A stretch of DNA of 64,000 nt. Source: an uncultured delta proteobacterium. Its GTDB lineage: Bacteria > Desulfobacterota > Binatia > UBA9968. Position numbers and translations under genes: made by a program. This document shows, one piece after another, positions 1 to 64,000 of the stretch. The DNA is taken from NCBI GenBank assembly GCA_963816145.1, contig CAWFJP010000030.1, forward strand, positions 32,001 to 96,000. The letters run 5' to 3'. A model generated the notes under the pieces. That model did not search any database and was not told the DNA's origin. It saw only the letters and a list, made by a program, of their open reading frames with translations. Numbering within the stretch: position 1 is the first letter of the stretch; each line of letters begins with the position of its first letter.

Positions 1-310
1 AGTTCATGGTGCCGAACTCCGCCGCCGCCTTCGCCACCGCGGCGCCGCCCTCGGGCGTAATGGTTTGCAGCGAACCAATGGGCGCCATCATGACCGGGAT
101 CCGCAGCTTCTGTCCGAGAAACGTCGTCGACGTGTCGACTTTGGAAACGTCCACCAGCACCCGTGGCCGTAAACCCAAACTGTCGAAGCCCAACCGGTTG
201 CGCCGCATGGTGGTTTCCGACTCCGCGCCGCCGGTGAGATAATCCCACACATCCTGAGGCAGATTGCGATGCGCCGCCTGAATAATTTCTTGATTGCTGA
301 CGTAGTCCAT
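1..310 (-). CDS. FMN-dependent alpha-hydroxy acid oxidase/dehydrogenase (LldD/glycolate oxidase family), 5' part; runs off window start
   Basis: Hand translation from ATG at 310: MDYVSNQEIIQAAHRNLPQDVWDYLTGGAESETTMRRNR...LRPRVLVDVSKVDTSTTFLGQKLRIPVMMAPIG, the typical family N-terminus; AAGGAG RBS upstream. Not in the supplied ORF track. Confidence 0.9.
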   Translation of the reverse strand, partial: MDYVSNQEIIQAAHRNLPQDVWDYLTGGAESETTMRRNRLGFDSLGLRPRVLVDVSKVDTSTTFLGQKLRIPVMMAPIGSLQTITPEGGAAVAKAAAEFGTMN

Positions 311-446
311 GGGGTTTTTCTCCTTTTGTTCGCGATCAATGGTTGCGAGGTAAATCGAACCGCACACTATCGAACCCTGTAGCGGGCTGTCAAATCTATT
401 TACCCCTCAAACACAAAAGGGCGGCTCATCGCCTCCCCTTTCTAAA

Positions 447-476
447 CTTGAATTTTTGAACCCTTGAACCTTGAAC
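447..476. repeat. Tandem TTGAA(C) oligomer x4
   Basis: cttgaatttttgaacccttgaaccttgaac; unit spacing 8,8,7; same pattern at 10509-10537. Confidence 0.6.
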
Positions 477-479
477 GAG

Positions 480-1044
480 TTATTTACAGTTCATCGCCGG
501 CTTTTAAACCTGATGCAGCGTCGTGCCGCTGCTGCCGCCCTGGGTCGTGCCGCCGTCGGTCAAGTGAATCAGTCCTTTGACAAACGCCATGCGCGTCACG
601 CCGTGCACGGGGATCGGCATATTCTCCAAAACCGGTGCCTCAACTGTCGGTAACAGGATTGTAGTAGGCGTGATCGGGATAGATGCCGTAGGAATGGTCC
701 GGATTGCCCTCGCCGCCGAACTAATGGAAACAGCCGTTGGCAGCGATCCCATTGACGCCGCCGCGCGGCCGCAACATCGAGCGCCGTTTCGACCATTGAT
801 TGGTTTGGGGATCGAAAACTTCGACGACATCGGTGCGCTCGCTGCGGAAACCGCGTTCAAGGCGCCCGACGACGACATAAATCTTGCCGTCGAGCTCAGC
901 CACCGCGATCTCCGAATTGGCCACCGGCACCGTCGCCAACAAGCTCCAGCCGTCGTACATCGGCTTGCGCTCTTGCAAGGCACACCCGGTAACGGCGAAT
1001 AGCAATATCACAAGTGATGCGAATCTGCCAGTTTGTGAAACCAT
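480..1044 (-). pseudogene. Kelch-repeat lipoprotein pseudogene
   Basis: Lipobox AVTGC and Kelch motifs (ELDGKIYVV, VEVFDPQTNQW, PRGGVNGIAANGCFH). The frame continues past TAG (721-723) as FGGEGNPDHSYGIYPDHAYYNPVTDS, then TGA (640-642), a frameshift into MPIPVHGVT...GGSSGTTLHQV, TAA (504-506), and KPAMNCK*. Confidence 0.75.
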
Positions 1045-1082
1045 CTGGAGACAACTCTATCATTTCTTCCGCTACGAGTTAG

Positions 1083-2756
1083 TCAGCGCGTCACCGCGCC
1101 TTCTGACGCCGACGACACGAGCTTGGCATACTTGGCCATGACGCCGGTTTTGTAACGCGGCTCGGGCGCTTTCCACTGGCTCAAGCGCGATTTCAGTTCC
1201 TGCTCGGAGATTTCCACGTCGAGGCGGCGCGCCTTAATGTCGAACAAGATCGAATCGCCGTCACGCAGCGCGGCGATCGGCCCCCCATGGGCCGCTTCCG
1301 GTGCCACATGGCCCGCCATCAGTCCATGAGTCGCGCCGGAAAATCGGCCGTCGGTGAGCAATGCGACGGAATCGCCCAAGCCTGCGCCCACCAAGGCGGC
1401 GGTAACGCCCAACATTTCGCGCATGCCGGGACCGCCCTTTGGCCCCTCGTAGCGAATTACCACAACGTCGTTGTCTTTAATCTTACCTGCTTGCACGGCG
1501 GCAAACGCTTCTTCTTCACGGTCAAACACCCGAGCCGGACCGCGGTGAATCATCCGTTCATGGCCGGCAACTTTGACGACGCAGCCCTCCGAAGCCAAGT
1601 TGCCTTTGAGGATCACCAGACCGCCGGTGGCCTTGAGTGGATTGTTGGTTGCTCGCACCACTTCTTGTCCGGCAGTCTCCTTGGTCATCTCGGCCGCCTC
1701 GGCGAGGGTATTACCGGTGACGGTGATCGTGTCGCCATGAATCAAGCCGGCATCGAGCAAACGCTTGGCCACCAGTTGAATGCCGCCGGCGTGATAAAGA
1801 TCGCTGGCGACAAACCGTCCGCCGGGTTTGAGATCGGCGATCAGCGGTGTCCGATCGCTGATCGTATCGAAGTCGTCGATGTTGAGTTCCACGCCGGCTT
1901 CGCGCGCGATCGCCAGCAAATGCAGCACCGCATTGGTCGATCCGCCGGTGGCGGCCACAGAGGCGATGGCGTTCTCGATCGACTTGCGGGTGATAATCTT
2001 CGACGGCCGCAGATCGCGCTTGAGAAGTTCCATCACCAGCTTGCCGGCGTTGAAAGCTGCATCGTCCTTTTCGGCAACCGTCGCTGGGATGCCGTTGCTG
2101 CCCATAGGCGAGATGCCGAGAAACTCCATCACCGTAGACATGGTGTTGGCGGTGAACTGGCCGCCGCAGGCGCCGGCGCCCGGGCAGGCGGCGTTTTCTA
2201 CGGCGAGAAATTGTTTTTCATCGATGCGCTTACTGGCATAGGCGCCCACCGCTTCGAAGACATCTTGAATGGTCAAATCTTTGCCGCCCAAATGACCCGG
2301 CGCGATCGAACCGCCATAGAGCGCGAGACCGGGAATATCGAGGCGCGCCAGCGCCATGACCACGCCGGGGTTGGTTTTATCGCAACCGGAGAGACAGACC
2401 AATCCGTCGAAATGGTTGCCGCGAGCGACCAACTCGATGGAATCGGCGATCACCTCGCGACTGATCAGGGAGCACTTCATGCCTTCGACGCCCATGCTGA
2501 TGCCGTCGGAGATCGATACGGTGTTGAACTCCATCGGCGTGCCGCCGGCGGCGCGGATGCCCTCTTTCACCTTCACCGCCAGGCGGCGCAAGTGATAGTT
2601 GCATGGGCCGATTTCGATCCAGGTATTGGCCACGCCGATGATCGGTCGGCGCAGATCTTCGTCGGAAAAACCCGCTGCCTTGAGCATCGCCCGGGTCGGC
2701 GCCCGGTCCGGACCATCGGTAATCGCCCCGCTGCGGGGCTTTAAACTGTCAGCCAT
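1083..2756 (-). CDS. ilvD: Dihydroxy-acid dehydratase
   Basis: [50 protein letters not shown] and GHVAPEA motifs; GAAGGAG RBS before MADSLK. Confidence 0.97.
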
Positions 2757-2870
2757 GGAAAACTCCTTCGAAAATAGTGAGGCATTCAATTAACTATGGC
2801 ATCCCCTGATTTGCAAGCAGAGACGGCGCCGCATTAGATTAGGCAGTTACGTGCGCCAAAGGAACCGCCA

Positions 2871-2954
2871 ATGAATTAAATCGCCTATCGCTACGGCAAC
2901 GCCATCGATGTCGACCAAGTCATCGAACTCTACCGCGCCTAGACCTTGGCCGCC
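2871..2954 (+). pseudogene. Remnant of the 5' end of a GNAT acetyltransferase
   Basis: AAAGGA RBS, then MN*IAYRYGNAIDVDQVIELYRA*TLAA, resembling the N-terminus (YRxGNxLDxDxVIELYRASTL) of a common small GNAT family as recalled; two in-frame stops and no continuation. Confidence 0.45.
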
Positions 2955-3142
2955 ACCGCCTCCCCTCTCGCCGATCCCAGCTGAGGTACAGATTTCATCG
3001 AGGCGCTTTCAGTATGCAACGGTTTTCGCTAAGATACTGAGAATTTACCGGGCGTTGAGCTTTGCAACCTATCGGCGTCACTGGTCAGCTGAGTAGCAGC
3101 AGACCGGCCACTGGTTGGGCTCATTCACAACAGGGAGAAAAA

Positions 3143-4144
3143 GTGAAAATATTTGCCGACAGAATTTTTCAAAGCATGCTACTTGCCGCACTCATATTAG
3201 TCGCGCCGCTGCCAGCGCGCGGGCAAAAACCAGTGATGGTTGGAGTCGCCGGCCCAGCGGTTAATTTAACCTACGCTTACCTAACGCAGGACACCGGGCT
3301 TTGGCGCAAATATGGCGTCGACGCAAGGGTCGTGTTGTTCGAATCGGGTTCAACCTTGGCCATGGTCGCCCGCTCGGGTGAGGTCAGCTTCGCGATCAAT
3401 TCCGGCCCAACCGTTATCGCTGCGCGGACTCAGGGGGCCGACTCCATCATGGTCGCGGTTATGGTCAACACCCTTCCCTATAGCTTGGTTACCGCCAAAG
3501 GGATTACCACTTGGAATCAACTCAAAGGCAAAAAGGTCGGCATCAGCCGCTTCGGTTCCGGTACCGACACTGCCATACGACTGCTGGTCAAACGTTTTGG
3601 CCTCGATCCGGCGAAGGATTTAGTGATCCTACAAGGCGGCACCCAGCCCAGCCGGCTCCAAGCGGTCCTAGCCGGCTCCCTGGACGCGACCTTGGTCTCA
3701 CCGCCCCTCGACTTGACGGCAAAAAAGCTAGGGCTGTCGATCCTAGTGAACATCGCCGATCTGGGGATTGCCTATCCCCAGTTAGTGATCGAGACATCCG
3801 AGCGCTACAACCGCGAGCAGCCGATGGTGGTGAAAAACTTCTTGAAGGGCTTTATCGAAGGAATTTACTACGCCGCTAGCCACAAAGAAGAAACCAAGAA
3901 GACCATCACCAAGTACCTCAAGACCGACGACCCGGAGATTCTTGAAGCGACGCACCAGAGCTTTTTGCAAGTAACCGATTATACCGGCGTGCCCAACCTC
4001 GAAGGCATTCGCAACGCGATGGATGAAGTCGCGGTTCGTATGCCGGCGGTGAAGACAAAAAAGCCTGAGGACTTTATCGATACCCGATTTCTAAAGGAAC
4101 TTGAGAAGGAAGGCTTCTTCAAACAGTTTCAAAAGAAGACTTAA
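3143..4144 (+). CDS. ABC substrate-binding protein, NMT1/SsuA/TauA family (orphan)
   Basis: Signal peptide, LKGKKVGISRFGS, and C-terminal KPEDFIDTRFLKELEKEGFF; GTG start after GGGAG. Confidence 0.88.
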   Translation: MKIFADRIFQSMLLAALILVAPLPARGQKPVMVGVAGPAVNLTYAYLTQDTGLWRKYGVDARVVLFESGSTLAMVARSGEVSFAINSGPTVIAARTQGADSIMVAVMVNTLPYSLVTAKGITTWNQLKGKKVGISRFGSGTDTAIRLLVKRFGLDPAKDLVILQGGTQPSRLQAVLAGSLDATLVSPPLDLTAKKLGLSILVNIADLGIAYPQLVIETSERYNREQPMVVKNFLKGFIEGIYYAASHKEETKKTITKYLKTDDPEILEATHQSFLQVTDYTGVPNLEGIRNAMDEVAVRMPAVKTKKPEDFIDTRFLKELEKEGFFKQFQKKT

Positions 4145-4194
4145 TCCGGAGAAAGCGCCAAGGGACGAGCGCCTAGGAACCGCGAGACCGCAGC

Positions 4195-4368
4195 TCAAAC
4201 TTGGAAATCGCTGGCTTCGGCCTCCGGTTTCTGGCGTCGCCGTAACAATCGTTCCCAGGGCAATTGGGTTGTCTGTAATGCGCGCTTCGGCTTCTCGACA
4301 AACATGCGCAGCGTGTTGACGACAAAGATAGTGGCCAACAAACCGTAGGTAATTAAATCGAAAATCAT
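4195..4368 (-). CDS. Small (57 aa) single-TM protein
   Basis: GGGAGG RBS then MIFDLITYGLLATIFVVNTLRMFVEKPKR..., a hydrophobic N-terminus followed by a basic tail. Confidence 0.5.
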   Translation of the reverse strand: MIFDLITYGLLATIFVVNTLRMFVEKPKRALQTTQLPWERLLRRRQKPEAEASDFQV

Positions 4369-4625
4369 GCGGCCTCCCAAGGGACGGACTGTTCGTGTAA
4401 CGACAATCCGGGGGCTAGGTGAGCAAAACCTAAGCCACAAATTCGAGCCCCGTAAATATTTGAAATCCCGTTACTTTGAATTGTCCATCGGGTGGTTTTG
4501 AGTGAATTTTGCGCAGTTCATTGCTCAGCCCGACGCAAAAAGCACGAAAACACTGGATCAGCTACGTGCAAAGTCCGATCCGACGGGGTATCATTGAATT
4601 GGCAATTTCAGGAGCGGATGAATCA

Positions 4626-5258
4626 GTGACCGGTCGCCCAAACCTTCCTGTTTTTGGCAAGATATTTGGCGTCATAGTTCTTGGCGGGGCGCTCGCCATG
4701 ACCTTCGGTTGTTCGAGCGTCGAAACCAAACCGTCCCCGGTTGACCAACGTGAACGCCTTAAAGAAAAAGTCGACCAGGTGATCGCCAATGGCGAACTCG
4801 ATCCGGTACCGGCTAATACCACCCGCTTTACCGAAGCCGAACTCAACTCAATTTTGACCAGCCAGATCGCCGGGTGGATTCCCAACGGCCTCAGCGAGCC
4901 GCAGGTACGGCTTCTCGGCAACGAGCGATTTTCCCTGCGCGTCCTCGTCGATATCGACGAGTTCAAGCGCCGGCGCAAACGCCAGCAGAGCGCCGGTCCG
5001 CTCAATTTTTTAAGTGGCAAGATGCCCGCGCTGGTGCGCGGCGATCTCATCACCAGCGACGGCAAAGGCCAATTCAAATTACAGTCCACCGAAGTGAACG
5101 GCATTCCCCTGCCGCGAGCCCTGGCGCTGGAGCTGCTTTCGACGCACACAAAAACGCGCCGCAACCCAGAGGGGTTCAATATTGAAAAACCTTTCGACCT
5201 ACCCGCCAAGATTCGCCAGCTGCAAATAAATCCCGCGGAGCTTGTCGTGATCCAGTAA
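4626..5258 (+). CDS. Hypothetical lipoprotein (possible tubular lipid-binding/DUF2993-like fold); start uncertain
   Basis: Long ORF with lipobox-like ALAMTFGC and FTEAELNS and VNGIPLP segments. Confidence 0.6.
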   Translation: MTGRPNLPVFGKIFGVIVLGGALAMTFGCSSVETKPSPVDQRERLKEKVDQVIANGELDPVPANTTRFTEAELNSILTSQIAGWIPNGLSEPQVRLLGNERFSLRVLVDIDEFKRRRKRQQSAGPLNFLSGKMPALVRGDLITSDGKGQFKLQSTEVNGIPLPRALALELLSTHTKTRRNPEGFNIEKPFDLPAKIRQLQINPAELVVIQ

Positions 5259-5417
5259 CCGCGTCAGCGGAGATGCGGCACGAGTCCCTCGCGCAAACTC
5301 CCCTCAGCCAGCGCTGCTACCGATCGCAGCCAACGCAGATGGGCGAACACAGCGGCTCCCCCCCTGCAAGTCCGATTCCTTTGTTGCGCGCATTACGTTC
5401 TTCGCGGCCAATTCTCT

Positions 5418-6347
5418 CTAGAGATGCGGCATGATCTCCTTGGCGCAAATTTCTAGATGCTCGGCTTCGTCGAACATCGGGTTGAAGACGATGAACTGGG
5501 CGCCGGCTTTGACGATCTCTTGGATTTTTTCGGTGACCTCTGCGGCATTGCCCCAGATCGACACCCGGGCGCCGAGCTCGGCGTTTTTGTAACGCTTGGC
5601 GAACCACTCGCGAATCCGCTTCTCGCCGCGCGCCTTGTCGTTGTCGACGGTCATATATACCCGCTTGCCGTAGCTGAAGGTCGCCGGGTCGCGCTTAGCG
5701 TCAGTCAAGAACTGGCGAATCTGCGCCGACTCGCGCACGAAGGCATTCGCAGACGACGAGCCCGCGCCCATCCAGCCGTTGCCGTATTTCACCGCGCGTT
5801 TGAGAGCGTTTTCATGATGACCGCCGAACCATAGCGGCAGATGCGGTCTTTGTATTGGCTTGGGCTCCATCGAGACATCGTCGAAATTCCAATAGCGTCC
5901 ATGAAAGCTCGCCTTGGGCTCGGTCCACAGGAGCTTCATGATCTGCACCGCTTCCGTGAAGCGCGTCACCCGCCCCTCGCGTGTGTAACCGAAGACCTCC
6001 TCATGGGAGCCCAGATGGCCGCCGCCGAGACCGACGCCGATGATCGCCCGCCCGCCGCTCATGACGTCGAGCGTCGAATAGGCCTTAGCCAGCTGCACCG
6101 GGTTGCGCAGCGGCAAGAGAATCACCGAAGTGCCCAGCTTTAATTTTGTCGTAATCGCCGCAACGTAACTGAGCAGCGTAACCGGTTCGAGCATGGTGAA
6201 ATCGCCAATCACCCGCTCCTGCAACCACAGACTGTCGAAGCCCAGCGTCTCCGCCCGCGTTGCGAATTTGCGGATATGTTCCATATCGGCCGGCCCGTCG
6301 AAAAACACCTGCGGCAGCTCAATACCGCAGGGAGTGTGATTTGCCAT
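5418..6347 (-). CDS. LLM-class (luciferase-like) flavin/F420-dependent oxidoreductase
   Basis: AETLGFDSLW, LGTSVILLPLRNPVQLAK, STLDVMSGGR, PKPIQRPHLPLWFGG. Confidence 0.92.
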   Translation of the reverse strand: MANHTPCGIELPQVFFDGPADMEHIRKFATRAETLGFDSLWLQERVIGDFTMLEPVTLLSYVAAITTKLKLGTSVILLPLRNPVQLAKAYSTLDVMSGGRAIIGVGLGGGHLGSHEEVFGYTREGRVTRFTEAVQIMKLLWTEPKASFHGRYWNFDDVSMEPKPIQRPHLPLWFGGHHENALKRAVKYGNGWMGAGSSSANAFVRESAQIRQFLTDAKRDPATFSYGKRVYMTVDNDKARGEKRIREWFAKRYKNAELGARVSIWGNAAEVTEKIQEIVKAGAQFIVFNPMFDEAEHLEICAKEIMPHL

Positions 6348-6384
6348 AATCTGCCGTCTCCTGAAAAAAAAGAATCACGAATAC

Positions 6385-6457
6385 TCACCACGAAGATCAC
6401 GAAGGACAAGAAGGTTTCGGAAATTTGTTGTTCCGAACTTCGTGCTCTTCGTGGTGA
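6385..6457. repeat. CACGAAG 9-mer inverted-repeat element, copy 1
   Basis: tcaccacgaagatcacgaaggacaagaag...ttcggaa..ttccgaa cttcgtgctcttcgtggtga. Confidence 0.8.
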
Positions 6458-6466
6458 AAGTCTTTT

Positions 6467-7618
6467 CTAATCCACCCCATATAGCCGCGCGCAGTTGTCC
6501 CACAGAATCTTCTTGCGCGCGCGGCTCGGCATCTCCATCGCCATAAAATGATTCACGGCGTCGGGCCAATGCGAGTCGGCGTGGGGATAATCCGTCGAGA
6601 TCACGACGTTGCCGTCACCGATACGCTTGACCACATCGCCGACCAGATTCTCTTCGACATCGACGGAGATAAAGCACTGGCGCAGGAAATAATCGCTCGG
6701 TTTCATGCTCATCGATTCGTTACAGTACTCCTTGCGCATTTCCCAGCGCTCGTCCAAACGGTACAGCGCCCAGGGCAGCCAGCTGCAATTGCCTTCGAGA
6801 AACGCGACGCGAAGCTTGGGGAATCGTTCGAGCACCCCGCCAGCGCAAAAGCTGCCGACGGCAAACATCAGCTCGATGGGATTGCGGAAGGCGTTGATCA
6901 ACACCGCTTCGTTGGATTGGCCGCGAAAACGGTGCACCGCTTGGTCTTGATTGGGGCTCGCCGCCGGATGGAAACAGACCGGCACGCCAAGTTTTTCCGC
7001 TTCGCGCCACACCGGATCGTAGTAGCGGTCGTGAATATGTTTGCCATTGCTCGGCTCCGGCACCAGACAAAGACCTATCGCGCCCAACTCGTTAATCGCG
7101 CGCCGGGTCTCATCCACCGCCAGATCAACATCATGCAGCGTGATCAGCGCCGATGGCCGCAGCCGTTGCGGATCGGCTTTGCAGAAATCCGCCATCCAGT
7201 CGTTCCAAGCCCGGCACAGCGCATTGGCATACTCGGGCTCCAAACTATCGTCGCAGTGCAGCGGAAAAGTCCGGAACAACACCGCGACGTCCAAGCCCTC
7301 GTCGTCCATCGCCGCCAACTGCGACACGGCGTCGTAGTCGCGCGCCAGGGGTTTGGCATACCGATGCGCCACCTGAGCTTCTCCCGGCGAGCTTTCGCCG
7401 CTATTTCGCTTGGGGGTGGTGGCGGCTAACACTTGGGTTCCCGAAGGACGCAGCGGCCGGCCGTCAGAGTAAGTAAACTTAATCTGCCCATGTTTGGTCC
7501 GCGGTTTACCGCGTGGGATGCGCTCGCCCCATTTGGGGTCCATGTACTTCTCGTAGAGGTCATACGGCTCGAACACATGCATGTCGCTGTCGAGAATCTT
7601 GTAACCATCTCGCGCCAT
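6467..7618 (-). CDS. Amidohydrolase_2 family metal-dependent hydrolase/decarboxylase (ACMSD/LigW-like)
   Basis: DSDMHV, CRAWNDW, VPVCFHP, RFPKLRVAFLEGNCSWLP, STDYPHAD. Confidence 0.9.
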   Translation of the reverse strand: MARDGYKILDSDMHVFEPYDLYEKYMDPKWGERIPRGKPRTKHGQIKFTYSDGRPLRPSGTQVLAATTPKRNSGESSPGEAQVAHRYAKPLARDYDAVSQLAAMDDEGLDVAVLFRTFPLHCDDSLEPEYANALCRAWNDWMADFCKADPQRLRPSALITLHDVDLAVDETRRAINELGAIGLCLVPEPSNGKHIHDRYYDPVWREAEKLGVPVCFHPAASPNQDQAVHRFRGQSNEAVLINAFRNPIELMFAVGSFCAGGVLERFPKLRVAFLEGNCSWLPWALYRLDERWEMRKEYCNESMSMKPSDYFLRQCFISVDVEENLVGDVVKRIGDGNVVISTDYPHADSHWPDAVNHFMAMEMPSRARKKILWDNCARLYGVD

Positions 7619-7953
7619 AACGTTACTCCTTCTTTATCGCCGAGTATTTTCGTCAACCGCGCCATCACTCCGCCGGCTGATCAACGACCGTCTTCGCTTG
7701 ACCTTGCCGATTGTCGCCGCGCTACAATTCGATGTGTCAGTCGAGTTTGATTGCACGCTGCAATGGCCGGGCGAGCCATTGGCGACAGATCCTCATAACC
7801 TGGCCCATCACTAGTATCAGTCATACACCGTGTCAACTAAAATAGCCGCGGTGGCAATTGTGACGCTCGGCAAATTCACCTTGACAACAGTAGTTGGAGC
7901 TGTAAAAGATTCCGCAGCAAATCGACCGCATGAGATCATTTGGGGAGGTGCGC

Positions 7954-9483
7954 ATGTTCGCTCGGCACAAGAATTTTCCGGTGATATTTTTTTTGGCATC
8001 CGCCGCATTTCTGGGCAAGTCGGATTTCGCGGGCGCTCAAACGCGCGTCACCGTCGGCGTTACCGAAACCATCGAAACCCATAATCCCTACGGCGACAGC
8101 GTATCGTTGCTCTACGGCATCTGGAGCGAGATCACCGGTCCCTTTTGCACCTACAATTACACGAAAGGCGACTTCGAAGGGCGGTTGGCCGAGCGTTGGA
8201 AAGCGGAGAACCCGACCACGTGGCTTTTTTATTTGAACAAGAACTACAAATTCAACGACGGCTCCTTGGTCACAGCCGAAGACGTGGTGCATTCGATCAT
8301 GACCCGCATCGTAAAAGATCCCAAAGGGGTGCAAAAAGCTTCCGTTGCGCCGTCCGTCGTGAACGCCGAAGCCATCGATAAATATATCGTCAAGGTCACC
8401 ACCGACAAACCGACGGCGCCGCTGCTAGGGTTTTTCTGCGACCGTCTAATCATAACCAGCAAGGCGATGTACGACAAATACGGCCAAGAGTCAGCCGATA
8501 AAGACCACATGATTGGCGCGGGCCCCTACCGGCTTAAGGAACTGATTCCCGGCCAGAGACTGGTCATCGCCAAAAACCCAAATCACCCAGAATCTAAGAA
8601 AAATCCGCGCGCGCCGGACGAAGTGGTCTATCGCATCATGCGCGAACCGGAGCAGCGTGTCACGGCTTTGTTAAATGACGAGATCCAGATCGGCCAATTC
8701 GTGCCGCCCCATATGCGACAGCGGGTCGAAAAGACCAACAATCTGCGGATCACGTCGGCAGATTCGGTTGAGATCATGTTTCTCGCCATGCAACCGAAAC
8801 CACCTTTTGATAAGAAAGAAGTCCGCCAGGCGGTCTGTCACGCGATCAACCGCGATCAAATCATCGGTACTTTATTGGAAGGGTTCGCCAGTCGCCTCGA
8901 CGGGCCCTTGGGTCCCGGACAATACGGCTACGATCCCGATTTGAAGCCGAAATTGAATTACGACCCGGAAAGAGCCAAAAAACTTTTGGCTCAAGCCGGT
9001 TATGCCAGCGGCATCGATGTCGAGCTGCAAACTCCGGTGGGACGCTACACATTGGATAAGCAGCTAACCGAAGCGATGATCCCGATGCTCAACTCTGTCG
9101 GCATTCGCGCCAGGCTCGCCACGCCCGAGTGGGCCACGCTCTGGGCGAACGTGCAAAAGGGGACGGTGCCTTTCTATTATATGGGACGCGGCTCGGTCCA
9201 GGATCCCAGCGCCGCATTGCATCAATATTTTCATACAGGTGAAACGCCGCGCATCGGCTATTCAAACTTCAAAGTCGACGAACTGCTGAACAAAGAACAG
9301 CAGGAGTTCGACCCGAAAAAACGGCGCCAATATCTGTCGCAGGCGATGAGCATCCTCACCGAAGACGCGCCGGCCTGTTTCATGTGGCGGCACAAACTGC
9401 TCTGGGGCTTGAGCACCAAGATTGATTACAAGCCGCTGCCCGATTCGCGCGTGTACGCGATCGACATGACCGTGAAGAAATGA
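7954..9483 (+). CDS. Peptide/nickel ABC substrate-binding protein (family 5, DppA-like)
   Basis: LAERW, KFNDGSLVTAEDV, IGAGPYRL, PFDKKEVRQAVCHAINR; GGGGAGG RBS. Confidence 0.92.
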   Translation: MFARHKNFPVIFFLASAAFLGKSDFAGAQTRVTVGVTETIETHNPYGDSVSLLYGIWSEITGPFCTYNYTKGDFEGRLAERWKAENPTTWLFYLNKNYKFNDGSLVTAEDVVHSIMTRIVKDPKGVQKASVAPSVVNAEAIDKYIVKVTTDKPTAPLLGFFCDRLIITSKAMYDKYGQESADKDHMIGAGPYRLKELIPGQRLVIAKNPNHPESKKNPRAPDEVVYRIMREPEQRVTALLNDEIQIGQFVPPHMRQRVEKTNNLRITSADSVEIMFLAMQPKPPFDKKEVRQAVCHAINRDQIIGTLLEGFASRLDGPLGPGQYGYDPDLKPKLNYDPERAKKLLAQAGYASGIDVELQTPVGRYTLDKQLTEAMIPMLNSVGIRARLATPEWATLWANVQKGTVPFYYMGRGSVQDPSAALHQYFHTGETPRIGYSNFKVDELLNKEQQEFDPKKRRQYLSQAMSILTEDAPACFMWRHKLLWGLSTKIDYKPLPDSRVYAIDMTVKK

Positions 9484-9577
9484 ACATACTGCCCTTTTCC
9501 AGGGGGCGAGGGTTCCGATAGTTCTGTCAACGGCAAGGCTCGTTTTCTCGTGTGAAATTCTCAGCGGGGAGAATCCC

Positions 9578-10453
9578 ATGAACGGCGAAAAATATATTGA
9601 TGTCGAGGGCATCCGCACCCGCTACTTCGAAGCCGGCAGCGGCGCCAACCTCGTCTTGTTTCACGGCGGCCACTTCGGTTCCCATGATGCCGCTAATTGC
9701 GCTGAAGACTGGAGTTTGAACTTCGACGATTTGGCCAAATGGTTCCATGTCATTGCCGTTGACAAGATCGGCCAAGGATTCACCGACAATCCGAAAAAAG
9801 ACCAAGACTACAGCATGGCAGCCGTAGTACAGCATGCTTATAAGTTTTTGAAAACTCTCGGCTTGCGCAACGTCCATCCGGTGGGTCATTCGCGCGGCGC
9901 TTATCTCGTTGGCCGTTTGGTCATAGAGCATCCCGAGCTTTTCACCACCTGTATTCTCGTCGACACCAACACACTAGCGCCGGGCATCAGCAAAAATGAA
10001 ACCGTGATGGCCAATCCGCCCCAGCCACGACTAGGCCGCGAAAGCCAGCGATGGGTGCTGCAAAAATACTCCTACGGCCATGAACATATCACCGAGGAGT
10101 GGCTCGACGCCATGATGCGCGTCGCCGCAACGGCGAAATACCAAGAAGCCGTAAGAAAAATGGAAGAAGTCGGCCTTAGAACGACCCGCTTCCTGCCGCA
10201 CTTGGCGCGGCAAAAGGACGAGACGTTGGGTATCATTCGCGACCGCGGCTTGGGCAAGCCGACATTGTTGGCCTGGTCCTACCAAGATCCAACCGCAACC
10301 ATCGACCAGGGCTACGCGCTCTTCGATTTGATTGCCGGTAGCACGTTGGACGCGCGCATGTATATCTACAATTGCGCCGGTCACTTTTCCTACCGCGAGC
10401 ATCCGGCGGAATTTAACGAGATGCTGCGCAGCTTCATCCAACGCGTGGCCTAG
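9578..10453 (+). CDS. Alpha/beta hydrolase (MhpC/BphD C-C hydrolase-like)
   Basis: LVLFHGG, AVDKIGQG, nucleophile elbow GHSRGA, catalytic His in CAGHFSYREHP. Confidence 0.88.
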   Translation: MNGEKYIDVEGIRTRYFEAGSGANLVLFHGGHFGSHDAANCAEDWSLNFDDLAKWFHVIAVDKIGQGFTDNPKKDQDYSMAAVVQHAYKFLKTLGLRNVHPVGHSRGAYLVGRLVIEHPELFTTCILVDTNTLAPGISKNETVMANPPQPRLGRESQRWVLQKYSYGHEHITEEWLDAMMRVAATAKYQEAVRKMEEVGLRTTRFLPHLARQKDETLGIIRDRGLGKPTLLAWSYQDPTATIDQGYALFDLIAGSTLDARMYIYNCAGHFSYREHPAEFNEMLRSFIQRVA

Positions 10454-10508
10454 TGAAAGAGTTGCATCCATAACGATCAAAATCGCGGCGTGCAACCGCC
10501 GAACTGCC

Positions 10509-10537
10509 TTGAACTCTTGAACCTTTGAACGTTGAGC
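10509..10537. repeat. Tandem TTGAAC oligomer x4
   Basis: ttgaactcttgaacctttgaacgttgagc; spacing 8,8,7 as at 447-476. Confidence 0.6.
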
Positions 10538-10541
10538 GATT

Positions 10542-11543
10542 ATGCTAGGTTATCTCCTCCGCCGCCTCGCCGGCACCATCCCCGTTCTGGTGCTGATCAG
10601 CCTACTAGTATTCCTGCTGATCCATGCCGCGCCCGGCGATCCGACGCTCATGCTCCTCGGCGAAGAAACCAACGCCGCGGAAGTTGCCAAAGCCAAAGCG
10701 CGCTGGGGACTCGATCAACCGCTCTATGTGCAGTACTGGAAATTCTTGAAATCGGTTGCTGTCGGCGATTTCGGCAAGTCGTTCAAGTATGCCGAGCCGG
10801 TCACCAGCGTGATTCGCACCCGGCTGCCGGCGACCATCGAGCTGGCCGTTTTCGCCATCGTCATCGCCACGCTGCTGGCCATCCCGCTGGGTGTTTGGGC
10901 CGGCGCCCGGCCCAACTCGTGGATCGACAACCTCGGTACCACGTGCGGCCTGTTCGGCATCAGCATGCCGAGCTTTTGGCTGGCGATCATGTTGATCCTG
11001 TTGCTCGCCGGCGTGCTGAACATTCTGCCCACCTCCGGCCGCAGCACCTACGGCATCGCCGGACCGGAGCAGACCGGCTTTTACATTTTAGACAGCGTCA
11101 TGCAGCAAAACTGGAAAGCCGTGTGGGACGCGCTCACGCATTTATTTTTGCCGGCGCTGGCATTGGGTGTCAACATGCTCGGCATTCTCATGCGCGTCAC
11201 CCGCTCGTCAATCTTGGAGGTGATGAACGAAGATTACGTGCGCACGGCACGCGCCAAAGGTCTGCGCGAGAAAAAGGTCGTGTGGCGCCATGTCAGCAGC
11301 AACGCCTTGATCCCGGTTATCACCGTCGTCGGCTTGGAGCTTGGCACTTTGCTCAGCGGCTCGATCATCGTTGAAACCGTTTTCGCCTGGCCGGGCGGCG
11401 GCAGCCTATTGATCACCGCGCTCAATGCCCGCGACTATCCGCTGGTCACAGGGCTGGTGATGACCTACACCACCGCGTTTGTCGCGATTAATTTAATAAT
11501 CGATGGACTTTATGCAGTCGTTGACCCTCGAATCCGTTACTGA
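10542..11543 (+). CDS. Peptide ABC permease, DppB/OppB family
   Basis: APGDP, GLDQPLYVQY, EAA loop EDYVRTARAKGL, ETVFAWPG, DPRIR. Confidence 0.95.
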   Translation: MLGYLLRRLAGTIPVLVLISLLVFLLIHAAPGDPTLMLLGEETNAAEVAKAKARWGLDQPLYVQYWKFLKSVAVGDFGKSFKYAEPVTSVIRTRLPATIELAVFAIVIATLLAIPLGVWAGARPNSWIDNLGTTCGLFGISMPSFWLAIMLILLLAGVLNILPTSGRSTYGIAGPEQTGFYILDSVMQQNWKAVWDALTHLFLPALALGVNMLGILMRVTRSSILEVMNEDYVRTARAKGLREKKVVWRHVSSNALIPVITVVGLELGTLLSGSIIVETVFAWPGGGSLLITALNARDYPLVTGLVMTYTTAFVAINLIIDGLYAVVDPRIRY

Positions 11544-12408
11544 AAAAAGCCCCGGCGCCCTGGCCCGTTTGCTACCGCGGCTCCACGCCAAGGCATTCAC
11601 CGGCGGGCTGATCGTGTTGACGTTCATCTTGGTCGGCATCTTCGGGCCCTACGTCGCGCCCCAGGATCCCAACAAACAAGAACTGACCGCGATGATGAAG
11701 GCGCCCGAGGGGATCGGCACCAACCATGTCCTGGGCACCGACAACCTCGGCCGCGATATTTTCAGCCGGGTGATTTTCGGTTCGCGGGTTTCGCTCTTGG
11801 TCGCCTTCGCCGTCGTATTCGTCTCCGGCTTGATTGGCATCACGCTCGGCGCGGTGTCGGGCTACTTCGGCGGCAAGGTCGACTTCGTCATTCAAAAATT
11901 AGTCGAAGTCATCTGGGCGTTTCCACCGCTGTTGCTCGGCATCACGATCATGGCGTTTCTCGGCCAGGGGCTTTTCAACCTCATTCTTGCGCTGGTGGCG
12001 CAACGCTGGATTCCCTACTGCCGCGTCGTGCGCGCCCAGGCGTTGTCGTTGCGCTCCCGCGACTTTGTCACCGCGGCGCAATCGCTGGGTTGCAGTCACG
12101 GTAAAATCATCTTGCGCCACATCATTCCCAATCTTATCCAAACATCATTGGTGATCGGCACCTTCGCGATGGCGTCGTCGATCATCGCCGAAGCCAGTCT
12201 GAGCTTTCTCGGCGTCGGCGTGCCGCCGCATATTCCCACCTGGGGCACGATGCTCGCCGACGCGCGCATTTATATCAGCACCGCCTGGTGGCTGCCGTTA
12301 TTTCCCGGCCTGTGCATCTTCATCACCGTGCTCGGCATCAACCTGCTCGGTGATGCGCTGCGCGACATCCTCGATCCGAGACTCAAACGGACGGGATCGG
12401 GAGTGTAG
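11503..12408 (+). CDS. Peptide ABC permease, DppC/OppC family (start uncertain)
   Basis: HVLGTDNLGRDIFSRVIFGSRVSL, EASLSFLGVG, NLLGDALRDILDPR. Confidence 0.95.
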   Translation: MDFMQSLTLESVTEKSPGALARLLPRLHAKAFTGGLIVLTFILVGIFGPYVAPQDPNKQELTAMMKAPEGIGTNHVLGTDNLGRDIFSRVIFGSRVSLLVAFAVVFVSGLIGITLGAVSGYFGGKVDFVIQKLVEVIWAFPPLLLGITIMAFLGQGLFNLILALVAQRWIPYCRVVRAQALSLRSRDFVTAAQSLGCSHGKIILRHIIPNLIQTSLVIGTFAMASSIIAEASLSFLGVGVPPHIPTWGTMLADARIYISTAWWLPLFPGLCIFITVLGINLLGDALRDILDPRLKRTGSGV

Positions 12409-12511
12409 TTGTCAGTGATTAGTTGCCAGTTGTCAGTAAAAGCTGGCGGCTTGTCGAGTCGTTCCTGTCATCTTGAGAGTTGACAACCGAGAACTAGCAA
12501 CTGACAGCTGA
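12407..12511. repeat. Heptamer tandem inverted-repeat element (AGTTGTC / GACAACT)
   Basis: agttgtc agtgatt agttgcc agttgtc ... gacaacc gagaact agcaact gacagct. Confidence 0.75.
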
Positions 12512-12564
12512 TGACTCGCGCCCCGCGCATTGATTCCCCCACCGTCTCGTGTAAATTAAATTGG

Positions 12565-13968
12565 ATGCGCCGCACCAAAATTGTCTGCACCATCGGCCCC
12601 GCCAGTTCGTCCGAGAAAATGATCGAAGGTTTGATCCGCGCCGGCATGAATGTCGCGCGGTTAAACTTCAGCCACGGCGACTACGCCTCGCACCGCCGGG
12701 TCATTCGAACCATTCGTAAACTCGAACACAAGCTCGACACCCCGGTCGCGATCCTGCAGGATTTGCCCGGACCGAAGATCCGTATCGGCGCCATGGCCGG
12801 CGACCGCGTCCGGCTGCAAACCCGCGGTCGAATGGTCCTGACGACGCGCAAAGTGCTCGGCAGCGAACTGGCGGTATCGGTGAATTTTCCGGGATTGACC
12901 CATGCGGTAAAAAAAGGTGACCCAATCCTGCTCGGCGACGGCGAAATCGAACTGGAAGCGCTGCAAGTCAGCAAGCACGAAGTCCGCTGCCGCATCATCG
13001 TCGGCGGCATCTTGGGCTCGCACAAAGGCATTCACTTTCCGCGCAGCTCACTCAACATCCGCGCGCTGACCGCGGAAGACAAAAAAGACTTGGCGTTCGG
13101 CATCGAGAACAAGGTCGACTTGGTGGCGCTGTCGTTCGTGCGCAATAGCCAGGATATTCTCTACGCCCGCCGCGAGTTGCGCAAACTCGGCGCCAATATC
13201 CCGCTCATCGCCAAGATCGAAAAACACGAAGCCTTGGACAATCTCGACAGTATCTTGCAGAACGTCGACGGTATCATGGTCGCGCGCGGCGACTTGGGAT
13301 TGGAGATCGCCCAGCAGCGCATCCCGGCCATGCAAAAACGCATGATCCGCGAGGCCAATCACCTCGGCAAACCGGTGATCACTGCGACCCAGATGCTGCG
13401 CTCGATGGTGTGGAATCCTCGTCCGACGCGGGCGGAAGTTGCCGACATCGCCAATGCGATTCTCGACGGCACCGACGCGCTCATGTTGTCCGAAGAAACC
13501 GCCGCCGGCGATTACCCGCTGGAAGCGGTCAAAATCATGGCCCAGGTGGCAGAGGAAACCGAGTCGATCCTCGAACCGCGCCAACGTTTCCAGGGGCTGC
13601 CCAAAACGGTGCCGGAAGCGATCAGCGTTAGCGCGATCTCCCTCGCACGCGATCTGCAGGTCAAAGCTTTTCTTATTCCGACGACCTCAGGCAGCACGGC
13701 GCGTTTGATCGCGCGCTACCGGCCGAAGCAACCGATCATCGCCGTCAGCCCGGACCCGCGCACCGTGAAAATGCTCTGTCTGGTTTGGGGCGTTTTCTCG
13801 ACGCCGACGCGCGGTTTCAAAAGCACCGATGAGATGGTCCAGCTGCTCCAACGCAAAGCCCTCGATTCCGGCATCGTCAAACGCGGCGATTTGGTTGTCA
13901 TCACCGCCGGACTGCCCTTGCATCAAGCCGGCACCACCAACATGATCACGGCGAAAGTAATCGATTAG
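12565..13968 (+). CDS. pyk: Pyruvate kinase
   Basis: RRTKIVCTIGPA, ARLNFSHG, DLPGPKIR, IAKIEK, DGIMVARGDLG, TATQML, DGTDALMLSEETA. Confidence 0.98.
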   Translation: MRRTKIVCTIGPASSSEKMIEGLIRAGMNVARLNFSHGDYASHRRVIRTIRKLEHKLDTPVAILQDLPGPKIRIGAMAGDRVRLQTRGRMVLTTRKVLGSELAVSVNFPGLTHAVKKGDPILLGDGEIELEALQVSKHEVRCRIIVGGILGSHKGIHFPRSSLNIRALTAEDKKDLAFGIENKVDLVALSFVRNSQDILYARRELRKLGANIPLIAKIEKHEALDNLDSILQNVDGIMVARGDLGLEIAQQRIPAMQKRMIREANHLGKPVITATQMLRSMVWNPRPTRAEVADIANAILDGTDALMLSEETAAGDYPLEAVKIMAQVAEETESILEPRQRFQGLPKTVPEAISVSAISLARDLQVKAFLIPTTSGSTARLIARYRPKQPIIAVSPDPRTVKMLCLVWGVFSTPTRGFKSTDEMVQLLQRKALDSGIVKRGDLVVITAGLPLHQAGTTNMITAKVID

Positions 13969-14134
13969 AACGGTTTCAACCGCAGAACTCCGAGCGCGCC
14001 GCAACCGCTGCCGAAATTCGACCGCGTCATCCGCCATAGTTCGCTCGCGCCCCGCAGCCACTCTCCATATTCTTGCCTTGCAACGTCGGCGCAAATCGCG
14101 CTAGATATGACGAGTATTCGCTGGAGGTGACGTT

Positions 14135-15148
14135 ATGTCCGAAGCACTGAAACAATTCGAAGACGAGCTGCAGAGCAAGAACTTCAAGGGCTATTGGCAG
14201 AATCAGCAGGGCGATGTGGCACGCCAACCGGTGGCGTCCTTCGACGCGTGCCACTGGAAAGGCAAAGACCTCTTTGCCGCCATGGAAAAAGCCGGCGAGG
14301 TGGTCGGCCTCGATGTCTCGTTCCGGCGTGTCATCCAGCTGTGGAATCCGGCGCTGAAAAACGGCACCTCGCGCACCCTGGTATTGAATCTGCAGTTGCT
14401 CAAGCCCGGCGAAAATGCGCTGTCGCACCGCCATATGGCGGGCGCGATCCGGTTCATCTTGAAAGGCCATGGCACCCGGCTGATCGTCGAGGGCGAATCC
14501 TTCGAGATCGGCGAAGGCGATTTCGTCACCACACCGAGCTGGACTTGGCACGATCATGAGAACCACGGCGAGAACATGATGTGGCTCGACGGCCTCGACG
14601 CGCCGCTAGTGAGACTCCTGGAAACCGATTTTCACGAACCCGATCCGCGAAGGAAGCAGACCGTCACCCGGCCCGACGGCTACACCCTCGCCACCACCGG
14701 CCCGCTGCGCCCGGCGTGGATGAAAGCGAATTCCGTCCAACCGCCGGCCTTTTGCTACAAATGGGCCGACACCGAAAGCGCTCTCAACAAAGTCGGCGAA
14801 CAACCGGGCGACCCGTTCAACGGCATCGTGCTCGATTACGCCAATCCATTGAACGGCGGCCCGACCCTGCCGACCATGAACTGCCAGATCCATATGCTGC
14901 GCGCCGGCGAGAAGACCAAGAGCCACCGCCACACCAGCTCCGACATCTATCATGTCTGGCGCGGCAGCGGCGTCAGCTACATCGGCGACAAGCGCTTCGA
15001 GTGGGAGCAAGGCGATTCATTCGTCGTGCCGCTGTGGCAAAACCACCGCCATGAAAATACCTCGAAGGATCCGGCGGTCTTTTTTGTCATGAACGACAAG
15101 CCGCTAATGGACGCCATCGGCCACTACCGCGAAGAAGCTGAAGGATAA
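14135..15148 (+). CDS. Gentisate 1,2-dioxygenase-like bicupin
   Basis: Two cupin motifs, HRHMAGAIRFIL...GDFVTTPSWTWHDH and HRHTSS...FVVPLWQNHRH; WLDGLDAPL; YANPLNGGPTLPT. Confidence 0.85.
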   Translation: MSEALKQFEDELQSKNFKGYWQNQQGDVARQPVASFDACHWKGKDLFAAMEKAGEVVGLDVSFRRVIQLWNPALKNGTSRTLVLNLQLLKPGENALSHRHMAGAIRFILKGHGTRLIVEGESFEIGEGDFVTTPSWTWHDHENHGENMMWLDGLDAPLVRLLETDFHEPDPRRKQTVTRPDGYTLATTGPLRPAWMKANSVQPPAFCYKWADTESALNKVGEQPGDPFNGIVLDYANPLNGGPTLPTMNCQIHMLRAGEKTKSHRHTSSDIYHVWRGSGVSYIGDKRFEWEQGDSFVVPLWQNHRHENTSKDPAVFFVMNDKPLMDAIGHYREEAEG

Positions 15149-15218
15149 TTTATCGCAGCGAAATTTACGGGCGAGGCGTGCCTTGCCCTCGCGGACAAAT
15201 TCACCCAGGAGCCTGTTC

Positions 15219-15968
15219 ATGTTCACGCTTACGCACAAACTCAATCCCGATGAATTCATCAAAACCTTTTTCGAGGTCAACCGGCAAGACCACCAGCGCC
15301 CGGCCCATCCTTGGGAAGAAATCTTTCGTAACGGCAAATGCACTAAGGAACAGCTCCAGGGTTGGGGCAAGGAACGTTACTACTTCACCAAGCAGGTGCC
15401 GGTGAAGGAATATTCGATCCTTTACAACTGCCCGCACACCGACGTCCGGCGCATGTGGTTGCCCAAAGCCATCGAAGAAGAAGGCGAAGATCTGATCGGC
15501 AAATCCGGCAAACCGCATCCAGAGTATTGGCTCGATGTCTGCGTCGGCATGGGCATGGATAGGGAATTCGTAAAAAACTCCGAGCCGCTCTATGGCGTCA
15601 AGTTCGCCGTCGACGCCTTCGCCAATGCTGCATTCAAGACTTCCTGGCTGTTGGGCGTAGCCGTGTCCGAAGGCGACGACACCGCCAAGGCGATGTCGCG
15701 CGACTTAGATATTTTTCGCAAGCACTACCAATGGGTGCCCGACGACGCCCTGACTTTTTACAAGCTCCATGCCGAAGTCGATCAGGAGCATGGCTTGATC
15801 CGCAAGGAAATTCTAAAAAAATACGCCGACACCAAGGAGCTGCAAGAAGCCTGCATCAACGCCCAGCTAATGAAAAACAGCATGCGATGGGTCATGGCCG
15901 ACTGCATCTACATGGAGTACGTCTTCCGCGGCGCGAAACTGAACAGCAACGCCGCCGCAGCGGCGTAG
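15219..15968 (+). CDS. Heme-oxygenase-like diiron (HDO) protein, PqqC/CADD/TenA superfamily
   Basis: PqqC-like backbone (HPW..GK..KEQLQGW..RYY...PVK...CP...RR.W) with CADD-like ligand motifs EEEG...HPE.W and HAEVDQEH; CAGGAG RBS. Confidence 0.8.
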   Translation: MFTLTHKLNPDEFIKTFFEVNRQDHQRPAHPWEEIFRNGKCTKEQLQGWGKERYYFTKQVPVKEYSILYNCPHTDVRRMWLPKAIEEEGEDLIGKSGKPHPEYWLDVCVGMGMDREFVKNSEPLYGVKFAVDAFANAAFKTSWLLGVAVSEGDDTAKAMSRDLDIFRKHYQWVPDDALTFYKLHAEVDQEHGLIRKEILKKYADTKELQEACINAQLMKNSMRWVMADCIYMEYVFRGAKLNSNAAAAA

Positions 15969-16004
15969 ATTTCACCGTCCTCTGCGCACGACAGTTCAAA
16001 TGTA

Positions 16005-17267
16005 ATGACAAAATCGAACTGGTCGAATCAAGCGCATCCTTCCGCCTCGCCCCCTCTTACCCCTTCCCCATCGAGAGGCTGTGTCGTAATGCGCAAATGC
16101 CCCACATCTGTCATCCCGAGCGAAGCGAGGGATCTCGTATTTTCAGCCACTTGCGAAGAAGAGATTCCTCGGCTTCACCTCGGAATGACAGTTGCGACAC
16201 AGTCTCCGACGGGGGAAGGCTGGGATGGGGGTGAAAACCCCAGACGAAGCTGCGCAAATACTCTCGTCGCAACAAATACAAATCCGGGACGTCTCTCCCG
16301 GCCTTTCTTGACGACGGCTCTCGTCATCCTGGTACTCACCGTCACTTCACGAATCGCCCACGCCGCCCCCGTGCGTATCGCCTACAGCTCCATCAGCGCC
16401 GCCATGCTGCCGCTGTTCGTCGCCAAGGACAAAAGATTTTTCGACAAACAAAACGTCGACGTTGAGCTGACCTACATCCGCGGCATCGCCATCGAAGCCT
16501 TGATCGCCAATGAGGTCCAGTTCGTGCGCGCCTCGCCGCCGGCGGTCGTCAGCGCCACCCTCCGCGGTGCCGATCTCGCGGTTATCGCCAACACAATTAA
16601 CGTGCCGGTCTTTTCCCTGATGACCCGCGCCGACCTGCGCCGCCCCGAAGAGCTGCGAGGCAAGAAAATCGGCGTCACCAACTTGGGCGACTCGCCCGAC
16701 CTGGTGCTGAGCATGATCCTAGACAAGTTCGGCCTGCAGCGCGGCCGTGATGTTACCGTCATGGCAATTCGCGGCGGCATGCCCGACATGATCCTCGCTG
16801 TCAGCAAAGGTTTCGTCGACGGCGGCATGATCTCGGCACCGAGCAATTTGCGCGGCATGAAGCTGGGCCTGCGCGAGCTCGTCGACTCCGCCGACCTGGG
16901 TGTCCCCTATCTCAACTCGCCGATGAGCACCCGGCGCGCTTACATCAAATCCAGCCGCGACACGGTGCTGCGCGTCCTACGCGGCTATTATCAAGGCGTG
17001 CAAGAAACCCACAACGACCGCGACGGCGCGATGAAAATCCTCGCCAGATATACCCGCGTCCAAGATCCGGAAATTCTCGCCGAGTCCTACCGCATCTACG
17101 GCCAGAAGCACTTGCAGAAATCCATCCAGGTCGATTTGGAAGGCGTCCGGCAGCTGCTGCGCACCCTCGGCAAAGAAACGGCCAACGCTAACCCCAGCCA
17201 GTTTGTCGACGCTTCGTTGATCCAGGATTTGGAAAAAGAAGGATTCTTTCAACAGAAAGCCCGATAG
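16005..17267 (+). CDS. NMT1/SsuA-type ABC substrate-binding protein; true start probably at 16185 or 16308
   Basis: Signal peptide ending AHA, VRIAYSS, LRGKKIGV, FVDASLIQDLEKEGFF; the 5' extension runs through repeat DNA. Confidence 0.85.
   Translation: MTKSNWSNQAHPSASPPLTPSPSRGCVVMRKCPTSVIPSEARDLVFSATCEEEIPRLHLGMTVATQSPTGEGWDGGENPRRSCANTLVATNTNPGRLSRPFLTTALVILVLTVTSRIAHAAPVRIAYSSISAAMLPLFVAKDKRFFDKQNVDVELTYIRGIAIEALIANEVQFVRASPPAVVSATLRGADLAVIANTINVPVFSLMTRADLRRPEELRGKKIGVTNLGDSPDLVLSMILDKFGLQRGRDVTVMAIRGGMPDMILAVSKGFVDGGMISAPSNLRGMKLGLRELVDSADLGVPYLNSPMSTRRAYIKSSRDTVLRVLRGYYQGVQETHNDRDGAMKILARYTRVQDPEILAESYRIYGQKHLQKSIQVDLEGVRQLLRTLGKETANANPSQFVDASLIQDLEKEGFFQQKAR
16049..16234. repeat. Nested palindromic repeats: CCTTCCCC/GGGGAAGG REP arms around a MITE-like unit
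   Basis: Outer arms cccctcttaccccttccccatcga / cgacgggggaaggctgggatgggggtga resemble 18336-18440; inner tgtcatcccgagcgaagcgagggatct...agattcctcggcttcacctcggaatgaca hairpin pair. Confidence 0.75.
16075..16206. mobile_element. Putative MITE (132 bp)
   Basis: Terminal inverted repeats gaggctgtgtcgtaa / ttgcgacacagtctc (13/15 match); no transposase in the window. Confidence 0.5.
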
Positions 17268-17287
17268 TTCTCGCAGAATTTATGGGA

Positions 17288-17317
17288 TTGACAGTGCGAT
17301 TTAGTGCGGCCTAGACT
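17288..17317 (+). promoter_or_regulatory. Putative sigma70 promoter
   Basis: TTGACA-18 nt-TAGACT upstream of the quinone oxidoreductase. Confidence 0.5.
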
Positions 17318-17349
17318 GACTCGCAAAATTACCAACGGAGGCGCAGACC

Positions 17350-18321
17350 ATGAAAGCCATCCGCATCCACGAATTCGGCCAATCTGAAGACGTTCTCAAA
17401 TACGAGGATGTTCCGGTGCCGGAACCTAAAGCCGGCGAGGTATTGATCAAAGTCGAAGCCGCGTCGCTCAATCGCGCCGACTTGGGACTGCGCAAAGGCA
17501 CCTATCGCATCGCCGCGGACGCGCTGCCGGTGATTCCTGGGCGGGAATTCGCTGGAACGATTGCTAAGCTAGAAGAAGGAGTTTTGGAATATCGCGTCGG
17601 CCAGCGCGTGGTTGGCTATCCGAGCCTCGGCGGCTATGCCGAATACGCCGTGGCGAAAGTCGCCGAAGTGCGGCCGGTGCCCGACGGCGTAACTGCCGCG
17701 CAGGCCGCGGCTTTGCCGACAGCGTTTCTAACAGCGTGGTTCGGATTGAAAACTGACGGCGCATTGAAATCCGGCGAGTGGCTGTTAATTCACGGCGGCA
17801 GTAGCGGCGTCGGCGTGGCGGCCATCCAGATCGCCAAGCATTGGGGCGCCAAAGTGATCGCCACGTCCGGCAGCGAAGTAAAATGCCGCCGGCTGCGCCA
17901 GCTCGGCGCCGACGTGACCATCGACGTGTCGGAAAATGATTTCCTGCCGGAAGTCATGCGCGTCACCGACAACCGCGGCGTCGATGTCGTCCTCGAAATG
18001 ATCGGCGGCGAAGTCTATCAGAAAAGCCTGCAAACATTGGCGGCGGGCGGCCGACTGGTTTCCATCGGCGGCGCTTTCGGCGCGGTACCCGATCCGCCGC
18101 CGGTGCTGACTGAAGGCAGAAAAGCCACTCGGTTTTCGATCACCAATTATTTGAAGGCGAAACCGGAAGACTTCAAAGAGCTCGACATCATTCTAAAACT
18201 GGTCCAGGAAAAGAAATTCGACGCTGGCATCGGCAAGACTTTCCCGCTCGCCGAAACCGGCGCCGCCCAGTGCTATCTCGAAGGCCGCGACCACTTCGGC
18301 AAAGTCATGCTGTCGATGTAG
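17350..18321 (+). CDS. NADPH:quinone oxidoreductase (MDR/zeta-crystallin family)
   Basis: SLNRAD, PGREFAG, GGYAEY, LIHGGSSGVGVAAIQIAK, GKVML. Confidence 0.93.
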   Translation: MKAIRIHEFGQSEDVLKYEDVPVPEPKAGEVLIKVEAASLNRADLGLRKGTYRIAADALPVIPGREFAGTIAKLEEGVLEYRVGQRVVGYPSLGGYAEYAVAKVAEVRPVPDGVTAAQAAALPTAFLTAWFGLKTDGALKSGEWLLIHGGSSGVGVAAIQIAKHWGAKVIATSGSEVKCRRLRQLGADVTIDVSENDFLPEVMRVTDNRGVDVVLEMIGGEVYQKSLQTLAAGGRLVSIGGAFGAVPDPPPVLTEGRKATRFSITNYLKAKPEDFKELDIILKLVQEKKFDAGIGKTFPLAETGAAQCYLEGRDHFGKVMLSM

Positions 18322-18335
18322 TCAAAATCCGAGTT

Positions 18336-18440
18336 CTCTCCCCCTTGATGGGGGAGAGTTAGAGTAGGGGTGATTTTCGGTTCTCGCGAGTATACACGAG
18401 TCACCCCTATCCCAACCTTCCCCCATCGAAGCGGGAAGGA
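18336..18440. repeat. Inverted pair of REP-like hairpins
   Basis: ctctcccccttgatgggggagagttagagtaggggtga ... tcacccctatcccaaccttccccatcgaagcgggaagga. Confidence 0.8.
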
Positions 18441-18506
18441 GTCGGACGGTCAGACTGATATCTCCGCGATTGCCAAGTGATTTAGCTGTCGGGAGGAGAC
18501 ATTGCC

Positions 18507-19004
18507 ATGTCCTTCAAAATCAAACGCGTCGGCCATCTGGTGTTGAAAGTGAAAGACCTCGAACGTTCGCGCAAATTCTTCACCGAAGTCCTGGGCTTTC
18601 CCCAGGTCGGCGAGAACGACCGCGGCATGCTGTTCTTCAGCACCGATGTCTTCGACAACCATCACATGCTCGCATTGCGCGAAGCCAAGCCTGGTGCACC
18701 CATGCCGGACGCGGAACAGATCGGCATGGAGCATGTGTCGTTCGAACTCGGCAGCTTCGCAGAACTGCAAGAGGCCTACCGCAAGTTCAAAGAACATGGC
18801 GTGAAGATCCGCATGACGGTTTTCCACGGCGTCGCCAAGAGCATTTATTTCTACGATCCCGACGGCACCCAGCTTGAAGTCTACTGCAACGTGCCGCCGG
18901 AGGAATACCGTAAATCGGTGTCGAACCCGTACTATAATTACGGTGCCATCGAAGACGAACTCGAAGGGAAAGTAGCGCAGCGTCCCGGCTCGGTCGTGCC
19001 GTGA
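18507..19004 (+). CDS. VOC family protein (glyoxalase/extradiol dioxygenase single domain)
   Basis: VGHLVLKVKDLERS..F...LG, HHMLAL, MEHVSF, SIYFYDPDGTQLEVY. Confidence 0.9.
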   Translation: MSFKIKRVGHLVLKVKDLERSRKFFTEVLGFPQVGENDRGMLFFSTDVFDNHHMLALREAKPGAPMPDAEQIGMEHVSFELGSFAELQEAYRKFKEHGVKIRMTVFHGVAKSIYFYDPDGTQLEVYCNVPPEEYRKSVSNPYYNYGAIEDELEGKVAQRPGSVVP

Positions 19005-19007
19005 CTT

Positions 19008-19043
19008 GAAGTTAGGAGTCAGGAGTCACTGACTCCTGACCCC
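19008..19043. repeat. Heptamer hairpin (GGAGTCA / TGACTCC)
   Basis: gtcaggagtca c tgactcctgac, a perfect stem immediately after the VOC stop codon. Confidence 0.7.
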
Positions 19044-19097
19044 CATGGGCGATTGTTGTTGCTAGCCGCTTTCCTCATCGTCTGCTAAAATACCCAA

Positions 19098-20153
19098 GTG
19101 GACGGCTCACCCGACAAAGGCAAGAGTTCAGCCACACAACCGCAGAATCCCAGCTTGGACCTGGCCACGTTGGACGATGAGGCGTTGTTGCAGATGCGGA
19201 TCTGCGATCTCAAGCTTAAGATCGCCGGCACCGAGCTTGAGTCGCGCATCGACAAATTCTACGCCGAGCTTGACGCCCGCGGCATCGCGCTCAAACCAAT
19301 CTGTTACCTGGGCGACGAATGGTTTTGCCCGGACGGCTCGGCGACCATCGCGATTCCCTTCTACCTAGCCCATCCGCGCTTGAAGCGGCTCGAAGCCAAA
19401 ATGATGATGGAAGTGGAAGGCGACACCGAAACCTGGTGTTTGCGTCTATTGCGCCACGAGATGGGCCATGTGATCAACCACGCCTATCTGCTCAAGAAAG
19501 ACAAGCGCTGGCAAAAACTGTTCGGTCCGCCGTCGTTGGAGTATTCCGAAAGCTTTCGCGCTCGGCCGTACAGCAAACGCTTCGTGCGCCATCTCGAAGG
19601 CTACTATGCACAAAGCCATCCTGAAGAAGACTTCGCCGAGACGTTTGCAATCTGGCTCACCCCCGATCTTGACTGGCGCCAGCAATATCGCGACTGGAAA
19701 GCGCTGGAAAAGTTGGAATACGTCGACAAGCTCATGCAGGAGCTTGCCGGCAAGCCGCCTTTGGTGTTTTCCAAGAACAAAATCAGCGACGCGGCGCGGC
19801 TGCGTTCCCGACTCGATGCCCATTACCGGCGGCGGCGCCATACCTACGCTCAGGAGTTTCCCGATTTTTTCGACGGCGATTTGCGCAAACTATTCGTTGA
19901 CGCCACAGCCGCACCGGACAGCGAGCGGGCCGCGACATTTTTGCGCCGTTCGAACAAGTTGATTCTCAATGCTGTATCCGCATGGACCGGCGAGCCCAAG
20001 TTCACCATCAGCCGATTGCTACGCGGGCTGACCCAGCGCTGCGGCGAGCTCGATCTGCGCTTGAAATCGCAATCAGCGGCGGTGGAAATCACCGCCTATC
20101 TGGCGACCCTGGCATCGCATTACCGGCTCACCGGGAAATTCAAGGACACCTAG
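19098..20153 (+). CDS. Putative zinc-binding (zincin) metallopeptidase
   Basis: LLRHEMGH (HExxH) and downstream YAQSHPEEDFAETFA with the third ligand. Confidence 0.85.
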   Translation: MDGSPDKGKSSATQPQNPSLDLATLDDEALLQMRICDLKLKIAGTELESRIDKFYAELDARGIALKPICYLGDEWFCPDGSATIAIPFYLAHPRLKRLEAKMMMEVEGDTETWCLRLLRHEMGHVINHAYLLKKDKRWQKLFGPPSLEYSESFRARPYSKRFVRHLEGYYAQSHPEEDFAETFAIWLTPDLDWRQQYRDWKALEKLEYVDKLMQELAGKPPLVFSKNKISDAARLRSRLDAHYRRRRHTYAQEFPDFFDGDLRKLFVDATAAPDSERAATFLRRSNKLILNAVSAWTGEPKFTISRLLRGLTQRCGELDLRLKSQSAAVEITAYLATLASHYRLTGKFKDT

Positions 20154-20155
20154 CC

Positions 20156-21181
20156 ATGGCACGCGCCAAGAAACGTTTCAAAGTTCTCGTCCTGTTCGGC
20201 AGCGCCGGCACGCCGCCGGCCAATCAAGATTTTAGCAAAGAATTAAAAACCGAAGATTTCGCCGCCGAAGCTCATGTCATCGACGCGCTCAAAGAGCTCG
20301 ACCACGAAGTGCGCACGCTCGGCATATGGGACGAAGCGTCGTTGATCGTCGACGAGATCAAAGCCAACCCACCCGACGTGGTGTTCAATCTCACCGAGCA
20401 TTTCAACGAGATCTCCGCCTACGACCGCAACGTCGCCGGCCTGCTCGAAATGATGGCCGTGCCCTATACCGGATCGAGTCCGACCGGACTGACGCTGTGC
20501 AAGAACAAAGGCATGGCCAAGGAGCTGCTCGCCTATCACAAGATCCGCGTGCCCAATTTTGCAATCTACTCGCCGGGAGCGGCGATCAAGCGGCCGAGCC
20601 GTCTCAAGTTTCCACTGTTTATCAAACCCGCCGAAGATGAAGCGTCCTACGGCATCTCGCTCGACTCCTTCGTCGAGGACGATGCCGCCTTCGAGGATCG
20701 TATCCGCTTCATCCATGAGCGTATGAATCAACCGGCTTTGGCTGAAGAATATATCGACGGGCGGGAGATCTATGTCAGCCTGCTGGGCAACGACCGGTTG
20801 CGAGTCTTTCCATTTCGTGAAGTGATCTTCAACGCGATGCCCGAAGGCCAACCGAAGTTCTCCACCTTCAAATCCAAATGGGACGATGCCTATCGCAAGC
20901 GCAGGGGGATTCAGAACGTCTTCGCCGAACCGTTTCCCAACGGCACCGACCAACGCATCGCCAATATCTGCAAAGCCGTCTATCGCGCCCTGCGCATCCG
21001 CGGCTACGGCCGCATCGACTTGCGCGTAACGCCGGCGGATGAAATCGTCGTGCTCGAAGCCAACCCCAATCCCAATCTCGACCGTGCCGACGAGTTCGCC
21101 CAGTCGGCGATCAAAGCCGGCTTGAGTTTTCCCCGGCTCGTGCAAAGGATACTGACTTTGGCGCTGGAGTCGGCGCGCTGA
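20156..21181 (+). CDS. ATP-grasp ligase, D-Ala-D-Ala ligase-like
   Basis: PDVVFNL, VPYTGS, FPLFIKP, ASYGI, EEYIDGRE, GRIDLR, LEANPNP; starts 2 nt after the peptidase stop. Confidence 0.88.
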   Translation: MARAKKRFKVLVLFGSAGTPPANQDFSKELKTEDFAAEAHVIDALKELDHEVRTLGIWDEASLIVDEIKANPPDVVFNLTEHFNEISAYDRNVAGLLEMMAVPYTGSSPTGLTLCKNKGMAKELLAYHKIRVPNFAIYSPGAAIKRPSRLKFPLFIKPAEDEASYGISLDSFVEDDAAFEDRIRFIHERMNQPALAEEYIDGREIYVSLLGNDRLRVFPFREVIFNAMPEGQPKFSTFKSKWDDAYRKRRGIQNVFAEPFPNGTDQRIANICKAVYRALRIRGYGRIDLRVTPADEIVVLEANPNPNLDRADEFAQSAIKAGLSFPRLVQRILTLALESAR

Positions 21182-21242
21182 ATGGATGCCAGTTACCGCC
21201 AGATGGTTCCCGTCGTCACCGCAAAACATATGGCACGCTCGA

Positions 21243-21794
21243 TTACTTGCGGCCGATTTTTGCGAACTCCTCCAGGAATGTGCCGGCTTTGTAGTCGGGA
21301 TTGATTTTCGGCGCATCGCCCTTGTAGACGATGTTGAGTTCGCCCAGATACTCCTGGATCGGCAAGGGCTTGATGGCAAACACCATCGCCGGCTCATCGC
21401 CGGTCACGTGGTGCTGATGCCAGACGCCCTGGCCGATATAAAGCGTATCCCCCGGCTTCCAATCGATCCGTTCATCGTCCAGAATGCTATAACCCGTCCC
21501 GCGCAAGACGATGATGATCGCTTCGTTGTGCTTGTGCGTAACCGAATGGGAATGCGGCGGGTAGATGTGGCAGTCGACTTCGATGATGCGGTTCTCGAAA
21601 CCGAGTTCTTGGGAGACCAGCGGTCCCATCCACACACCGTTTTGGGCTTCCCACTCGACTTTGACGTCCTCGCCTTTGATCGCCTTGCGGCCGGCCTTGC
21701 GCCGCGCGATATCCGCCTTGACCCGCTCTGCGCGGGATTTGAACAATGAGCTTTTGCCCTCAAACCATTTTTCGTTTTCTTGATGATCGGCCAT
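21243..21794 (-). CDS. Cupin domain protein
   Basis: HKHNEAIIIVLRGTGYS...WKPGDTLYIGQGVWHQH. Confidence 0.88.
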   Translation of the reverse strand: MADHQENEKWFEGKSSLFKSRAERVKADIARRKAGRKAIKGEDVKVEWEAQNGVWMGPLVSQELGFENRIIEVDCHIYPPHSHSVTHKHNEAIIIVLRGTGYSILDDERIDWKPGDTLYIGQGVWHQHHVTGDEPAMVFAIKPLPIQEYLGELNIVYKGDAPKINPDYKAGTFLEEFAKIGRK

Positions 21795-22034
21795 GGCTTG
21801 ACACTTTCCCTTAAACGCGAGTTCCCTCGCTGCGCTCTGAAAACCGCGCCGGTCGCTACCTGATCAGGGAGGACAACCCATTTTCTTCACAACGGCAGGA
21901 TTCGTGCGCCGAACTCACTAGAACCGCGGCATCCGGCATCGAACCGCGTTACACAGCTTCGTTCCCGGCGGGGAGAAGGTTAGACAGTTTATTTGTCGAT
22001 CCCGGAGCGCGCCGTATCACGCCTGAATTTTGCA

Positions 22035-22069
22035 GCGATGCGGGCTGGTCTAGCCGCCGCCCGCATCGC
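22035..22069. terminator. GC-rich hairpin downstream of the small gene (terminator or stabiliser)
   Basis: gcgatgcgggc...gcccgcatcgc 11-bp stem; no strong U-tract. Confidence 0.45.
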
Positions 22070-22083
22070 GCCATTAAACCAGA

Positions 22084-22275
22084 TTAATTGAGCCACTCCT
22101 TGACGTTCCCCGCCATCACCTCGTCAAGAATCTCCTTGCAATCGGCGATCGCTTTGTCGACGATGGGAGGCTCTTTGACATGGGGAATGCCCTGTTTTAC
22201 CGCGCCGTAGAGCGCTTGTATGATAGTTTTTAGGTGCTCATCCATTTTGTCGAGATTAGCTACAGCTTGTGGCAT
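22084..22275 (-). CDS. Small (63 aa) helical hypothetical protein
   Basis: GGAGG RBS just after the stop of the PaaA-like gene; MPQAVANLDKMDEHLKTIIQALYGAVKQG... Confidence 0.7.
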   Translation of the reverse strand: MPQAVANLDKMDEHLKTIIQALYGAVKQGIPHVKEPPIVDKAIADCKEILDEVMAGNVKEWLN

Positions 22276-22290
22276 GGCTTCCTCCATTCA

Positions 22291-23007
22291 TTACATGTAA
22301 CGGCGCCCTTTGTTCGGGTCGGGGACCGTCAATCCCATTTGCGTGAGAATCGGCCCGACCTCATTCGTATAGTCTTGGCGCGCCTGCTCGTTCGAGCGCC
22401 GCTTCAGGCCCCAATAGCGGTAACGATCCGATTTCTTCGACCCGCTGCGACCGAACATATCGAGAGCTCTGACGTACCAGAAGTCGACGGCTCTTTGCGC
22501 TTTGGCCTTGCCTGCGTCGCCCGATTGAATCAATTCTAAAGTCTTATTGTAGCCATACTCGATGTGCCCGAGTTCCTCGGTGACGATGTCGGGAAGAATG
22601 CGCTGCAGAGGCAGGTAACTGCAATCGTAGAACTCTTCCAACTGATAGCGGCCGACGCGGTCAATCAGAAAACCAAATACCGAGTTATCTTCCCAAGTGG
22701 TGATCAAGCCGCGAAAAGTGTCGACAAAGCGCTTTTCATTGGGCTGGCTCAATACAAAAGAGACATCGACGCCGATCTCGCCGGCAACCCGCGCCACCTT
22801 GCGATAATGGTCGATCTCTTCGGCCGCGGTGCGCGCAACGATCAATTGATCGAGCTTGGTCGGCGCCGCCGGCAGCATCTTCTCAACGTACAGATGCGGC
22901 CCGCCGATCTCGCAATCCGCCTGGATCGTCAACACATGACCCAAGAGCTCTTTGTACTCCGGGTCCATCTTGTCAAAATCCTTCAATTCGATTTTGTCGG
23001 TGAACAT
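22291..23007 (-). CDS. PaaA/BoxB-like ferritin-fold diiron aryl-CoA epoxidase-type subunit
   Basis: QADCE, APT, EEIDH, TWED, FLIDR, CSYLPL, EELGH, AQRAVDFW, MFGRS, WGLKRRSN; GGAGGAG RBS. Confidence 0.85.
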   Translation of the reverse strand: MFTDKIELKDFDKMDPEYKELLGHVLTIQADCEIGGPHLYVEKMLPAAPTKLDQLIVARTAAEEIDHYRKVARVAGEIGVDVSFVLSQPNEKRFVDTFRGLITTWEDNSVFGFLIDRVGRYQLEEFYDCSYLPLQRILPDIVTEELGHIEYGYNKTLELIQSGDAGKAKAQRAVDFWYVRALDMFGRSGSKKSDRYRYWGLKRRSNEQARQDYTNEVGPILTQMGLTVPDPNKGRRYM

Positions 23008-23061
23008 GTTCTCCTCCCTCGAGATTCTTAAAATATTGATCAGAATGTCGAGAGAGGATTG

Positions 23062-23077
23062 AGCAAGACGAATGCCA
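23062..23077 (-). promoter_or_regulatory. sigma54 -24/-12 promoter
   Basis: Minus strand TGGCATTCGTCTTGCT (GG-N10-GC), about 55 nt upstream of the PaaA-like ATG. Confidence 0.7.
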
Positions 23078-23232
23078 GCGCGCCAATCGGCATTCACAGC
23101 GCAAGATCGGTAAAATAACCTAATCGATTCTTATTTTTTGGAGAATTAGCCCATTTCCTTTCGCACGGTTCGGAAAGGACTCCCCGCCTGGGAAATACAA
23201 TGGCGGGTGGAAGCTGCCCGCAGTTGGGACAC

Positions 23233-23266
23233 AAAAAAGGGCGGCCGTCATCGACGGCCGCCCTTT
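23233..23266 (-). terminator. Rho-independent terminator after the UbiD gene
   Basis: Perfect stem aaagggcggccgtc-atc-gacggccgccttt with a T6 tract on the minus strand. Confidence 0.85.
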
Positions 23267-23291
23267 GCATACTTCCGCTGAAGAATTCGCC

Positions 23292-24782
23292 TTATCCTTC
23301 GATAAGCTTTTTATACTTGTTGTAGATCTTCTCGCGCAACTCGGGTGACGACTCGGCAACCGGCGGGAAATCTTTGAGCCATTCGAATGGACGACAGGCA
23401 TCGATCACGGCGCGGGAGTTGAAGCCCTTCTTCGACGGATGGATGCGCGGATCGAGCGGACCGCTCCAGCAGCGGCGCAGGATCTCGATGGACTCGACTG
23501 GGTCCGAACGGCTGGCCAAAGCCCAGAGAACATCGAAGGTATTGGTTGGGTCAATATCCTCGTCGACCACGATCACATACCGGCCAAGATAGGCACCGGC
23601 ATGAACTTGAGAAGCGACCAACATCGCTTGACGGGCATGACCGGGATAGCGTTGCTTGATGGAAATGATGTTCAACAAGCGGCCGCCGCCGGCTTCGTGA
23701 CACCACACGCCGCGCACATCGGGCACTCCGGCTTTTTCAACCTGTTCCCAGATCAACGACGCCTTCACCATACATTTGGCGATCGAGTAGTCCGACGGCG
23801 GACGTCCGGGACGGGCGCAGCAGAGAATCGGATCGTTGCGGTAGTAAACGTTTTCGACTCGAATAACCGGCTCCGGACGGCTCGAACTGGCGTAATAACC
23901 GGTCCACTCGCCGAACGGACCTTCGGTCTTACGGTCAGTCGGGTCCATCCAACCTTCAATAACGATTTCCGCATTAGCGGCAAACGGCAATCCGGTGGAG
24001 CGACCTTCAATGACCTCGATAGGCGCGCCTTTGAGGCCACCGGCATAGTCGAACTCCGACACGCCGTAGTCGATTTCGTTACCCGAGACCATGAACAGCA
24101 CCGGATCTTGGCCGACGGAAACGACCACTGGACAGGGTTTGCCGCGCTCGAAATACTTGTTGCGCTGAATGCTGCCATGCTTGCCCGGCGAAATGTACAG
24201 GCCCATGCTCTTGCCGTCATGAACCATGCCGCGGTAGGCGCCGAAGTTGACCCAACCTTCGTCCGGGTCGCGGGTCGTCACTAAGCAAGCGGTGCCGATG
24301 AAGCGTCCGCCGTCGAGCTCATGCATGAACGGCACGGGGAACTTTAACAAGTCGACCTTGTCGCCCGAATCGACGTTTTCCAAAATCGGCCCCTTGGTGA
24401 CGACCTTGTGCTTGATCGGTTCGTGATTGACCAGCTTTTGGCGGAAGGCGCGCACCAAATCCAAGTTGGACAAGGTCATGTCCAAGCCTAAGTTGAGCGC
24501 CATTCTTTTAAACGACGCATTCTGAGCAAACAAGGTACGGAAACCTTTGGGGTAACCGGGCACGTTATCGAAAAGCACTGCCGGTGTCGCAGCTTCTTTG
24601 GACTCGCGGGCGAAGATTTCCGCGAGGGTACCCATCTCTAGATTCCAATCGACGCCGTCGACCTTTTTCAGTTCGCCCATGCTATCGACAATTTCCAACC
24701 AATCGCGCAGATCGGTGTACTTCGGGGTTTTCCCCGCTTTCATTTCATCTTCGGCTATTTTTCTCGCCTCTAGTGCGGTCAT
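23292..24782 (-). CDS. UbiD-family prFMN-dependent (de)carboxylase
   Basis: DLRDWL, PAVLFDNVPGY, DGGRFIGT, NFGAYR, EIVIEG, EGPFGEWTGYY, VIVVDEDID, LDP, IDACRP. Confidence 0.95.
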   Translation of the reverse strand: MTALEARKIAEDEMKAGKTPKYTDLRDWLEIVDSMGELKKVDGVDWNLEMGTLAEIFARESKEAATPAVLFDNVPGYPKGFRTLFAQNASFKRMALNLGLDMTLSNLDLVRAFRQKLVNHEPIKHKVVTKGPILENVDSGDKVDLLKFPVPFMHELDGGRFIGTACLVTTRDPDEGWVNFGAYRGMVHDGKSMGLYISPGKHGSIQRNKYFERGKPCPVVVSVGQDPVLFMVSGNEIDYGVSEFDYAGGLKGAPIEVIEGRSTGLPFAANAEIVIEGWMDPTDRKTEGPFGEWTGYYASSSRPEPVIRVENVYYRNDPILCCARPGRPPSDYSIAKCMVKASLIWEQVEKAGVPDVRGVWCHEAGGGRLLNIISIKQRYPGHARQAMLVASQVHAGAYLGRYVIVVDEDIDPTNTFDVLWALASRSDPVESIEILRRCWSGPLDPRIHPSKKGFNSRAVIDACRPFEWLKDFPPVAESSPELREKIYNKYKKLIEG

Positions 24783-24821
24783 GCAAATAACTCTCCTTTC
24801 AAATTCCAGGTTTGGGGCATT

Positions 24822-25970
24822 CTAGTCCCCCAACATCGATTCATCAACACCCTCTTTGTCATCCGCCGGCAAACCGTTGCAGCTCGCCGGATCGAGATGG
24901 AGGTAAACTTTTTCACCAACGCTCACGGCGTTGAAGGGATGGGTATGAACCGCCACGATATCGTCACCCACCGCGACTTTGCATTGATAGGAATCGCCCA
25001 TGAAGATCGCTTCGGTGATCGTTCCGTCAACGACGTTTTCCAATCCCTGCGGTTTGTTCTTATGCAGCGGGATATTTTCCGGGCGGATCGAGATCACCGC
25101 TGCTTGATCCTTCTTTAACCCCGGGGCCGGAATGAAACTCAAAATCCCCTTCTTAGTCTGCATCTTACCGGGGCGGGAGTCGCCGTCGACCTCAAGCACC
25201 TTGCCATTGATCAGGTTGGTCAAGCCAAGAAATGTCGCAGTAAAACGGCGCTTGGGCCGGGTATAGAGCTGATGCGGCGCGCCCACTTCGATCAGCACGC
25301 CGCCGTGCATGACGGCGATTTGGTCTGAGATCGCCAGCGCTTCAGCCTGATCGTGGGTGACGAAGATCGTCGTGATGTTGGTGCGCCGCTGCAGAGATTT
25401 AATTTCGGAACGCATCTGCACGCGCAGCTTGGCGTCCAGGTTACTCAAGGGCTCGTCCAAGAGCATGACCTTGGGCTCGTTGACCAAGGCGCGGGCAAAG
25501 GCGACGCGCTGTTGTTGGCCGCCCGAAAGTTTCGGCGCCGGGCGGTCTTCCAATCCGTCGAGTCCGACGATCTTCAATACATCGCCGACCCGCTTCTTGA
25601 TTTCATCCTTAGACTTACGCTGAATGGTCAATGGATAGGCGACATTCTCGGCCACGGTCATATGCGGCCAGATGGCGTAAGACTGGAACACCATGCCGAT
25701 GGGCCGTTTGTTGGTCGGCACGTAAACTCGCTCACCGGAGGCGTACACGGTCTGGCCGGCAATGCTGATCTTGCCGCCGTCCGGCCGTTCCAGGCCGGCA
25801 ACGCAGCGCAAAGTTGTGGTCTTGCCGCAACCGCTCGGGCCCAAAAACGTATAGAGGGAGCCCTCGGGTATGTTGAGCGACACGCCCTTGAGGACATGCA
25901 CTCTTTCATTGCCTTCGCCGAAGTATTTCTCTAGCGACTCGATCTGAACCATGTCTCTTATCTCAGCCAT
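24822..25970 (-). CDS. ABC ATPase, FbpC/PotA type with TOBE domain
   Basis: GPSGCGKTT, VFQSYAIWPHMTV, LSGGQQQR, LLDEPLSNLD. Confidence 0.95.
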   Translation of the reverse strand: MAEIRDMVQIESLEKYFGEGNERVHVLKGVSLNIPEGSLYTFLGPSGCGKTTTLRCVAGLERPDGGKISIAGQTVYASGERVYVPTNKRPIGMVFQSYAIWPHMTVAENVAYPLTIQRKSKDEIKKRVGDVLKIVGLDGLEDRPAPKLSGGQQQRVAFARALVNEPKVMLLDEPLSNLDAKLRVQMRSEIKSLQRRTNITTIFVTHDQAEALAISDQIAVMHGGVLIEVGAPHQLYTRPKRRFTATFLGLTNLINGKVLEVDGDSRPGKMQTKKGILSFIPAPGLKKDQAAVISIRPENIPLHKNKPQGLENVVDGTITEAIFMGDSYQCKVAVGDDIVAVHTHPFNAVSVGEKVYLHLDPASCNGLPADDKEGVDESMLGD

Positions 25971-26035
25971 CGTATTCCCCCTTGGCTCCGGTGACCGTCG
26001 ACCACACGGGAACCATCAATACTTTGTGAAATTGA

Positions 26036-27730
26036 TTATTCCGCGATACCGATCTTCGCCCCCAATTTGCGCGCAATCATAGCCATAAGCACCAGCAACA
26101 AAACCATCAGCACCCCGAGCGCGCAAACATAGGTGTATTGGCCGCCCTCCCATAAATCGAACGCCATGATCGACAACACCGTGCTGTTATACGAATAGAG
26201 TAAGATCGATGTCGACAGCTCGCGCAAGGCGATGATGCTGATATAGATCCAGCCCGCGGTGAAGCCAGGCATCAGCAGCGGCAGAATGATTTTCCAAAAC
26301 GTCTGGAACCAAGTGCCGCCGGCGGTGAGCGACGCTTCTTCCAATTCTTTGTTAATCTGAATCATCGAAGCCGACGCGGCGCGTATGCCATAGGGAATGT
26401 ATTTGGTCATGTACGCCAGCAGCAAGACCCAAATTGTTCCGTAAATCGGAATCGGCAGGGTTAAGTAAACCCAGATCAAGCTCACGCCCAGGACGATGCC
26501 CGGCATGGCGATCGGTATAAATGCCATGCTGTCGAGAAACGCCCGGCCGGGCAATTTGGTTTTCACGGTGATCCAGGCGATCACCGAGGTCAGCAACATC
26601 ACCAACGTCGCGGTACCGACGGAGAGATAAAAACTATTCTTGAACGCCGTCGCCGCCAACGGATAATTGAGAATATATTGATAGTTGCCCCAGGTCATTT
26701 TCTCCGCAAGTTCCCAGGATGGCACGCCATAATAAGGAATAAACGACGACCAGAGGAGGACGAATATCGGCAGGATGACCGCGAGTAAGAATATTAAGAA
26801 CGAGATGCCAAGCGTGAGCCACTTCCAATTGCCCAAATCGACCACGCGCGGACGATAACCTTTGCCGGTCACAGTCGCGTAGCGTTCTTCTTTACGCGTG
26901 ATCTTCCGGTAAACGAGCACGCCGACCGTGCTGATCGCCAACAAAGTCACGGCATAGGCACCGGCCAAGCCGAAGTCCGAAGGGAACTGATGAATCGCGA
27001 GAAAAATCTTGGTCGTGAAGACCGAGATCTTCGCCGGCACGCCAATCAACGCCGGCACCTCGAAGGCCTCGATCCCGCGAATGAAATTGATCAAGAGCAC
27101 GCTCACCATGGCGGGCCGCATGAGCGGCAGCGTCACCGTGCGAAAGGTCTGAAAGGTGCTCGAGCCTGCGGTCATGGCCGCCTCTTCGAGAGATGTATCC
27201 ATGTTACGGAAGGCCGCGGACATCAGCAGGAAAACCAACGGGTAAAGATGAATCGACTCGGCAAAGATCATGCCCCACATCGAATAGATATTGAACGGCG
27301 CCGCTTCCAGGCCCAACGCCCCCTTCACAACGATGTTGATCAGACCGATCTTCGGGCTCAGCAACAAAATCCATGAAATCGTGCTCAAGATCCCGGGGAT
27401 AATGAACGGGATCAACGACATGACCATGAATAGCTTCTTGAACGGCGTGTTGGTGCGCTCGCTCACCCAGGCGAGAAAGGTGCCGATCAGAAACGTCAGC
27501 GTGCAAGTGCCGATGGCGTAATAGACCGAATTGAGCAGGAGTAAATAAAACTCCTTGTCGGCATAAGCCTTGACGTAATTGGCGACGGTATAATGCGCGC
27601 CGGGCTCGCCGATGGGAGCGCTTCTGATGCTGCCATACAGCAGCATCAGAAGCGGGATCCCAGCAAGATATAAGACGAAAAGAGTGCAGCCTACGAGGAT
27701 GAGAGACTGGGAATTGAAACGATTCCCCAT
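26036..27730 (-). CDS. ABC permease, FbpB type (two EAA repeats)
   Basis: MDTSLEEAA and INKELEEAS loops, many TM segments. Confidence 0.93.
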   Translation of the reverse strand: MGNRFNSQSLILVGCTLFVLYLAGIPLLMLLYGSIRSAPIGEPGAHYTVANYVKAYADKEFYLLLLNSVYYAIGTCTLTFLIGTFLAWVSERTNTPFKKLFMVMSLIPFIIPGILSTISWILLLSPKIGLINIVVKGALGLEAAPFNIYSMWGMIFAESIHLYPLVFLLMSAAFRNMDTSLEEAAMTAGSSTFQTFRTVTLPLMRPAMVSVLLINFIRGIEAFEVPALIGVPAKISVFTTKIFLAIHQFPSDFGLAGAYAVTLLAISTVGVLVYRKITRKEERYATVTGKGYRPRVVDLGNWKWLTLGISFLIFLLAVILPIFVLLWSSFIPYYGVPSWELAEKMTWGNYQYILNYPLAATAFKNSFYLSVGTATLVMLLTSVIAWITVKTKLPGRAFLDSMAFIPIAMPGIVLGVSLIWVYLTLPIPIYGTIWVLLLAYMTKYIPYGIRAASASMIQINKELEEASLTAGGTWFQTFWKIILPLLMPGFTAGWIYISIIALRELSTSILLYSYNSTVLSIMAFDLWEGGQYTYVCALGVLMVLLLVLMAMIARKLGAKIGIAE

Positions 27731-27765
27731 ATGGAAGCCGATCTACGAACGAAGGCCATTAGCCG

Positions 27766-28581
27766 TTATTGATTGATGTTATGAACCACTTGATCGGCGA
27801 TCATCGTCTTCTTAACTTCTTCTTCGATGAGAGTCCAAAGCTCGTCTTCATACTTCAGGAACATGGGATCGCGTTTGATCGACAAATCGCGCGGCCGGGG
27901 GAGGGCGATCGGAATCATCTTCTTCACTCGCCCTGGACGCGAACCGAAAACGATAACTCGATCGGCCAAGTAGATCGCTTCATTGATTTGATGGGTAATA
28001 AAGAGCACGGTCTTGCCCGACTCTTTCCAGATGCGCAACAGCTCGGCCTGCATGATTTCCCGGGTTTGGGCGTCCAAGGCGGCGAAGGGCTCGTCCATGA
28101 TGAGAATCTTCGGATCCACAGTGAGCGCCCGGGCGAGATTGCAGCGCTGCTGCATGCCGCCGGAGAGTTCATGGGGGTAATGATCTTCGAATCCCTGCAA
28201 TCCGACCAGTTTAATAAAACCACGCGCCCGCTCGATCCCCTCGGCGTTATCCAATCCTTGGCATTCAAGGCCGAACAGGACGTTCTTCAAAACCGTGCGC
28301 CACGGCATCAAGCAAGAGTCCTGGAAGACCATGCCACGGTCGATGCCAGGGCCCGTAACCTTTTTGCCGTCGATCGAAATATGTCCGGCCGTCGGCTTGA
28401 GCAGACCGTCGCACAAGTTGATGAATGTAGTTTTGCCGCAGCCGCTAGGTCCGACGATGGTGACGAACTCGCCCTCATTAACTTCGAGGTTGACCTGGTC
28501 CAAGGCCAATAACCTGCCGCCGGTGCGCGGCTGATAATACTCATGCCGCAATCCTACTGCCTGTAGTTTTGTCTGTGCCAC
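27766..28581 (-). CDS. ABC ATPase, TauB/SsuB/NrtD type
   Basis: GPSGCGKTT, LMPWRTV, YPHELSGGMQQR, MDEPFAALDAQTR, ADRV. Confidence 0.95.
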   Translation of the reverse strand: MAQTKLQAVGLRHEYYQPRTGGRLLALDQVNLEVNEGEFVTIVGPSGCGKTTFINLCDGLLKPTAGHISIDGKKVTGPGIDRGMVFQDSCLMPWRTVLKNVLFGLECQGLDNAEGIERARGFIKLVGLQGFEDHYPHELSGGMQQRCNLARALTVDPKILIMDEPFAALDAQTREIMQAELLRIWKESGKTVLFITHQINEAIYLADRVIVFGSRPGRVKKMIPIALPRPRDLSIKRDPMFLKYEDELWTLIEEEVKKTMIADQVVHNINQ

Positions 28582-28715
28582 AATGCCTCCTAAAATATTT
28601 TGGCGTTTTGCCGCAATTCAACTCGTTGCAAGTTAACCGAAAGCGGGAATGGGCGCTTTGGTCGGATGACTCCTTATCATTTTCTACCGTTTATTCAAGC
28701 AGAAAGTTGACTACG

Positions 28716-28774
28716 TTGACAACCCTTACCGGATCGGATAGTTTCCGCAGCGTTGCATAAACTATTTTATGCAA
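28716..28774 (+). promoter_or_regulatory. sigma70-like promoter with downstream palindromic operator
   Basis: TTGACA-17-TAGTTT (28716-28744), then perfect inverted repeat TTGCATAAA-ctat-TTTATGCAA (28753-28774) just before the GntR ATG. Confidence 0.7.
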
Positions 28775-28784
28775 AGTCGATCCG

Positions 28785-29504
28785 ATGAATTTTCCACTCA
28801 AGAAATCAAAAACTAAAACGCACGCCGTCGAAAATCTCTCAGCTCGCGTTTACAACCAAATTAAACAGTTGATCCTGTGCAACGAAATCATGCCGGGACA
28901 AAAACTGCATCATCAACAACTCAGTGAACGTCTCGGCGTCAGTCGCACTCCGGTTCGTGAAGCGTTGACCCGACTCGTGCAGGAAGGTTACGTTTCCTTT
29001 CTGCCGAACCGCGGTTTTACCTGCAAAGAAATTAGATTACAAGAGGCGGAAGAGCTTTATGAACTGCGCGAATCGCTCGAAGCCTTCGCCGTTGAAAAGG
29101 CGGTCGAAAAACTGACCGACCAGGCCCTCGCCGAGCTGCGCCGAAGGATGGACTCCTACGGCCACGACGTGTACAACCGCTTCACCCGGGATCGTCTGGT
29201 CTACGACCAGGATGTTCATCTCCATATCGCACAAATCGCCGGCAACGAAACCCTGAAGAACACCTTGAGCCACGTCTTTGAGCGCATCGTGCTCAAGCGC
29301 CGAACCGACGGCATTTACGATCCGGCGCGCGGGGTCACGGCCCATCAAGAGCATGTCGAGTTATTGGGCGCGATGGCCCGGCGCGACGCTAAGGCCGCCG
29401 TCGCGCTCGTGCGCAATCATATCCAGGCCGGCAAGAAAAATGTCATTGCCGACCTGCGGCAACGCCAAGCAATCCGCGAGCTGCGGCCCGCGGACTTAAA
29501 CTAA
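28785..29504 (+). CDS. GntR-family regulator (FCD domain)
   Basis: LGVSRTPVREAL HTH, ELYELRESLE, EHVELL..M..RD. Confidence 0.95.
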   Translation: MNFPLKKSKTKTHAVENLSARVYNQIKQLILCNEIMPGQKLHHQQLSERLGVSRTPVREALTRLVQEGYVSFLPNRGFTCKEIRLQEAEELYELRESLEAFAVEKAVEKLTDQALAELRRRMDSYGHDVYNRFTRDRLVYDQDVHLHIAQIAGNETLKNTLSHVFERIVLKRRTDGIYDPARGVTAHQEHVELLGAMARRDAKAAVALVRNHIQAGKKNVIADLRQRQAIRELRPADLN

Positions 29505-29536
29505 GACCAGAAAAACAATCGAAGAAAGGGAGAATT

Positions 29537-30907
29537 ATGGCAGCAGATTTAGTTATCAAAGGCGGTTGGGTGGTCACACCCGATGCAACATTTAGAGGCG
29601 GCGTGGCGATCAGCAACGAAGTCATCGTCGCCATTGGCGCGGACGACTCATTGCCCGACGGCAAAGAGGTCATCGACGTCAAAGGCAAACATATTTTGCC
29701 AGGATTATTCGATGGCCATGTCCACTTCCGTGAACCCGGCATGACCCACAAAGAGGATTTCAACACCGGCTCCACCGCAGCCGTCTGCGGCGGCATCACC
29801 ACCGTCGTCGACATGCCCAACACCGTCCCGCCCACGGCAGACGCCGAGCAAGTTAAGGTCAAGAAGGAATTGGGCGAGGCCAAGTCGCTGGTCGACTTCG
29901 GCATCACCGGCGTCGTCGTGCAAACCAACACCAAGGATATTCTACCCATGGCAGCTGCCGGCGCCATCGGTTACAAGATTTTCTTCGGCGAAACCATCGG
30001 CAACCTGCCCTTCCCCGACGACGGCATGTGCGTCGAAGCTTTCGACTACATCGCGCAGTCGAAGTTGCCGTTGGGCATCCACGCGGAAAACCGCCAGATC
30101 ATGGCCTACTGCACCAATAAGCTAAAAACCGAAGGCAAGAATGAAGCACGCTACTGGGAAGCCTCCCGGCCCGACATCTGCGAAGCGGAGTCGGTGCATC
30201 ACGCGATCTTCTTCGCCGAAACCTTTGGCACCAAGCTCCATGTTTTCCATATGAGCTCGAAGCAAGCCGCGTATATGGTTCGCGACGCCAAGGCGCGGGG
30301 CATGAGAATCACCGCGGAAACCGGCCCGCATTACTTGCTGCGCGAGCCCAATGACATGGACAACGTCGGCTCATTGCTGAAGATGAATCCTCCCGTCCGC
30401 ACCAAGGACCACGCCGAAGTCCTCTGGCAAGGGCTGCGTGAAGGTTTCGTCGACACGCTCGCCACCGACCACTCGCCGCACACCTTGGACGAGAAGGGCT
30501 CGGACATTTACGGCAAGCTCACCAAGCCGGCGATTTGGGACTGCATCTCCGGCTTCTGCGGCGTTGAAACCGGTGTGCCGCTCATCTTGACCGAGGTAAA
30601 TAAGGGCCGCCTGACCTTGAATCAATATGTCAAGGTCGCTTCCGAGAACCCAGCCAAGGTTTGGCAGGTCTATCCGAAAAAAGGCGCGATTAGGCTCGGC
30701 TCCGACGGCGACATTACGGTCGTCGATATGGACAAGGAAGGCACCATCGACGTCAACAAGCTGCACAGCAAAAACAAACCGTCGCCCTGGCATGGCTGGA
30801 AGGTCAAAGGCATGCCAGTGCTCACCGTCGTTCGCGGTCACGTCCAGATGAGAGACGGCGAACCCTGCGGCAAAGCGATCGGCAAAGCCCTCAAGCCGAT
30901 CATCTAG
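29537..30907 (+). CDS. Cyclic amidohydrolase (allantoinase/dihydroorotase/hydantoinase family)
   Basis: DGHVHFREPG, GGITTVVDMPNT, GYK, IHAE, HVFHMS, KMNPP, ATDHSPH. Confidence 0.92.
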   Translation: MAADLVIKGGWVVTPDATFRGGVAISNEVIVAIGADDSLPDGKEVIDVKGKHILPGLFDGHVHFREPGMTHKEDFNTGSTAAVCGGITTVVDMPNTVPPTADAEQVKVKKELGEAKSLVDFGITGVVVQTNTKDILPMAAAGAIGYKIFFGETIGNLPFPDDGMCVEAFDYIAQSKLPLGIHAENRQIMAYCTNKLKTEGKNEARYWEASRPDICEAESVHHAIFFAETFGTKLHVFHMSSKQAAYMVRDAKARGMRITAETGPHYLLREPNDMDNVGSLLKMNPPVRTKDHAEVLWQGLREGFVDTLATDHSPHTLDEKGSDIYGKLTKPAIWDCISGFCGVETGVPLILTEVNKGRLTLNQYVKVASENPAKVWQVYPKKGAIRLGSDGDITVVDMDKEGTIDVNKLHSKNKPSPWHGWKVKGMPVLTVVRGHVQMRDGEPCGKAIGKALKPII

Positions 30908-30914
30908 TAGTTAC

Positions 30915-30991
30915 GTATGAAGTAGGAAGGTGGAAGGATGAAGTAAGGATAGAATCCGAACTTCATCCTTCATCCCTCATCCTTCCGCTTT
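30915..30991. repeat. Heptamer tandem inverted-repeat element (GGATGAA / TTCATCC)
   Basis: gtatgaa gtaggaa ggtggaa ggatgaa ... ttcatcc ttcatcc ctcatcc ttccgct. Confidence 0.8.
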
Positions 30992-31009
30992 TCCTTCTAA
31001 GGATTCCCG

Positions 31010-31921
31010 ATGAAACGCACCGAAGCATTCGACTTCTACCAACCGGCGACGCTCCAAGAAGCGAGCCGGCTGCTAAAGGAAAACGGCCCCGGCGGCCGGT
31101 TTCTTGCTGGCGGGACCGATTTGGTCATCGCCATGAAAGAAAAAGGACTGCTGCCCAAATACATCGTCGACTTGAAGCGTTTGCCCGGGCTCAGCGGGAT
31201 TCGCGAAAAAAGCGACGGCAGCATCAGCTTGGGTGCGCTGACCACACTGCATGAAATCGAAACCTCGGCATTGATCCAAAAGAAATATCCGTTTTTGGCG
31301 CAAAGCGCCGCCGAGGTGGGCTCCATCCAGATCCGCAATCGCGCCACCATCGGCGGCAACATGGCCAACGCCTCGCCGTCGGCCGATACTTCACCGGCGC
31401 TTATGGCGCTGAGCGCCTCAGCGAAAATCGCCAGCGCGACCGGGGAAAGAGTCATGGCCCTGGACGAATTTTTCAAAGGTCCGGGTCAGAACGCGATGAA
31501 CCCGGACGAGATCTTGACTGAAGTTACCATCCCCAAAACCGCCACGAGCCTGGTAGGCGAATATATCAAATTCTCGCCGCGCGAAATGATGGATCTTGCA
31601 TACGTCGGTGTCGCCGTGGTTTACCATTTGGCGGTGAATGACAAGAAATGCACCGCCGTTCGAATCGTTCTCGGCGCCGTCGCGCCGACGCCGATGCGCG
31701 CCAAACGCGCCGAAGCGGCCTTGGAAGGGCAAGTTCTCAGCGAAGCTTTGGCCGAAAGGGTCGGCCAGATCGCCGCTGAAGAAGCCAAACCGATCAGCGA
31801 CGTCCGGTCAAGCGCCGATTATCGCCGCGCCATGGTCGGCACGATGACCAAACGTGCGCTGCTCAACGCCGCCGTAGGCCCAGCCCAATCCTGGGTCGAA
31901 CGCCGCGATCGAAGATACTAA
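31010..31921 (+). CDS. Xanthine dehydrogenase family FAD-binding (medium) subunit
   Basis: LAGGTDL, QIRNRATIGGN, ASPSAD, PISDVRSSADYR. Confidence 0.95.
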   Translation: MKRTEAFDFYQPATLQEASRLLKENGPGGRFLAGGTDLVIAMKEKGLLPKYIVDLKRLPGLSGIREKSDGSISLGALTTLHEIETSALIQKKYPFLAQSAAEVGSIQIRNRATIGGNMANASPSADTSPALMALSASAKIASATGERVMALDEFFKGPGQNAMNPDEILTEVTIPKTATSLVGEYIKFSPREMMDLAYVGVAVVYHLAVNDKKCTAVRIVLGAVAPTPMRAKRAEAALEGQVLSEALAERVGQIAAEEAKPISDVRSSADYRRAMVGTMTKRALLNAAVGPAQSWVERRDRRY

Positions 31922-31924
31922 GAC

Positions 31925-31987
31925 CGTGGTCGTGTTCGTGATCTTGATCTAACGGACACGCGCCAAGCACACGATCACGAACACGAG
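31925..31987. repeat. Hexamer tandem inverted-repeat element (CGTGWT / AWCACG)
   Basis: cgtggt cgtgtt cgtgat cttgat ... cacacg atcacg aacacg. Confidence 0.7.
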
Positions 31988-31993
31988 GTTGTC

Positions 31994-32476
31994 ATGAACA
32001 AACAAATTCAATTCACGCTCAACGGAAAATCCGTTAGCCGCGAAGTGCCAACACACCGGCTCCTGCTCGATCTGCTGCGCGATGACATCGGCATTACCGG
32101 CACCAAGGAAGGCTGCGGCACCGGTGATTGCGGCGCCTGCACCGTCTATCTCAACGGCAAGCCAGTCAACTCCTGTCTGGTCCTGTCCGGAGAGCTCGAC
32201 GGCGCGAACATTGTGACAATCGAAGGATTGCGAATCGGTCCCGAGCTGCACCCGGTGCAACAAGCCTTCGTGCAGGACGGCGGCGCCCAGTGCGGCTACT
32301 GCACGCCGGGGATGTTGATGATGTCCAAAGCGCTGCTCGATGAGAATCCCAATCCTACGGAAGAAGAAATACGCTATGCCCTCTCCGGCAACCTGTGCCG
32401 CTGCACCGGCTATGCGAAGATCGTCCAGGCGGTCCAAGACGCGGCGGCGATGCTAAGGAGTAAACCCGTTTCATAG
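31994..32476 (+). CDS. Xanthine dehydrogenase family 2x[2Fe-2S] small subunit
   Basis: GCGTGDCGACTV, NSC, QCGYCTPG, NLCRCTGY. Confidence 0.96.
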   Translation: MNKQIQFTLNGKSVSREVPTHRLLLDLLRDDIGITGTKEGCGTGDCGACTVYLNGKPVNSCLVLSGELDGANIVTIEGLRIGPELHPVQQAFVQDGGAQCGYCTPGMLMMSKALLDENPNPTEEEIRYALSGNLCRCTGYAKIVQAVQDAAAMLRSKPVS

Positions 32477-32557
32477 GTTCCAGCCGTTCCAATGGTTCCA
32501 ATCAGGAGTTTTTCCTTCAACATGGAACTTCTCGAACAGCTGGAACGATTGAAACTT
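32476..32557. repeat. Nonamer tandem inverted-repeat element (GTTCCA / TGGAAC)
   Basis: ggttccagc cgttccaat ggttccaat ... atggaactt ctcgaacag ctggaacga ttgaaactt. Confidence 0.75.
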
Positions 32558-32571
32558 CCCAAGGAGTTAAT

Positions 32572-34884
32572 ATGTCCGAATTAACAGTCATCGGCAAACC
32601 GGTAACGCGCGTCGACGCGAACGAAAAGGTCACCGGACAAATAGTCTACGGCTACGATCTGGCACTGCCGAACATGCTCTACGGCAAGACGCTGTTCAGC
32701 CCCAAAGCCCACGCCAAAATCAAGAGAATCAATATCTCGAAGGCCAAAGCGCTGCCCGGCGTAGTCGCTGTAGTCACCGGTGCGGATGCGCCCTGGACCC
32801 ATGGCGAAGCCGTCAAAGACAAGCCGTTCCTAGCCCAAGGCAAAGTGCGTTATATCGGCGAACCTGTGGCAGCGGTGGCCGCCGAGGACGAAGACATCGC
32901 GCAAGCGGCAGTCAAGCTCATCGAAGTCGAATATGAGGATCTGCCCGTCTACACCGACCCCGAAGCGGCCTGTAAACCCGGCTGCATGGAGATCCACGAA
33001 GACTACGACAGCTATCGCAAGGCCAACTTTATGGTTCGCGGTACCGCCCCCAACGTCGCCGAGCATTTCAAGCTACGTACCGGCGATGTCGCCAAAGGCT
33101 TTGCCGAATCCGATTTAGTATTGGACGAGAAGTATTTCGTGCCGATGATCCAGCATGCCGCCATGGAGCCCCATTCGGCACATGCGCAGTGGGACAAGGA
33201 ATCCGGCCGGCTGACGATCTGGGTTGCCAACGATGCGCCCTTCCGCGCCCTGCACGAGATCTCTGAAGCTCTCAGCATGGACAAGGAAAAAATCCGCTTC
33301 ATCAATCCAGCCCAAGGCGGCGGTTTCGGCTCCAAGGGCGGTTTGAAATGCGAACCCATCGCCGTTGCCTTGGCGTTCCATACCAACGGCCGGCCGGTGC
33401 GGGTGAAGTTCAACCGTGAAGAAACTTTCATTTCAACGCTGACACGCCACGAAGCGGTGGTCTATTCGAAGACGGGCGTGAAGAAAGATGGCACCTTGGT
33501 CGCGCGCGAGATGACGATCTACTGGGGCGCCGGCGCCTATGCTGAGAAAAGTCCGACCGTCTGCATCCGCGGCAGTCTGCCCGCGCCCGGACCCTATCGC
33601 ATTCCCCATGTCAAAGTTGACGGATATGCGGTTTACACGAATAAGCCGGTTGCCGGTTCCTATCGCGGCTACGGTATCCCCCAAGGCGCCTGGGCCGGCG
33701 AACAGCAAATGGACGAGCTGGCGCGCAAACTCGGGATGGACCCCATCGACATCCGGATGAAAAATATCTTCGTCGAAGGCGACATGTCCTATTGGGGCGA
33801 GCAGCTCCACGCCGTCGGCTTGAAAGAGACCTTGATCAAGGCTACCGAAGCCATCGAGTACGGCAAGAAATCGACGATCCACAAGCCGGGCCTGAAAATC
33901 GGCAAAGGCTTTGCCTGCATCCAAAAGCCAACCCGCTCGCCGACGACTTCCAATGCCGGGGTGACCGTCAACACCCAGGGCGAAGTGACCGTGTTCGCCG
34001 GAACCGTGGAAATCGGCCAAGGTTGCAACACAATCCTCTCGCAAGTCGCCGCCGAAGAATTAAAAGTCCCCATGACCAAAGTGCACATGCACCAGCTCGA
34101 CACCGACGTCATCCCCTACGACGCTTCGACGACTTCAAGCCGGAGTACCTATCACATGGGCAACGCCGTGCGCGGCGCCTCGATCCACGCTCGCGAGCAA
34201 ATCATGGAAGCGGCCGCGCCGATGCTCGAAGTCGGCATGCAAGACCTCGCTTTGGCCGATGGTAAAGTCTTCTCCAAAGATCAGCCTCAACAAGCCCTGC
34301 CCATTGGCGAGGTGGTCAAGCGCAAGCTTGGCATCAACGGCATCGTCCGCGGCGACGCTTCGTACACTTATGAGATCGGCAAGGACCTGGACTTGGAGAC
34401 CGGCCATAGCGACCATGCTTCGGCCTTTTACATGTACGCCACCCAAGCCGCCGAAGTCAGCGTCGACGAGGAGAGCGGGCGTGTGCGCGTGTTAAGAATG
34501 TCTGCCGCCCATGACGTCGGCAAGGCGATCAATCCACTCAACTGCGCCGCGCAGATCGAAGGCGGCGTGGTCATGGGGATCGGCTCGGCGATCCATGAAG
34601 AGATGGTGATCGACAACAACGGCAAAGTGCGCAATCCCTCTTTCTTGGATTACCATCTGGTCACTTCGCTCGATTGTCCAGAATTGATCCCGATCATCGT
34701 CGAATGTGCCGAGCCGGAGGGCCCTTACGGCGCCAAAGGCTTGGGCGAACCTGGACTAGCACCGACGCCAGCGGCCATTGGCAATGCGGTCACCGATGCC
34801 ACTGGCGTGCGAATTTACGATCTGCCGCTCAAGCCGGAAAATGTTTTCTGGGCGCTGCAAAAGAACAAAAAAAGCGCCGCTTAA
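32572..34884 (+). CDS. Xanthine dehydrogenase family molybdopterin-binding large subunit
   Basis: HAAMEP, GGGFGSK, YRGYGIPQ, EIGQG, SSRST, QIEGG, GAKGLGE. Confidence 0.95.
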   Translation: MSELTVIGKPVTRVDANEKVTGQIVYGYDLALPNMLYGKTLFSPKAHAKIKRINISKAKALPGVVAVVTGADAPWTHGEAVKDKPFLAQGKVRYIGEPVAAVAAEDEDIAQAAVKLIEVEYEDLPVYTDPEAACKPGCMEIHEDYDSYRKANFMVRGTAPNVAEHFKLRTGDVAKGFAESDLVLDEKYFVPMIQHAAMEPHSAHAQWDKESGRLTIWVANDAPFRALHEISEALSMDKEKIRFINPAQGGGFGSKGGLKCEPIAVALAFHTNGRPVRVKFNREETFISTLTRHEAVVYSKTGVKKDGTLVAREMTIYWGAGAYAEKSPTVCIRGSLPAPGPYRIPHVKVDGYAVYTNKPVAGSYRGYGIPQGAWAGEQQMDELARKLGMDPIDIRMKNIFVEGDMSYWGEQLHAVGLKETLIKATEAIEYGKKSTIHKPGLKIGKGFACIQKPTRSPTTSNAGVTVNTQGEVTVFAGTVEIGQGCNTILSQVAAEELKVPMTKVHMHQLDTDVIPYDASTTSSRSTYHMGNAVRGASIHAREQIMEAAAPMLEVGMQDLALADGKVFSKDQPQQALPIGEVVKRKLGINGIVRGDASYTYEIGKDLDLETGHSDHASAFYMYATQAAEVSVDEESGRVRVLRMSAAHDVGKAINPLNCAAQIEGGVVMGIGSAIHEEMVIDNNGKVRNPSFLDYHLVTSLDCPELIPIIVECAEPEGPYGAKGLGEPGLAPTPAAIGNAVTDATGVRIYDLPLKPENVFWALQKNKKSAA

Positions 34885-34982
34885 GCTTTCTCGCCTCGAA
34901 TTTCCGCAAACTTTCGTTTAAAATTTACTCACCGGCTGAGATCGTTCAGCCGGAATATTCCCTTGTCGCGGAGGACCACGTA

Positions 34983-36155
34983 ATGCGGACTGCTTTTCGC
35001 CGATCGCTCCTGACGCTCAGTTTGGCTGCCGTGGCGTTCTCCGGATTGCCGTCCATGGCGGCGGAAACCGGGCAGCGCACCATCCAAACCGTACCCGGCA
35101 TGCCCGCAGTGACCGATCCCCACAATCTTTATAGCGAAGCCCGCTCGGACAAGTTGAGTCCAACCGTAGCCAAGCACTTGAGCCGAGTGTACGTGCCCAA
35201 CCGCAGCTCTAACGATGTCTGGGTCATCGATCCCGAATCGCTAAAAGTCGTCGACAAATTCAAAGTGGGCATCCATCCGCAGCATGTCGTGCCGTCCTGG
35301 GATTTGAAAACGCTTTGGGTCAACAACAATGCGGAGAAACGCAATGACGGCAGCGTCACGCCCATCGATCCGCTCACCGGCAAGCCGGGCAAAAACATCC
35401 CGGTGGACGATCCGTACAACATGTACTTCACACCGGATGGCAGCGCGGCCATCGTCGTCGCCGAAGCGCGCAAGCGACTCGACTTCCGCGATCCGCACAC
35501 CATGGCGATGAAATACGCCATCGACACGCCGGACTGTGGCGGTATCAATCATGCAGATTTCTCCATCGACGGGCGCTACGCGATCTTCACCTGTGAGTAC
35601 TCCAAGAGCCTAGCAAAGGTTGATCTAGTCGAGAAAAAAGTCGTCGGCTACTTGAAACTATCCAAGGGCGGCATGCCCCAGGACGTGCGCATCTCACCAG
35701 ACGGCAAAGTCTTTTACGTCGCCGATATGAAAGCCGCCGGCATTTTCATTATCGACGGTGATAAATTCACAGAGACCGGGTTGATCCCCACTGGCATCGG
35801 CGCCCACGGCCTCTATCCCAACCGCGATGGCACCAAGCTCTACGTCGCCAACCGCGGCGTCGCCAAAGTGTACGGCCCACCCAAAGGTAAAGGCAGCGTC
35901 AGCGTCGTCGACTTCGCCACCCGTAAAGTCGAAACAACCTGGGTGATTCCCGGTGGTGGCAGCCCCGACATGGGCAACGTCAGCGTCGACGGCAAACAGC
36001 TCTGGCTCTCCGGCCGCTACGACAATGAAATTTACGTCTTCGACACGACCAAGGGTAGCGTCAAAAAAATCCCCGTAAAGACCGAACCCCACGGTCTCAC
36101 CGTGTGGCCACAGCCCGGACGATATTCGCTCGGGCATACCGGGAATATGCGGTAA
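34983..36155 (+). CDS. YncE/YVTN beta-propeller exported protein
   Basis: Signal peptide; repeated YVPN, YVAD and YVAN strands; GGAGG RBS. Confidence 0.85.
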   Translation: MRTAFRRSLLTLSLAAVAFSGLPSMAAETGQRTIQTVPGMPAVTDPHNLYSEARSDKLSPTVAKHLSRVYVPNRSSNDVWVIDPESLKVVDKFKVGIHPQHVVPSWDLKTLWVNNNAEKRNDGSVTPIDPLTGKPGKNIPVDDPYNMYFTPDGSAAIVVAEARKRLDFRDPHTMAMKYAIDTPDCGGINHADFSIDGRYAIFTCEYSKSLAKVDLVEKKVVGYLKLSKGGMPQDVRISPDGKVFYVADMKAAGIFIIDGDKFTETGLIPTGIGAHGLYPNRDGTKLYVANRGVAKVYGPPKGKGSVSVVDFATRKVETTWVIPGGGSPDMGNVSVDGKQLWLSGRYDNEIYVFDTTKGSVKKIPVKTEPHGLTVWPQPGRYSLGHTGNMR

Positions 36156-36398
36156 ACCGAAGCAGTTTTGCTTTTGGCCGCTTGATTTCCCCAAGCTGGA
36201 TCTGACAGGTTCCGAGGTCCTGACTACCCATCACTCATCCAAAAAGCTGACATACTTGGGCTCTGTCGGGAATTAGGCCATTCCCATCGTTGCAACGATT
36301 TCTGCCCCACATCCTTGCGCCAAGCGCATCAACTCCGGTAAAAGGCGGTCATGCAATTGTGTGTCGAACCGATACTGTGCGCGATCAAGGAGAGTCAC

Positions 36399-37433
36399 AT
36401 GCGCGGAATCGCATTTTTGTTTTTGGCCATGCTCGCGATCGTATTGCCCCGCCAAGCCGGCGCCGCCACAGCGACTGACAGCTTCTACCGCGGCAAAACC
36501 ATTAGGGTGATCGTCGGCTTTGCCGCTGGCGGCGGCTTCGATCAATACGCCCGCACCATCGCGCGCCACATGCCCAAGCATATTTCCGGCAACCCGGCCA
36601 TGATCGTCGACAATATGACCGGCGCCGGCAGCCGGCTCGCCGCCAATTATCTCTACAAAGCCAGCGCGCCGGATGGCCTGACCATCGGTAACTTCATCGG
36701 CTCGCTGCTGTTGCAACAGATCCTCGGCGACCAGGGTGTCGAATTCGACGGCAAACGCTTCGAATGGCTCGGCGCGCCGGTGCAAGACGAAACTGTCTGC
36801 GCCTTGACCAAGGCGAGCGGCGTCACCAGCCTCGACCAGTGGTTTGCCGCCAAAAAGCCGGTAAAGCTCGGCGGCGAAGCGCCGGGTGCCAACGACTCCG
36901 ACGTGCCGCGCATGCTGCAAGCGACTCTGAAGCTGCCGCTGCAATTGATCGAGGGCTACAAAGGCACTTCGTTCATCCGCATCGCTGCCGAGGCCGGCGA
37001 AGTCGACGGCGGCTGTTGGACCTGGGCTTCGATCCGCTCGACTTGGAAGAAAGGCATCGATTCCGGAGAGGTGATTCCGATCATCCAAGTCAACGCCAAG
37101 AAAGCTCACGATATCCAGCAGGTCCCCAACGCCACCGATCACGCCAAAACCGCCGAGGCTAAAGCGCTGCTGGATGCCGGCGTTCATGCGCCATCGGCGA
37201 TCCTGCGCGCCTACGCCCTGCCGCCGGGGACGCCGAAAGATCGATTGAATATTCTCCGCGAGGCGTTCAACGCAACCATGAAGGACAAAGAATTCATCAC
37301 CGAGATCGTCAAGGGCAACTTGGAACTTGACCCGCTCAACGGCGCCGAAGTGGAAACCATCGCGCGCAAGCTCTACCAGGTCGACCCAAGCTTGGTTGGC
37401 AAACTACGCGACATCTTGGTGCCGAAGAAATAG
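36399..37433 (+). CDS. Tripartite tricarboxylate transporter binding protein (TctC/Bug), orphan
   Basis: YRGKTIRVIVGFAAGGGFD, NMTGAG, PDGLTI, YKGT, LPPGTP. Confidence 0.92.
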   Translation: MRGIAFLFLAMLAIVLPRQAGAATATDSFYRGKTIRVIVGFAAGGGFDQYARTIARHMPKHISGNPAMIVDNMTGAGSRLAANYLYKASAPDGLTIGNFIGSLLLQQILGDQGVEFDGKRFEWLGAPVQDETVCALTKASGVTSLDQWFAAKKPVKLGGEAPGANDSDVPRMLQATLKLPLQLIEGYKGTSFIRIAAEAGEVDGGCWTWASIRSTWKKGIDSGEVIPIIQVNAKKAHDIQQVPNATDHAKTAEAKALLDAGVHAPSAILRAYALPPGTPKDRLNILREAFNATMKDKEFITEIVKGNLELDPLNGAEVETIARKLYQVDPSLVGKLRDILVPKK

Positions 37434-37531
37434 CCGGCGCTAGCGAGGCAACTGTTGGAACCACCGGAGGGTTGAAATGACAAATAGATCCTCCACCGCT
37501 CTCAGCTTTCGAAATCGCGGTGTTCAATCCA

Positions 37532-39757
37532 TTAGCGCCAATGTAAGATTTTTAGGATATCGGAATACTCATCGGTCCACAGTTCGCCGCCGAGGTTGCC
37601 GTTGAGCCCGTGCCAGCGCGGCTTGCTTGTGAATCGCTCGACCGAGCGCTGATCGCGCGCCAACAAAATCCATCGAGAAGCAGTTTTTCCTTCAGCAGTT
37701 AGTTCCGCTGGGAGATTGAAGTCGTCTTGAATCAGCGCCATGAGATTGAGTTCCTTGGCCAGCCGGTCGAGCACCGGAGCAAGATCCATGTAACGGTTGG
37801 AAATGTGTATCAGCAGCAAGCCGTTGGAGGCGGTTTTGCGGAGATAGAGTTCGATCGCTTGGCGGGTCAAAAGATGGACCGGAATCACGTCCGAGCTGAA
37901 GGCATCTAGAATAAAAATATCGAAGTGGTGATCCGGCGCGTTCGCCAGCGATAGCCGTGCATCACCGATGACCACATCGATCTTTGGCGGGCAGTCGCGC
38001 ATAAAGGTAAACAAGCTCTCGTCGCGCGCGATCCGTTCCACCATCGGGTCGATCTCGTAGAACGTGAAACTCTGCCCGGCAACGCCGTGGCACGCTAGCG
38101 CACCAGCGCCAAGACCGACGACAGCGACGTTACGCGCCGAGCCGCCGCGGGCGCTGGCGATCAGCACCTGACCGACGGGACTGGTGCTATGATAGTAGGT
38201 CGACGGCCCTAACCGTTTTGACGGTTCGGCATTCTGCGCGCCATGAATCGTCGTGCCGTGAAACAACAGATAGCGATTATTCCGCGCATCGAACGTCGCC
38301 CGGTAGGCACCGAAGAAACTCCGACCGCGAAACAGCTCCTGCCCTTGCGGTTTTGGAAACATCGCAGAGATCATAAACAATGCGATGAAGCCCATGCCAA
38401 ACCGTACGGGTCGATAGGCGAATAACAAACAAATGACCCCCGTAATGCCAAAAATCATCAGCGAACGATTGGCGTGCGCCAATACGGGCGCGGTCTTGCT
38501 CAATGCGATGAGTCCACCCATGGCGACGCATAACAATAACGGCAAAAGCCAGTCCAGCTTTTGGCTCACCGCTGATCTGCCCCCAACAACGACAAACGGA
38601 CGGGCAAAAGCCGCCGCTACCATCATCAATGGATATTCATAGACACCGTCGAAGATTTGCGGCGCGAGCAAGGCGTTGGACAGTCCACCGAGCACACCGC
38701 CCAATGATATCCATAGATAGAAGTCAGTGAGATAGATCGCCGGGGGACGGTCCTCAGCCAGTCGGCCGTGACAAATCATAGCGGTGGCCAAGAAAGCCAG
38801 CAGGTGTACTGGCAGCACCAGGTAAACCGGACTCGTGGCACTCACCGCGATCGTTAGCGCCGCACCGAGCAGCAGAAATGCCTGACTTCGAACCATGAAC
38901 GCGCCGGTCAGCCATTTCGCGCCGTTGAACGCCACGATGAACGAAAACAAATAGGCTGCCAGTGGAATGACCCAGAACAGCGGCGCCGAAACCACATCCG
39001 TAGTGATGTACGTGGTCACGCCGCAGAGTAGACTCGATGGCACGCATGACCAGAAAACCCAGCGCAAGCGACGCGTGATCGTGATTGAGATGTTGCCGCG
39101 GCTGATGCCATTGGGCACTCCATTAGTTTCAATGAGATCGGTACCGTTTTCCTCAAACCGCCCGGAGCTCGAACGCAAAAACATCAGCCAGCAGAGCGCG
39201 ATGAGGGCCGAGAGTCCGACATAGCCATAGAACCAATAGCGACCTTGTTGACTCAGTGTGAGATTGGACTCCAGCAATATCGGATAGGCGAGCAGTCCGA
39301 CCAAGCTCCCACCGTTGCTCGCCGCATACAGAAAATAGGGATCTCGCGCAGCGACGTGGCGACACTGAGCAAACCACTTCTGCAGCAACGGTGCCCCCGC
39401 GGTAATTACCAGAAACGGAAAGCCAATCGAGGCCGTCAAACTGCCTAAGACCAGCTCTGTCGGATTGTCAGCCGGTCGCGAGAACCACTGCATCGGCAGA
39501 GCGATCGGAAGCGTAAATATGGCGGCAAAAACTAATCCCAAATGGACCCATGCATGGCGCTTGATACCGAGCCACGAACTGCCGTAATGCGCATAAGCAT
39601 AGCCAATCAGCAGACAGCCTTGAAAGAATAGCAGGCACGAGTTCCAAACCGCCGGGCTGCCGCCAAGCAGTGGCAGGATCATCTTCGCAACCATTGGTTC
39701 AATAATGAACAACAACGCCGCGTTGACGAACAAAGTTAGCGAATAAAGGTGGATCAA
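37532..39757 (-). CDS. Fused multi-TM / spermidine-synthase-like SAM-binding protein
   Basis: DPYFLYAASN, many TMs, HGTTIHG, VVGLGAG, YEIDP, GDARL, DAFSSDVIP, ISNR, WTDEYS. Confidence 0.9.
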   Translation of the reverse strand: MIHLYSLTLFVNAALLFIIEPMVAKMILPLLGGSPAVWNSCLLFFQGCLLIGYAYAHYGSSWLGIKRHAWVHLGLVFAAIFTLPIALPMQWFSRPADNPTELVLGSLTASIGFPFLVITAGAPLLQKWFAQCRHVAARDPYFLYAASNGGSLVGLLAYPILLESNLTLSQQGRYWFYGYVGLSALIALCWLMFLRSSSGRFEENGTDLIETNGVPNGISRGNISITITRRLRWVFWSCVPSSLLCGVTTYITTDVVSAPLFWVIPLAAYLFSFIVAFNGAKWLTGAFMVRSQAFLLLGAALTIAVSATSPVYLVLPVHLLAFLATAMICHGRLAEDRPPAIYLTDFYLWISLGGVLGGLSNALLAPQIFDGVYEYPLMMVAAAFARPFVVVGGRSAVSQKLDWLLPLLLCVAMGGLIALSKTAPVLAHANRSLMIFGITGVICLLFAYRPVRFGMGFIALFMISAMFPKPQGQELFRGRSFFGAYRATFDARNNRYLLFHGTTIHGAQNAEPSKRLGPSTYYHSTSPVGQVLIASARGGSARNVAVVGLGAGALACHGVAGQSFTFYEIDPMVERIARDESLFTFMRDCPPKIDVVIGDARLSLANAPDHHFDIFILDAFSSDVIPVHLLTRQAIELYLRKTASNGLLLIHISNRYMDLAPVLDRLAKELNLMALIQDDFNLPAELTAEGKTASRWILLARDQRSVERFTSKPRWHGLNGNLGGELWTDEYSDILKILHWR

Positions 39758-39809
39758 ACCCTATTCCGGTATTGTATTTTGTCGCGACCTAGCCAATGGA
39801 ATCCAAATC

Positions 39810-39825
39810 AGCGAGAAGCGTGCCA
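39810..39825 (-). promoter_or_regulatory. Putative sigma54 promoter
   Basis: Minus strand TGGCACGCTTCTCGCT (GG-N10-GC), about 55 nt upstream of the fused gene. Confidence 0.5.
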
Positions 39826-39970
39826 CCCCATCCGAAAACGCCGGAAATAATTATCCCCGTAACGAAATTAGCAGATCAATGCCACTAGTCAATTGACATG
39901 TTAGGCCTATCCCCGATACAAACAGCTACCGAAACGCTGTTCGAAATTCATATATCGTACAAGGGAATTT

Positions 39971-40168
39971 ATGACCGAAGACCTTACTTTTGAGAATCTA
40001 GAATTGCTGGCCCAAAGACGCGGCTTAACGCTGCCGCAGGAAGAGCTGCAAAAACTCTTGCCTGGAGTCATACGGGCGCGGCGGCAGGCGGCCGAGTTGC
40101 GAGATCTGCTCGCGCGCGGCGACGAACCGGCCGGCGTATTCAAAGCCGCCAGAGGCGACGGGAAGTAG
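39971..40168 (+). CDS. Small GatC/AtzG-like amidase partner
   Basis: 65 aa, LAQRRGLTL..EEL..L and C-terminal DEPAGVF; 7 nt upstream of the amidase. Confidence 0.65.
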   Translation: MTEDLTFENLELLAQRRGLTLPQEELQKLLPGVIRARRQAAELRDLLARGDEPAGVFKAARGDGK

Positions 40169-40175
40169 CCAAACC

Positions 40176-41579
40176 ATGGAGCAAAGCGAACTCTGCTATC
40201 TGACCATCGCCGACGCTGCCGCCGGGCTGCGGCGCAAACAATTTTCCGCCATCGAACTCACCGATGCCTGTCTCGATCGTATCGATGCCTTGGACGGCAA
40301 GTTGCACAGCTTCATCACCCTCACCGGCGACCTCGCCCTCGAACAGGCCAGGCAAGCAGAAAAGGAGCTGCGAGCCGGAACCGACCGCGGGCCGCTGCAC
40401 GGCATTCCCATCGCACTCAAAGATCTCTACGCGACCAAGGGAATTCGTACCACCTGTCATTCGGCGGTATTGGAGAACTGGATTCCCGACCATGATGCCA
40501 CTACCGCGGTGAAGCTTCAGCAAGCCGGCACGGTTTTGCTTGGAAAACTCGGCATGCACGAATTCGCCTTCGGCGGGCCGTCGGTGGATGCTCCCTTCCC
40601 TGCCGTACGGAATCCCTGGAACACGGCACATATTCCCGGCGGTTCGAGCAGCGGTTCGGGCGCAGCCCTCGCTGCTGGCTTTTGCTACGGTGCGCTCGGC
40701 TCCGACACCGGCGGTTCGATCAGAACGCCGTCGTCCCACTGCGGTATCGTCGGCATCAAACCCACCTACGGCCGCTGCAGTCGTTACGGTGTCATCCCGC
40801 TCAGCTGGTCCCTCGATCACACCGGCCCCATGGCGCGCAGCGTCGAAAACTGCGCCATCATGCTGCAAGTCCTGGCCGGCTACGATCCCAAGGATAACGC
40901 TTCCGCGAATGTGCCGGTGCCGAACTTTCAAGCCGGCATGAAGGATGGAATTAAAGGTCTGCGCGTCGGCGTGCCGCGCAAGAATTGGTTCGATGAAAAT
41001 TTAGGCATCGATCCGCAAACCGAGGCGGCCTTTGATCAAGCGCTCAAGGTCCTCGAAAGCCTCGGTGCCACGATTGTCGACATCGACGGCAAACCTTTTT
41101 CTCTGGCGCGCAAAGCCAACCAAACAATTTTGGTCTGTGAAGCCTACGCCTATCACGAAAAGACTTACCAACAGACGCCGCTGAAATTCGGCAGCTCAGT
41201 GCGCAGAAGAATGCTTGAAGGCGCTTTCCTGAGCGCCGCCGATTATCTAACCGCCCAACGCGCCCGCGCCGTGCTCAACGACCAGATCCGCGCCAACTTC
41301 GCCGGCGTCGACGTCTTCGCCGTTCCCGGCGCCGCCCGCCCGCCGGAACCCTTCGCAGGCTTGGATCCCAACGAGCAAAACATGCGGCCGAGCTTCACCA
41401 ATCCATTTAATCTGACAGGGCTGCCGGCGATCTCAGTGCCATGCGGTTTTACCCAAGGGAATCTACCGGCGGGACTGCAAATCGTCGCGCCACCATTTGA
41501 TGAGGCCGCTTGTTTCCGCGTCGCGTATGCTTACGAGCAGGCAACGGAATGGCACAAACATCGACCCGCCGTTTCATAG
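40176..41579 (+). CDS. Amidase-signature enzyme (GatA/AtzE-like)
   Basis: GPLHGIPIALKD, GGSSSGS, GSDTGGSIR, FNLTGLPAISVP. Confidence 0.95.
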   Translation: MEQSELCYLTIADAAAGLRRKQFSAIELTDACLDRIDALDGKLHSFITLTGDLALEQARQAEKELRAGTDRGPLHGIPIALKDLYATKGIRTTCHSAVLENWIPDHDATTAVKLQQAGTVLLGKLGMHEFAFGGPSVDAPFPAVRNPWNTAHIPGGSSSGSGAALAAGFCYGALGSDTGGSIRTPSSHCGIVGIKPTYGRCSRYGVIPLSWSLDHTGPMARSVENCAIMLQVLAGYDPKDNASANVPVPNFQAGMKDGIKGLRVGVPRKNWFDENLGIDPQTEAAFDQALKVLESLGATIVDIDGKPFSLARKANQTILVCEAYAYHEKTYQQTPLKFGSSVRRRMLEGAFLSAADYLTAQRARAVLNDQIRANFAGVDVFAVPGAARPPEPFAGLDPNEQNMRPSFTNPFNLTGLPAISVPCGFTQGNLPAGLQIVAPPFDEAACFRVAYAYEQATEWHKHRPAVS

Positions 41580-41599
41580 GCGGAACCACTCATCGCGCC

Positions 41600-43063
41600 C
41601 TATTTTCCAAACACCCGAAAGTACATCTTCGCCAGAGCCGGCTCCATGCTGCGCGCGGCGGCGAGTTCCCTTTGCATGGATGGCTCAAGACGGCCACGCG
41701 CGTCTTCGGCGCGCTTGAGCACTTCCATCTCGTCGACCTTAGCGAGCCGCCCGCCTTCAACGACGATCTCGCCATTGACCAGCACCGTATCGACGTTGCT
41801 GCCGTTCTCGCAGAATACGATCTGATTGACGGCATCGTTCAGCGGCCGGTACGCCGGCGTGTCGCGGCGCAGGAGAACGATATCGGCGAGTTTTCCCGCC
41901 GCGATCACGCCGGCGTCCAGGCCAAATGCGCGGGCGCCGTTGCGCGTCGCCATGGCCAGCGCTTGCGCGGGATTGACCCACTGATTGAAGTCGCTGCCCG
42001 CCTGATTGTGAATCAGCGAAACCAGACGCGCGGCATCGAACATGTTCTGGTTGTCGTTGGACGCCGCGCCGTCGGTGCCTAATCCGACATTCACACCTGC
42101 GGCGACAAATTCCTTTACCTTGGCGAGACCGCTGCCGATGCGCAGGTTACTCGCCGGATTGTGTACTGGCGTGGCACCGCGTCGGGCAAACAGCTCGACA
42201 TCCGTATCCTCTATCCAGATCGAGTGAGCGCAGGAAAGATTGGCGCCGACGATACCAAGCGAATCGAGGTGCTGCAAAAGCGAATGGCCATAAATCGCAT
42301 TTCCCTGCGCCTGCTGCGCCTTGGTTTCGGCAAGATGAATATGCAGCGGCAAATTTGCCTTGCGCGCAAGCTCGGCGCAGCCCGTCAGCAGCGCATCGGT
42401 GCAGCGCTGCACCGCGGACGGACCAGGGCACGCGGTCGTGAGTTTTTCCGGCGCGTGAAACGTCGCAACAAACTCCCCGCACTCGTCGAGCCAAGCTTGG
42501 GTCGTCTTGGCTTCGCTGGCGCTCATGCGCTTGATTTCGTCGTTCAAGCTCGCGTCGGTTTGGCCGAGCGGAATGGTGTCTTCGTAGTTTTTGTCGGTCA
42601 CCGTCAGCGCCGCAACATGGCGCAGGCCGAGATCGCGCATCGCCTGGATCGCCGCCCCCGCCCCCATGAAGCGGCATGCCGCGCTGCCGGCAAAATGATC
42701 GAGCACCGTGGTCGCGCCGTTCTTGAGCATCTCCATACCGCCCAGAAGCGCGCTGGCGTAGAAGTCGTCCTCGCGCATGTCGCGCAGCGATGCCCGGTAG
42801 TAAGCGCGCCAGATTTCCAACGGTTTGCTCGGCATCATGCCGCGCACCAGGTTCGCCGCCGAGTGGCAGTGAGCGTTCACCATGCCCGGCATGGCGATCA
42901 TCCGATCGGCGTCGATGACTCTGTCGAACGAACCCTCCGGCGTCCACTCCGCCGGTCCGCAATAACCAATCCTATTGCCGTCGATGACGATGCTGGCCTG
43001 GTCAACGATATCGTTGTGCTCGTTCATGGTCACGAGCAGCGGATTACGAATTAGAATTTTCAT
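41600..43063 (-). CDS. Amidohydrolase, cytosine/MTA-SAH deaminase/AtzA-like
   Basis: PGMVNAHCH, LHIHLAE, AHSIW, HNPASN, GLGTDG. Confidence 0.92.
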   Translation of the reverse strand: MKILIRNPLLVTMNEHNDIVDQASIVIDGNRIGYCGPAEWTPEGSFDRVIDADRMIAMPGMVNAHCHSAANLVRGMMPSKPLEIWRAYYRASLRDMREDDFYASALLGGMEMLKNGATTVLDHFAGSAACRFMGAGAAIQAMRDLGLRHVAALTVTDKNYEDTIPLGQTDASLNDEIKRMSASEAKTTQAWLDECGEFVATFHAPEKLTTACPGPSAVQRCTDALLTGCAELARKANLPLHIHLAETKAQQAQGNAIYGHSLLQHLDSLGIVGANLSCAHSIWIEDTDVELFARRGATPVHNPASNLRIGSGLAKVKEFVAAGVNVGLGTDGAASNDNQNMFDAARLVSLIHNQAGSDFNQWVNPAQALAMATRNGARAFGLDAGVIAAGKLADIVLLRRDTPAYRPLNDAVNQIVFCENGSNVDTVLVNGEIVVEGGRLAKVDEMEVLKRAEDARGRLEPSMQRELAAARSMEPALAKMYFRVFGK

Positions 43064-43080
43064 TACGCGAGCGACCCAAC

Positions 43081-43127
43081 GATTGGAACCGCTGGAACCA
43101 TTGGAACGACTGGAACGTGTTCCAACT
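43081..43127. repeat. Nonamer TGGAAC tandem repeat
   Basis: ttggaaccg ctggaacca ttggaacga ctggaacgt gttccaa; same family as 32476-32557. Confidence 0.75.
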
Positions 43128-43128
43128 T

Positions 43129-43797
43129 TTAGACAAACCCCATCTTGCGGCCCCAGTTATCAGGATCCTTCAAGAAATCGACGATCTGGTTCTTTTGCTC
43201 CTCAGTGAAGTACTTTTTGCTCGTGCCGGTGTCCAGGACATCGTCCCAGTTGGCCAGCACATGGAGCGCGATATCGTTCTTCGCCAAGGCTTCCTTGCCT
43301 TCATGCTGATTGAGCCGGTCGGAAGCGTAATCGAAAACGCACAGGCAATGGGTCGTCTTGGCGCCCGCCCCGCGCACGCCGATGTTGAAGCGCAGCTTGC
43401 TCAAACCATCGGTAATCAAGTCCTCGACCATGAGCACGCGCTTGCCGGGTTCGAGAATCCCCTCGATTTGCTTGGTGCCGCCGTAGCCTTTGGGCTGCTT
43501 ACGGATATAAATCATCGGCTTTTTGACGATATGGGCGACAAACGCCGCGTAGGGTATCCCCGCGGTCTCGCCGCCGGCGACGACATCGAAGTTGTCGAGA
43601 CCGATATCGGTTTCCGCCATCGTCGCCAGCGCCGTGACGATGTATTCGCGCTCCGCAGCAAAGGACAGCAGCTTACGGCAATCGATGTAAACCGGCGAAA
43701 TTCGCCCGGAGACGAACACGAATGGCTTGTCTTTGTAGACCGCGATCGACTCCGTCGACAACAGCATCTCGGCAACTTTCTTGGACACTTCGCTCAT
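43129..43797 (-). CDS. pyrE: Orotate phosphoribosyltransferase
   Basis: SGRISPVYIDCR, AGGETAGIP, YIRKQPKGYG, VEDLITDGLS. Confidence 0.93.
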   Translation of the reverse strand: MSEVSKKVAEMLLSTESIAVYKDKPFVFVSGRISPVYIDCRKLLSFAAEREYIVTALATMAETDIGLDNFDVVAGGETAGIPYAAFVAHIVKKPMIYIRKQPKGYGGTKQIEGILEPGKRVLMVEDLITDGLSKLRFNIGVRGAGAKTTHCLCVFDYASDRLNQHEGKEALAKNDIALHVLANWDDVLDTGTSKKYFTEEQKNQIVDFLKDPDNWGRKMGFV

Positions 43798-43799
43798 GG

Positions 43800-43827
43800 A
43801 AAAACCTCTCAGGTTTTTGGATTAAGG
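43800..43827 (-). promoter_or_regulatory. PyrR-binding RNA motif overlapping the pyrE RBS
   Basis: mRNA CCUUAAUCCAAAAACCUGAGAGGUUUUU matches ARUCCNGNGAGGYU at 13/14 with an upstream UUAA; its GAGG is the Shine-Dalgarno. Confidence 0.65.
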
Positions 43828-43903
43828 CAAGGTCATAACATAGCAATGTTGCATTGCCAACGCTCGTGGGCGCACAGCTAGCAAATGGCATGAGAGGCAG
43901 TTT

Positions 43904-43986
43904 TCACCACGAAAGAGACACGAAGGGCACGAAGGTTCCGGAGAACAAATATTCCGAACTTCGTGTGCTTCGTGCCTTCGTGGTGA
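43904..43986. repeat. CACGAAG 9-mer inverted-repeat element, copy 2
   Basis: tcaccacgaaagagacacgaagggcacgaag...ttccgaacttcgtgtgcttcgtgccttcgtggtga. Confidence 0.85.
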
Positions 43987-44094
43987 GATAGAATTTTTGT
44001 CGATAACGGCAAGGACGAAAATCGTAGGAATCGAGATGATCCCATCGCTGCAAAGATAGCCGACGCTATCCTGCAGCTCGGGTGTGTGAGTGGA

Positions 44095-44217
44095 TCATTT
44101 GACCTTCAGTGAAAAGCCTTTGGTCTCTTTCTTGGCCCGTTTATCCGCCCGCTTTTCCATCAAAGTTTTGAGCGGCTTCTTCTTGCTTTGCTTCTTCGAG
44201 TCCATCCCTTTACTCAT
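44095..44217 (-). CDS. Small (40 aa) lysine-rich protein
   Basis: Hand translation MSKGMDSKKQSKKKPLKTLMEKRADKRAKKETKGFSLKVK with AAGGAG RBS; below the ORF-track cutoff. Confidence 0.7.
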   Translation of the reverse strand: MSKGMDSKKQSKKKPLKTLMEKRADKRAKKETKGFSLKVK

Positions 44218-44310
44218 ATGCGTCGCTCCTTCTGGCTGGGTTTGACGGGCGCGGCATATAGCCGCGCGCGTACGTCGATAACATTCACCGCATCATCCAC
44301 GCCACAACAA

Positions 44311-44655
44311 CTATTTTCCACAGCAGTTTTTGAATTTCTTGCCGCTGCCACAGGAGCAAGGTTCATTACGCCCGACTTTCTTTTCCACGACCGTCGGTTT
44401 CTGCGGATGGAGCAACCGCTCCAGATCGCCAACATCCTCAGCCTTGTCTGGCTCGACGCTGATGCGACATTTCCAACCATGCTGTTCGAAGGTCGCACTC
44501 ACTTCCTTGAAGCGCTCCTCCGACTGAACCCGGACAACCGCCGGATTCTTTTCACTGCCCAATTTGGCGGCTTTCTTCACGCCAAAGGAGTTTATCCGAC
44601 TGTCCGCGTCGACACTGCTGCGCATCGTTCCGATATCAGTAATTCGATTACTCAT
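44311..44655 (-). CDS. SEC-C motif protein (PBPRA1643-like); start uncertain
   Basis: KLGSEKNP...VQSEER... and C-terminal [21 protein letters not shown]. Confidence 0.85.
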
Positions 44656-44810
44656 AGCGTCATTATTTCAGTTATTGGCCCACTTAGCTATATCAGGCGC
44701 GCCCTCGCTGCTCGCTCGGGGGAACTCGTTTTAAGCACGAATAACAGGAAGCCGACATAAAAAAGTTGCGGCGTGCGTGCGCTTCGTTGGATTCGTGGTC
44801 AATTTTTTAC

Positions 44811-45800
44811 CTACGGCCGCAGCTTATACTTCCGCTCGATATCCTCGACATACCCGCTCTTCACCACCTTGGTCAGTATGCGCTGATCGAGCAGCTCCTC
44901 GACGTTGAATTTGACAATCTTCGGATCGCGCATGGCGATGATGTCCTGGGCGGTTTTCAGGCCCTTTGGGGTGACATACGTGTAGGAGGTGAGGTCGTCG
45001 AGCAGAAATTTGTAACCCAGCTCGGCGAGCTGGCGGTCGACCTTGATATATTTTTGCAGCAGCATGACACCGCGCTCTTTATTCGCTCGCATGAACGCGC
45101 TGGCTTCAATCATGGCTTTGATGTAGTTCTCGATGGTCTGCGGATGTTTTTGCACGAAGGCTTCGGCGCACATGAACGGACTGGAGGGTAGAGCGATCTT
45201 GCTCAAATCAAACAACGGTTTCACACCGAGAGTCTGCAGCCGCGCAGATTGCAATTTATCCAATGCCGCGCCGTCGATAATGCCGTTCGCCAAAGATTGC
45301 GCTATCACCGTGCTGTCGCCGATCGCTTGGATGCTGATGTTGTCCCTTTGCGGGTCGAGGCCCATCTCGCGCAGCGACAGCATGGTGAGGCTCCAGAGCA
45401 GACCGCTGAAGTCCTGCACGCCGATCTTCTTACCGCGCAAGTCGCCGGGCTTGCTAATCGACGGCGCGACCAGGAAATCGTAGGACGCCCGCTCGGCAAA
45501 CAGCGACATGATGATTTTGAGCTTGGCCCCTTGGGCGGCGGCAGAAAGCATGCTCGAAGCGCTGCCCCGAACGAACTGGACTTCGTTGGAAACCAGTGCC
45601 GAGACTTGGATCGGCGCGCTGCGCACCGCGACCAGGTCCGCTTCCAAACCGTGCCTGGCGAAAATGCCTTCCTCCTTGGCGAGCCAGACCGGCGTCCCGG
45701 AGGCGGATACACCGGAATAAGCGATACGAATCGGCTCGGCGCGCGCCGGAGCAGCCGACAGCATCAGAAAAGCGATCAGCAAGAGTTTTGTAGTGACCAT
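44811..45800 (-). CDS. NMT1/SsuA-type ABC substrate-binding protein (orphan)
   Basis: Signal peptide ARA, IRIAYSG, DLRGKKIGV; GGGAGG RBS. Confidence 0.88.
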   Translation of the reverse strand: MVTTKLLLIAFLMLSAAPARAEPIRIAYSGVSASGTPVWLAKEEGIFARHGLEADLVAVRSAPIQVSALVSNEVQFVRGSASSMLSAAAQGAKLKIIMSLFAERASYDFLVAPSISKPGDLRGKKIGVQDFSGLLWSLTMLSLREMGLDPQRDNISIQAIGDSTVIAQSLANGIIDGAALDKLQSARLQTLGVKPLFDLSKIALPSSPFMCAEAFVQKHPQTIENYIKAMIEASAFMRANKERGVMLLQKYIKVDRQLAELGYKFLLDDLTSYTYVTPKGLKTAQDIIAMRDPKIVKFNVEELLDQRILTKVVKSGYVEDIERKYKLRP

Positions 45801-45973
45801 GGCGACTATCCTCCCTGCATAAGTTAAGACAGTGGATATCACGAACCATTTGCTGCTATTGGGCCGCTTCTAACACGGCGCCGCTCCGGCTGACAACGAC
45901 AATCGCCCCGCCGGGTTATCGGGAGGGAAAAATGAATTCTCAGCAAAGCCGGAAACTGCTACACTGGTTGTGA

Positions 45974-47266
45974 ATGAAGCGCCTGCCCACGGCCAACGGT
46001 CCGTCCACCCTGCCCGCCATCAACCAGCGTCGTCTCATGCGCGACCTCAACGCCATCGGCCGCATCGGCATCGGCAATCGCGGCGGTGTGACACGCTTGG
46101 TGTTTTCCATTAAAGAGCTGCGCAGCCGACAGGTGCTGATTCATCTCATGCGCCAGGCCGGATTGAAGGTTCATATCGACGGCATCGGCAATATCTTCGG
46201 CCGGTTCGAAGGCCGCGATGCCAAAGGGCCGGCGGTGCTGTCTGGATCACATCTGGACACGGTGATTCATGGCGGCAAATACGACGGCCCGGTGGGCGTC
46301 ATCGGCGCCCTGGAGGCGGTACGCACGATTTGCGAGAACAGAATTCCGATCCACTCGCCGCTCGAAGTAGTCTGCTTCGTCGGCGAGGAGTCGAGCCGCT
46401 TCGGCTTTTCGACCCTGGGCAGTAGCTTGGCTGCCGGCGAAGTCCATCCGAAAGACCTGACCAACGCCGTTGACAGCCAGGGAACAAAGCTCGCCGATGT
46501 GCTTGCAAGTCTTGGCATCTCGCAGAAAAATCTCCGCGGCCTCGCCCGCGACCCGAAGAGTGTCAAGGCCTATCTCGAACTCCACATCGAACAAGGGCCG
46601 ATCCTCGAAGCCATCGGCAAAAGAATCGGTCTGGTCACATCTATCGCCGCGCCGAGCCGGTTCAAAGTGATTTTCACCGGCCAGGCCGACCACTCTGGCA
46701 CCACGCCCATGGAAATGCGCAAAGACGCCCTGGTCGCCGCGGCATTGCTGATCGAATTCATCGAAAATACTTGCCGCAAGTTTTCCGCCATGGCCAAAGG
46801 CCGCGTGGTCGGCACCGTCGGCGCCATGAAGATCGAGCCCGGCGTTATCAACGCCGTGCCGGGCAAAACCGAACTGCTGGTCGATATTCGCGCCATCACG
46901 GCGCAAGCGAAAGACCGCGTCGCGCGCTTGGTCAAAGCGCAAGCGCAAAACATCGCGCGCAAGCGCGGTATCGGTGTGGAGGCTCTGACCATACGCGAAG
47001 AAGACCCCGTGCCGCTGGATACTCGGCTCCTGCGATTGACCAAGCAAATCTGCCAGGAGAAAAACATCGTGTATGAAATCATGCCATCGGGCGCCGGTCA
47101 CGACGCCATGCAGATGGCCAAGATCACGCCGGCGGGGATGATTTTCATTCCCAGCCAGCGCGGCATTAGCCACAACCCGTTGGAATGGACCGATCCCGAT
47201 GACATCGGATTGGGCACACAAATATTGATGGAGACCATGGTCAGAGTCGCCAATGAAAAATACTAA
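45974..47266 (+). CDS. M20 Zn hydrolase, allantoate amidohydrolase / N-carbamoyl-amino acid / beta-ureidopropionase family
   Basis: SGSHLDTV, GGKYDG, EESSRF, ELHIEQG, HSGTTPM, SGAGHDA, SHNP. Confidence 0.95.
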   Translation: MKRLPTANGPSTLPAINQRRLMRDLNAIGRIGIGNRGGVTRLVFSIKELRSRQVLIHLMRQAGLKVHIDGIGNIFGRFEGRDAKGPAVLSGSHLDTVIHGGKYDGPVGVIGALEAVRTICENRIPIHSPLEVVCFVGEESSRFGFSTLGSSLAAGEVHPKDLTNAVDSQGTKLADVLASLGISQKNLRGLARDPKSVKAYLELHIEQGPILEAIGKRIGLVTSIAAPSRFKVIFTGQADHSGTTPMEMRKDALVAAALLIEFIENTCRKFSAMAKGRVVGTVGAMKIEPGVINAVPGKTELLVDIRAITAQAKDRVARLVKAQAQNIARKRGIGVEALTIREEDPVPLDTRLLRLTKQICQEKNIVYEIMPSGAGHDAMQMAKITPAGMIFIPSQRGISHNPLEWTDPDDIGLGTQILMETMVRVANEKY

Positions 47267-47795
47267 AGCCAAGAAAAAGCGAATTCTCACCCCGGTCCAA
47301 ATCGCGGCGATCTTTGAGCGCTTCGCGCGCGAGATGGCCAACGCCTATGGCGGCCTGGATCAAGTCGTCTTTATAGGTGTCCGAACCCGCGGTCCCTATG
47401 TCGCCAAGCGCCTCGCCGCGATCATCAAGAAGCGGCACAGTAAAGAGATCCCCATCGGCGAGATGGACATCACGCTCTACCGCGACGACTTGAACGCGCT
47501 CTTGCCCGGCGGCACCATCGACCACACGCGCATCCCGTTCGACATCGCCAACAAGATCGTCGTGCTGTTTGACGATGTATTGAACACCGGCCGCACCGTG
47601 CGCGCCGCCGTCGATCACCTAATCGACCTCGGCCGGCCGCGCATGATCCATCTCGCCGTAATGATCGACCGCGGCGGCCGCGAACTGCCGATCGCTGCCA
47701 ACTACATCGGCAAAAAGATCAATTTGAAAAGCGGCGGCAACGTCGAAGTCAGGCTCAAGGAAGTCGACAGGACCGATGAAGTATTGGTGCGATAA
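47253..47795 (+). CDS. pyrR: Bifunctional pyrimidine regulator / uracil phosphoribosyltransferase
   Basis: GVRTRG, DITLYRDD, LFDDVLNTGRTVRAA, DRGGRELPI; overlaps the hydrolase stop. Confidence 0.93.
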   Translation: MKNTKAKKKRILTPVQIAAIFERFAREMANAYGGLDQVVFIGVRTRGPYVAKRLAAIIKKRHSKEIPIGEMDITLYRDDLNALLPGGTIDHTRIPFDIANKIVVLFDDVLNTGRTVRAAVDHLIDLGRPRMIHLAVMIDRGGRELPIAANYIGKKINLKSGGNVEVRLKEVDRTDEVLVR

Positions 47796-47808
47796 CCATT
47801 TCCATGAT

Positions 47809-47879
47809 TCACCACGAAGACACGAAGAGCACGAAGTTCGGAATTTGATTAATCCGGAACCTTCGTGCCGTTGTGTTGA
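47809..47879. repeat. CACGAAG 9-mer inverted-repeat element, copy 3
   Basis: tcaccacgaagacacgaagagcacgaagttcggaa...tccggaaccttcgtg. Confidence 0.8.
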
Positions 47880-48158
47880 GTAACCTTCCCGAATATTGCT
47901 TATTTTTTGCTATCACCACCCCGCTGGCAGTGCGGATCGGCCAAACCACCGCTAAGCTGCAAGTCGAATTCGAAAAGCGTAACGGTCGTTGAGACCGACC
48001 AAGGCGGCCTGGGCGCGCACCGCAAGAATGCTGATGAGCAACCACGTTTACCGGCAGAGAGCGGATCTGTTGACCCCATTGTAATAAATAGACTTGACAC
48101 AATTCGGCCTGCGTGGTGATTTACTGCCACGAGGGATTTTTCACCGTAGGAGGTTAAC

Positions 48159-49481
48159 ATGCAGCGGACATTGATCAACTTGCTGACGGGGTTCCTGTGT
48201 TTTGTCTTTAACATCAATATTGCCGCGGCCAGAGATGTCGTCATCGTGACCTCATTCCCGAAAGAGCTTTTTGAGACCTACAAAAAGACTTTCGAAGCGA
48301 AACATCCCGGCACCACGGTGGTCATCAATAGCAAGCAAACCAACGCCGGTGTCACCTACCTGCGCGAGACCAAGGCGAAACCCGAAGCGGACATTTTTTG
48401 GGTCAGTGCCCCGGATGCGTTTCAGACCCTCGACAGCGATGGGCTCCTCGAAAAGTACGCGCCGCCGAAGGAAATCATGGCCAAGATACCGGCCAAGATC
48501 GGCAACTTTCCGATCCACGATCTCGACGGCAAATACTTCGGCTTTGCTATCAGCGGTTACGGCTTGATGTGGAACAAGAATTACATGAAAGCGCACAAAC
48601 TGCCGCCGCCCAAAGAGTGGACCGATCTGACCCAGTCGCGCTACTACAATCATCTCATCATCAGCGCGCCGTCGCGCAGCGGCACCACCCATCTGACGAT
48701 CGAGACCATCCTGCAAGCCTATGGCTGGGACAAAGGCTGGGCGCTGTTGCTCAACGCCGGCGGCAACATGGGCAGCATCACCGAACGCAGCTTCGGCGTC
48801 CCCGAAGCGGTCATCAGCGGCCAATACGGCGTCGGCGTGGTCATCGACTTCTTCGGTCTGTCGGCCATCGCCAGCGGCCAGCCGGTGGAGTTTGCCTATC
48901 CGTCGTTGACTTCGGTAGTACCGGCTAGCGTTGGCATTATCAAAGGCGGCCCCAACCCGCAGGAAGCGCGCGCCTTCGTCAACTACCTTCTGAGTGAAGC
49001 GGGACAGACCGTCCTGTTCGCCCCCGAGATTGCCCGCCTGCCGGTGATCCCGGAACTCTACGCCAAAGCGCCCAAGGACTATCCCAACCCATTCAAGAAA
49101 AAATTGGGCGGCGTGGAATTCAACGACGAGTTGTCGTCGAGCCGGCGCGACGTGGTCAACTCCCTGTACGATCACATCATCACCTTCCGCCACAAAGAAC
49201 TGCGCGAAGCCTGGAAGAGCATTTACACCGCCGAAGAAGTGCTGGCGAAAAGTAAATCGACCAACGTGCCCCAGGGCAAAGCCTTGATCGCCGACGCGCG
49301 TAGACTGGCGAGCCAAATGCCGATCAACGACAAACGCGCCGTCGACAAGGAAGTCACCGGCGCCTTCAAGTCCAAATCCGGGCTCAAATCGCAACTCGAA
49401 ACCGAGTGGGAAAATGCCGCGCGCGGCAACTACACCAAAGCCAAAGAGCTGTCGGAAAAAGCCGCGGCATTGGCGAAATAG
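48159..49481 (+). CDS. ABC substrate-binding protein, AfuA/PgtC-like
   Basis: VVIVTSFP, DIFWVSAPDAF, SGYGLMWN, PSRSGTTH, RSFGV, VIDFF. Confidence 0.85.
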   Translation: MQRTLINLLTGFLCFVFNINIAAARDVVIVTSFPKELFETYKKTFEAKHPGTTVVINSKQTNAGVTYLRETKAKPEADIFWVSAPDAFQTLDSDGLLEKYAPPKEIMAKIPAKIGNFPIHDLDGKYFGFAISGYGLMWNKNYMKAHKLPPPKEWTDLTQSRYYNHLIISAPSRSGTTHLTIETILQAYGWDKGWALLLNAGGNMGSITERSFGVPEAVISGQYGVGVVIDFFGLSAIASGQPVEFAYPSLTSVVPASVGIIKGGPNPQEARAFVNYLLSEAGQTVLFAPEIARLPVIPELYAKAPKDYPNPFKKKLGGVEFNDELSSSRRDVVNSLYDHIITFRHKELREAWKSIYTAEEVLAKSKSTNVPQGKALIADARRLASQMPINDKRAVDKEVTGAFKSKSGLKSQLETEWENAARGNYTKAKELSEKAAALAK

Positions 49482-49535
49482 ATTCACGGGAAGAGCACGA
49501 GACGGATGCACGGCAACGAAACGGGTAAGCTTCAT

Positions 49536-49636
49536 TCACCACGAAGGACACGAAGATCACGAAGTTCTCGTAGGGGGGCGGGCTCGAAACCCGCCGTTAC
49601 TCTCCAAACCGTTCATGACCTTAGGGTCTTCGTGGT
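49536..49636. repeat. CACGAAG element, copy 4, containing a GTAG-type REP (49570-49600)
   Basis: tcaccacgaaggacacgaagatcacgaag [gtaggggggcgggctcgaaacccgccgttac] ...cttcgtggt. Confidence 0.75.
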
Positions 49637-49663
49637 CCGTATTACAGCGATCGATCTTCAACC

Positions 49664-51370
49664 ATGGGGTTAAGCGCAACCGCGACCATCGCATCGCCAC
49701 GCCAACGCACCGACTGGTGGCAAGGCGGCATGATGGTCGCACTCTTAACCATTCTCACGGCGTTTATTCTCTATCCCGTACTACGAGTCCTGTGGATTTC
49801 TGTTACCGACGATCAGAGCAACGTGACGCTAATTCACTTCGGCAATTTTTTTCGCCGGCCGCTGTTTCGCGAAGCGCTGTGGAACACGCTATGGAGCGGC
49901 GCTCTCGTCGTCATCTTTAGCGCTGTGCTTGCTTTGCCGCTGGCCTATGTGCTGGCGCGCTACGAGTTTCGCGGCAAGCTGCTCCTCCAAACCGCGGCGA
50001 CCCTGCCGCTGGTGATCCCGCCCTTTGTTGGCGCGGTGGCGTTGCAGTTGATTCTTGGGCGCAGCGGCATGGTGAACCTGCTGCTCCAAGACTGGTTCGA
50101 TCTCTCGATCCCGTTCATGGAAGGGCTCACCGGTGTCGTGCTGGTGCAGACGCTACATTTTTTCCCGTTCATTTTGCTCAACACAGTAGTGTCGCTATCG
50201 AACATCGACGCGTCCCTCGAAGAAATGGCGCAGAATCTCGGCTGCCACGGCTTTCGTCTGTTTCGCCGCGTTACCTTGCCGCTGATGCTGCCGGGCTTCA
50301 TCGCCGGCTCGCTTCTGACCTTCATCCGCGCCATCGATGATCTCGGCACGCCGCTGATGTTGAATTACAAAAACCTGCTGGCGCCGCAGGCTTACCTACG
50401 CATCACCACGATCGGTATGGACGATGTCGACGGTTACGTCGTCTGCGTGGTTTTGGTGGTGCTTTCGATGGCGACGCTGTTAGGCGCGCGCAAATACTTG
50501 AGTCTGGCCGAATATGCCACGGTTCAGCGCGCTGCGCCGGTTTCGCGCCCACTGCACGGCCGGAGTCTAACAATGGTTTGGCTCGTCATCGCCGTCATTC
50601 TGGGCATTAGCCTCTTGCCCCACATCGGCATTGTCCTGCTCTCGTTTGCCAAAGTCTGGAGCTTTTCGCTGTTGCCAACGACCTATACGCTCGGCCATTA
50701 CGAAGAAATATTGTTTCGCGTGCCGCACTTCGTCATCAATACCTTGATCTATACGCTGCTCGCCGCGGCTCTCGACATAGTGCTCGGCGCCGCCATCGCA
50801 TTTCTGTTGCTGCGCACCGGCGTGCCCGGCCGCAATGCGCTCGACGCCATCGCTACCATGCCGCTGGCGATTCCCGGTGTCGTTTTGGCGGTCGGCTATC
50901 TGAGAGTTTTTCACGGCTGGGACTTCCCCGGCGTTGGCGCGCCCCTGACATCTTCGTGGCTGATACTCGTGGTCGCTTATACCATGCGGCGGCTGCCCTA
51001 CACCGTGCGCGCCTGCTACGCCGCCCTGCAACAGGTACATATCACCCTCGAAGAATCGGCGCAAAACCTGGGCGCCAATCGTTTTCGCACTTTCATCAAA
51101 ATCACGTTACCCATGATCAGCGGTGGCCTAGTCGCCGGTGGGTTAATCGCCTTCGTGACTTCCTGCGTCGAACTCGCTTCAACGATCATGCTCGTGCCGC
51201 GCATCGAGTTGGGACCGATTTCCTATGGCATTTATCTCTACATGCAGAGTCCACTGGGGCGGGGCGCCGGTGCCGCGCTGGGTGTGGTCGCGATACTGTT
51301 AGTTTCCCTGGGAACCTATCTCACCCACCGGGCTTTCGGCGGACGCGCCGGCAACGCCTTTCGAGTTTAA
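49664..51370 (+). CDS. ABC permease, FbpB type
   Basis: IDASLEEMAQNLG and ITLEESAQNLG EAA loops. Confidence 0.93.
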   Translation: MGLSATATIASPRQRTDWWQGGMMVALLTILTAFILYPVLRVLWISVTDDQSNVTLIHFGNFFRRPLFREALWNTLWSGALVVIFSAVLALPLAYVLARYEFRGKLLLQTAATLPLVIPPFVGAVALQLILGRSGMVNLLLQDWFDLSIPFMEGLTGVVLVQTLHFFPFILLNTVVSLSNIDASLEEMAQNLGCHGFRLFRRVTLPLMLPGFIAGSLLTFIRAIDDLGTPLMLNYKNLLAPQAYLRITTIGMDDVDGYVVCVVLVVLSMATLLGARKYLSLAEYATVQRAAPVSRPLHGRSLTMVWLVIAVILGISLLPHIGIVLLSFAKVWSFSLLPTTYTLGHYEEILFRVPHFVINTLIYTLLAAALDIVLGAAIAFLLLRTGVPGRNALDAIATMPLAIPGVVLAVGYLRVFHGWDFPGVGAPLTSSWLILVVAYTMRRLPYTVRACYAALQQVHITLEESAQNLGANRFRTFIKITLPMISGGLVAGGLIAFVTSCVELASTIMLVPRIELGPISYGIYLYMQSPLGRGAGAALGVVAILLVSLGTYLTHRAFGGRAGNAFRV

Positions 51371-51372
51371 CC

Positions 51373-52467
51373 ATGAATGCCGCTCAAGTCCGGTTGGAAA
51401 ACATCGGCAAGCGCTACGGCGAACAATGGGTCGTGCGCGGCGTCAACCTGCACATCCAAGCGGGGGATTTCTTCACCTTTTTAGGCCCCAGCGGCTGCGG
51501 CAAGACCACCTTGCTACGCATGATCGCCGGCTTTGCGATTCCGGATGAGGGATCGATTCGCCTAGATGACCGGGAGGTCAGCCGAATGCCGCCCTGGCAG
51601 CGCGACATCGGCATGGTGTTTCAGAACTACGCTCTGTGGCCGCATCTGACGGTCTTTGAAAATGTCGCCTTCGGCCTGCGCGAGCGCAAGATTCCGCGCG
51701 ATGTGGTTAGCAAGCGGGTAAACCAAGCACTGGAAATGGTCGACCTCAAGGGCCGCGAGTCGCGCCGTCCGTCCCAACTCTCCGGCGGGCAGCAGCAGCG
51801 CGTCGCTCTGGCGCGCACCCTGGTCATCCAGCCAAGGGTTCTGCTGCTCGATGAACCGCTCAGCAATCTCGATGCCAAGCTGCGCGTCGAAATGCGGCTG
51901 GAACTGTTGAAGCTGCAACGCGATCTCGGCCTAACCACAATTTACGTCACTCACGATCAGGAAGAAGCTCTGGCAATGTCGACCAGAATTGCCGTGATGA
52001 ATCTCGGCCAAGTCGTCCAAGTCGACCCGCCGCGCGTGATCTACGAGCAGCCGATCGATAATTTCGTCGCAGCCTTTGTCGGCCAAGCCAACTTACTCGA
52101 GGGAAGCATTCACTCACGCACCGAAACCAGGCTCATGATCGACATCGGTGATGGCAACGTCATAGAGGTTAGCGATGGTGACACTTTTCGCACCGGCGAC
52201 CACGTGTGGCTCAGCCTGCGGCCAGAAGCGATCGAGCTGGTGCCACCTGGCGCCGACAAACCTTCCGACAACAATCTCAATGGCGTCGTTGCCGCCGCGG
52301 CATACCAAGGCGCATTCGTGGAATACGAAATTGCCGCAGCGGGAATTACCCTCAAAGCCCGCGTCGCTCACTCAAAAGGGAAAACACTTTACCAACGAGG
52401 TGATGCGGTTAAGCTGACAATTGCCCCAGAGAAAATCAATTGTCTGACACGTCCCGGCGGCGATTAG
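51373..52467 (+). CDS. ABC ATPase, FbpC/PotA type
   Basis: GPSGCGKTT, VFQNYALWPH, LSGGQQQR, LLDEPLSNLD. Confidence 0.95.
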   Translation: MNAAQVRLENIGKRYGEQWVVRGVNLHIQAGDFFTFLGPSGCGKTTLLRMIAGFAIPDEGSIRLDDREVSRMPPWQRDIGMVFQNYALWPHLTVFENVAFGLRERKIPRDVVSKRVNQALEMVDLKGRESRRPSQLSGGQQQRVALARTLVIQPRVLLLDEPLSNLDAKLRVEMRLELLKLQRDLGLTTIYVTHDQEEALAMSTRIAVMNLGQVVQVDPPRVIYEQPIDNFVAAFVGQANLLEGSIHSRTETRLMIDIGDGNVIEVSDGDTFRTGDHVWLSLRPEAIELVPPGADKPSDNNLNGVVAAAAYQGAFVEYEIAAAGITLKARVAHSKGKTLYQRGDAVKLTIAPEKINCLTRPGGD

Positions 52468-52559
52468 CGAAGGATATTTGACGAAATCGAATATTATCAA
52501 ATGCGTTTGCCACACACGCTTTGCGAGTGCGATGGAGCGCCGGACGAATGAACTTGGGG

Positions 52560-53681
52560 TTAACCATATCTTCGCTGCTCGACGATCACGGGGGCAGCAA
52601 GAACAGCTTGTGCCGGAAAACTCATGAGTACGCGGGTCCCGGAGCCAGACTTGCTGGTAATGCTTAGTTTGCCGCCGACAAGGTCGGCCATACGGCGCGC
52701 CACCGTGAGACCGATGCCCAAGCCCGAAAACGCCCGCTGCGGCGAATTGTCCGCCTGATGGAACGGCTCGAAGATCGTGTCGATCTTGTTCTGCTCGATA
52801 CCGACTCCGGTATCGATGACTTCAAAATCTATTTGGGTACGGTCCATTGACGCGCTGACTTTGACCGCAATTTCGCCCGCAGAGGTGAACTTGACCGCGT
52901 TATTGAAAATGTTCTGAAACACCCGTTCGACCTTGGCGCGGTCGTTGATCATCGACAAATCGCCGTCGGCAAATTGAACGTTGAGTTGCAATCCTTTATC
53001 TCGGATCATGTTCTCGTGCCGTTTTACCGAATCATTGACGATCTCGCGGGCATCGAACTTCTCCACGTTAGCGCTGCTGTCACCGGCATTGAGCGACGTC
53101 ATCCACAACACATTATCGATCAACTCTAGCAGCTCTTCCGAATTGCGGTAGACAGTTTCAAGAACTTTCTGCTGCTCGTCGCTGAGCTTACCGATGACCT
53201 GGTTGAGGAGTAGATAGACAAAACCGACGACCACGCTGAGCGGCGTGCGCAGTTCATGGGAAACGTTGGAGAGAAAGTCGGACTTGACCTGGCGCAGCCT
53301 GGCCTTTGCAGTGCGTCGCTCCAAGCCGCGCCGGACCAAGGAAAGGATATGATTCACGTCGAAGGGCTTGGAGATGTAATCGAACGCGCCTAGGCGTAAT
53401 CCCTCGATAGCCGTGTCGAGCGATCCATAGCCGGTGATAATAATTGCCTCGATATCAGGATCGTGGGCTTTGACCTTCTCCAACACATTGATACCGCTCA
53501 AACCCGGCATCTTAAGATCCAAAGTCACTAGGTCCACGGGATACTGCTTGAGCATCTCGATCGCTTGCGCGCCCCGGTCGGCGACTAGCACATTGTAATA
53601 CGGGTTGAGAATCATCTTGAGCGATTCTCGCGGTCCCATCTCGTCATCGACTACCAGAATGTTCGGTTTGCTAGCATCCAT
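52560..53681 (-). CDS. Cytoplasmic REC-HisKA-HATPase hybrid kinase
   Basis: LVVDDE...VTLDLKMP...SKPF; SHELRTPL; NNAVKFT, DTGVG, GLGIGL. Confidence 0.95.
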   Translation of the reverse strand: MDASKPNILVVDDEMGPRESLKMILNPYYNVLVADRGAQAIEMLKQYPVDLVTLDLKMPGLSGINVLEKVKAHDPDIEAIIITGYGSLDTAIEGLRLGAFDYISKPFDVNHILSLVRRGLERRTAKARLRQVKSDFLSNVSHELRTPLSVVVGFVYLLLNQVIGKLSDEQQKVLETVYRNSEELLELIDNVLWMTSLNAGDSSANVEKFDAREIVNDSVKRHENMIRDKGLQLNVQFADGDLSMINDRAKVERVFQNIFNNAVKFTSAGEIAVKVSASMDRTQIDFEVIDTGVGIEQNKIDTIFEPFHQADNSPQRAFSGLGIGLTVARRMADLVGGKLSITSKSGSGTRVLMSFPAQAVLAAPVIVEQRRYG

Positions 53682-53695
53682 GCCGTTGCTAATTC

Positions 53696-53711
53696 AGCAA
53701 GGCGCATGCCA
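53696..53711 (-). promoter_or_regulatory. sigma54 -24/-12 promoter
   Basis: Minus strand TGGCATGCGCCTTGCT, 15 nt upstream of the hybrid kinase ATG. Confidence 0.65.
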
Positions 53712-53801
53712 CCGGGGAGATTAGGTAACGGCTTGAATTTAGATGGAATTTTTCAGCAAGGAAGGAGTGTTAAGGAAGCTGCGGGCAACAAAAATGTCCA
53801 A

Positions 53802-55211
53802 CTAGGACGATAATTTCACCTCTTCCTCATCGTCATCGTTGGGATTGTTAATCTTGAGTTTTTCGATCCGGTATTTGAGGATGCGCCGGCTGGTGTTGAG
53901 TATCATCGCCGCCTTGGTCTGGTTGAAGCCGGTGCGCTGCAGGGCCTTGACGATCAACTCGCGCTCGAACTCGTCGACGGCGTCGCTCAGCGGCCGCGAC
54001 CCGCTCAACACATCCTCTTTGAGCGTCGCGGTTTGATCCGTCGAGCGCATGCTCGGCGGCAAATCGCGCAGCGTGACGGTTTCCTGCGGTGTCAATATCG
54101 TCAAGCGCTCGATTAAATTTTCCAGCTCGCGAACATTACCAGGCCAAGGGTAAGACATGAAGAAATCCACGACTTCGGGCGACAGGGTTTTCATGGCGAT
54201 GGAATGTTCCTGGGCTTTCAGGCGCAAGAAATGGTCGAGCAATAATGCGATATCTTCACGGCGCTCGCGCAGCGGCGGCAGAAATAAAGCAACGACATTC
54301 AACCGGTAAAAGAGATCCGGCCGGAACTCGCCGTTCTTGGCCATCTGCTCCAGATCGCGATTGCTCGCGGCGACAATGCGCACGTCCACTTTGATTTCGT
54401 CCGTGCCACCGAGACGACTGAAGGTCTCTTGTTCGATGGCGCGCAGGAATTTCGCCTGGACGCCGAGATCGAGTTCGCCGATCTCATCGAGAAAAAATGT
54501 TCCGCCGTGGGCGAGTTCGAAACGGCCGATCTTTTTCTGCGACGCGTTGGTGAAGGCACCACGCTCATATCCGAACAACTCACTTTCCATCAAGTTTTCC
54601 GGCAAGGCCGCGCAATTGACAACCACAAAAGGTTTGGAGCGCCGGTCGCTATTGTAATGAATCGCCCTGGCGATGAGCTCCTTGCCGGTGCCGCTTTCGC
54701 CAGTAATCAACACCGTGCTTTTTTTCGCCGCCACCATGCTCACTGCCTTGAAGACATCGGTGATTTGCTTGGACTTGCCGACGATGAAGTCAATGCCGTA
54801 TTTGCGGCCGACTTCCTCCTTCAAGGTTTCTAACTCGCGCGACAATTGCACTTTTTCAAGCGCATGCTCGACGCGCAGACGAAGCTCGTCCACGTCGAAG
54901 GGCTTAGTCACATAATCGAAAGCGCCGGTTCCCTTGGCGGTAAAAGCCGTCCTGGCGGTATTGATACCGGTCAGCATAATCACCTGGCAATCGGGATGGA
55001 TGGATTTGATCTGCTTGAGCACACCGAGGCCATCGGCGCCGGGCATCATGATATCCAGCAGCACCGCATCAGGCTTATCCTCGCTAACCTTTTGAAGCGC
55101 TTCGTCGGCTGACGCGGCTTCCAAGACACGGTAAGTCTTGTTGAAGACCATTTGCAACGATTGGCGAACTCCCGCTTCGTCGTCCACCACCAATAATAAG
55201 GGCTGGCTCAT
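53802..55211 (-). CDS. NtrC/AtoC-family sigma54-dependent response regulator
   Basis: REC (LLDIMMP), GESGTGKE, ESELFG, GAFTNA, LDEIGE, WPGNVREL, Fis HTH. Confidence 0.96.
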   Translation of the reverse strand: MSQPLLLVVDDEAGVRQSLQMVFNKTYRVLEAASADEALQKVSEDKPDAVLLDIMMPGADGLGVLKQIKSIHPDCQVIMLTGINTARTAFTAKGTGAFDYVTKPFDVDELRLRVEHALEKVQLSRELETLKEEVGRKYGIDFIVGKSKQITDVFKAVSMVAAKKSTVLITGESGTGKELIARAIHYNSDRRSKPFVVVNCAALPENLMESELFGYERGAFTNASQKKIGRFELAHGGTFFLDEIGELDLGVQAKFLRAIEQETFSRLGGTDEIKVDVRIVAASNRDLEQMAKNGEFRPDLFYRLNVVALFLPPLRERREDIALLLDHFLRLKAQEHSIAMKTLSPEVVDFFMSYPWPGNVRELENLIERLTILTPQETVTLRDLPPSMRSTDQTATLKEDVLSGSRPLSDAVDEFERELIVKALQRTGFNQTKAAMILNTSRRILKYRIEKLKINNPNDDDEEEVKLSS

Positions 55212-55212
55212 G

Positions 55213-57078
55213 TCAGTTTTCTTTTCCGTGCTCAACAATCGGGAACTCCATTCTTACAATGTCTTTTTCCGCGTCGGATCGATCCGCGATAAAGCGTCCG
55301 CCATTTTTTTCCACCAGTTGTTTGGCCAACAGCACACGTAGCGGCAGGAGCCCCTCCTCGGGTTGTGAACCGCTATTGCCCAGGTAATGGGAAACCGATC
55401 CCATGCGGGCCCCTTCACGGAGAGACGTGATCGCCAGGACGCCCGGTTGGCTAACGTCGATTTCAATCTCGCTGCCCGTCTTGGCTTCCGCCGTGACTGC
55501 CAAAAGCACGTTTTTGAGTATATAAATCAAATGCTTCTCGTCCGAGCGTATCCGCTCGGCCCGGCCGTTTTTCTTCCAATCGAAGCGAGTTTGCCGCTTG
55601 CTGCATTGGGAACTAATTTCGCCGAGCACGTCTCTGGTTTTTTCCTCGAGCGCAATCGCGCTTTGGCGCGGCTCAGTGAAGTCGGCGAACTCGATCATCA
55701 CTTCCAATAAATCGTCCATCCGTTCGATATCGCCGCCGACCACCTCTTGGAAGCGCGAGCGAAAGTTTTCATCCTGATAACGCTCGCCGAGTAGCTGCGC
55801 GAACGTCTTGATCGTAACCATCGGATTCTTGAACTCATGGGCGAGTTCATGAATCACCAGGTTTAAGTCAACCGATTTGGCATGGCCATTTGATTGCGCC
55901 ACAAGTGCCGGGCGCGAGCCGCCAACATCACTATCAGCACCTGCTGGCGGCACAAACTCGACTAATTCGCTGGCATCGATCGCCTGAATTTCACCACCAA
56001 AATCGAACACCAAATCAGCGGCATCGATCTGGTCCTTAGAACGTAGGGCCATCGTCCGCGCTACGACCGTTTCCAACTCACGCAGATTGCCGAACCATAG
56101 GTACTTGGACAACCGCTCATGGGCCGCCGGTGAAAACGTCGGTTCCCGCACCCCCAATGATCGCGCTAACCGTCGGGCAAAGCTCTGGGCTAATGCCGGG
56201 ATATCCGTCGCGCGCTCGCGTAACGGCGACAAATGCAGCGATAGAACCGCCAATTGGTAATAGAGCCCTTCGGGAAACTCACCACGATAGACCCGCGCCA
56301 ATAGGTCGGCGTTTGCCGTGCTCAGCAAGCGCAGTTCGGTATGCTGTTGGGCCTCGGCGATATACTCCGCCAGCCGCGTCTGCGCCGCGGCTTCACACCG
56401 GTCGAGATTCTCGACGAGCAGTGTGATCGGAGTCAGGTTCGCTGACACGGTCGACCAGAGTTCCTTACGTTTCTCCGCCAGGTAATCCACGTCTATGACC
56501 GCGGCGTTGACCGCGACACAGATGCCGCCTTGCTGCCGATGAATCACCGACGCGACTTGAAGCTGGCCGCAGCCCAGTTCGCCATGAATTAGCAAAGGCA
56601 ATTGGGTCGCCGCAAACCGCTGCACAAGACTTGCCGCGCTACGGCTTAAGAAAGGAAACTCGAGGTAGCGCGAGTCATCTTCGCGCTTGGCCGGCTCCAA
56701 CCATCCCTGCCGTGCGGGAACTCGTTTGCCCCGCGTCAGCAGCTGACCGACTCTTTCCTGCAGCTCGTAGGGATTGAACGGCTTGGTCAAGCATTCTACA
56801 GAATCTGAACTCTCGATCACCCTTGCCGTTGATTTCGACTCGACGAGAAACAGCACCGCAAACGGCAGCCGGCTCGCCAACTGCACTAATCTTCCGGTTT
56901 CCAAACCATCGTATGGCGAAACGCCAAGAATTAACAGGTCGACATCTTCAGAGGCATCGGCCGGTGGCAACCCCTTGGTCCCAAGTGAGCGCTTTGAGAC
57001 TGCGAACTCCCTACTTAGAATCAGAGCCAGTGTTTCCCTGACAACTTCGGATTCATCAATGACTAAGATTCGCTTCAT
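55213..57078 (-). CDS. Pseudo-receiver + degenerate sigma54 AAA+ + HisKA + degenerate HATPase fusion
   Basis: DLLILG (no Asp), GELGCGQ (no Walker A Lys), no GAFTGA, WFGNLREL; intact AHEFKNP; no G boxes. Confidence 0.8.
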   Translation of the reverse strand: MKRILVIDESEVVRETLALILSREFAVSKRSLGTKGLPPADASEDVDLLILGVSPYDGLETGRLVQLASRLPFAVLFLVESKSTARVIESSDSVECLTKPFNPYELQERVGQLLTRGKRVPARQGWLEPAKREDDSRYLEFPFLSRSAASLVQRFAATQLPLLIHGELGCGQLQVASVIHRQQGGICVAVNAAVIDVDYLAEKRKELWSTVSANLTPITLLVENLDRCEAAAQTRLAEYIAEAQQHTELRLLSTANADLLARVYRGEFPEGLYYQLAVLSLHLSPLRERATDIPALAQSFARRLARSLGVREPTFSPAAHERLSKYLWFGNLRELETVVARTMALRSKDQIDAADLVFDFGGEIQAIDASELVEFVPPAGADSDVGGSRPALVAQSNGHAKSVDLNLVIHELAHEFKNPMVTIKTFAQLLGERYQDENFRSRFQEVVGGDIERMDDLLEVMIEFADFTEPRQSAIALEEKTRDVLGEISSQCSKRQTRFDWKKNGRAERIRSDEKHLIYILKNVLLAVTAEAKTGSEIEIDVSQPGVLAITSLREGARMGSVSHYLGNSGSQPEEGLLPLRVLLAKQLVEKNGGRFIADRSDAEKDIVRMEFPIVEHGKEN

Positions 57079-58568
57079 TATCGTGCGCACGGCCATTCGC
57101 TATCGGGCGTATCGGTGCGCCGATGGGCACTTGGACAAAGAATGAAGTTCCTTGCCCCACCGTACTTTCAACCGTGACATAACCGCCATGTTCCTGGACG
57201 ATCTGATGCGATACCGCGAGACCCAATCCGCTCCCCTCATCCTTGCTGGTGAAGAACGGGTCAAAAATATGCTCCAAATTTTCCGGCGGGATTCCGATAC
57301 CGTTATCGCGCACCTCAACTTGAACATACTCTTTAACCAGGTCAGCATTATTTCTGGCAGCGAGACGGGTAGAAATCGATATTGTGCCACCATCTTTCAT
57401 GGCCTGGATTGAGTTCAGAATGAGGTTCATAAATACCTGCTTCATCTGTTCTTTGTCAATCCACACCTTGGGCAGACTTGCGTCAAAATCCCGCTTTATC
57501 TCCACGTTCTTGTCCTTCGCCTGGGCCTCCAAGATTCGCGCGATATTATCAACCACATCGCTGATGTTTTCGGGAGCAACATTGGGCTTAGACGGGCGTG
57601 CGAAGCTCAAAAGGTCGTTAATCAACCCGCAAATCCGGTCAACTTCCTTCAGCGCGAGTCCCTGAAAACCATTGCGAAACTCGGCATCGTCGTAACGCTC
57701 CGGCAAAAGCTGCGTAAACGTGCGAATCGCCACCAAAGGATTGCGAATCTCATGGGCAAGACCTGCCGTGAGTAGACCTAAAGAAGACATCCGATCGGCG
57801 CGCCTCAAGGTCACTTGCGATTGTTTGAGTTCCTGCTCCCGCCTGAACAAACGATCTGCCATCTGATCGAAGGCCTTGGCCAAGCTACCGATCTCGTCAT
57901 CACGGTTGATAGAAACCCGATGTTGTAAATCACCGTCCTCAATACGTTTAGCAGCCAACGTGAGCCGCTCAATAGGCTTTGGTCATTCTTTCTGCAATCA
58001 GATAGATAATCGCCAACCCCGCTAGAAATATGATGGAGGCAACGGCAACGGCCGTAAAAGTAACATTTCTGATATCGTTGAGTATCGGATCGAGATCAAA
58101 GCCTAGGCGGATCCCTCCAAGCTTATCGTTGCCCAGTCTGACTGGTTTGGATATGTCTAGAATTCGTTTGTCATAATCCAAGTCTACCTTGGTTGTCTCG
58201 TTGGACTTGATAATTTGCTCCCCCAGCTCGTCGGTGAATGTAGCAAATAACATCCTTTGATCAGGATGATAGTCACCGACAATTCGCCCATCCTTATCGA
58301 ATATATATGCGTAAGCCACGTTCGGAAGCGCCTTTGCCTCAGAGGCGATCGTTTCAAGCCGGTAAGTATCAAGTTTATACAGCGCCCCGCTTACACTCAG
58401 CTCCATCAAACTGATGCCAACCTTAGCCCTTTCGCCCATTTGCGCTAAGAGCAGGTTTCGCTGGGAACGAATCGTGAGAACGGTGAGCGCACCGACCGCG
58501 GCGAAATAAAAGAGCCCGGCAGCAAGAAAAACCTTGCGTTTGAGACTGAGTTTAATCTCCAAGCTCAT
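57056..58568 (-). pseudogene. Membrane HAMP sensor histidine kinase split by a +1 frameshift (or sequencing error)
   Basis: TM-sensor-TM half (57969-58568) and kinase half (57056-57958; AHEIRNP, NLILNS, DNGIG, GLGL). Removing one A at 57978-57980 gives MTKPIERLTLAAKRIEDGDL, an intact HAMP. Confidence 0.85.
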
Positions 58569-58667
58569 TGGTGAACAAGAATATCGGTGAGCTTAGCGGG
58601 GTTCCGCAGGGCTTAATCGACGAGACCAAGAGATAACGGTGACGCCCAATAATGTTAGGCGGCGCTG

Positions 58668-59591
58668 TTACCACAGATCAACTTCTTTACCAAGGTTTGA
58701 GAAGACATACTTTTCAACCTGTTTTAGTTGCTCCAATGAACCTGTTGGGACCTCGTCGAACTTTGTTGTGTTTTGAGATCTCTTGAGTACCCCCTGCCCT
58801 TCAGGATCTTTGTCCATGGTCAACAGGACTTCTTTAATTTCCTTTAAGAGTTTAGGATCAATGTCCCGTCGAAACGACACAAGATTCCTCGGCACCGCAA
58901 TGGTCGAGTCGAGAATTCGCAAACTCTCGCGAATTTCCGGCTTTAGACGGTCAAATTCCCTGTGGATTGTCGTCGCCGCATCGGCACGTCCAGTAATCAG
59001 AACATTCACCGCATTGCCATCGCTACCATAACTATAGCCTATCGTATCTGGTCGGACCGTTGTTCCGGGACTTTGAATATGCATTAATTTCAGTTTCTTT
59101 GCTTCGAGAAGCATTCGGGGAAGAACAGTAGCAGATGTTGAATGGGGCTCCTCGAATGCAATCACCTTTCCCATTAGGTCTGCAAGTGAATTGATCCCAC
59201 TGGCTTTCTTAACGACGATTAGACCCTTATAATCGGCCTCTCCATACTTCCACTGCCGCAAGAGAGGCAGCGCTCCCGCACGCTTCGCAAGTACCAATGT
59301 CGGTACGACACTATCATGGAATAGATCCACCTGTCCGTCGCGGAGCGCCTGTGCGAGAAGATGCAGTTTTTCGACTACAATTATCTTGCCTCCCGTGATA
59401 CCGAGCGGCGCTAGCTTCTTCGCCAAATAGTCAACAAATTCTTGGCGGTCCCGAATCGCTCTCACGGGATCATCGAAAACTCGCCCGAAAAATAACGGCT
59501 TCGCGTCACCGGCGAATAGTGGCGAACACCATGTAATTTGTGTTAGTGACAGCAACAACGCCAAACCGACAGAACGTTTTATCTTTTTCAC
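58668..59591 (-). CDS. PhnD-like phosphate/phosphite/phosphonate-binding protein (no transporter adjacent)
   Basis: Signal peptide, YKGLIVV, INSLADLMGKVIAF, HSTSA, VPRNLV. Confidence 0.85.
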   Translation of the reverse strand: MKKIKRSVGLALLLSLTQITWCSPLFAGDAKPLFFGRVFDDPVRAIRDRQEFVDYLAKKLAPLGITGGKIIVVEKLHLLAQALRDGQVDLFHDSVVPTLVLAKRAGALPLLRQWKYGEADYKGLIVVKKASGINSLADLMGKVIAFEEPHSTSATVLPRMLLEAKKLKLMHIQSPGTTVRPDTIGYSYGSDGNAVNVLITGRADAATTIHREFDRLKPEIRESLRILDSTIAVPRNLVSFRRDIDPKLLKEIKEVLLTMDKDPEGQGVLKRSQNTTKFDEVPTGSLEQLKQVEKYVFSNLGKEVDLW

Positions 59592-60148
59592 GATAAACTC
59601 CTTTTCTGACTGGCATCGAATGAGTATTGATTACAAGGGCATTGACTACACCAATTAATTAAAGCCCGATCCAACCACCACGGCGCGGACAAAAAATTCA
59701 CCACCCCCGGTTTTGAAACGACATTCTGCCTACGGTCCACTTAGCAAAAGCAATGGCTATTATAGGCTATCTAATCAGAATTGGCAAAAATTTAGACAGA
59801 TTCGCAATTTAGAGGGCGATTCCTCGATATTGTATCCGACCCACCTCGGCGGTCACCCAAAACCGTGGCCGGCGTAACACTGGACGCTTCTGGGGCGCAG
59901 AAAACGAGGCTTAACTGCCGTTATGATTGCTGTGAAGTGGCAGAGGTTATCCGGAATGAGAAGTAGATATGAATTGGAACGCCAACTCCCCAGACTGGCT
60001 CTGATTTCTAGGTCTTTGGAGCGTACAAAAGGAGCGATGGAACCAAATCAGAGTCCATCATAAGCAATCGGTGAAAGTTGCACCTGCGTCCGCTATCATT
60101 CGGCGTCCCGAATCAGAGCAAAGTCTTGAGATGGGCAACCCTATACGC

Positions 60149-61345
60149 CTACCGCGGAACCACCGTAGTCGTCCCGCTGTATGAAAGGATTGGGTCAGCA
60201 CGTTTCACTTCGGATTTGGACAACCGAAGGCAAGTTAGGACGGAAAGTAAAGTTAGGAGAGCCGCGAAATAGTATGCCGAACTGAACCCGAACGATTCGG
60301 CTAAAACACCCGAAACGAACACGCCGACGGGTTTGAAAATATTGCTGAGAGTCGTATACGTAGCCAGGTCTAAGGACGTTTTTTCCTCGCTGGCAAATTC
60401 CAACATCAAGTGATTGAAATAAACCATCGCCACACTAAATAAAATCATGTAGACGAAAACCCACGACAACAAGAAGAAAACGGATGTCGCGAACGACAAA
60501 GCGAGGCTCACTGGAATAAGCACCAAGCCACTAAACACAATAATCTTTCTGGGCTCCCATCCCAAGTTTACGAATTTCGAGAAAAACGTAACGATAACCC
60601 CCTGAACGACATATTCGGCCATTAGTACGGTACCCACAAATGCGGGAGCTGCCCCAATCATTTTCGTCAAGTAAACTGGCAGGACAACAACACCCCAGGC
60701 GTCGAGCGCTCCGTTTAGCAACCCAAATCCAAATCCCAGGGTTTTGATGCGCTCGTCCACGCCCCGCCATATTTTGAGCACTGGCAACTTAACCTGTTCA
60801 TGTAGATCAGGTAGAAAGCGCCAGGCTACAAGCGTTGAGAATCCGGTAAGTACCGCAAAGACGGCTAGCGTGTTTTCGATTGTGAGATATGCAATAAGCA
60901 GCCCGCCGCCGATCATCCCAACGCCCTTCGAAGCCTCTTTTAACCCTAGCATCATGTTGATGAGATGCCGTTGATTTCCCTTAGGTGAGAAATGCTTGAC
61001 GTATACGGCACTCATATCGGCCATGTATAGAAGGCCGCGAACAAACCTCTCAACGTAGATCAAGACCGGAATTGGCACCATGTACAAGAACGAAATCGCA
61101 CTGTGAATCGCCAAACCCGTAAGGAAGGTTTTTTTGTAACCCCAGCGATTCAACAACATTCCGATACCAAGTGGCGCGAAGATTTCGGCAAACTTGAACA
61201 AGAAGAAAAGAAAGGCAATCTCAGAAATCGACATCCCCGTAGCAGCGAAATACACGGGCACAACAACTCGAAGAGCTCCGTTAGTTAGCGCTTGGCTCCA
61301 ATAACCAAGTCCAACTATACCGATTGTTCGCTTATAGCTTGCCAT
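60149..61345 (-). CDS. MFS transporter, divergent ArsJ-like
   Basis: YWxxxLTxGALR, IAFLF, MSA..K, GxKxAxKGVG..GG.L, DxWxVVxLPVYL and SLD motifs recalled from ArsJ. Confidence 0.75.
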   Translation of the reverse strand: MASYKRTIGIVGLGYWSQALTNGALRVVVPVYFAATGMSISEIAFLFFLFKFAEIFAPLGIGMLLNRWGYKKTFLTGLAIHSAISFLYMVPIPVLIYVERFVRGLLYMADMSAVYVKHFSPKGNQRHLINMMLGLKEASKGVGMIGGGLLIAYLTIENTLAVFAVLTGFSTLVAWRFLPDLHEQVKLPVLKIWRGVDERIKTLGFGFGLLNGALDAWGVVVLPVYLTKMIGAAPAFVGTVLMAEYVVQGVIVTFFSKFVNLGWEPRKIIVFSGLVLIPVSLALSFATSVFFLLSWVFVYMILFSVAMVYFNHLMLEFASEEKTSLDLATYTTLSNIFKPVGVFVSGVLAESFGFSSAYYFAALLTLLSVLTCLRLSKSEVKRADPILSYSGTTTVVPR

Positions 61346-61375
61346 GATTTGGCAAAAGGGATTGGCTCTTGGTTT

Positions 61376-62215
61376 TTAAAGTCTCTCACTGTTGGCCATG
61401 TAGACATCGATTCTTGGACGAAAGAAACTAGCCTCTTTATGTCCTCGGAGCGGTCCCTCAAACAAGAACCCCATGCCTTCAACGTATTTTGAATAATTAG
61501 TTCGCCAAATTGGGTAGTGAGCCTCCAAGTCCTCAAGCCATACCGGTAATCTAGAGTGTGGGTATTTTAATTCCAGAATCGTTTTTTTCGATTTACCTGC
61601 GGGCTCCTGTACGGGATACTTCCACGAATCGTGTGAAAAAACATCGGCACTGACATGGTAAGATTGGATACCCGAATCGAGGCAAACCCGGTGGATCTCA
61701 TCTTGAAACGCTAGCCTTCGATAGGTTTGTAGCAGAACTGGCGCAATGCCCATCGTGAGGATGGTTTCCTGAGTTTCTCGGTACAAATCGGAAATGATCT
61801 TTGGCTCAAAGTCTTGATTATACCCCGTCACGCTCTTAACTACGTCTCGGCCGTTAAAAAAATCCGCAAGGTCCAGCCGCTTGATACGGAATCTCTTCTT
61901 TCGCCATCGATCTTTCTCTCGAATCTTAACTTCGACCCAATAATCAGATATCGGAATAGGAGATTCCCCGTAGCTTTCATAGGTCCGCAAGCGAACAAGG
62001 ATATGATGGCCACCGTTCAACAGAGCATAACGGGTTAAATCAAAGTCTCGATTATCAAAATAAACGCTTCCCACACACGTGATTGCGTATATCGGCTGAA
62101 GTCCAACCTTATACAGATATAGGCTCAACTCACGCCAAACACCGGCAATCTCACCATCACCGACAGCTAATTGATAGTTCCTTTCAATGCGATCTTGATA
62201 TATTGGTCCGTGCAT
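61376..62215 (-). CDS. VTC-domain (CYTH/triphosphate tunnel) protein
   Basis: RIERNY, SVYFD, VRLRTY, WVEVK, KKR, YRRLAF, RVCLD, ILELK, YSKY. Confidence 0.82.
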   Translation of the reverse strand: MHGPIYQDRIERNYQLAVGDGEIAGVWRELSLYLYKVGLQPIYAITCVGSVYFDNRDFDLTRYALLNGGHHILVRLRTYESYGESPIPISDYWVEVKIREKDRWRKKRFRIKRLDLADFFNGRDVVKSVTGYNQDFEPKIISDLYRETQETILTMGIAPVLLQTYRRLAFQDEIHRVCLDSGIQSYHVSADVFSHDSWKYPVQEPAGKSKKTILELKYPHSRLPVWLEDLEAHYPIWRTNYSKYVEGMGFLFEGPLRGHKEASFFRPRIDVYMANSERL

Positions 62216-63364
62216 TTGAGGACTCCGCGGCTACCACTCAGTGGACTTCAGTCGATTCCACTTTTGAGACTTATGAAACCAAACTCCAAGAGTGCTCACC
62301 CTTGCTGTATTATCAAGGCGCTTGTCGGCCGTTCGCTTTGGAAATTGGACTTTTCGCCAACATGCCTAATACTTCACTCTAAGCCTCGAACTAGCTCCCA
62401 CGCCCGTAATGCTCATACCCTTCATCATCGAAAGAGCTTTCACGGAAATAGATGGAACTCTATATAATAGTTGGCAATCCTAGTCAAGAATATAATATAG
62501 ATGGTAATTAACTGAAAAATCGGGAGTTTTGTGGCCAGGTTGAGAATCCAACCAATCAGGCGATTCGTATCGGACGAAACTATGTTTGTTACGTAACCGC
62601 GATCAAACCGGGGAAAGAGGTAAAGTGATACACAAAACGTGACAACGCCGATGTCCGTTGGACAAATATTTCGTGGTGCTCGATTGAAAAACTAAATTAA
62701 CGCTCGACCTTCGGATTGAAAGGAATTAGAATAAAAAGACTTTAAGAATTACTTTCTGCGCGGGAAAAACCGAAAAGCTCTTAGTTATTGGATTTCACAG
62801 TACATTCACTACTAGAAGCGAGGGTACAACATCCTTAGAGATGCCTGGTCGCACATTCCGCTCAACGCGCCAACGTTTTTTTAGCACCACCGCTCTTCTC
62901 CGCCATCGCCCAGGCATCCCGCAGGGTCACCGAGCGATTAAATACTTTCATCTTGAGCGTCGACTCCCAATCGATGTGCCAAGAATCACTTCACTCGTTG
63001 AGAACATTCGTTGGGTATCGAGAGATTCGCATCAGCTATCGCAAGACGCGCTGCGGCTATCCCAAGTTGTGCGAATCGATCAATCCGCTGGGCAAACTGG
63101 CTTGGCATAAACTCATCCGGAAGCGAAGTCCGAAAATTCCCCAGCACTCGGGCAGTCAAAAGGTGTTGTATTGAAAGACGTGATCTTCTTAACTCCCGAC
63201 CTGCCCTACTTGAGGGAATCCCAGAACCGGCCCTCGCCTATCCCAATCCACGATAAGACTCCAAGACCGATAATGACCACGCGACGGTTGCACCCTGGGC
63301 GAGGTGTTTCACACTTTGTCAATTCCCAGTCCACCTTGGTCCACCAATTCACGTAATCCCCTAC

Positions 63365-63555
63365 CTACCCGCCGTTGTCTGAAGCCAAGTCGGAGTTTTT
63401 CATCAACCACTCGTCGACCAAGGTCTTCTTAAATCGCCATTGATTGCCCACTCTGAATGCAGGAATTTTTTCTGAGTTACCGAGCGGTAAACCGTGAATT
63501 TATCCACTTTTAAGTACCGGGCAACCTGTTCTGCCGTTAGCAAATTTCCGTGCAT
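63365..63555 (-). pseudogene. Excisionase-like HTH_17 DNA-binding protein with a frameshift in an A6 run
   Basis: LLTAEQVARYLKVDKFTVYR; adding one A at 63466-63471 gives KKIPAFRVGNQWRFKKTLVDEWL. Confidence 0.8.
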
Positions 63556-63612
63556 TGGCGCCTTCAGTATGGCAATATCTGGCACTATTAAAAACTATCC
63601 TTGGAGATTCCT

Positions 63613-64000
63613 ATGCTGAGAAAATTTCTACTTTTCGCTATCTGGATCATCTTGGACGTCGAGAAATCTGCGATTGACAATGAGGCTCTCGGGGGCGGAT
63701 TCGCCATTCCGCACCAGAGTGCACGAGGGCTAGGACTTTCAAATGCGATGACAGCCGGCGTCAACGAACCGTCAGCTGTTTACTATAACCCTGCGGCGCT
63801 GAGCGAAGTTCAAGGTAATATGTTGCTGGCGAATGGCAGTTATATCAACGTAATCAGCGACGTCGAGAACAGCGGCAGAAAGTCGGTGAACAAGCATGAC
63901 GACAACTTTCTAGCGACTCTCTTCGGCAATTATCATATCCCAGGAAGCGATTTTACCATCGGCATGGGCGCATACACACCATTCGGGCTAGCGACTACTT
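63613..64000 (+). CDS. FadL/TodX/OmpP1 outer-membrane transporter, 5' part; runs off window end
   Basis: Hand translation GGFAIPHQSARGLGLSNAMTAGVNEPSAVYYNPAAL...GMGAYTPFGLAT; GGAG RBS. Confidence 0.88.
   Translation, partial: MLRKFLLFAIWIILDVEKSAIDNEALGGGFAIPHQSARGLGLSNAMTAGVNEPSAVYYNPAALSEVQGNMLLANGSYINVISDVENSGRKSVNKHDDNFLATLFGNYHIPGSDFTIGMGAYTPFGLATT

Follow-up and report, generated by a model that had tools for sequence, protein, structure and literature searches.

A conserved protein with degenerate receiver, AAA+ and ATP-binding domains and an intact phospho-histidine, encoded between a sensor kinase and an NtrC-type regulator

In the 64,000-nucleotide stretch of DNA analysed here (the window), we found a gene, X, whose protein has lost the catalytic residues of three domains and retained their folds. 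Pfam searches, motif alignments and homologue columns agree with the original prediction of degenerate receiver, AAA+ and ATP-binding domains together with an intact phospho-His. We read X as a kinase-dead transmitter joined to a non-functional copy of the receiver-AAA+ module of NtrC-type regulators, with the dimeric HisKA DHp as its working part. Given three dead domains and a near-frozen phospho-His helix, its probable task is to handle the phosphate of the neighbouring regulator, not to sense or activate. We tentatively propose, with a probability of roughly 0.45, that the DHp docks the receiver of this regulator as a phosphatase and/or a His phosphotransferase, and that the pseudo-NtrC module tethers or controls it.

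Gene order and domain layout

Gene X lies in a cluster of four genes, which were delimited together with a putative promoter as follows:

57056..58568, minus strand: sensor kinase upstream of X, TM-Cache-TM-HAMP-HisKA-HATPase (ORFs 57969-58568 and 57056-57958)
55213..57078, minus strand: gene X, 621 aa, pseudo-REC / pseudo-AAA+ / lid / linker / DHp / pseudo-CA
53802..55211, minus strand: intact NtrC/AtoC-type regulator with REC, AAA+ carrying GAFTNA, and HTH_8 (Pfam, NCBIfam)
53697..53711, minus strand: putative promoter of sigma54 type (TGGCAT-N5-TTGC) ahead of the REC-kinase gene, shared by the window and L109-L117 (10 of 11 regions)
52560..53681, minus strand: hybrid kinase with intact REC, HisKA and HATPase, last of the four conserved genes (Pfam, NCBIfam, synteny)

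The longest ORF of X (55213..57096, minus strand, 627 aa) is an intact single frame. The start conserved among orthologues is the internal ATG at 57078 (MKRILVIDE, 621 aa), the coordinate given in the first reading, with the upstream ATG at 57096 as the alternative; residue numbers follow the 627-aa frame. The TGA of the kinase (57056-57058) lies inside the start region of X, giving an overlap of 23 nt, and a single base separates the TGA of X (55213-55215) from the ATG of the NtrC-type regulator at 55211. These coordinates bear out the single open frame, the overlap with the kinase stop and the end 1 nt before the regulator that had been described from the first reading. The adjacent kinase named in that reading is also present, but not as one ORF in the assembly, where one extra base near 57981 splits it into two; this base is missing from an independent metagenome contig. 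In the window strain the sensor half of the kinase has been exchanged, with X still in place.

The gene order kinase-X-NtrC-REC-kinase was observed in 9 of the 11 relatives' loci examined, at identities of X down to 28%, including one locus (L118) in which the fourth gene is a weak match lying 1.6 kb away. The remaining two loci end at contig ends, and their visible part agrees with the same order. A conserved near-palindrome (~53784-53801) was observed near the putative REC-kinase promoter. Over the whole window, matches to the sigma54 consensus were not enriched (69 observed, 70.8 expected), and of these the conserved site ahead of the REC-kinase gene is the one considered here.

Within X we delimited six regions:

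56734..57072, minus strand: pseudo-receiver, aa 9-121 (Pfam, homologue columns, model, alignment with the two neighbouring receivers)
56221..56676, minus strand: degenerate sigma54-type AAA+ core, aa 141-292 (Pfam, Foldseek, motif alignments)
56011..56220, minus strand: AAA+ lid domain, aa 293-362, with YLWFGNLxELE well conserved (AAA_lid_14, pLDDT ~95)
55879..55998, minus strand: variable linker, aa 367-406, predicted disordered, at the position of the NtrC-type HTH (pLDDT <50)
55684..55866, minus strand: HisKA DHp hairpin, aa 411-471, with H420 (codon 55837-55839), E421, N424 and P425 (HisKA, homologue columns)
55237..55662, minus strand: kinase-like alpha/beta domain, aa 479-620, in which the NGG motif remains but the N, G1 and G2 boxes are missing (Pfam, Foldseek)

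Catalytic losses and retained folds

The Pfam model Response_reg scored 18.9 bits on X, below its cut-off of 30.2, and the predicted model of the pseudo-receiver has a (beta-alpha)5 fold. Within the motif DLLILG, G58 (codon 56923-56925) stands at the phosphoacceptor Asp column of the neighbouring receivers. More than 119 close homologue clusters share exactly the substitutions of X, with Gly in this column in 118 of 119. The loss of the Asp noted originally thus holds for X and its close homologues but not for a minority of the superfamily, since 21 of 310 full-length members have Asp there. The acidic pair D14 and E15, S87 and K105-P106 are retained in the alignment, and helix alpha1 and the beta5-alpha5 KPFNP loop are the most conserved parts of the pseudo-receiver.

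Pfam matched Sigma54_activ_2 (56.6 bits) and AAA_lid_14 (66.3 bits) on X, and the AAA+ alpha/beta core and helical lid are both present as folds, with Foldseek matches to the AAA+ domains of NtrC1, PspF and FleQ (TMt 0.64-0.71). The Walker A motif reads GELGCGQ (Q178), in place of the GxxxxGK of bEBPs and against GESGTGKE in the neighbouring regulator. All 119 close homologues have Gln in the Lys column, while Lys or Arg stands there in much of the wider family (58 of 82 representatives; 107 of 109 P0152-like members). The predicted Lys loss is therefore a trait of X and its close homologues and not of the family as a whole, and because many distant members keep the Lys, the change to Gln is specific to the clade of X. 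In those distant members that keep Lys or Arg the AAA+ domain may, for this reason, bind nucleotide and have a role beyond the model proposed here.

Losses of GAFTGA, of a normal Walker B, of the Arg finger and of the HTH had also been predicted, and alignment with the neighbouring regulator and Pfam bore each of them out. A GAFTGA-like motif was observed in none of 311 sequences, the neighbouring regulator having GAFTNA. Walker B reads LLVENLD against FFLDEIGELD in the neighbour and so departs from hhhhDE, with a median spacing from Walker A of 44 residues against ~61 in the neighbouring regulator. P275 and Q281 stand at the Arg-finger positions of that regulator (FPEGLYYQL against FRPDLFYRL), and HTH_8 had no Pfam match in X. 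X shares the REC, AAA+ and lid folds of NtrC/NtrX-type bEBPs (Foldseek best NtrX, 5m7p, E 2.7e-19, with NtrC1 and NtrC4), but unlike them it has no phosphoacceptor Asp, Walker A Lys, Walker B Asp-Glu, GAFTGA, Arg fingers or HTH. Because all of these are absent, the names under which the family stands in databases, 'sigma 54-interacting transcriptional regulator' and 'DNA-binding NtrC family response regulator', are misleading, and X bears on the annotation of such genes in metagenome-derived genomes. NCBIfam has no model for X; its best match, ntrC, covered the lid region alone and, at 101 bits, fell short of the cut-off (558.6).

The third loss lies in the ATP site of the kinase-like domain, where HATPase_c had no Pfam match in X. 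Its boxes are degenerate (LKNVLLAV, with the second N-box Asn replaced by Ala; REGAR for DxGxG; LPLRV for GxGLG), in line with the absence of recognisable G boxes reported originally, and the Mg-binding Asn is found in 0 of 310 full-length superfamily members. The DHp and the Bergerat-like fold together matched chain 6rh8_A of HK853 (Foldseek E 2.5e-12, 227 columns, TMt 0.54), and this half of the model has a pLDDT of at least 90 except in the lid-like loop 564-577. X is thus predicted to be incapable of autophosphorylation, phosphorylation at a receiver Asp, ATP hydrolysis, contact with sigma54 and DNA binding.

Conservation of the phospho-histidine helix

HisKA matched X at 30.4 bits, above its cut-off of 26.9, and the H box is present. 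Among 310 full-length superfamily members, His420 was retained in 309, Asn424 in 310, Pro425 in 309 and Glu421 in 300; Asn424, at His+4, is what we take to be the HisKA phosphatase residue. Across 10 orthologues the DHp had a mean identity to the window copy of 0.89, against 0.50-0.67 for the other domains of X; among the folded domains the AAA+ core has the lowest value (0.50), and the linker (~40 residues) averaged 0.27. The ratio dN/dS was 0.01-0.07 in 8 pairs for the DHp, 0.07-0.22 for the pseudo-REC, about 0.12-0.19 for X overall and high for the linker, all of these values being rough because dS (0.9-2.5) is near saturation. By these measures of sequence constraint, the DHp is the most constrained part of X. 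The homologue alignment proposed with the original prediction, together with the dN/dS values, indicates that the losses are conserved under purifying selection. Retention of Asp, Lys and GAFTGA in homologues, which had been named as the mark of local decay, was not observed in the close homologues. X diverges much faster than its neighbours, with 56-58% identity to the window copy in six same-genus loci and 78% in the closest (L109); within the genus, NtrC reaches 86-95% and the core of the kinase 79-82%.

The adjacent kinase is the closest relative of the transmitter half in the 7.8-Mb genome, being the best non-self match of the DHp-CA-like half (50 bits, E 1e-12; next 22 bits). BLASTP aligned X with this kinase over 136 residues (E 6e-16), and by visual count the DHp stretch AHEFKNPMVTIKTFAQLLGERYQDENFR shares 18 of its 28 residues with the kinase stretch, so the parallel between the two DHps that was first noticed holds. 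A sequence search of the PDB (E<=1) returned eight matches, all histidine kinases, the best being ZraS (E 4.4e-6). ZraS is the kinase of an NtrC-family regulator.

Candidate roles of X

From this anatomy we infer a mechanism in which the DHp of X docks the receiver of the NtrC-type regulator, whose gene begins 1 nt downstream, and its own H-E-x-x-N-P motif strips phosphate from that regulator. Alternatively or in addition, His420 may accept phosphate and pass it on, as a phosphotransferase or sink similar to ChpT, Spo0B or PhyT. The outcome would be that X sets the level of active regulator made by the upstream kinase. The pseudo-REC/pseudo-AAA+ half, carried on a flexible linker of 40 residues, may tether or gate the DHp through NtrC-like or kinase surfaces.

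Complex prediction with two copies of X residues 405-627 and one NtrC receiver (residues 1-125), run on alignments that we made ourselves, gave a score of 0.48, against 0.01 for the best of three controls. The runs shared 63% or more of their contacts, and the partner had a pLDDT of at least 81. Of 157 solved complexes, 116 reached the mark passed here, as did 2 of 215 mismatched pairs, but scores of 0.60 or less account for only 18 of those 157 complexes and for both passing mismatches. Since kinase-receiver complexes have already been solved, the pass may reflect likeness to them, and the prediction weakly suggests docking of the NtrC receiver on the C-terminal dimer of X. Several observations run against the proposed role: conservation of H-E-x-x-N-P fits trans-phosphorylation by the kinase in a heterodimer equally well, X diverges much faster than its neighbours, the dN/dS values are rough, and the strong constraint on the pseudo-REC and pseudo-AAA+ is unexplained by a mechanism of the DHp only, as would be any activity of the AAA+ module in the distant members that keep Lys or Arg.

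ChpT of Caulobacter, a dimeric DHp joined to a Bergerat domain blind to ATP, shows no autophosphorylation (PMC3433190). The C-terminal half of X is like ChpT and Spo0B (Bacillus) in its His-bearing hairpin, four-helix bundle and non-ATP-binding Bergerat-like domain, and the ChpT-like logic suggested at the outset agrees with this half of X. Unlike either protein, X is a diverged ZraS/AtoS-type transmitter with a canonical HisKA H box, bears a whole N-terminal pseudo-NtrC module, and has no evident upstream hybrid-kinase receiver as phosphodonor. Neither ChpT nor Spo0B was among the eight PDB sequence matches of X at E<=1. PhyT (formerly PhyP) of Sphingomonas melonis, a kinase-like protein earlier regarded as a phosphatase, is described as passing phosphate between receivers via a conserved His and as sequestering a regulator (PMC5898713). 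In function it parallels X, for which the same dual role is proposed; it differs from X in being membrane-bound, in having no REC or AAA+ module and in acting in the PhyR/EcfG pathway.

One alternative to this phosphatase or phosphotransferase role involves the upstream kinase directly. On this reading, which we consider unlikely, the DHp of X heterodimerises with the kinase and either inhibits its autophosphorylation or has His420 trans-phosphorylated by it, splitting the phosphate flux. RetS forms DHp heterodimers with GacS. The DHp of X, including the hairpin loop, is close to that of the kinase (LLGERYQDENFR against LLPERYDDAEFR), its closest paralogue in the genome; the two genes are always adjacent, and their overlap is compatible with coupled translation. 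Similarity at the base of the DHp is, however, equally expected if both proteins recognise the same receiver, and the exchange of the kinase's sensor half beside an unchanged X speaks neither for nor against a heterodimer. A bolder reading, likewise doubtful, is that X is a two-faced mimic between kinase and regulator, a fused pseudo-regulator and pseudo-kinase that routes phosphate. Receivers dock on DHp domains via their alpha1 and beta5-alpha5 face. The pseudo-receiver would then dock the DHp of the real kinase as a non-phosphorylatable substrate, while the DHp of X would dock the receiver of the real regulator and relay phosphate via His420, probably to the receiver of the putatively sigma54-dependent REC-kinase next door. 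If true, this would close a His-Asp-His-Asp feedback relay within one four-gene cassette, and X would represent a new class of router that occurs widely among uncultured bacteria of soils and wetlands.

It seems rather improbable that the main job of X lies in its N-terminal half, with the dead REC-AAA+ joining or capping the NtrC dimer or hexamer to block or tune sigma54 activation and the DHp secondary. Mixed rings of activator paralogues occur in HrpR/HrpS and FleQ/FleT, the AAA+ and lid folds of X are retained and closest to NtrX, NtrC1 and NtrC4, the lid is well conserved, and purifying selection acts on both the pseudo-REC and the pseudo-AAA+. Against this, the identity of the core is far below that of the DHp (0.50 against 0.89), and other activators in the genome outscore the adjacent NtrC when compared with the N-terminal half of X.

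A pure scaffold or sensor of the phosphorylated receiver, with no phosphate chemistry of its own and the DHp as a binding surface, is improbable, even though every enzymatic site in X is dead. A helix used for binding only should lose its His more often, and 309 of 310 members retain theirs, along with E, N and P of the H box. DivL has lost the phosphorylatable His. Because X retains it, 'DivL-like' does not fit, and this part of the original prediction fell. As with X, transmitter modules are reused to bind a regulator or a kinase in DivL, described as a repurposed kinase sensing a phosphorylated regulator (PMC4211667), and in RetS. Neither of the two is fused to a dead activator module as X is.

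Decay of X, or an error of assembly at this gene, is very improbable: the neighbouring kinase is frameshifted in the assembly, but one metagenome contig is free of its extra base, the ORF of X is intact in the window and, among 41 related genomes searched, in 18, contigs from two independent metagenomes span X with substitutions only, and conserved losses under purifying selection (dN/dS 0.12-0.19, as rough as stated above) show that this is not local decay.

The usual picture of a two-component pathway is a kinase and its regulator. If the proposed phosphatase or phosphotransferase role is true, X would place a built-in phosphatase/phosphotransfer layer on NtrC-type sigma54 control and would be a natural fusion of pseudo-regulator and pseudo-kinase in one chain. 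The family is large, conserved and unstudied, with hundreds of clusters at 90% identity. Literature searches, which covered journals other than subscription ones, found no paper on a REC-AAA+-HisKA pseudo-enzyme of this kind and no characterised member, consistent with the novelty first suggested.

A profile scan of genome contigs, driven by the generic LAHE[LFI][KR]NP[ML], returned 80 loci with ordinary kinases, and none of the 80 had the single-ORF architecture; at one of these loci (L015) a kinase gene is followed by a separate NtrC gene. At the RNA level, run X1 gave depth in only 6 of 30 bins and was set aside. A metatranscriptome contig (X15, 328 nt), which does not count as a sign of expression because DNA carry-over is possible, is identical to the window and spans the kinase/X junction at 56938-57265.

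Reading frame, domains and motif losses

The four genes of the cassette lie on one strand of the window:

57056-58568 (-): upstream sensor kinase
55213-57078 (-): X, the protein with degenerate domains followed up here
53802-55211 (-): NtrC/AtoC-type regulator
52560-53681 (-): REC-kinase

X was found within one uninterrupted frame of 627 aa (55213-57096, -; this frame is used for residue numbers), with a likely start at the internal Met at 57078 (MKRILVIDE; 621 aa) because the orthologues begin at MKRILVIDE. The TGA of the upstream kinase (57056-57058) gives a 23-nt overlap with X, and a single base separates the TGA of X (55213-55215) from the regulator ATG at 55211. The coordinates of X, its single frame, the kinase overlap and the 1-nt gap before the NtrC-type start in the original prediction all match this frame and its junctions.

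Our Pfam search of X matched Sigma54_activ_2 (56.6 bits), AAA_lid_14 (66.3 bits) and HisKA (30.4 bits versus a cut-off of 26.9), with the receiver at 18.9 bits, under its 30.2 cut-off, and with no match to HATPase_c or HTH_8; in the NCBIfam search no model reached its cut-off. The AlphaFold2 model of X (68-sequence alignment, mean pLDDT 85.6) contained the following parts:

Residues 9-121: receiver, (beta-alpha)5 fold
Residues 141-292: AAA+ core
Residues 293-362: lid
Residues 367-406: disordered linker
Residues 411-471: two-helix DHp, the HisKA hairpin carrying H420
Residues 479-620: alpha/beta domain (kinase-like)

When this predicted model was searched with Foldseek, the N-terminal half matched NtrX, NtrC1 and NtrC4 (E 1e-18 to 1e-19) and the C-terminal half matched the kinase HK853 (6rh8_A; E 2.5e-12, 227 columns). 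All of the motif losses named in the original prediction were found in alignments with the neighbouring regulator or kinase (see table), as was the DHp His it had described as kept, within an intact H box (AHEFKNP).

Table. Motifs of X and of its neighbours.
Phosphoacceptor: X, G58 (DLLILG); neighbour, Asp
Walker A: X, GELGCGQ; neighbouring regulator, GESGTGKE
Walker B: X, LLVENLD; neighbouring regulator, FFLDEIGELD
L1 loop: X, none; neighbouring regulator, GAFTNA
Arg fingers: X, FPEGLYYQL; neighbouring regulator, FRPDLFYRL
N box: X, Ala for the second Asn; neighbouring kinase, Asn
G1 box: X, REGAR; kinase, DxGxG
G2 box: X, LPLRV; kinase, GxGLG

Conservation and spread of the family

The best 120 matches listed from a search of 90%-identity protein clusters were 54-99% identical to X and nearly all 612-635 aa long, with two shorter (557 and 462 aa). 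Among the 119 of these with lengths of 555-700 aa, the G58 column was G in 118, the Q178 column was Q in 119, and H420, E421, N424 and P425 were present in every sequence; R560, P585 and R587 were retained in 118-119. We calculated dN/dS (Nei-Gojobori) for eight orthologue pairs from ten related genomes and the window, excluding the unpublished genome G205, and obtained 0.12-0.19 for the whole of X, the ratios being rough at a dS of 0.9-2.5. By domain the values were 0.01-0.07 (DHp), 0.07-0.22 (pseudo-receiver), 0.11-0.21 (AAA+ core), 0.08-0.32 (lid) and 0.11-0.23 (kinase-like domain), with the two linkers above the folded domains. Two independent metagenome runs had depth in 30/30 bins across the region, and their contigs carried substitutions only inside X, the sole listed indel being in the kinase. 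Local decay of X was ruled out by the identical losses across the clade, the low dN/dS and these contigs. The losses are conserved under purifying selection (118-119/119 sequences; whole-gene dN/dS as above), a point the original prediction had left to homologue alignment.

HMMER, run in full against 1.84 billion 50%-identity representatives, returned 143 proteins at E<=1e-30, and 82 of 150 listed representatives were full-length (555-700 aa, 21-56% identity). A second search, seeded with P0152, one of these and a member of a sister subfamily (P0152-like), gave 615 clusters at E<=1e-40. Across the resulting 310 full-length sequences (119 + 82 + 109), the DHp His and the H-box Pro were each present in 309, and the Asn at His+4 in all 310; none had the N-box Asn that binds Mg. 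The phosphoacceptor column was Asp in 21/310, most of these lacking the receiver Lys or Thr, and no GAFTGA-like motif occurred in the 311 sequences that include the query. The claimed loss of the Walker A Lys held in the window's clade (Q in 119/119) but not family-wide, the column being K 42, R 16 and Q 13 in the 82 representatives (K/R 58/82) and K 95 and R 12 in the 109 P0152-like sequences (K/R 107/109). From these counts the dead kinase-like ATP site, the missing sigma54-contact loop and a receiver Asp lost in nearly all members appear to be old features, and Lys-to-Gln in Walker A a later step specific to the window's clade. The P0152-like sequences also had the second Arg finger in 97/109, and their Walker B Glu column was Arg in 55, Asp in 23 and Glu in only 11, a pattern that would suit binding of nucleotide without hydrolysis.

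Source labels of members included 'Candidatus Binatia', 'Deltaproteobacteria', 'Dormibacteraeota', 'Acidobacteria' and 'Chloroflexota' MAGs, with no named cultured organism among those of listed members; Binatota and Myxococcota were the commonest phyla in the two nearest protein-atlas clusters. Database names of the matching clusters (P0001-P0380) included 'DNA-binding NtrC family response regulator', 'sigma 54-interacting transcriptional regulator' and PilR/AtoC/HydG/FlrC, yet these proteins are without an HTH or GAFTGA loop and mostly without the phosphoacceptor Asp. The window's own genome held a single copy, the next matches being ordinary activators (<=76 bits). X was observed in 15/24 genomes of the same genus (G205 among the 15), in 2/5 of one family and 0/11 of another in the same order, and in 4 of a 201-genome phylum sample, all of these being samples in which a zero does not equal absence. 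Those four comprised the window's own genome and three from one genus at ~30% identity. Pseudo-receivers, degenerate AAA+ domains and ATP-blind transmitters are known kinds; the architecture of X was not described in the full-text literature searched, which leaves most subscription journals outside its coverage, and the fusion of these parts, the conserved cassette and the family size are undescribed as far as we have seen.

Cassette context and proposed role

Kinase, X, NtrC and REC-kinase were found in the same order on one strand in 9/11 relatives' loci. L109 was without the kinase only and L119 without the REC-kinase only, the contig ending there in both; in L118 the fourth gene was a weaker match 1.6 kb off. 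Six genus-level loci were 56-58% identical to the window in X, 86-88% in NtrC, 79-82% in the kinase core and 78-82% in the REC-kinase, and the closest locus (L109, kinase not visible) was 78%, 95% and 85% identical in X, NtrC and REC-kinase. X is therefore the fast-evolving member among slow cassette genes.

When its C-terminal half was searched against the 7.8-Mb genome, the best non-self match was the adjacent kinase (50 bits), with just one further match (22 bits), and the nearest solved sequence to X was ZraS. These matches mark the X DHp as a paralogue of the kinase DHp, and it would recognise the same receiver. X has no ATP site, and so would be unable to charge its His itself. Three activities are still open to a HisKA DHp in which H, E, N and P are retained: dephosphorylation of its cognate receiver, reversible phosphate exchange with that receiver, and its own trans-phosphorylation by a heterodimer partner. 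The most economical reading, to which we give a probability of about 45%, is that the X DHp acts on the receiver of the NtrC regulator, because the DHp is under extreme constraint, Asn424 is invariant and the gene lies between those of the kinase and the regulator. In complex prediction, the NtrC receiver with a dimer of X(405-627) scored 0.48 versus 0.01 for the best control. The tool classes this score as weak support, and because pairs of this type are similar to complexes already solved, it changes our estimate little. ChpT (PMC3433190) and PhyT (PMC5898713) offer working precedents for this role; according to a review of pseudo-receivers (PMC12632262), the His contributes to HisKA phosphatase activity without being essential, and pseudo-kinases can become part of networks.

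Heterodimerisation of X with the upstream kinase, to which the paralogous DHp and trans-phosphorylation are relevant, is a rival reading but an unlikely one. The most invariant N-terminal stretches among 20 homologues were beta1-alpha1 of the pseudo-receiver (12/19 residues invariant) and beta5-alpha5 (CLTKPFNPYEL). Receivers contact a DHp through this surface, which suggests that the pseudo-receiver may dock on a DHp, X's own or the kinase's. Interference of X with the AAA+ ring seems distinctly improbable, though its N-terminal half is under purifying selection. A pure scaffold is slightly less probable still, as the near-absolute retention of the His (309/310) favours a role in which it is truly phosphorylated over one of binding alone.

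Probable REC-kinase promoter and kinase frame

Two elements were observed upstream of the REC-kinase:

About 53784-53801 (-): near-palindrome, GGACAAATTTGTTCC in relatives, just past the NtrC stop
53697-53711 (-): sigma54-type TGGCAT-N5-TTGCT, predicted promoter, ~85 nt downstream of the near-palindrome

The promoter sequence was present in the window and 9/10 relatives' regions, 16-30 nt from the REC-kinase start codon where readable (farther in L116; spacing not covering L117). Both elements were kept in 10/11 regions with a varying spacer, and are probably an NtrC-dependent promoter and its enhancer site. Given the conserved promoter, the cassette's NtrC likely controls the REC-kinase through sigma54, and this, if true, would provide a feedback route.

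The kinase is split in the assembly (57969-58568 and 57056-57958) because a CC run near 57981 (within 57969-57990, -) carries one base too many. This base was absent from a 1359-nt soil metagenome contig, the only independent one across the site, leaving a single TM-Cache-TM-HAMP-DHp-CA frame; because this contig reads through, the split is probably an assembly error or strain variant. A 328-nt soil metatranscriptome contig, possibly DNA carry-over, was identical to the window across the kinase/X junction (56938-57265). The kinase frame upstream of X was also broken in L114 (G218) and L117 (G229), the open frames extending back 341 aa and 223 aa before a stop is reached and that of L117 opening past the H box; these breaks may be assembly indels or real. 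Relatives' kinases are ~720-740 aa with a multi-TM then GAF-like N-terminus, as judged by eye from the sequences. The window kinase differs throughout the part upstream of the DHp, with Cache/HAMP and an adjoining PhnD-like binding protein, and its sensor half has been exchanged relative to L110-L119 around a DHp-CA core still ~80% identical. Within the exchanged part (about 57850-59600), GC drops from about 0.55-0.58 to 0.45-0.50.

Follow-up and report, generated by a model that had tools for sequence, protein, structure and literature searches.

The catalytic tunnel domain of Vtc4, from the yeast VTC complex, binds triphosphate and Mn. According to a published study, residues R264, R266, K281, Y359, R361, E426, S457, and K458 take part in this binding and are required for polyphosphate (polyP), K458 being the residue that distinguishes the active Vtc4 from the inactive Vtc2 and Vtc3, and the substitution K200A results in less polyP. 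The literature searched holds neither a bacterial VTC-domain protein with a demonstrated function nor any account of a VTC gene paired with a transporter of the major facilitator superfamily (MFS). Stand-alone bacterial VTC-domain proteins are encoded near a membrane protein in the VTC–DUF4956–CotH set, exemplified by a control locus from the same phylum as the DNA analysed here (G181), which encodes a VTC protein, a thymidylate-kinase-like protein, DUF4956, and CotH.

Among transporters, ArsJ mediates the efflux of 1-arseno-3-phosphoglycerate and confers resistance to arsenate. In the gapdh–arsJ pair, the gene of a cytoplasmic enzyme is followed by that of this MFS protein, as in the control locus G226, where GAPDH lies directly upstream of an ArsJ scoring 571 bits. 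Finally, the AioXSR, ArxXSR, and ArrXSR systems, as published, combine a PhnD-fold periplasmic binding protein and a sensor kinase with a regulator of the AtoC/NtrC type that works through an RpoN promoter.

The window analysed here, a stretch of 64,000 nucleotides from an uncultured delta proteobacterium, holds a gene pair that resembles several of these arrangements. As in the yeast complex, a Vtc4-like enzyme is encoded beside a membrane protein; as in the VTC–DUF4956–CotH set, the VTC protein stands alone; and, as in the gapdh–arsJ pair, the gene downstream of that for a cytoplasmic enzyme encodes an MFS protein of the same broad family. However, the enzyme lacks the SPX and transmembrane domains of Vtc4, its neighbour is an MFS protein rather than a Vtc1-type channel, and its fold is VTC instead of GAPDH. 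Unlike at the control locus G181, whose VTC protein is 28% identical to that of the window, neither DUF4956 (PF16316) nor CotH (PF08757) has any match in the whole genome (completeness 99.47%), and no Gp_dh domain is found in the cluster genes or their flanks, so that both absences noted in the preliminary description hold.

The VTC enzyme and its ArsJ-related partner

The VTC-domain gene (61376..62215, minus strand) and the MFS gene (60149..61345, minus strand) are separated by a spacer of 30 nt (61346–61375) in the ORF list, which agrees with the layout first proposed for them. VTC is the only Pfam domain of the 279-residue product of the former (PF09359, 87.8 bits, cut-off 23), whose structural model (pLDDT 87) has no membrane helices and is that of a soluble protein. 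The fold of the Vtc4 catalytic domain extends over the whole protein: the model matches 3g3r in Foldseek with a TM score of 0.71, and its residues 8..275 correspond to 195..480 of the Vtc4 tunnel domain (VIA Z 22.9, 246 residues superposed with an rmsd of 2.9). Among solved structures, Vtc4 and Vtc2 score highest (Z 21–23, with 244–250 residues aligned), compared with Z values of at most 14 for hydrolase-type tunnel enzymes.

Eight of the nine triphosphate/Mn residues of Vtc4 are kept in the profile alignment to 3g3q, where R75, R77, K97, Y165, R167, E215, S242, and K243 occupy the places of the eight residues named above, including the discriminating K458. All of them are invariant in 35 relatives except S242, a position held by Leu or Val in some relatives. 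The N-terminus, MHGPIYQDRIERNY, contains in strand 1 an invariant glutamate, E11, within an R-x-E-x-K/N pattern. The preliminary description had pointed out that residues 11–14 read ERNY where ExKY is usual, and this substitution falls on a catalytic-site lysine, since residues 8/9 of the model align with Vtc4 195/196 and Asn13 consequently sits at the position of K200. Among 61 distinct relatives, the equivalent residue is Lys in 34 and Asn in 27. The asparagine is a derived change restricted to one clade, that of the window, which has lost two further basic residues. Together, these losses suggest that the chemistry of this clade probably differs from the long-chain polyP synthesis carried out by Vtc4. 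The genome also carries two PPK1 genes, so polyP synthesis would be independent of the VTC enzyme.

The partner of this enzyme is a 12-helix MFS protein of 398 residues (Pfam MFS_1, 83.8 bits), described at the outset as an ArsJ-like exporter. The likeness is real: its best NCBIfam match is the equivalog model MFS_ArsJ (NF033734), aligned over practically its full length (4–391 of 392 positions), and the same model is the top NCBIfam match for all 38 family members tested (best E-value 1.4e-31). In BLASTP alignments with a true ArsJ (that of the control locus G226, the single ArsJ used for comparison), the stretches YW..LT.GALR, G.K.A.KG.G...GG, and D.W.VV.LPV.L coincide, and both proteins share the arginine of the TM1 GALR motif, the two lysines of K...KG.G in TM5, and the D.W motif. 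The identity does not follow from the likeness. The MFS scores 105.1 bits against a cut-off of 400, under which all other family members also fall well short, it is only 25% identical to the true ArsJ, and it has no GAPDH neighbour, all of which rules it out as an ArsJ and places it in a separate family with a single characterised relative. The nearest solved folds to its model (pLDDT 84) are MFS proteins of the NorA/MdfA/VMAT type, which are of the efflux or antiport kind; a search of PDB sequences with the MFS profile gave no match at E ≤0.01.

The co-occurrence check suggested in the preliminary description was carried out on metagenome loci and revealed a strongly conserved pairing: 62 of 65 have the MFS gene immediately 3' of VTC, a proportion that persists when these are clustered at 90% (48/49) or 80% identity (25/26). 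Most of the intergenic gaps measure 8–35 nt. Two loci, L056 and L068, hold a VTC gene without the MFS gene. On the other side, the pairing recurs in other forms that count in favour of a coupled pair: locus L079 and the distant G036 (VTC 30–32% and MFS 36% identical to the window proteins) carry the VTC gene in duplicate ahead of the MFS gene, and L087 keeps the pair with no sensor genes within 7.7 kb downstream. The trees of both proteins are incongruent, the Asn/Lys label requiring five changes on the MFS tree and one on the VTC tree. Complex prediction for MFS and VTC, run without folded controls, scored 0.00 both times, a result that carries no weight for or against an interaction. No fused VTC–MFS or longer form was present among 722 candidates, a result of little weight.

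A seven-gene operon with a sigma-54 cascade

The pair was initially taken for a two-gene module. It turns out to head an operon of seven genes with a conserved order, in which VTC and MFS are followed by a binding protein of the PhnD type, a histidine kinase with a Cache domain, a degenerate AAA+/kinase protein, an NtrC regulator, and a regulator-kinase hybrid; the cluster includes no conserved metabolic gene. The binding protein (58668..59591, minus strand; 307 aa) has an N-terminal signal-like segment consistent with a periplasmic location, and belongs to the PhnD family (PF12974, 155 bits). In the 557-nt gap that separates it from the MFS gene there is a sigma-70-like promoter match (59759..59787, minus strand), which rests on 11/12 consensus positions only, the region having eight such matches where 5.3 would be expected. 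The pocket motif of the binding protein, conserved in 41/41 homologues examined, is S-T-S, the motif of binders of phosphonate and phosphite, as in PhnD, PtxB, and XAC2383. The last of these (5ub3) is also its best solved relative, with 87 bits, compared with 34 bits for ArrX, whose motif is S-F-S; AioX is absent from its sequence matches at E ≤0.01.

The sCache-HAMP-HisKA-HATPase sensor kinase (57056..58568, minus strand) is read as two ORFs (57969–58568 and 57056–57958) because of a one-base frameshift near 57975–57981. Both parts occur in tandem in 26/26 loci, the kinase is a single ORF of ~500 aa in locus L003, and contigs of the sequencing runs X1 and X4 have one base fewer at 57981. It is followed, in 18/19 loci, by a 627-aa protein (55213..57096, minus strand) comprising a weak receiver, a degenerate sigma-54-type AAA+ domain with GELGCGQ in its Walker A region, an AAA lid, and HisKA. 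The NtrC-type sigma-54 activator (53802..55238, minus strand; REC-AAA+-HTH_8, Sigma54_activat 236 bits) is conserved in 12/12 loci, and the receiver-HisKA-HATPase hybrid that closes the cluster (52560..53681, minus strand) comes after it in 11/11.

Upstream of this last gene lies a sigma-54 promoter, TGGCATGCGCCTTGCT (53696..53711, minus strand), with one mismatch to a consensus that has 46 exact sites in the genome; the same element is found 28–54 nt upstream of the start codon of the hybrid gene in 12/15 loci. Just past the stop codon of the NtrC gene, a degenerate copy (53786..53799, minus strand) of a palindrome that reads GGACAAATTTGTCC in relatives is a candidate activator site; genome-wide scans with two patterns gave three and two matches, none of them near the cluster. 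The only sigma-54 promoter of the cluster drives a regulator gene, not the VTC–MFS pair. A sigma-54 promoter for the pair itself was considered and rejected, loose matches (≤3 mismatches) being scattered upstream of the VTC gene in 13/69 loci, with none ahead of that gene in the window; the corresponding figures for other genes are 0/24 for FadL, 0/47 for the binding protein, 0/39 for the histidine kinase, and 3/68 for the MFS.

The row of binding protein, Cache/HAMP kinase, and NtrC regulator resembles AioXSR, ArxXSR, and ArrXSR, as well as XAC2383–XAC2382. However, the AioXSR-type systems differ in that their RpoN promoter serves an enzyme operon, in that they lack a counterpart of the degenerate AAA+/HisKA protein, and in the pocket of AioX, which is described as S-N-S (Asn162), Cys106 being a further feature of this arsenic-type pocket.

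On the other side of the pair, a region of ~1.2 kb without coding sequence (62216..63402), which contains an 82-nt repeat (62893–62974), separates the VTC gene from a small HTH_17 gene that survives as a frameshifted remnant (63403..63585, minus strand; 22.8 bits, two tblastn segments in different frames). An intact version of this gene, of 64–72 aa, is found upstream of VTC in 22/65 loci and abuts the VTC start in relatives. An Rfam scan of 58000–64000 gave no match at E ≤1. Further upstream, and divergent, is the 5' part of a gene for a FadL/TodX outer-membrane channel (63601..64000, plus strand), which in full encodes 439 aa and runs past the end of the window; its identification relies on the copy at L010:7602–8921 (PF03349, 229.6 bits). 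In relatives, the distance between FadL and VTC is only 300–450 nt. FadL, a channel for hydrophobic compounds, was rejected as a core member because it is upstream and divergent in only 18 of the 47 loci with room upstream, and this partial linkage is left unexplained by a role of the pair in condensed phosphate.

Possible roles of the pair

The reading favoured here, to which we assign a probability of roughly 0.4, is that the pair couples a condensed-phosphate enzyme to an ArsJ-related anion transporter at the head of an operon with a periplasmic sensor of phosphorus oxyanions. The cytoplasmic Vtc4-like tunnel enzyme would bind or make a condensed phosphate, that is, an anhydride of the tri- or polyphosphate type, which the inner-membrane MFS would carry, most likely outward, and the PhnD-type binding protein, the Cache kinase, and the sigma-54 (NtrC) cascade would probably monitor a phosphorus oxyanion outside the cytoplasm. 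This reading is preferred because of the Vtc4/Vtc2 fold, the residues kept in the tunnel, the linkage in 62/65 loci, the ArsJ-like nature of the MFS, and the S-T-S motif of the binding protein. The asparagine at the K200 position, the PPK1 genes, the tree incongruence, and the location of the sigma-54 promoter away from the pair count against it. A more specific version, in which the locus would be an equivalent in bacteria, built from different parts, of the VTC machine of eukaryotes, with a Vtc4-like polymerase passing polyP or a shorter chain to the MFS for periplasmic export and the binding protein and kinase reading its level to drive the sigma-54 cascade, is unlikely. To our knowledge, no machinery for the export or periplasmic handling of polyP is known in bacteria, for which the pair offers a compact candidate, consisting of a soluble enzyme with a nearly full Vtc4 active site, a transporter, and a linked sensor. 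Moreover, the natural Lys-to-Asn variant at K200, together with the two lost basic residues, provides a built-in comparison for a change of substrate in a tunnel enzyme.

The same components could also work in the opposite direction, the MFS taking up a condensed or organic phosphate sensed by the binding protein, with FadL aiding the passage of an amphipathic form through the outer membrane, and the tunnel enzyme freeing the phosphate. An outer-membrane channel, a periplasmic binding protein, an inner-membrane carrier, and a cytoplasmic enzyme do resemble an uptake route, the characterised tunnel enzymes in the structural match list are mostly triphosphatases, and the invariant E11 within its R-x-E-x-K/N pattern would suit such an activity. 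However, the far closer structural match to Vtc4 and Vtc2 than to hydrolases, the low frequency of FadL, and the fact that the sole characterised relative of the MFS is described as an exporter make import and hydrolysis unlikely. Unlikely, too, is a role as signalling accessory, in which the MFS would be a co-sensor feeding the multi-kinase cascade instead of a bulk transporter, and the enzyme would make or read a phosphate signal inside the cell. Regulators account for five of the seven conserved genes, the cluster conserves no metabolic gene, and the single sigma-54 promoter drives yet another regulator-kinase (in 12/15 loci and in the window), as this view would have it; on the other hand, the strict conservation of the tunnel residues is that of an enzyme, and L087 maintains the pair with the sensor genes missing downstream.

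The arsenate link put forward in the preliminary description, where the tunnel enzyme would form an unstable arsenate anhydride for export by the ArsJ-like MFS and thus confer arsenate resistance, found no backing in the gene neighbourhood, as neither GAPDH nor any ars gene occurs in the cluster or its flanks. ArsJ is indeed the nearest curated family of the MFS, the layout of binding protein, kinase, and sigma-54 regulator is like that described for AioXSR and ArxXSR, and ArrX appears among the solved relatives of the binding protein. Nevertheless, the distance of the MFS from true ArsJ, the much closer relationship of the binding protein to XAC2383, and its S-T-S pocket in place of the S-F-S of ArrX or the S-N-S of AioX render a role in arsenic resistance quite improbable. 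As for the notion that VTC and MFS are mere neighbours with no common function, the incongruent trees and the two loci with VTC alone would fit it, but adjacency maintained across 25/26 clusters at 80% identity and recurring in the distant G036 makes it very improbable.

Distribution of the family

Soil and wetland metagenomes commonly contain the VTC–MFS family, which belongs there to uncultured bacteria, and its chemistry may therefore matter for phosphorus cycling in these environments. Its range across named genomes is poorly sampled, since the single-protein search of genome contigs yielded one locus only. The public runs, as listed, include no RNA dataset. In independent soil runs from public archives, contigs span the pair with 0–1 differences, X1 being possibly the source sample. 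In the ESM Atlas, only generic MFS and VTC clusters are found, and the cluster of the MFS itself comprises 143 members, for which the commonest label is Binatota.

Gene pair and its conservation

The pair consists of a gene for a 279-residue VTC-domain protein (61376-62215, minus strand; PF09359, 87.8 bits, cut-off 23) and, 30 nt downstream on the same strand, a gene for a 398-residue Pfam MFS protein (60149-61345), for which ArsJ is the top curated family. The VTC match is the only one in the genome, and a genome-wide search with the NCBIfam model returned no ArsJ above cut-off. The usual bacterial VTC set, as seen in genome G181, comprises VTC, DUF4956 and CotH, whereas genome-wide profile searches found neither DUF4956 nor CotH here; their absence beside the VTC gene, pointed out in the preliminary description, thus extends to the entire genome. 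The pair is spanned by contigs of public sequencing runs from soil and wetland, and one of 1427 nt from run X1, which may be the source sample, is identical to the window over 60179-61605.

Scanning metagenome contigs with the family alignment yielded 80 loci, whose neighbours were assigned by tblastn. The co-occurrence check proposed in the preliminary description was thereby run, and the pair proved to be kept: among the 65 loci with at least 300 nt downstream of VTC, the MFS gene follows directly in 62. Of the other three, L056 and L068 lack it, and in L079 another VTC gene stands between the two. The adjacency persists after clustering of the VTC proteins (48 of 49 clusters at 90% identity, 25 of 26 at 80%). 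The MFS gene is followed by a PhnD-type binder (38/42 loci), then by a kinase (34/35), a degenerate AAA+/HisKA protein (18/19), NtrC (12/12) and a receiver-kinase hybrid (11/11), and the identical gene row is found in genome G291 and MAG locus L003. The latter is placed in the window's phylum because a second sample, centred on its genome, recovered the same contigs; close orthologues occur in 2 of 401 genomes of that phylum in the first sample and 2 of 301 in the second. Relatives carry the submitter labels, as deposited, Binatia, Deltaproteobacteria, Eisenbacteria, Gammaproteobacteria and Verrucomicrobia. Many long loci share glnS and gltX as neighbours of the cluster, which favours inheritance within a lineage over frequent transfer.

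The pairing also takes other forms. Tandem VTC genes precede an ArsJ-like MFS gene at L079:1729-4298 and at L095:921-4028, the latter on contig C113 of G036, a genome from the window's phylum (VTC 30-32% and MFS 36% identical to those of the window). Both G036 copies have full ligand sets; the first L079 copy has Asn at the position of yeast Vtc4 K281, and the other three tandem copies retain all ligands. A PEP-utilizers_C protein follows the pair on the same strand at L074:6866-8212, at L087:11001-12452 and at L061, whose sequence stops ~1.1 kb past the MFS gene; no sensor genes were found in the 7.7 kb downstream at L087. At L057:11091-13831 and at L068:4690-7451, which lacks the MFS gene, a CysN/CysC-CysD (sulfate activation) pair follows on the opposite strand.

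Tunnel enzyme and transporter

The AlphaFold model of the VTC protein, made from 35 relatives (pLDDT 87), resembles the tunnel domain of yeast Vtc4 over its full length (Foldseek TM 0.71 against 3g3r). In VIA-align, both superpose with a Z of 22.9 and an rmsd of 2.9 over 246 residues (model 8..275 to Vtc4 195..480); Vtc2 and Vtc4 entries give Z of 19-23, whereas the hydrolase-type tunnel enzymes ygiF, SaTTM, AtTTM3, class IV cyclases and ThTPase give 14 at most, so that the model lies nearer to the former. The family profile matches 3g3q (E 6.9e-14), and in this alignment R75, R77, K97, Y165, R167, E215, S242 and K243 correspond to Vtc4 R264, R266, K281, Y359, R361, E426, S457 and K458. Together with K200, these are the triphosphate/Mn ligands required for polyP according to a cryo-EM preprint, where K458 is also given as the residue missing from Vtc2 and Vtc3. 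Strand 1 falls outside the sequence alignment and was placed by structural alignments; since these begin at model 8 or 9 against Vtc4 195 or 196, Asn13 occupies the K200 position. The unusual "ERNY" motif noted earlier is therefore a genuine loss of one of the nine ligands.

Distinct full-length relatives carry either Asn (27 of 61) or Lys (34 of 61) at this position. The Asn-type sequences form one clade (support 99/99) inside Lys forms and Lys outgroups, and have jointly lost three basic residues (Lys13 to Asn, Arg104 to Trp, Arg/Lys239 to Thr), a triple change separating all 27 from all 34. The remaining tunnel residues are invariant in the relatives, save position 242 (L or V in some), and on account of this conservation the Asn-clade protein may be an active enzyme with a changed substrate or product; the loss of three basic residues hints that this would be less anionic.

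The MFS protein spans positions 4-391 of the 392 of the ArsJ model. Its designation as ArsJ-like stands insofar as its motifs align with true ArsJ and ArsJ is the top family, but it scores 105.1 bits where the cut-off is 400 and is only 25% identical to the true ArsJ of genome G226 (571 bits; GAPDH gene immediately upstream). ArsJ is likewise the top NCBIfam match of all 38 family members tested, none close to cut-off. In the tree, a very long branch separates the family and the G036 protein from ArsJ, which, with a single ArsJ included, adds little beyond the scores. The model has 12 helices (pLDDT 84), and its closest solved folds (NorA, MdfA, VMAT, MFSD10 and YajR) hint weakly at efflux or antiport. 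Arg26 (helix 1) and Lys140 (helix 5) are invariant and Lys136 nearly so; all three are common to ArsJ and would be compatible with an anionic substrate. The family splits into two deep groups, ~50% and ~70-87% identical to the window protein, which do not track the Asn/Lys split of the VTC tree, suggesting either that one of the genes was exchanged inside the cluster or that rates are highly uneven.

Sensor and regulatory genes

The closest solved relative of the binder is 5ub3 (87 bits), followed by PtxB (38.6 bits) and ArrX (34.4 bits). Its S-T-S pocket motif, found in 41 of 41 homologues examined, is that of PhnD, PtxB and XAC2383, the last of which reportedly bound phosphate-containing ligands in the XAC2383-XAC2382 study. 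A table of PMC10942540 identifies 5ub3 as XAC2383 of Xanthomonas citri. In contrast, the ArrX pocket reads S-F-S, and AioX has, according to PMC5908839, Asn between the pocket serines, where the window binder has Thr.

At 57969-57981, a short run of A is one base too long (ACCAAAGCC in the window, ACGAAGCC in locus L012), so that the sensor kinase reads as two ORFs. The base at 57981 is missing in both public contigs over the site (runs X1 and X4); the frameshift therefore probably reflects a mistake in the assembly or variation between strains, and not inactivation of the gene. In the 627-aa degenerate AAA+/HisKA protein (55213-57096), HisKA is combined with a weak receiver, an AAA lid and an AAA+ domain of sigma-54 type. 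The Walker A region of this domain reads GELGCGQ, without lysine, and the protein has no domain for DNA binding; it resembles a pseudo-activator joined to the core of a kinase.

The only sigma-54 promoter of the cluster (53696-53711) precedes its last gene, that of the receiver-kinase hybrid, in the window and in 12 of 15 loci; no promoter of the VTC-MFS pair was found. Approximately 100 nt upstream of the sigma-54 promoter, across an AT-rich stretch, lies a palindrome conserved in relatives (GGACAAATTTGTCC) and degenerate in the window (53786-53799). This position suggests a cascade driving a further regulator, in which the NtrC-type protein would turn on a further kinase.

Possible roles and the upstream region

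Phosphorus anhydrides or oxyanions are indicated independently by three parts: the tunnel enzyme with its likeness to Vtc4, the anion carrier related to ArsJ, and the binder resembling PhnD, PtxB and XAC2383. The reading preferred here, with a probability of about 0.4, is that the VTC enzyme and the MFS protein would work as a coupled unit on condensed phosphate, which the latter would probably export, and that the sensor, through its PhnD-type binder, would monitor the outside. Against this coupled unit stand the lost K200 position, two PPK1 genes in the window's genome and the incongruent VTC and MFS trees; the FadL link, moreover, is left unexplained by it.

Among the rivals, import of a phosphate compound followed by hydrolysis has against it that the enzyme model lies nearer to Vtc4 and Vtc2 than to hydrolases. 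Arsenate detoxification, proposed in the preliminary description, has the ArsJ relationship on one side and the low ArsJ score and the S-T-S pocket on the other. The pair could also be an accessory of the signalling system, whose genes usually follow it, the L087 arrangement being the counterexample, or VTC and MFS could be adjacent by chance, a view to be weighed against their pairing across loci and in tandem forms. A full-text literature search found no report of the VTC-MFS pairing or of a function of bacterial VTC proteins.

Upstream, a divergent FadL gene occurs in 18 of 47 loci and a small intact HTH_17 gene (64-72 aa), directly before the VTC start codon, in 22 of 65; both are accessory to the cluster. 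In the window, the HTH_17 (excisionase-type) gene is frameshifted (63386-63585, two tblastn segments in different frames), as in X1 and X2 contigs; a G is inserted at 63461 in one contig of X3. Between this remnant and VTC lie ~1.2 kb of non-coding DNA (62216-63402), compared with 300-450 nt from FadL to VTC in relatives. An 82-nt stretch therein (62893-62974), repeated at 84% identity just beyond the FadL gene (C30:96998-97079, in the contig) and also present in loci L012 and L055, could represent a small repetitive element. Positions 62893 and 62952 are breakpoints of metagenome contigs. In the window's contig, glnS and gltX (L010:8992-12220) lie just past the window end, adjoining FadL/VTC, and they are also beside FadL/VTC in G291, L003, L046, L057, L062 and L087. 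This neighbourhood is unusually stable, the VTC proteins of the relatives being only 47-68% identical.
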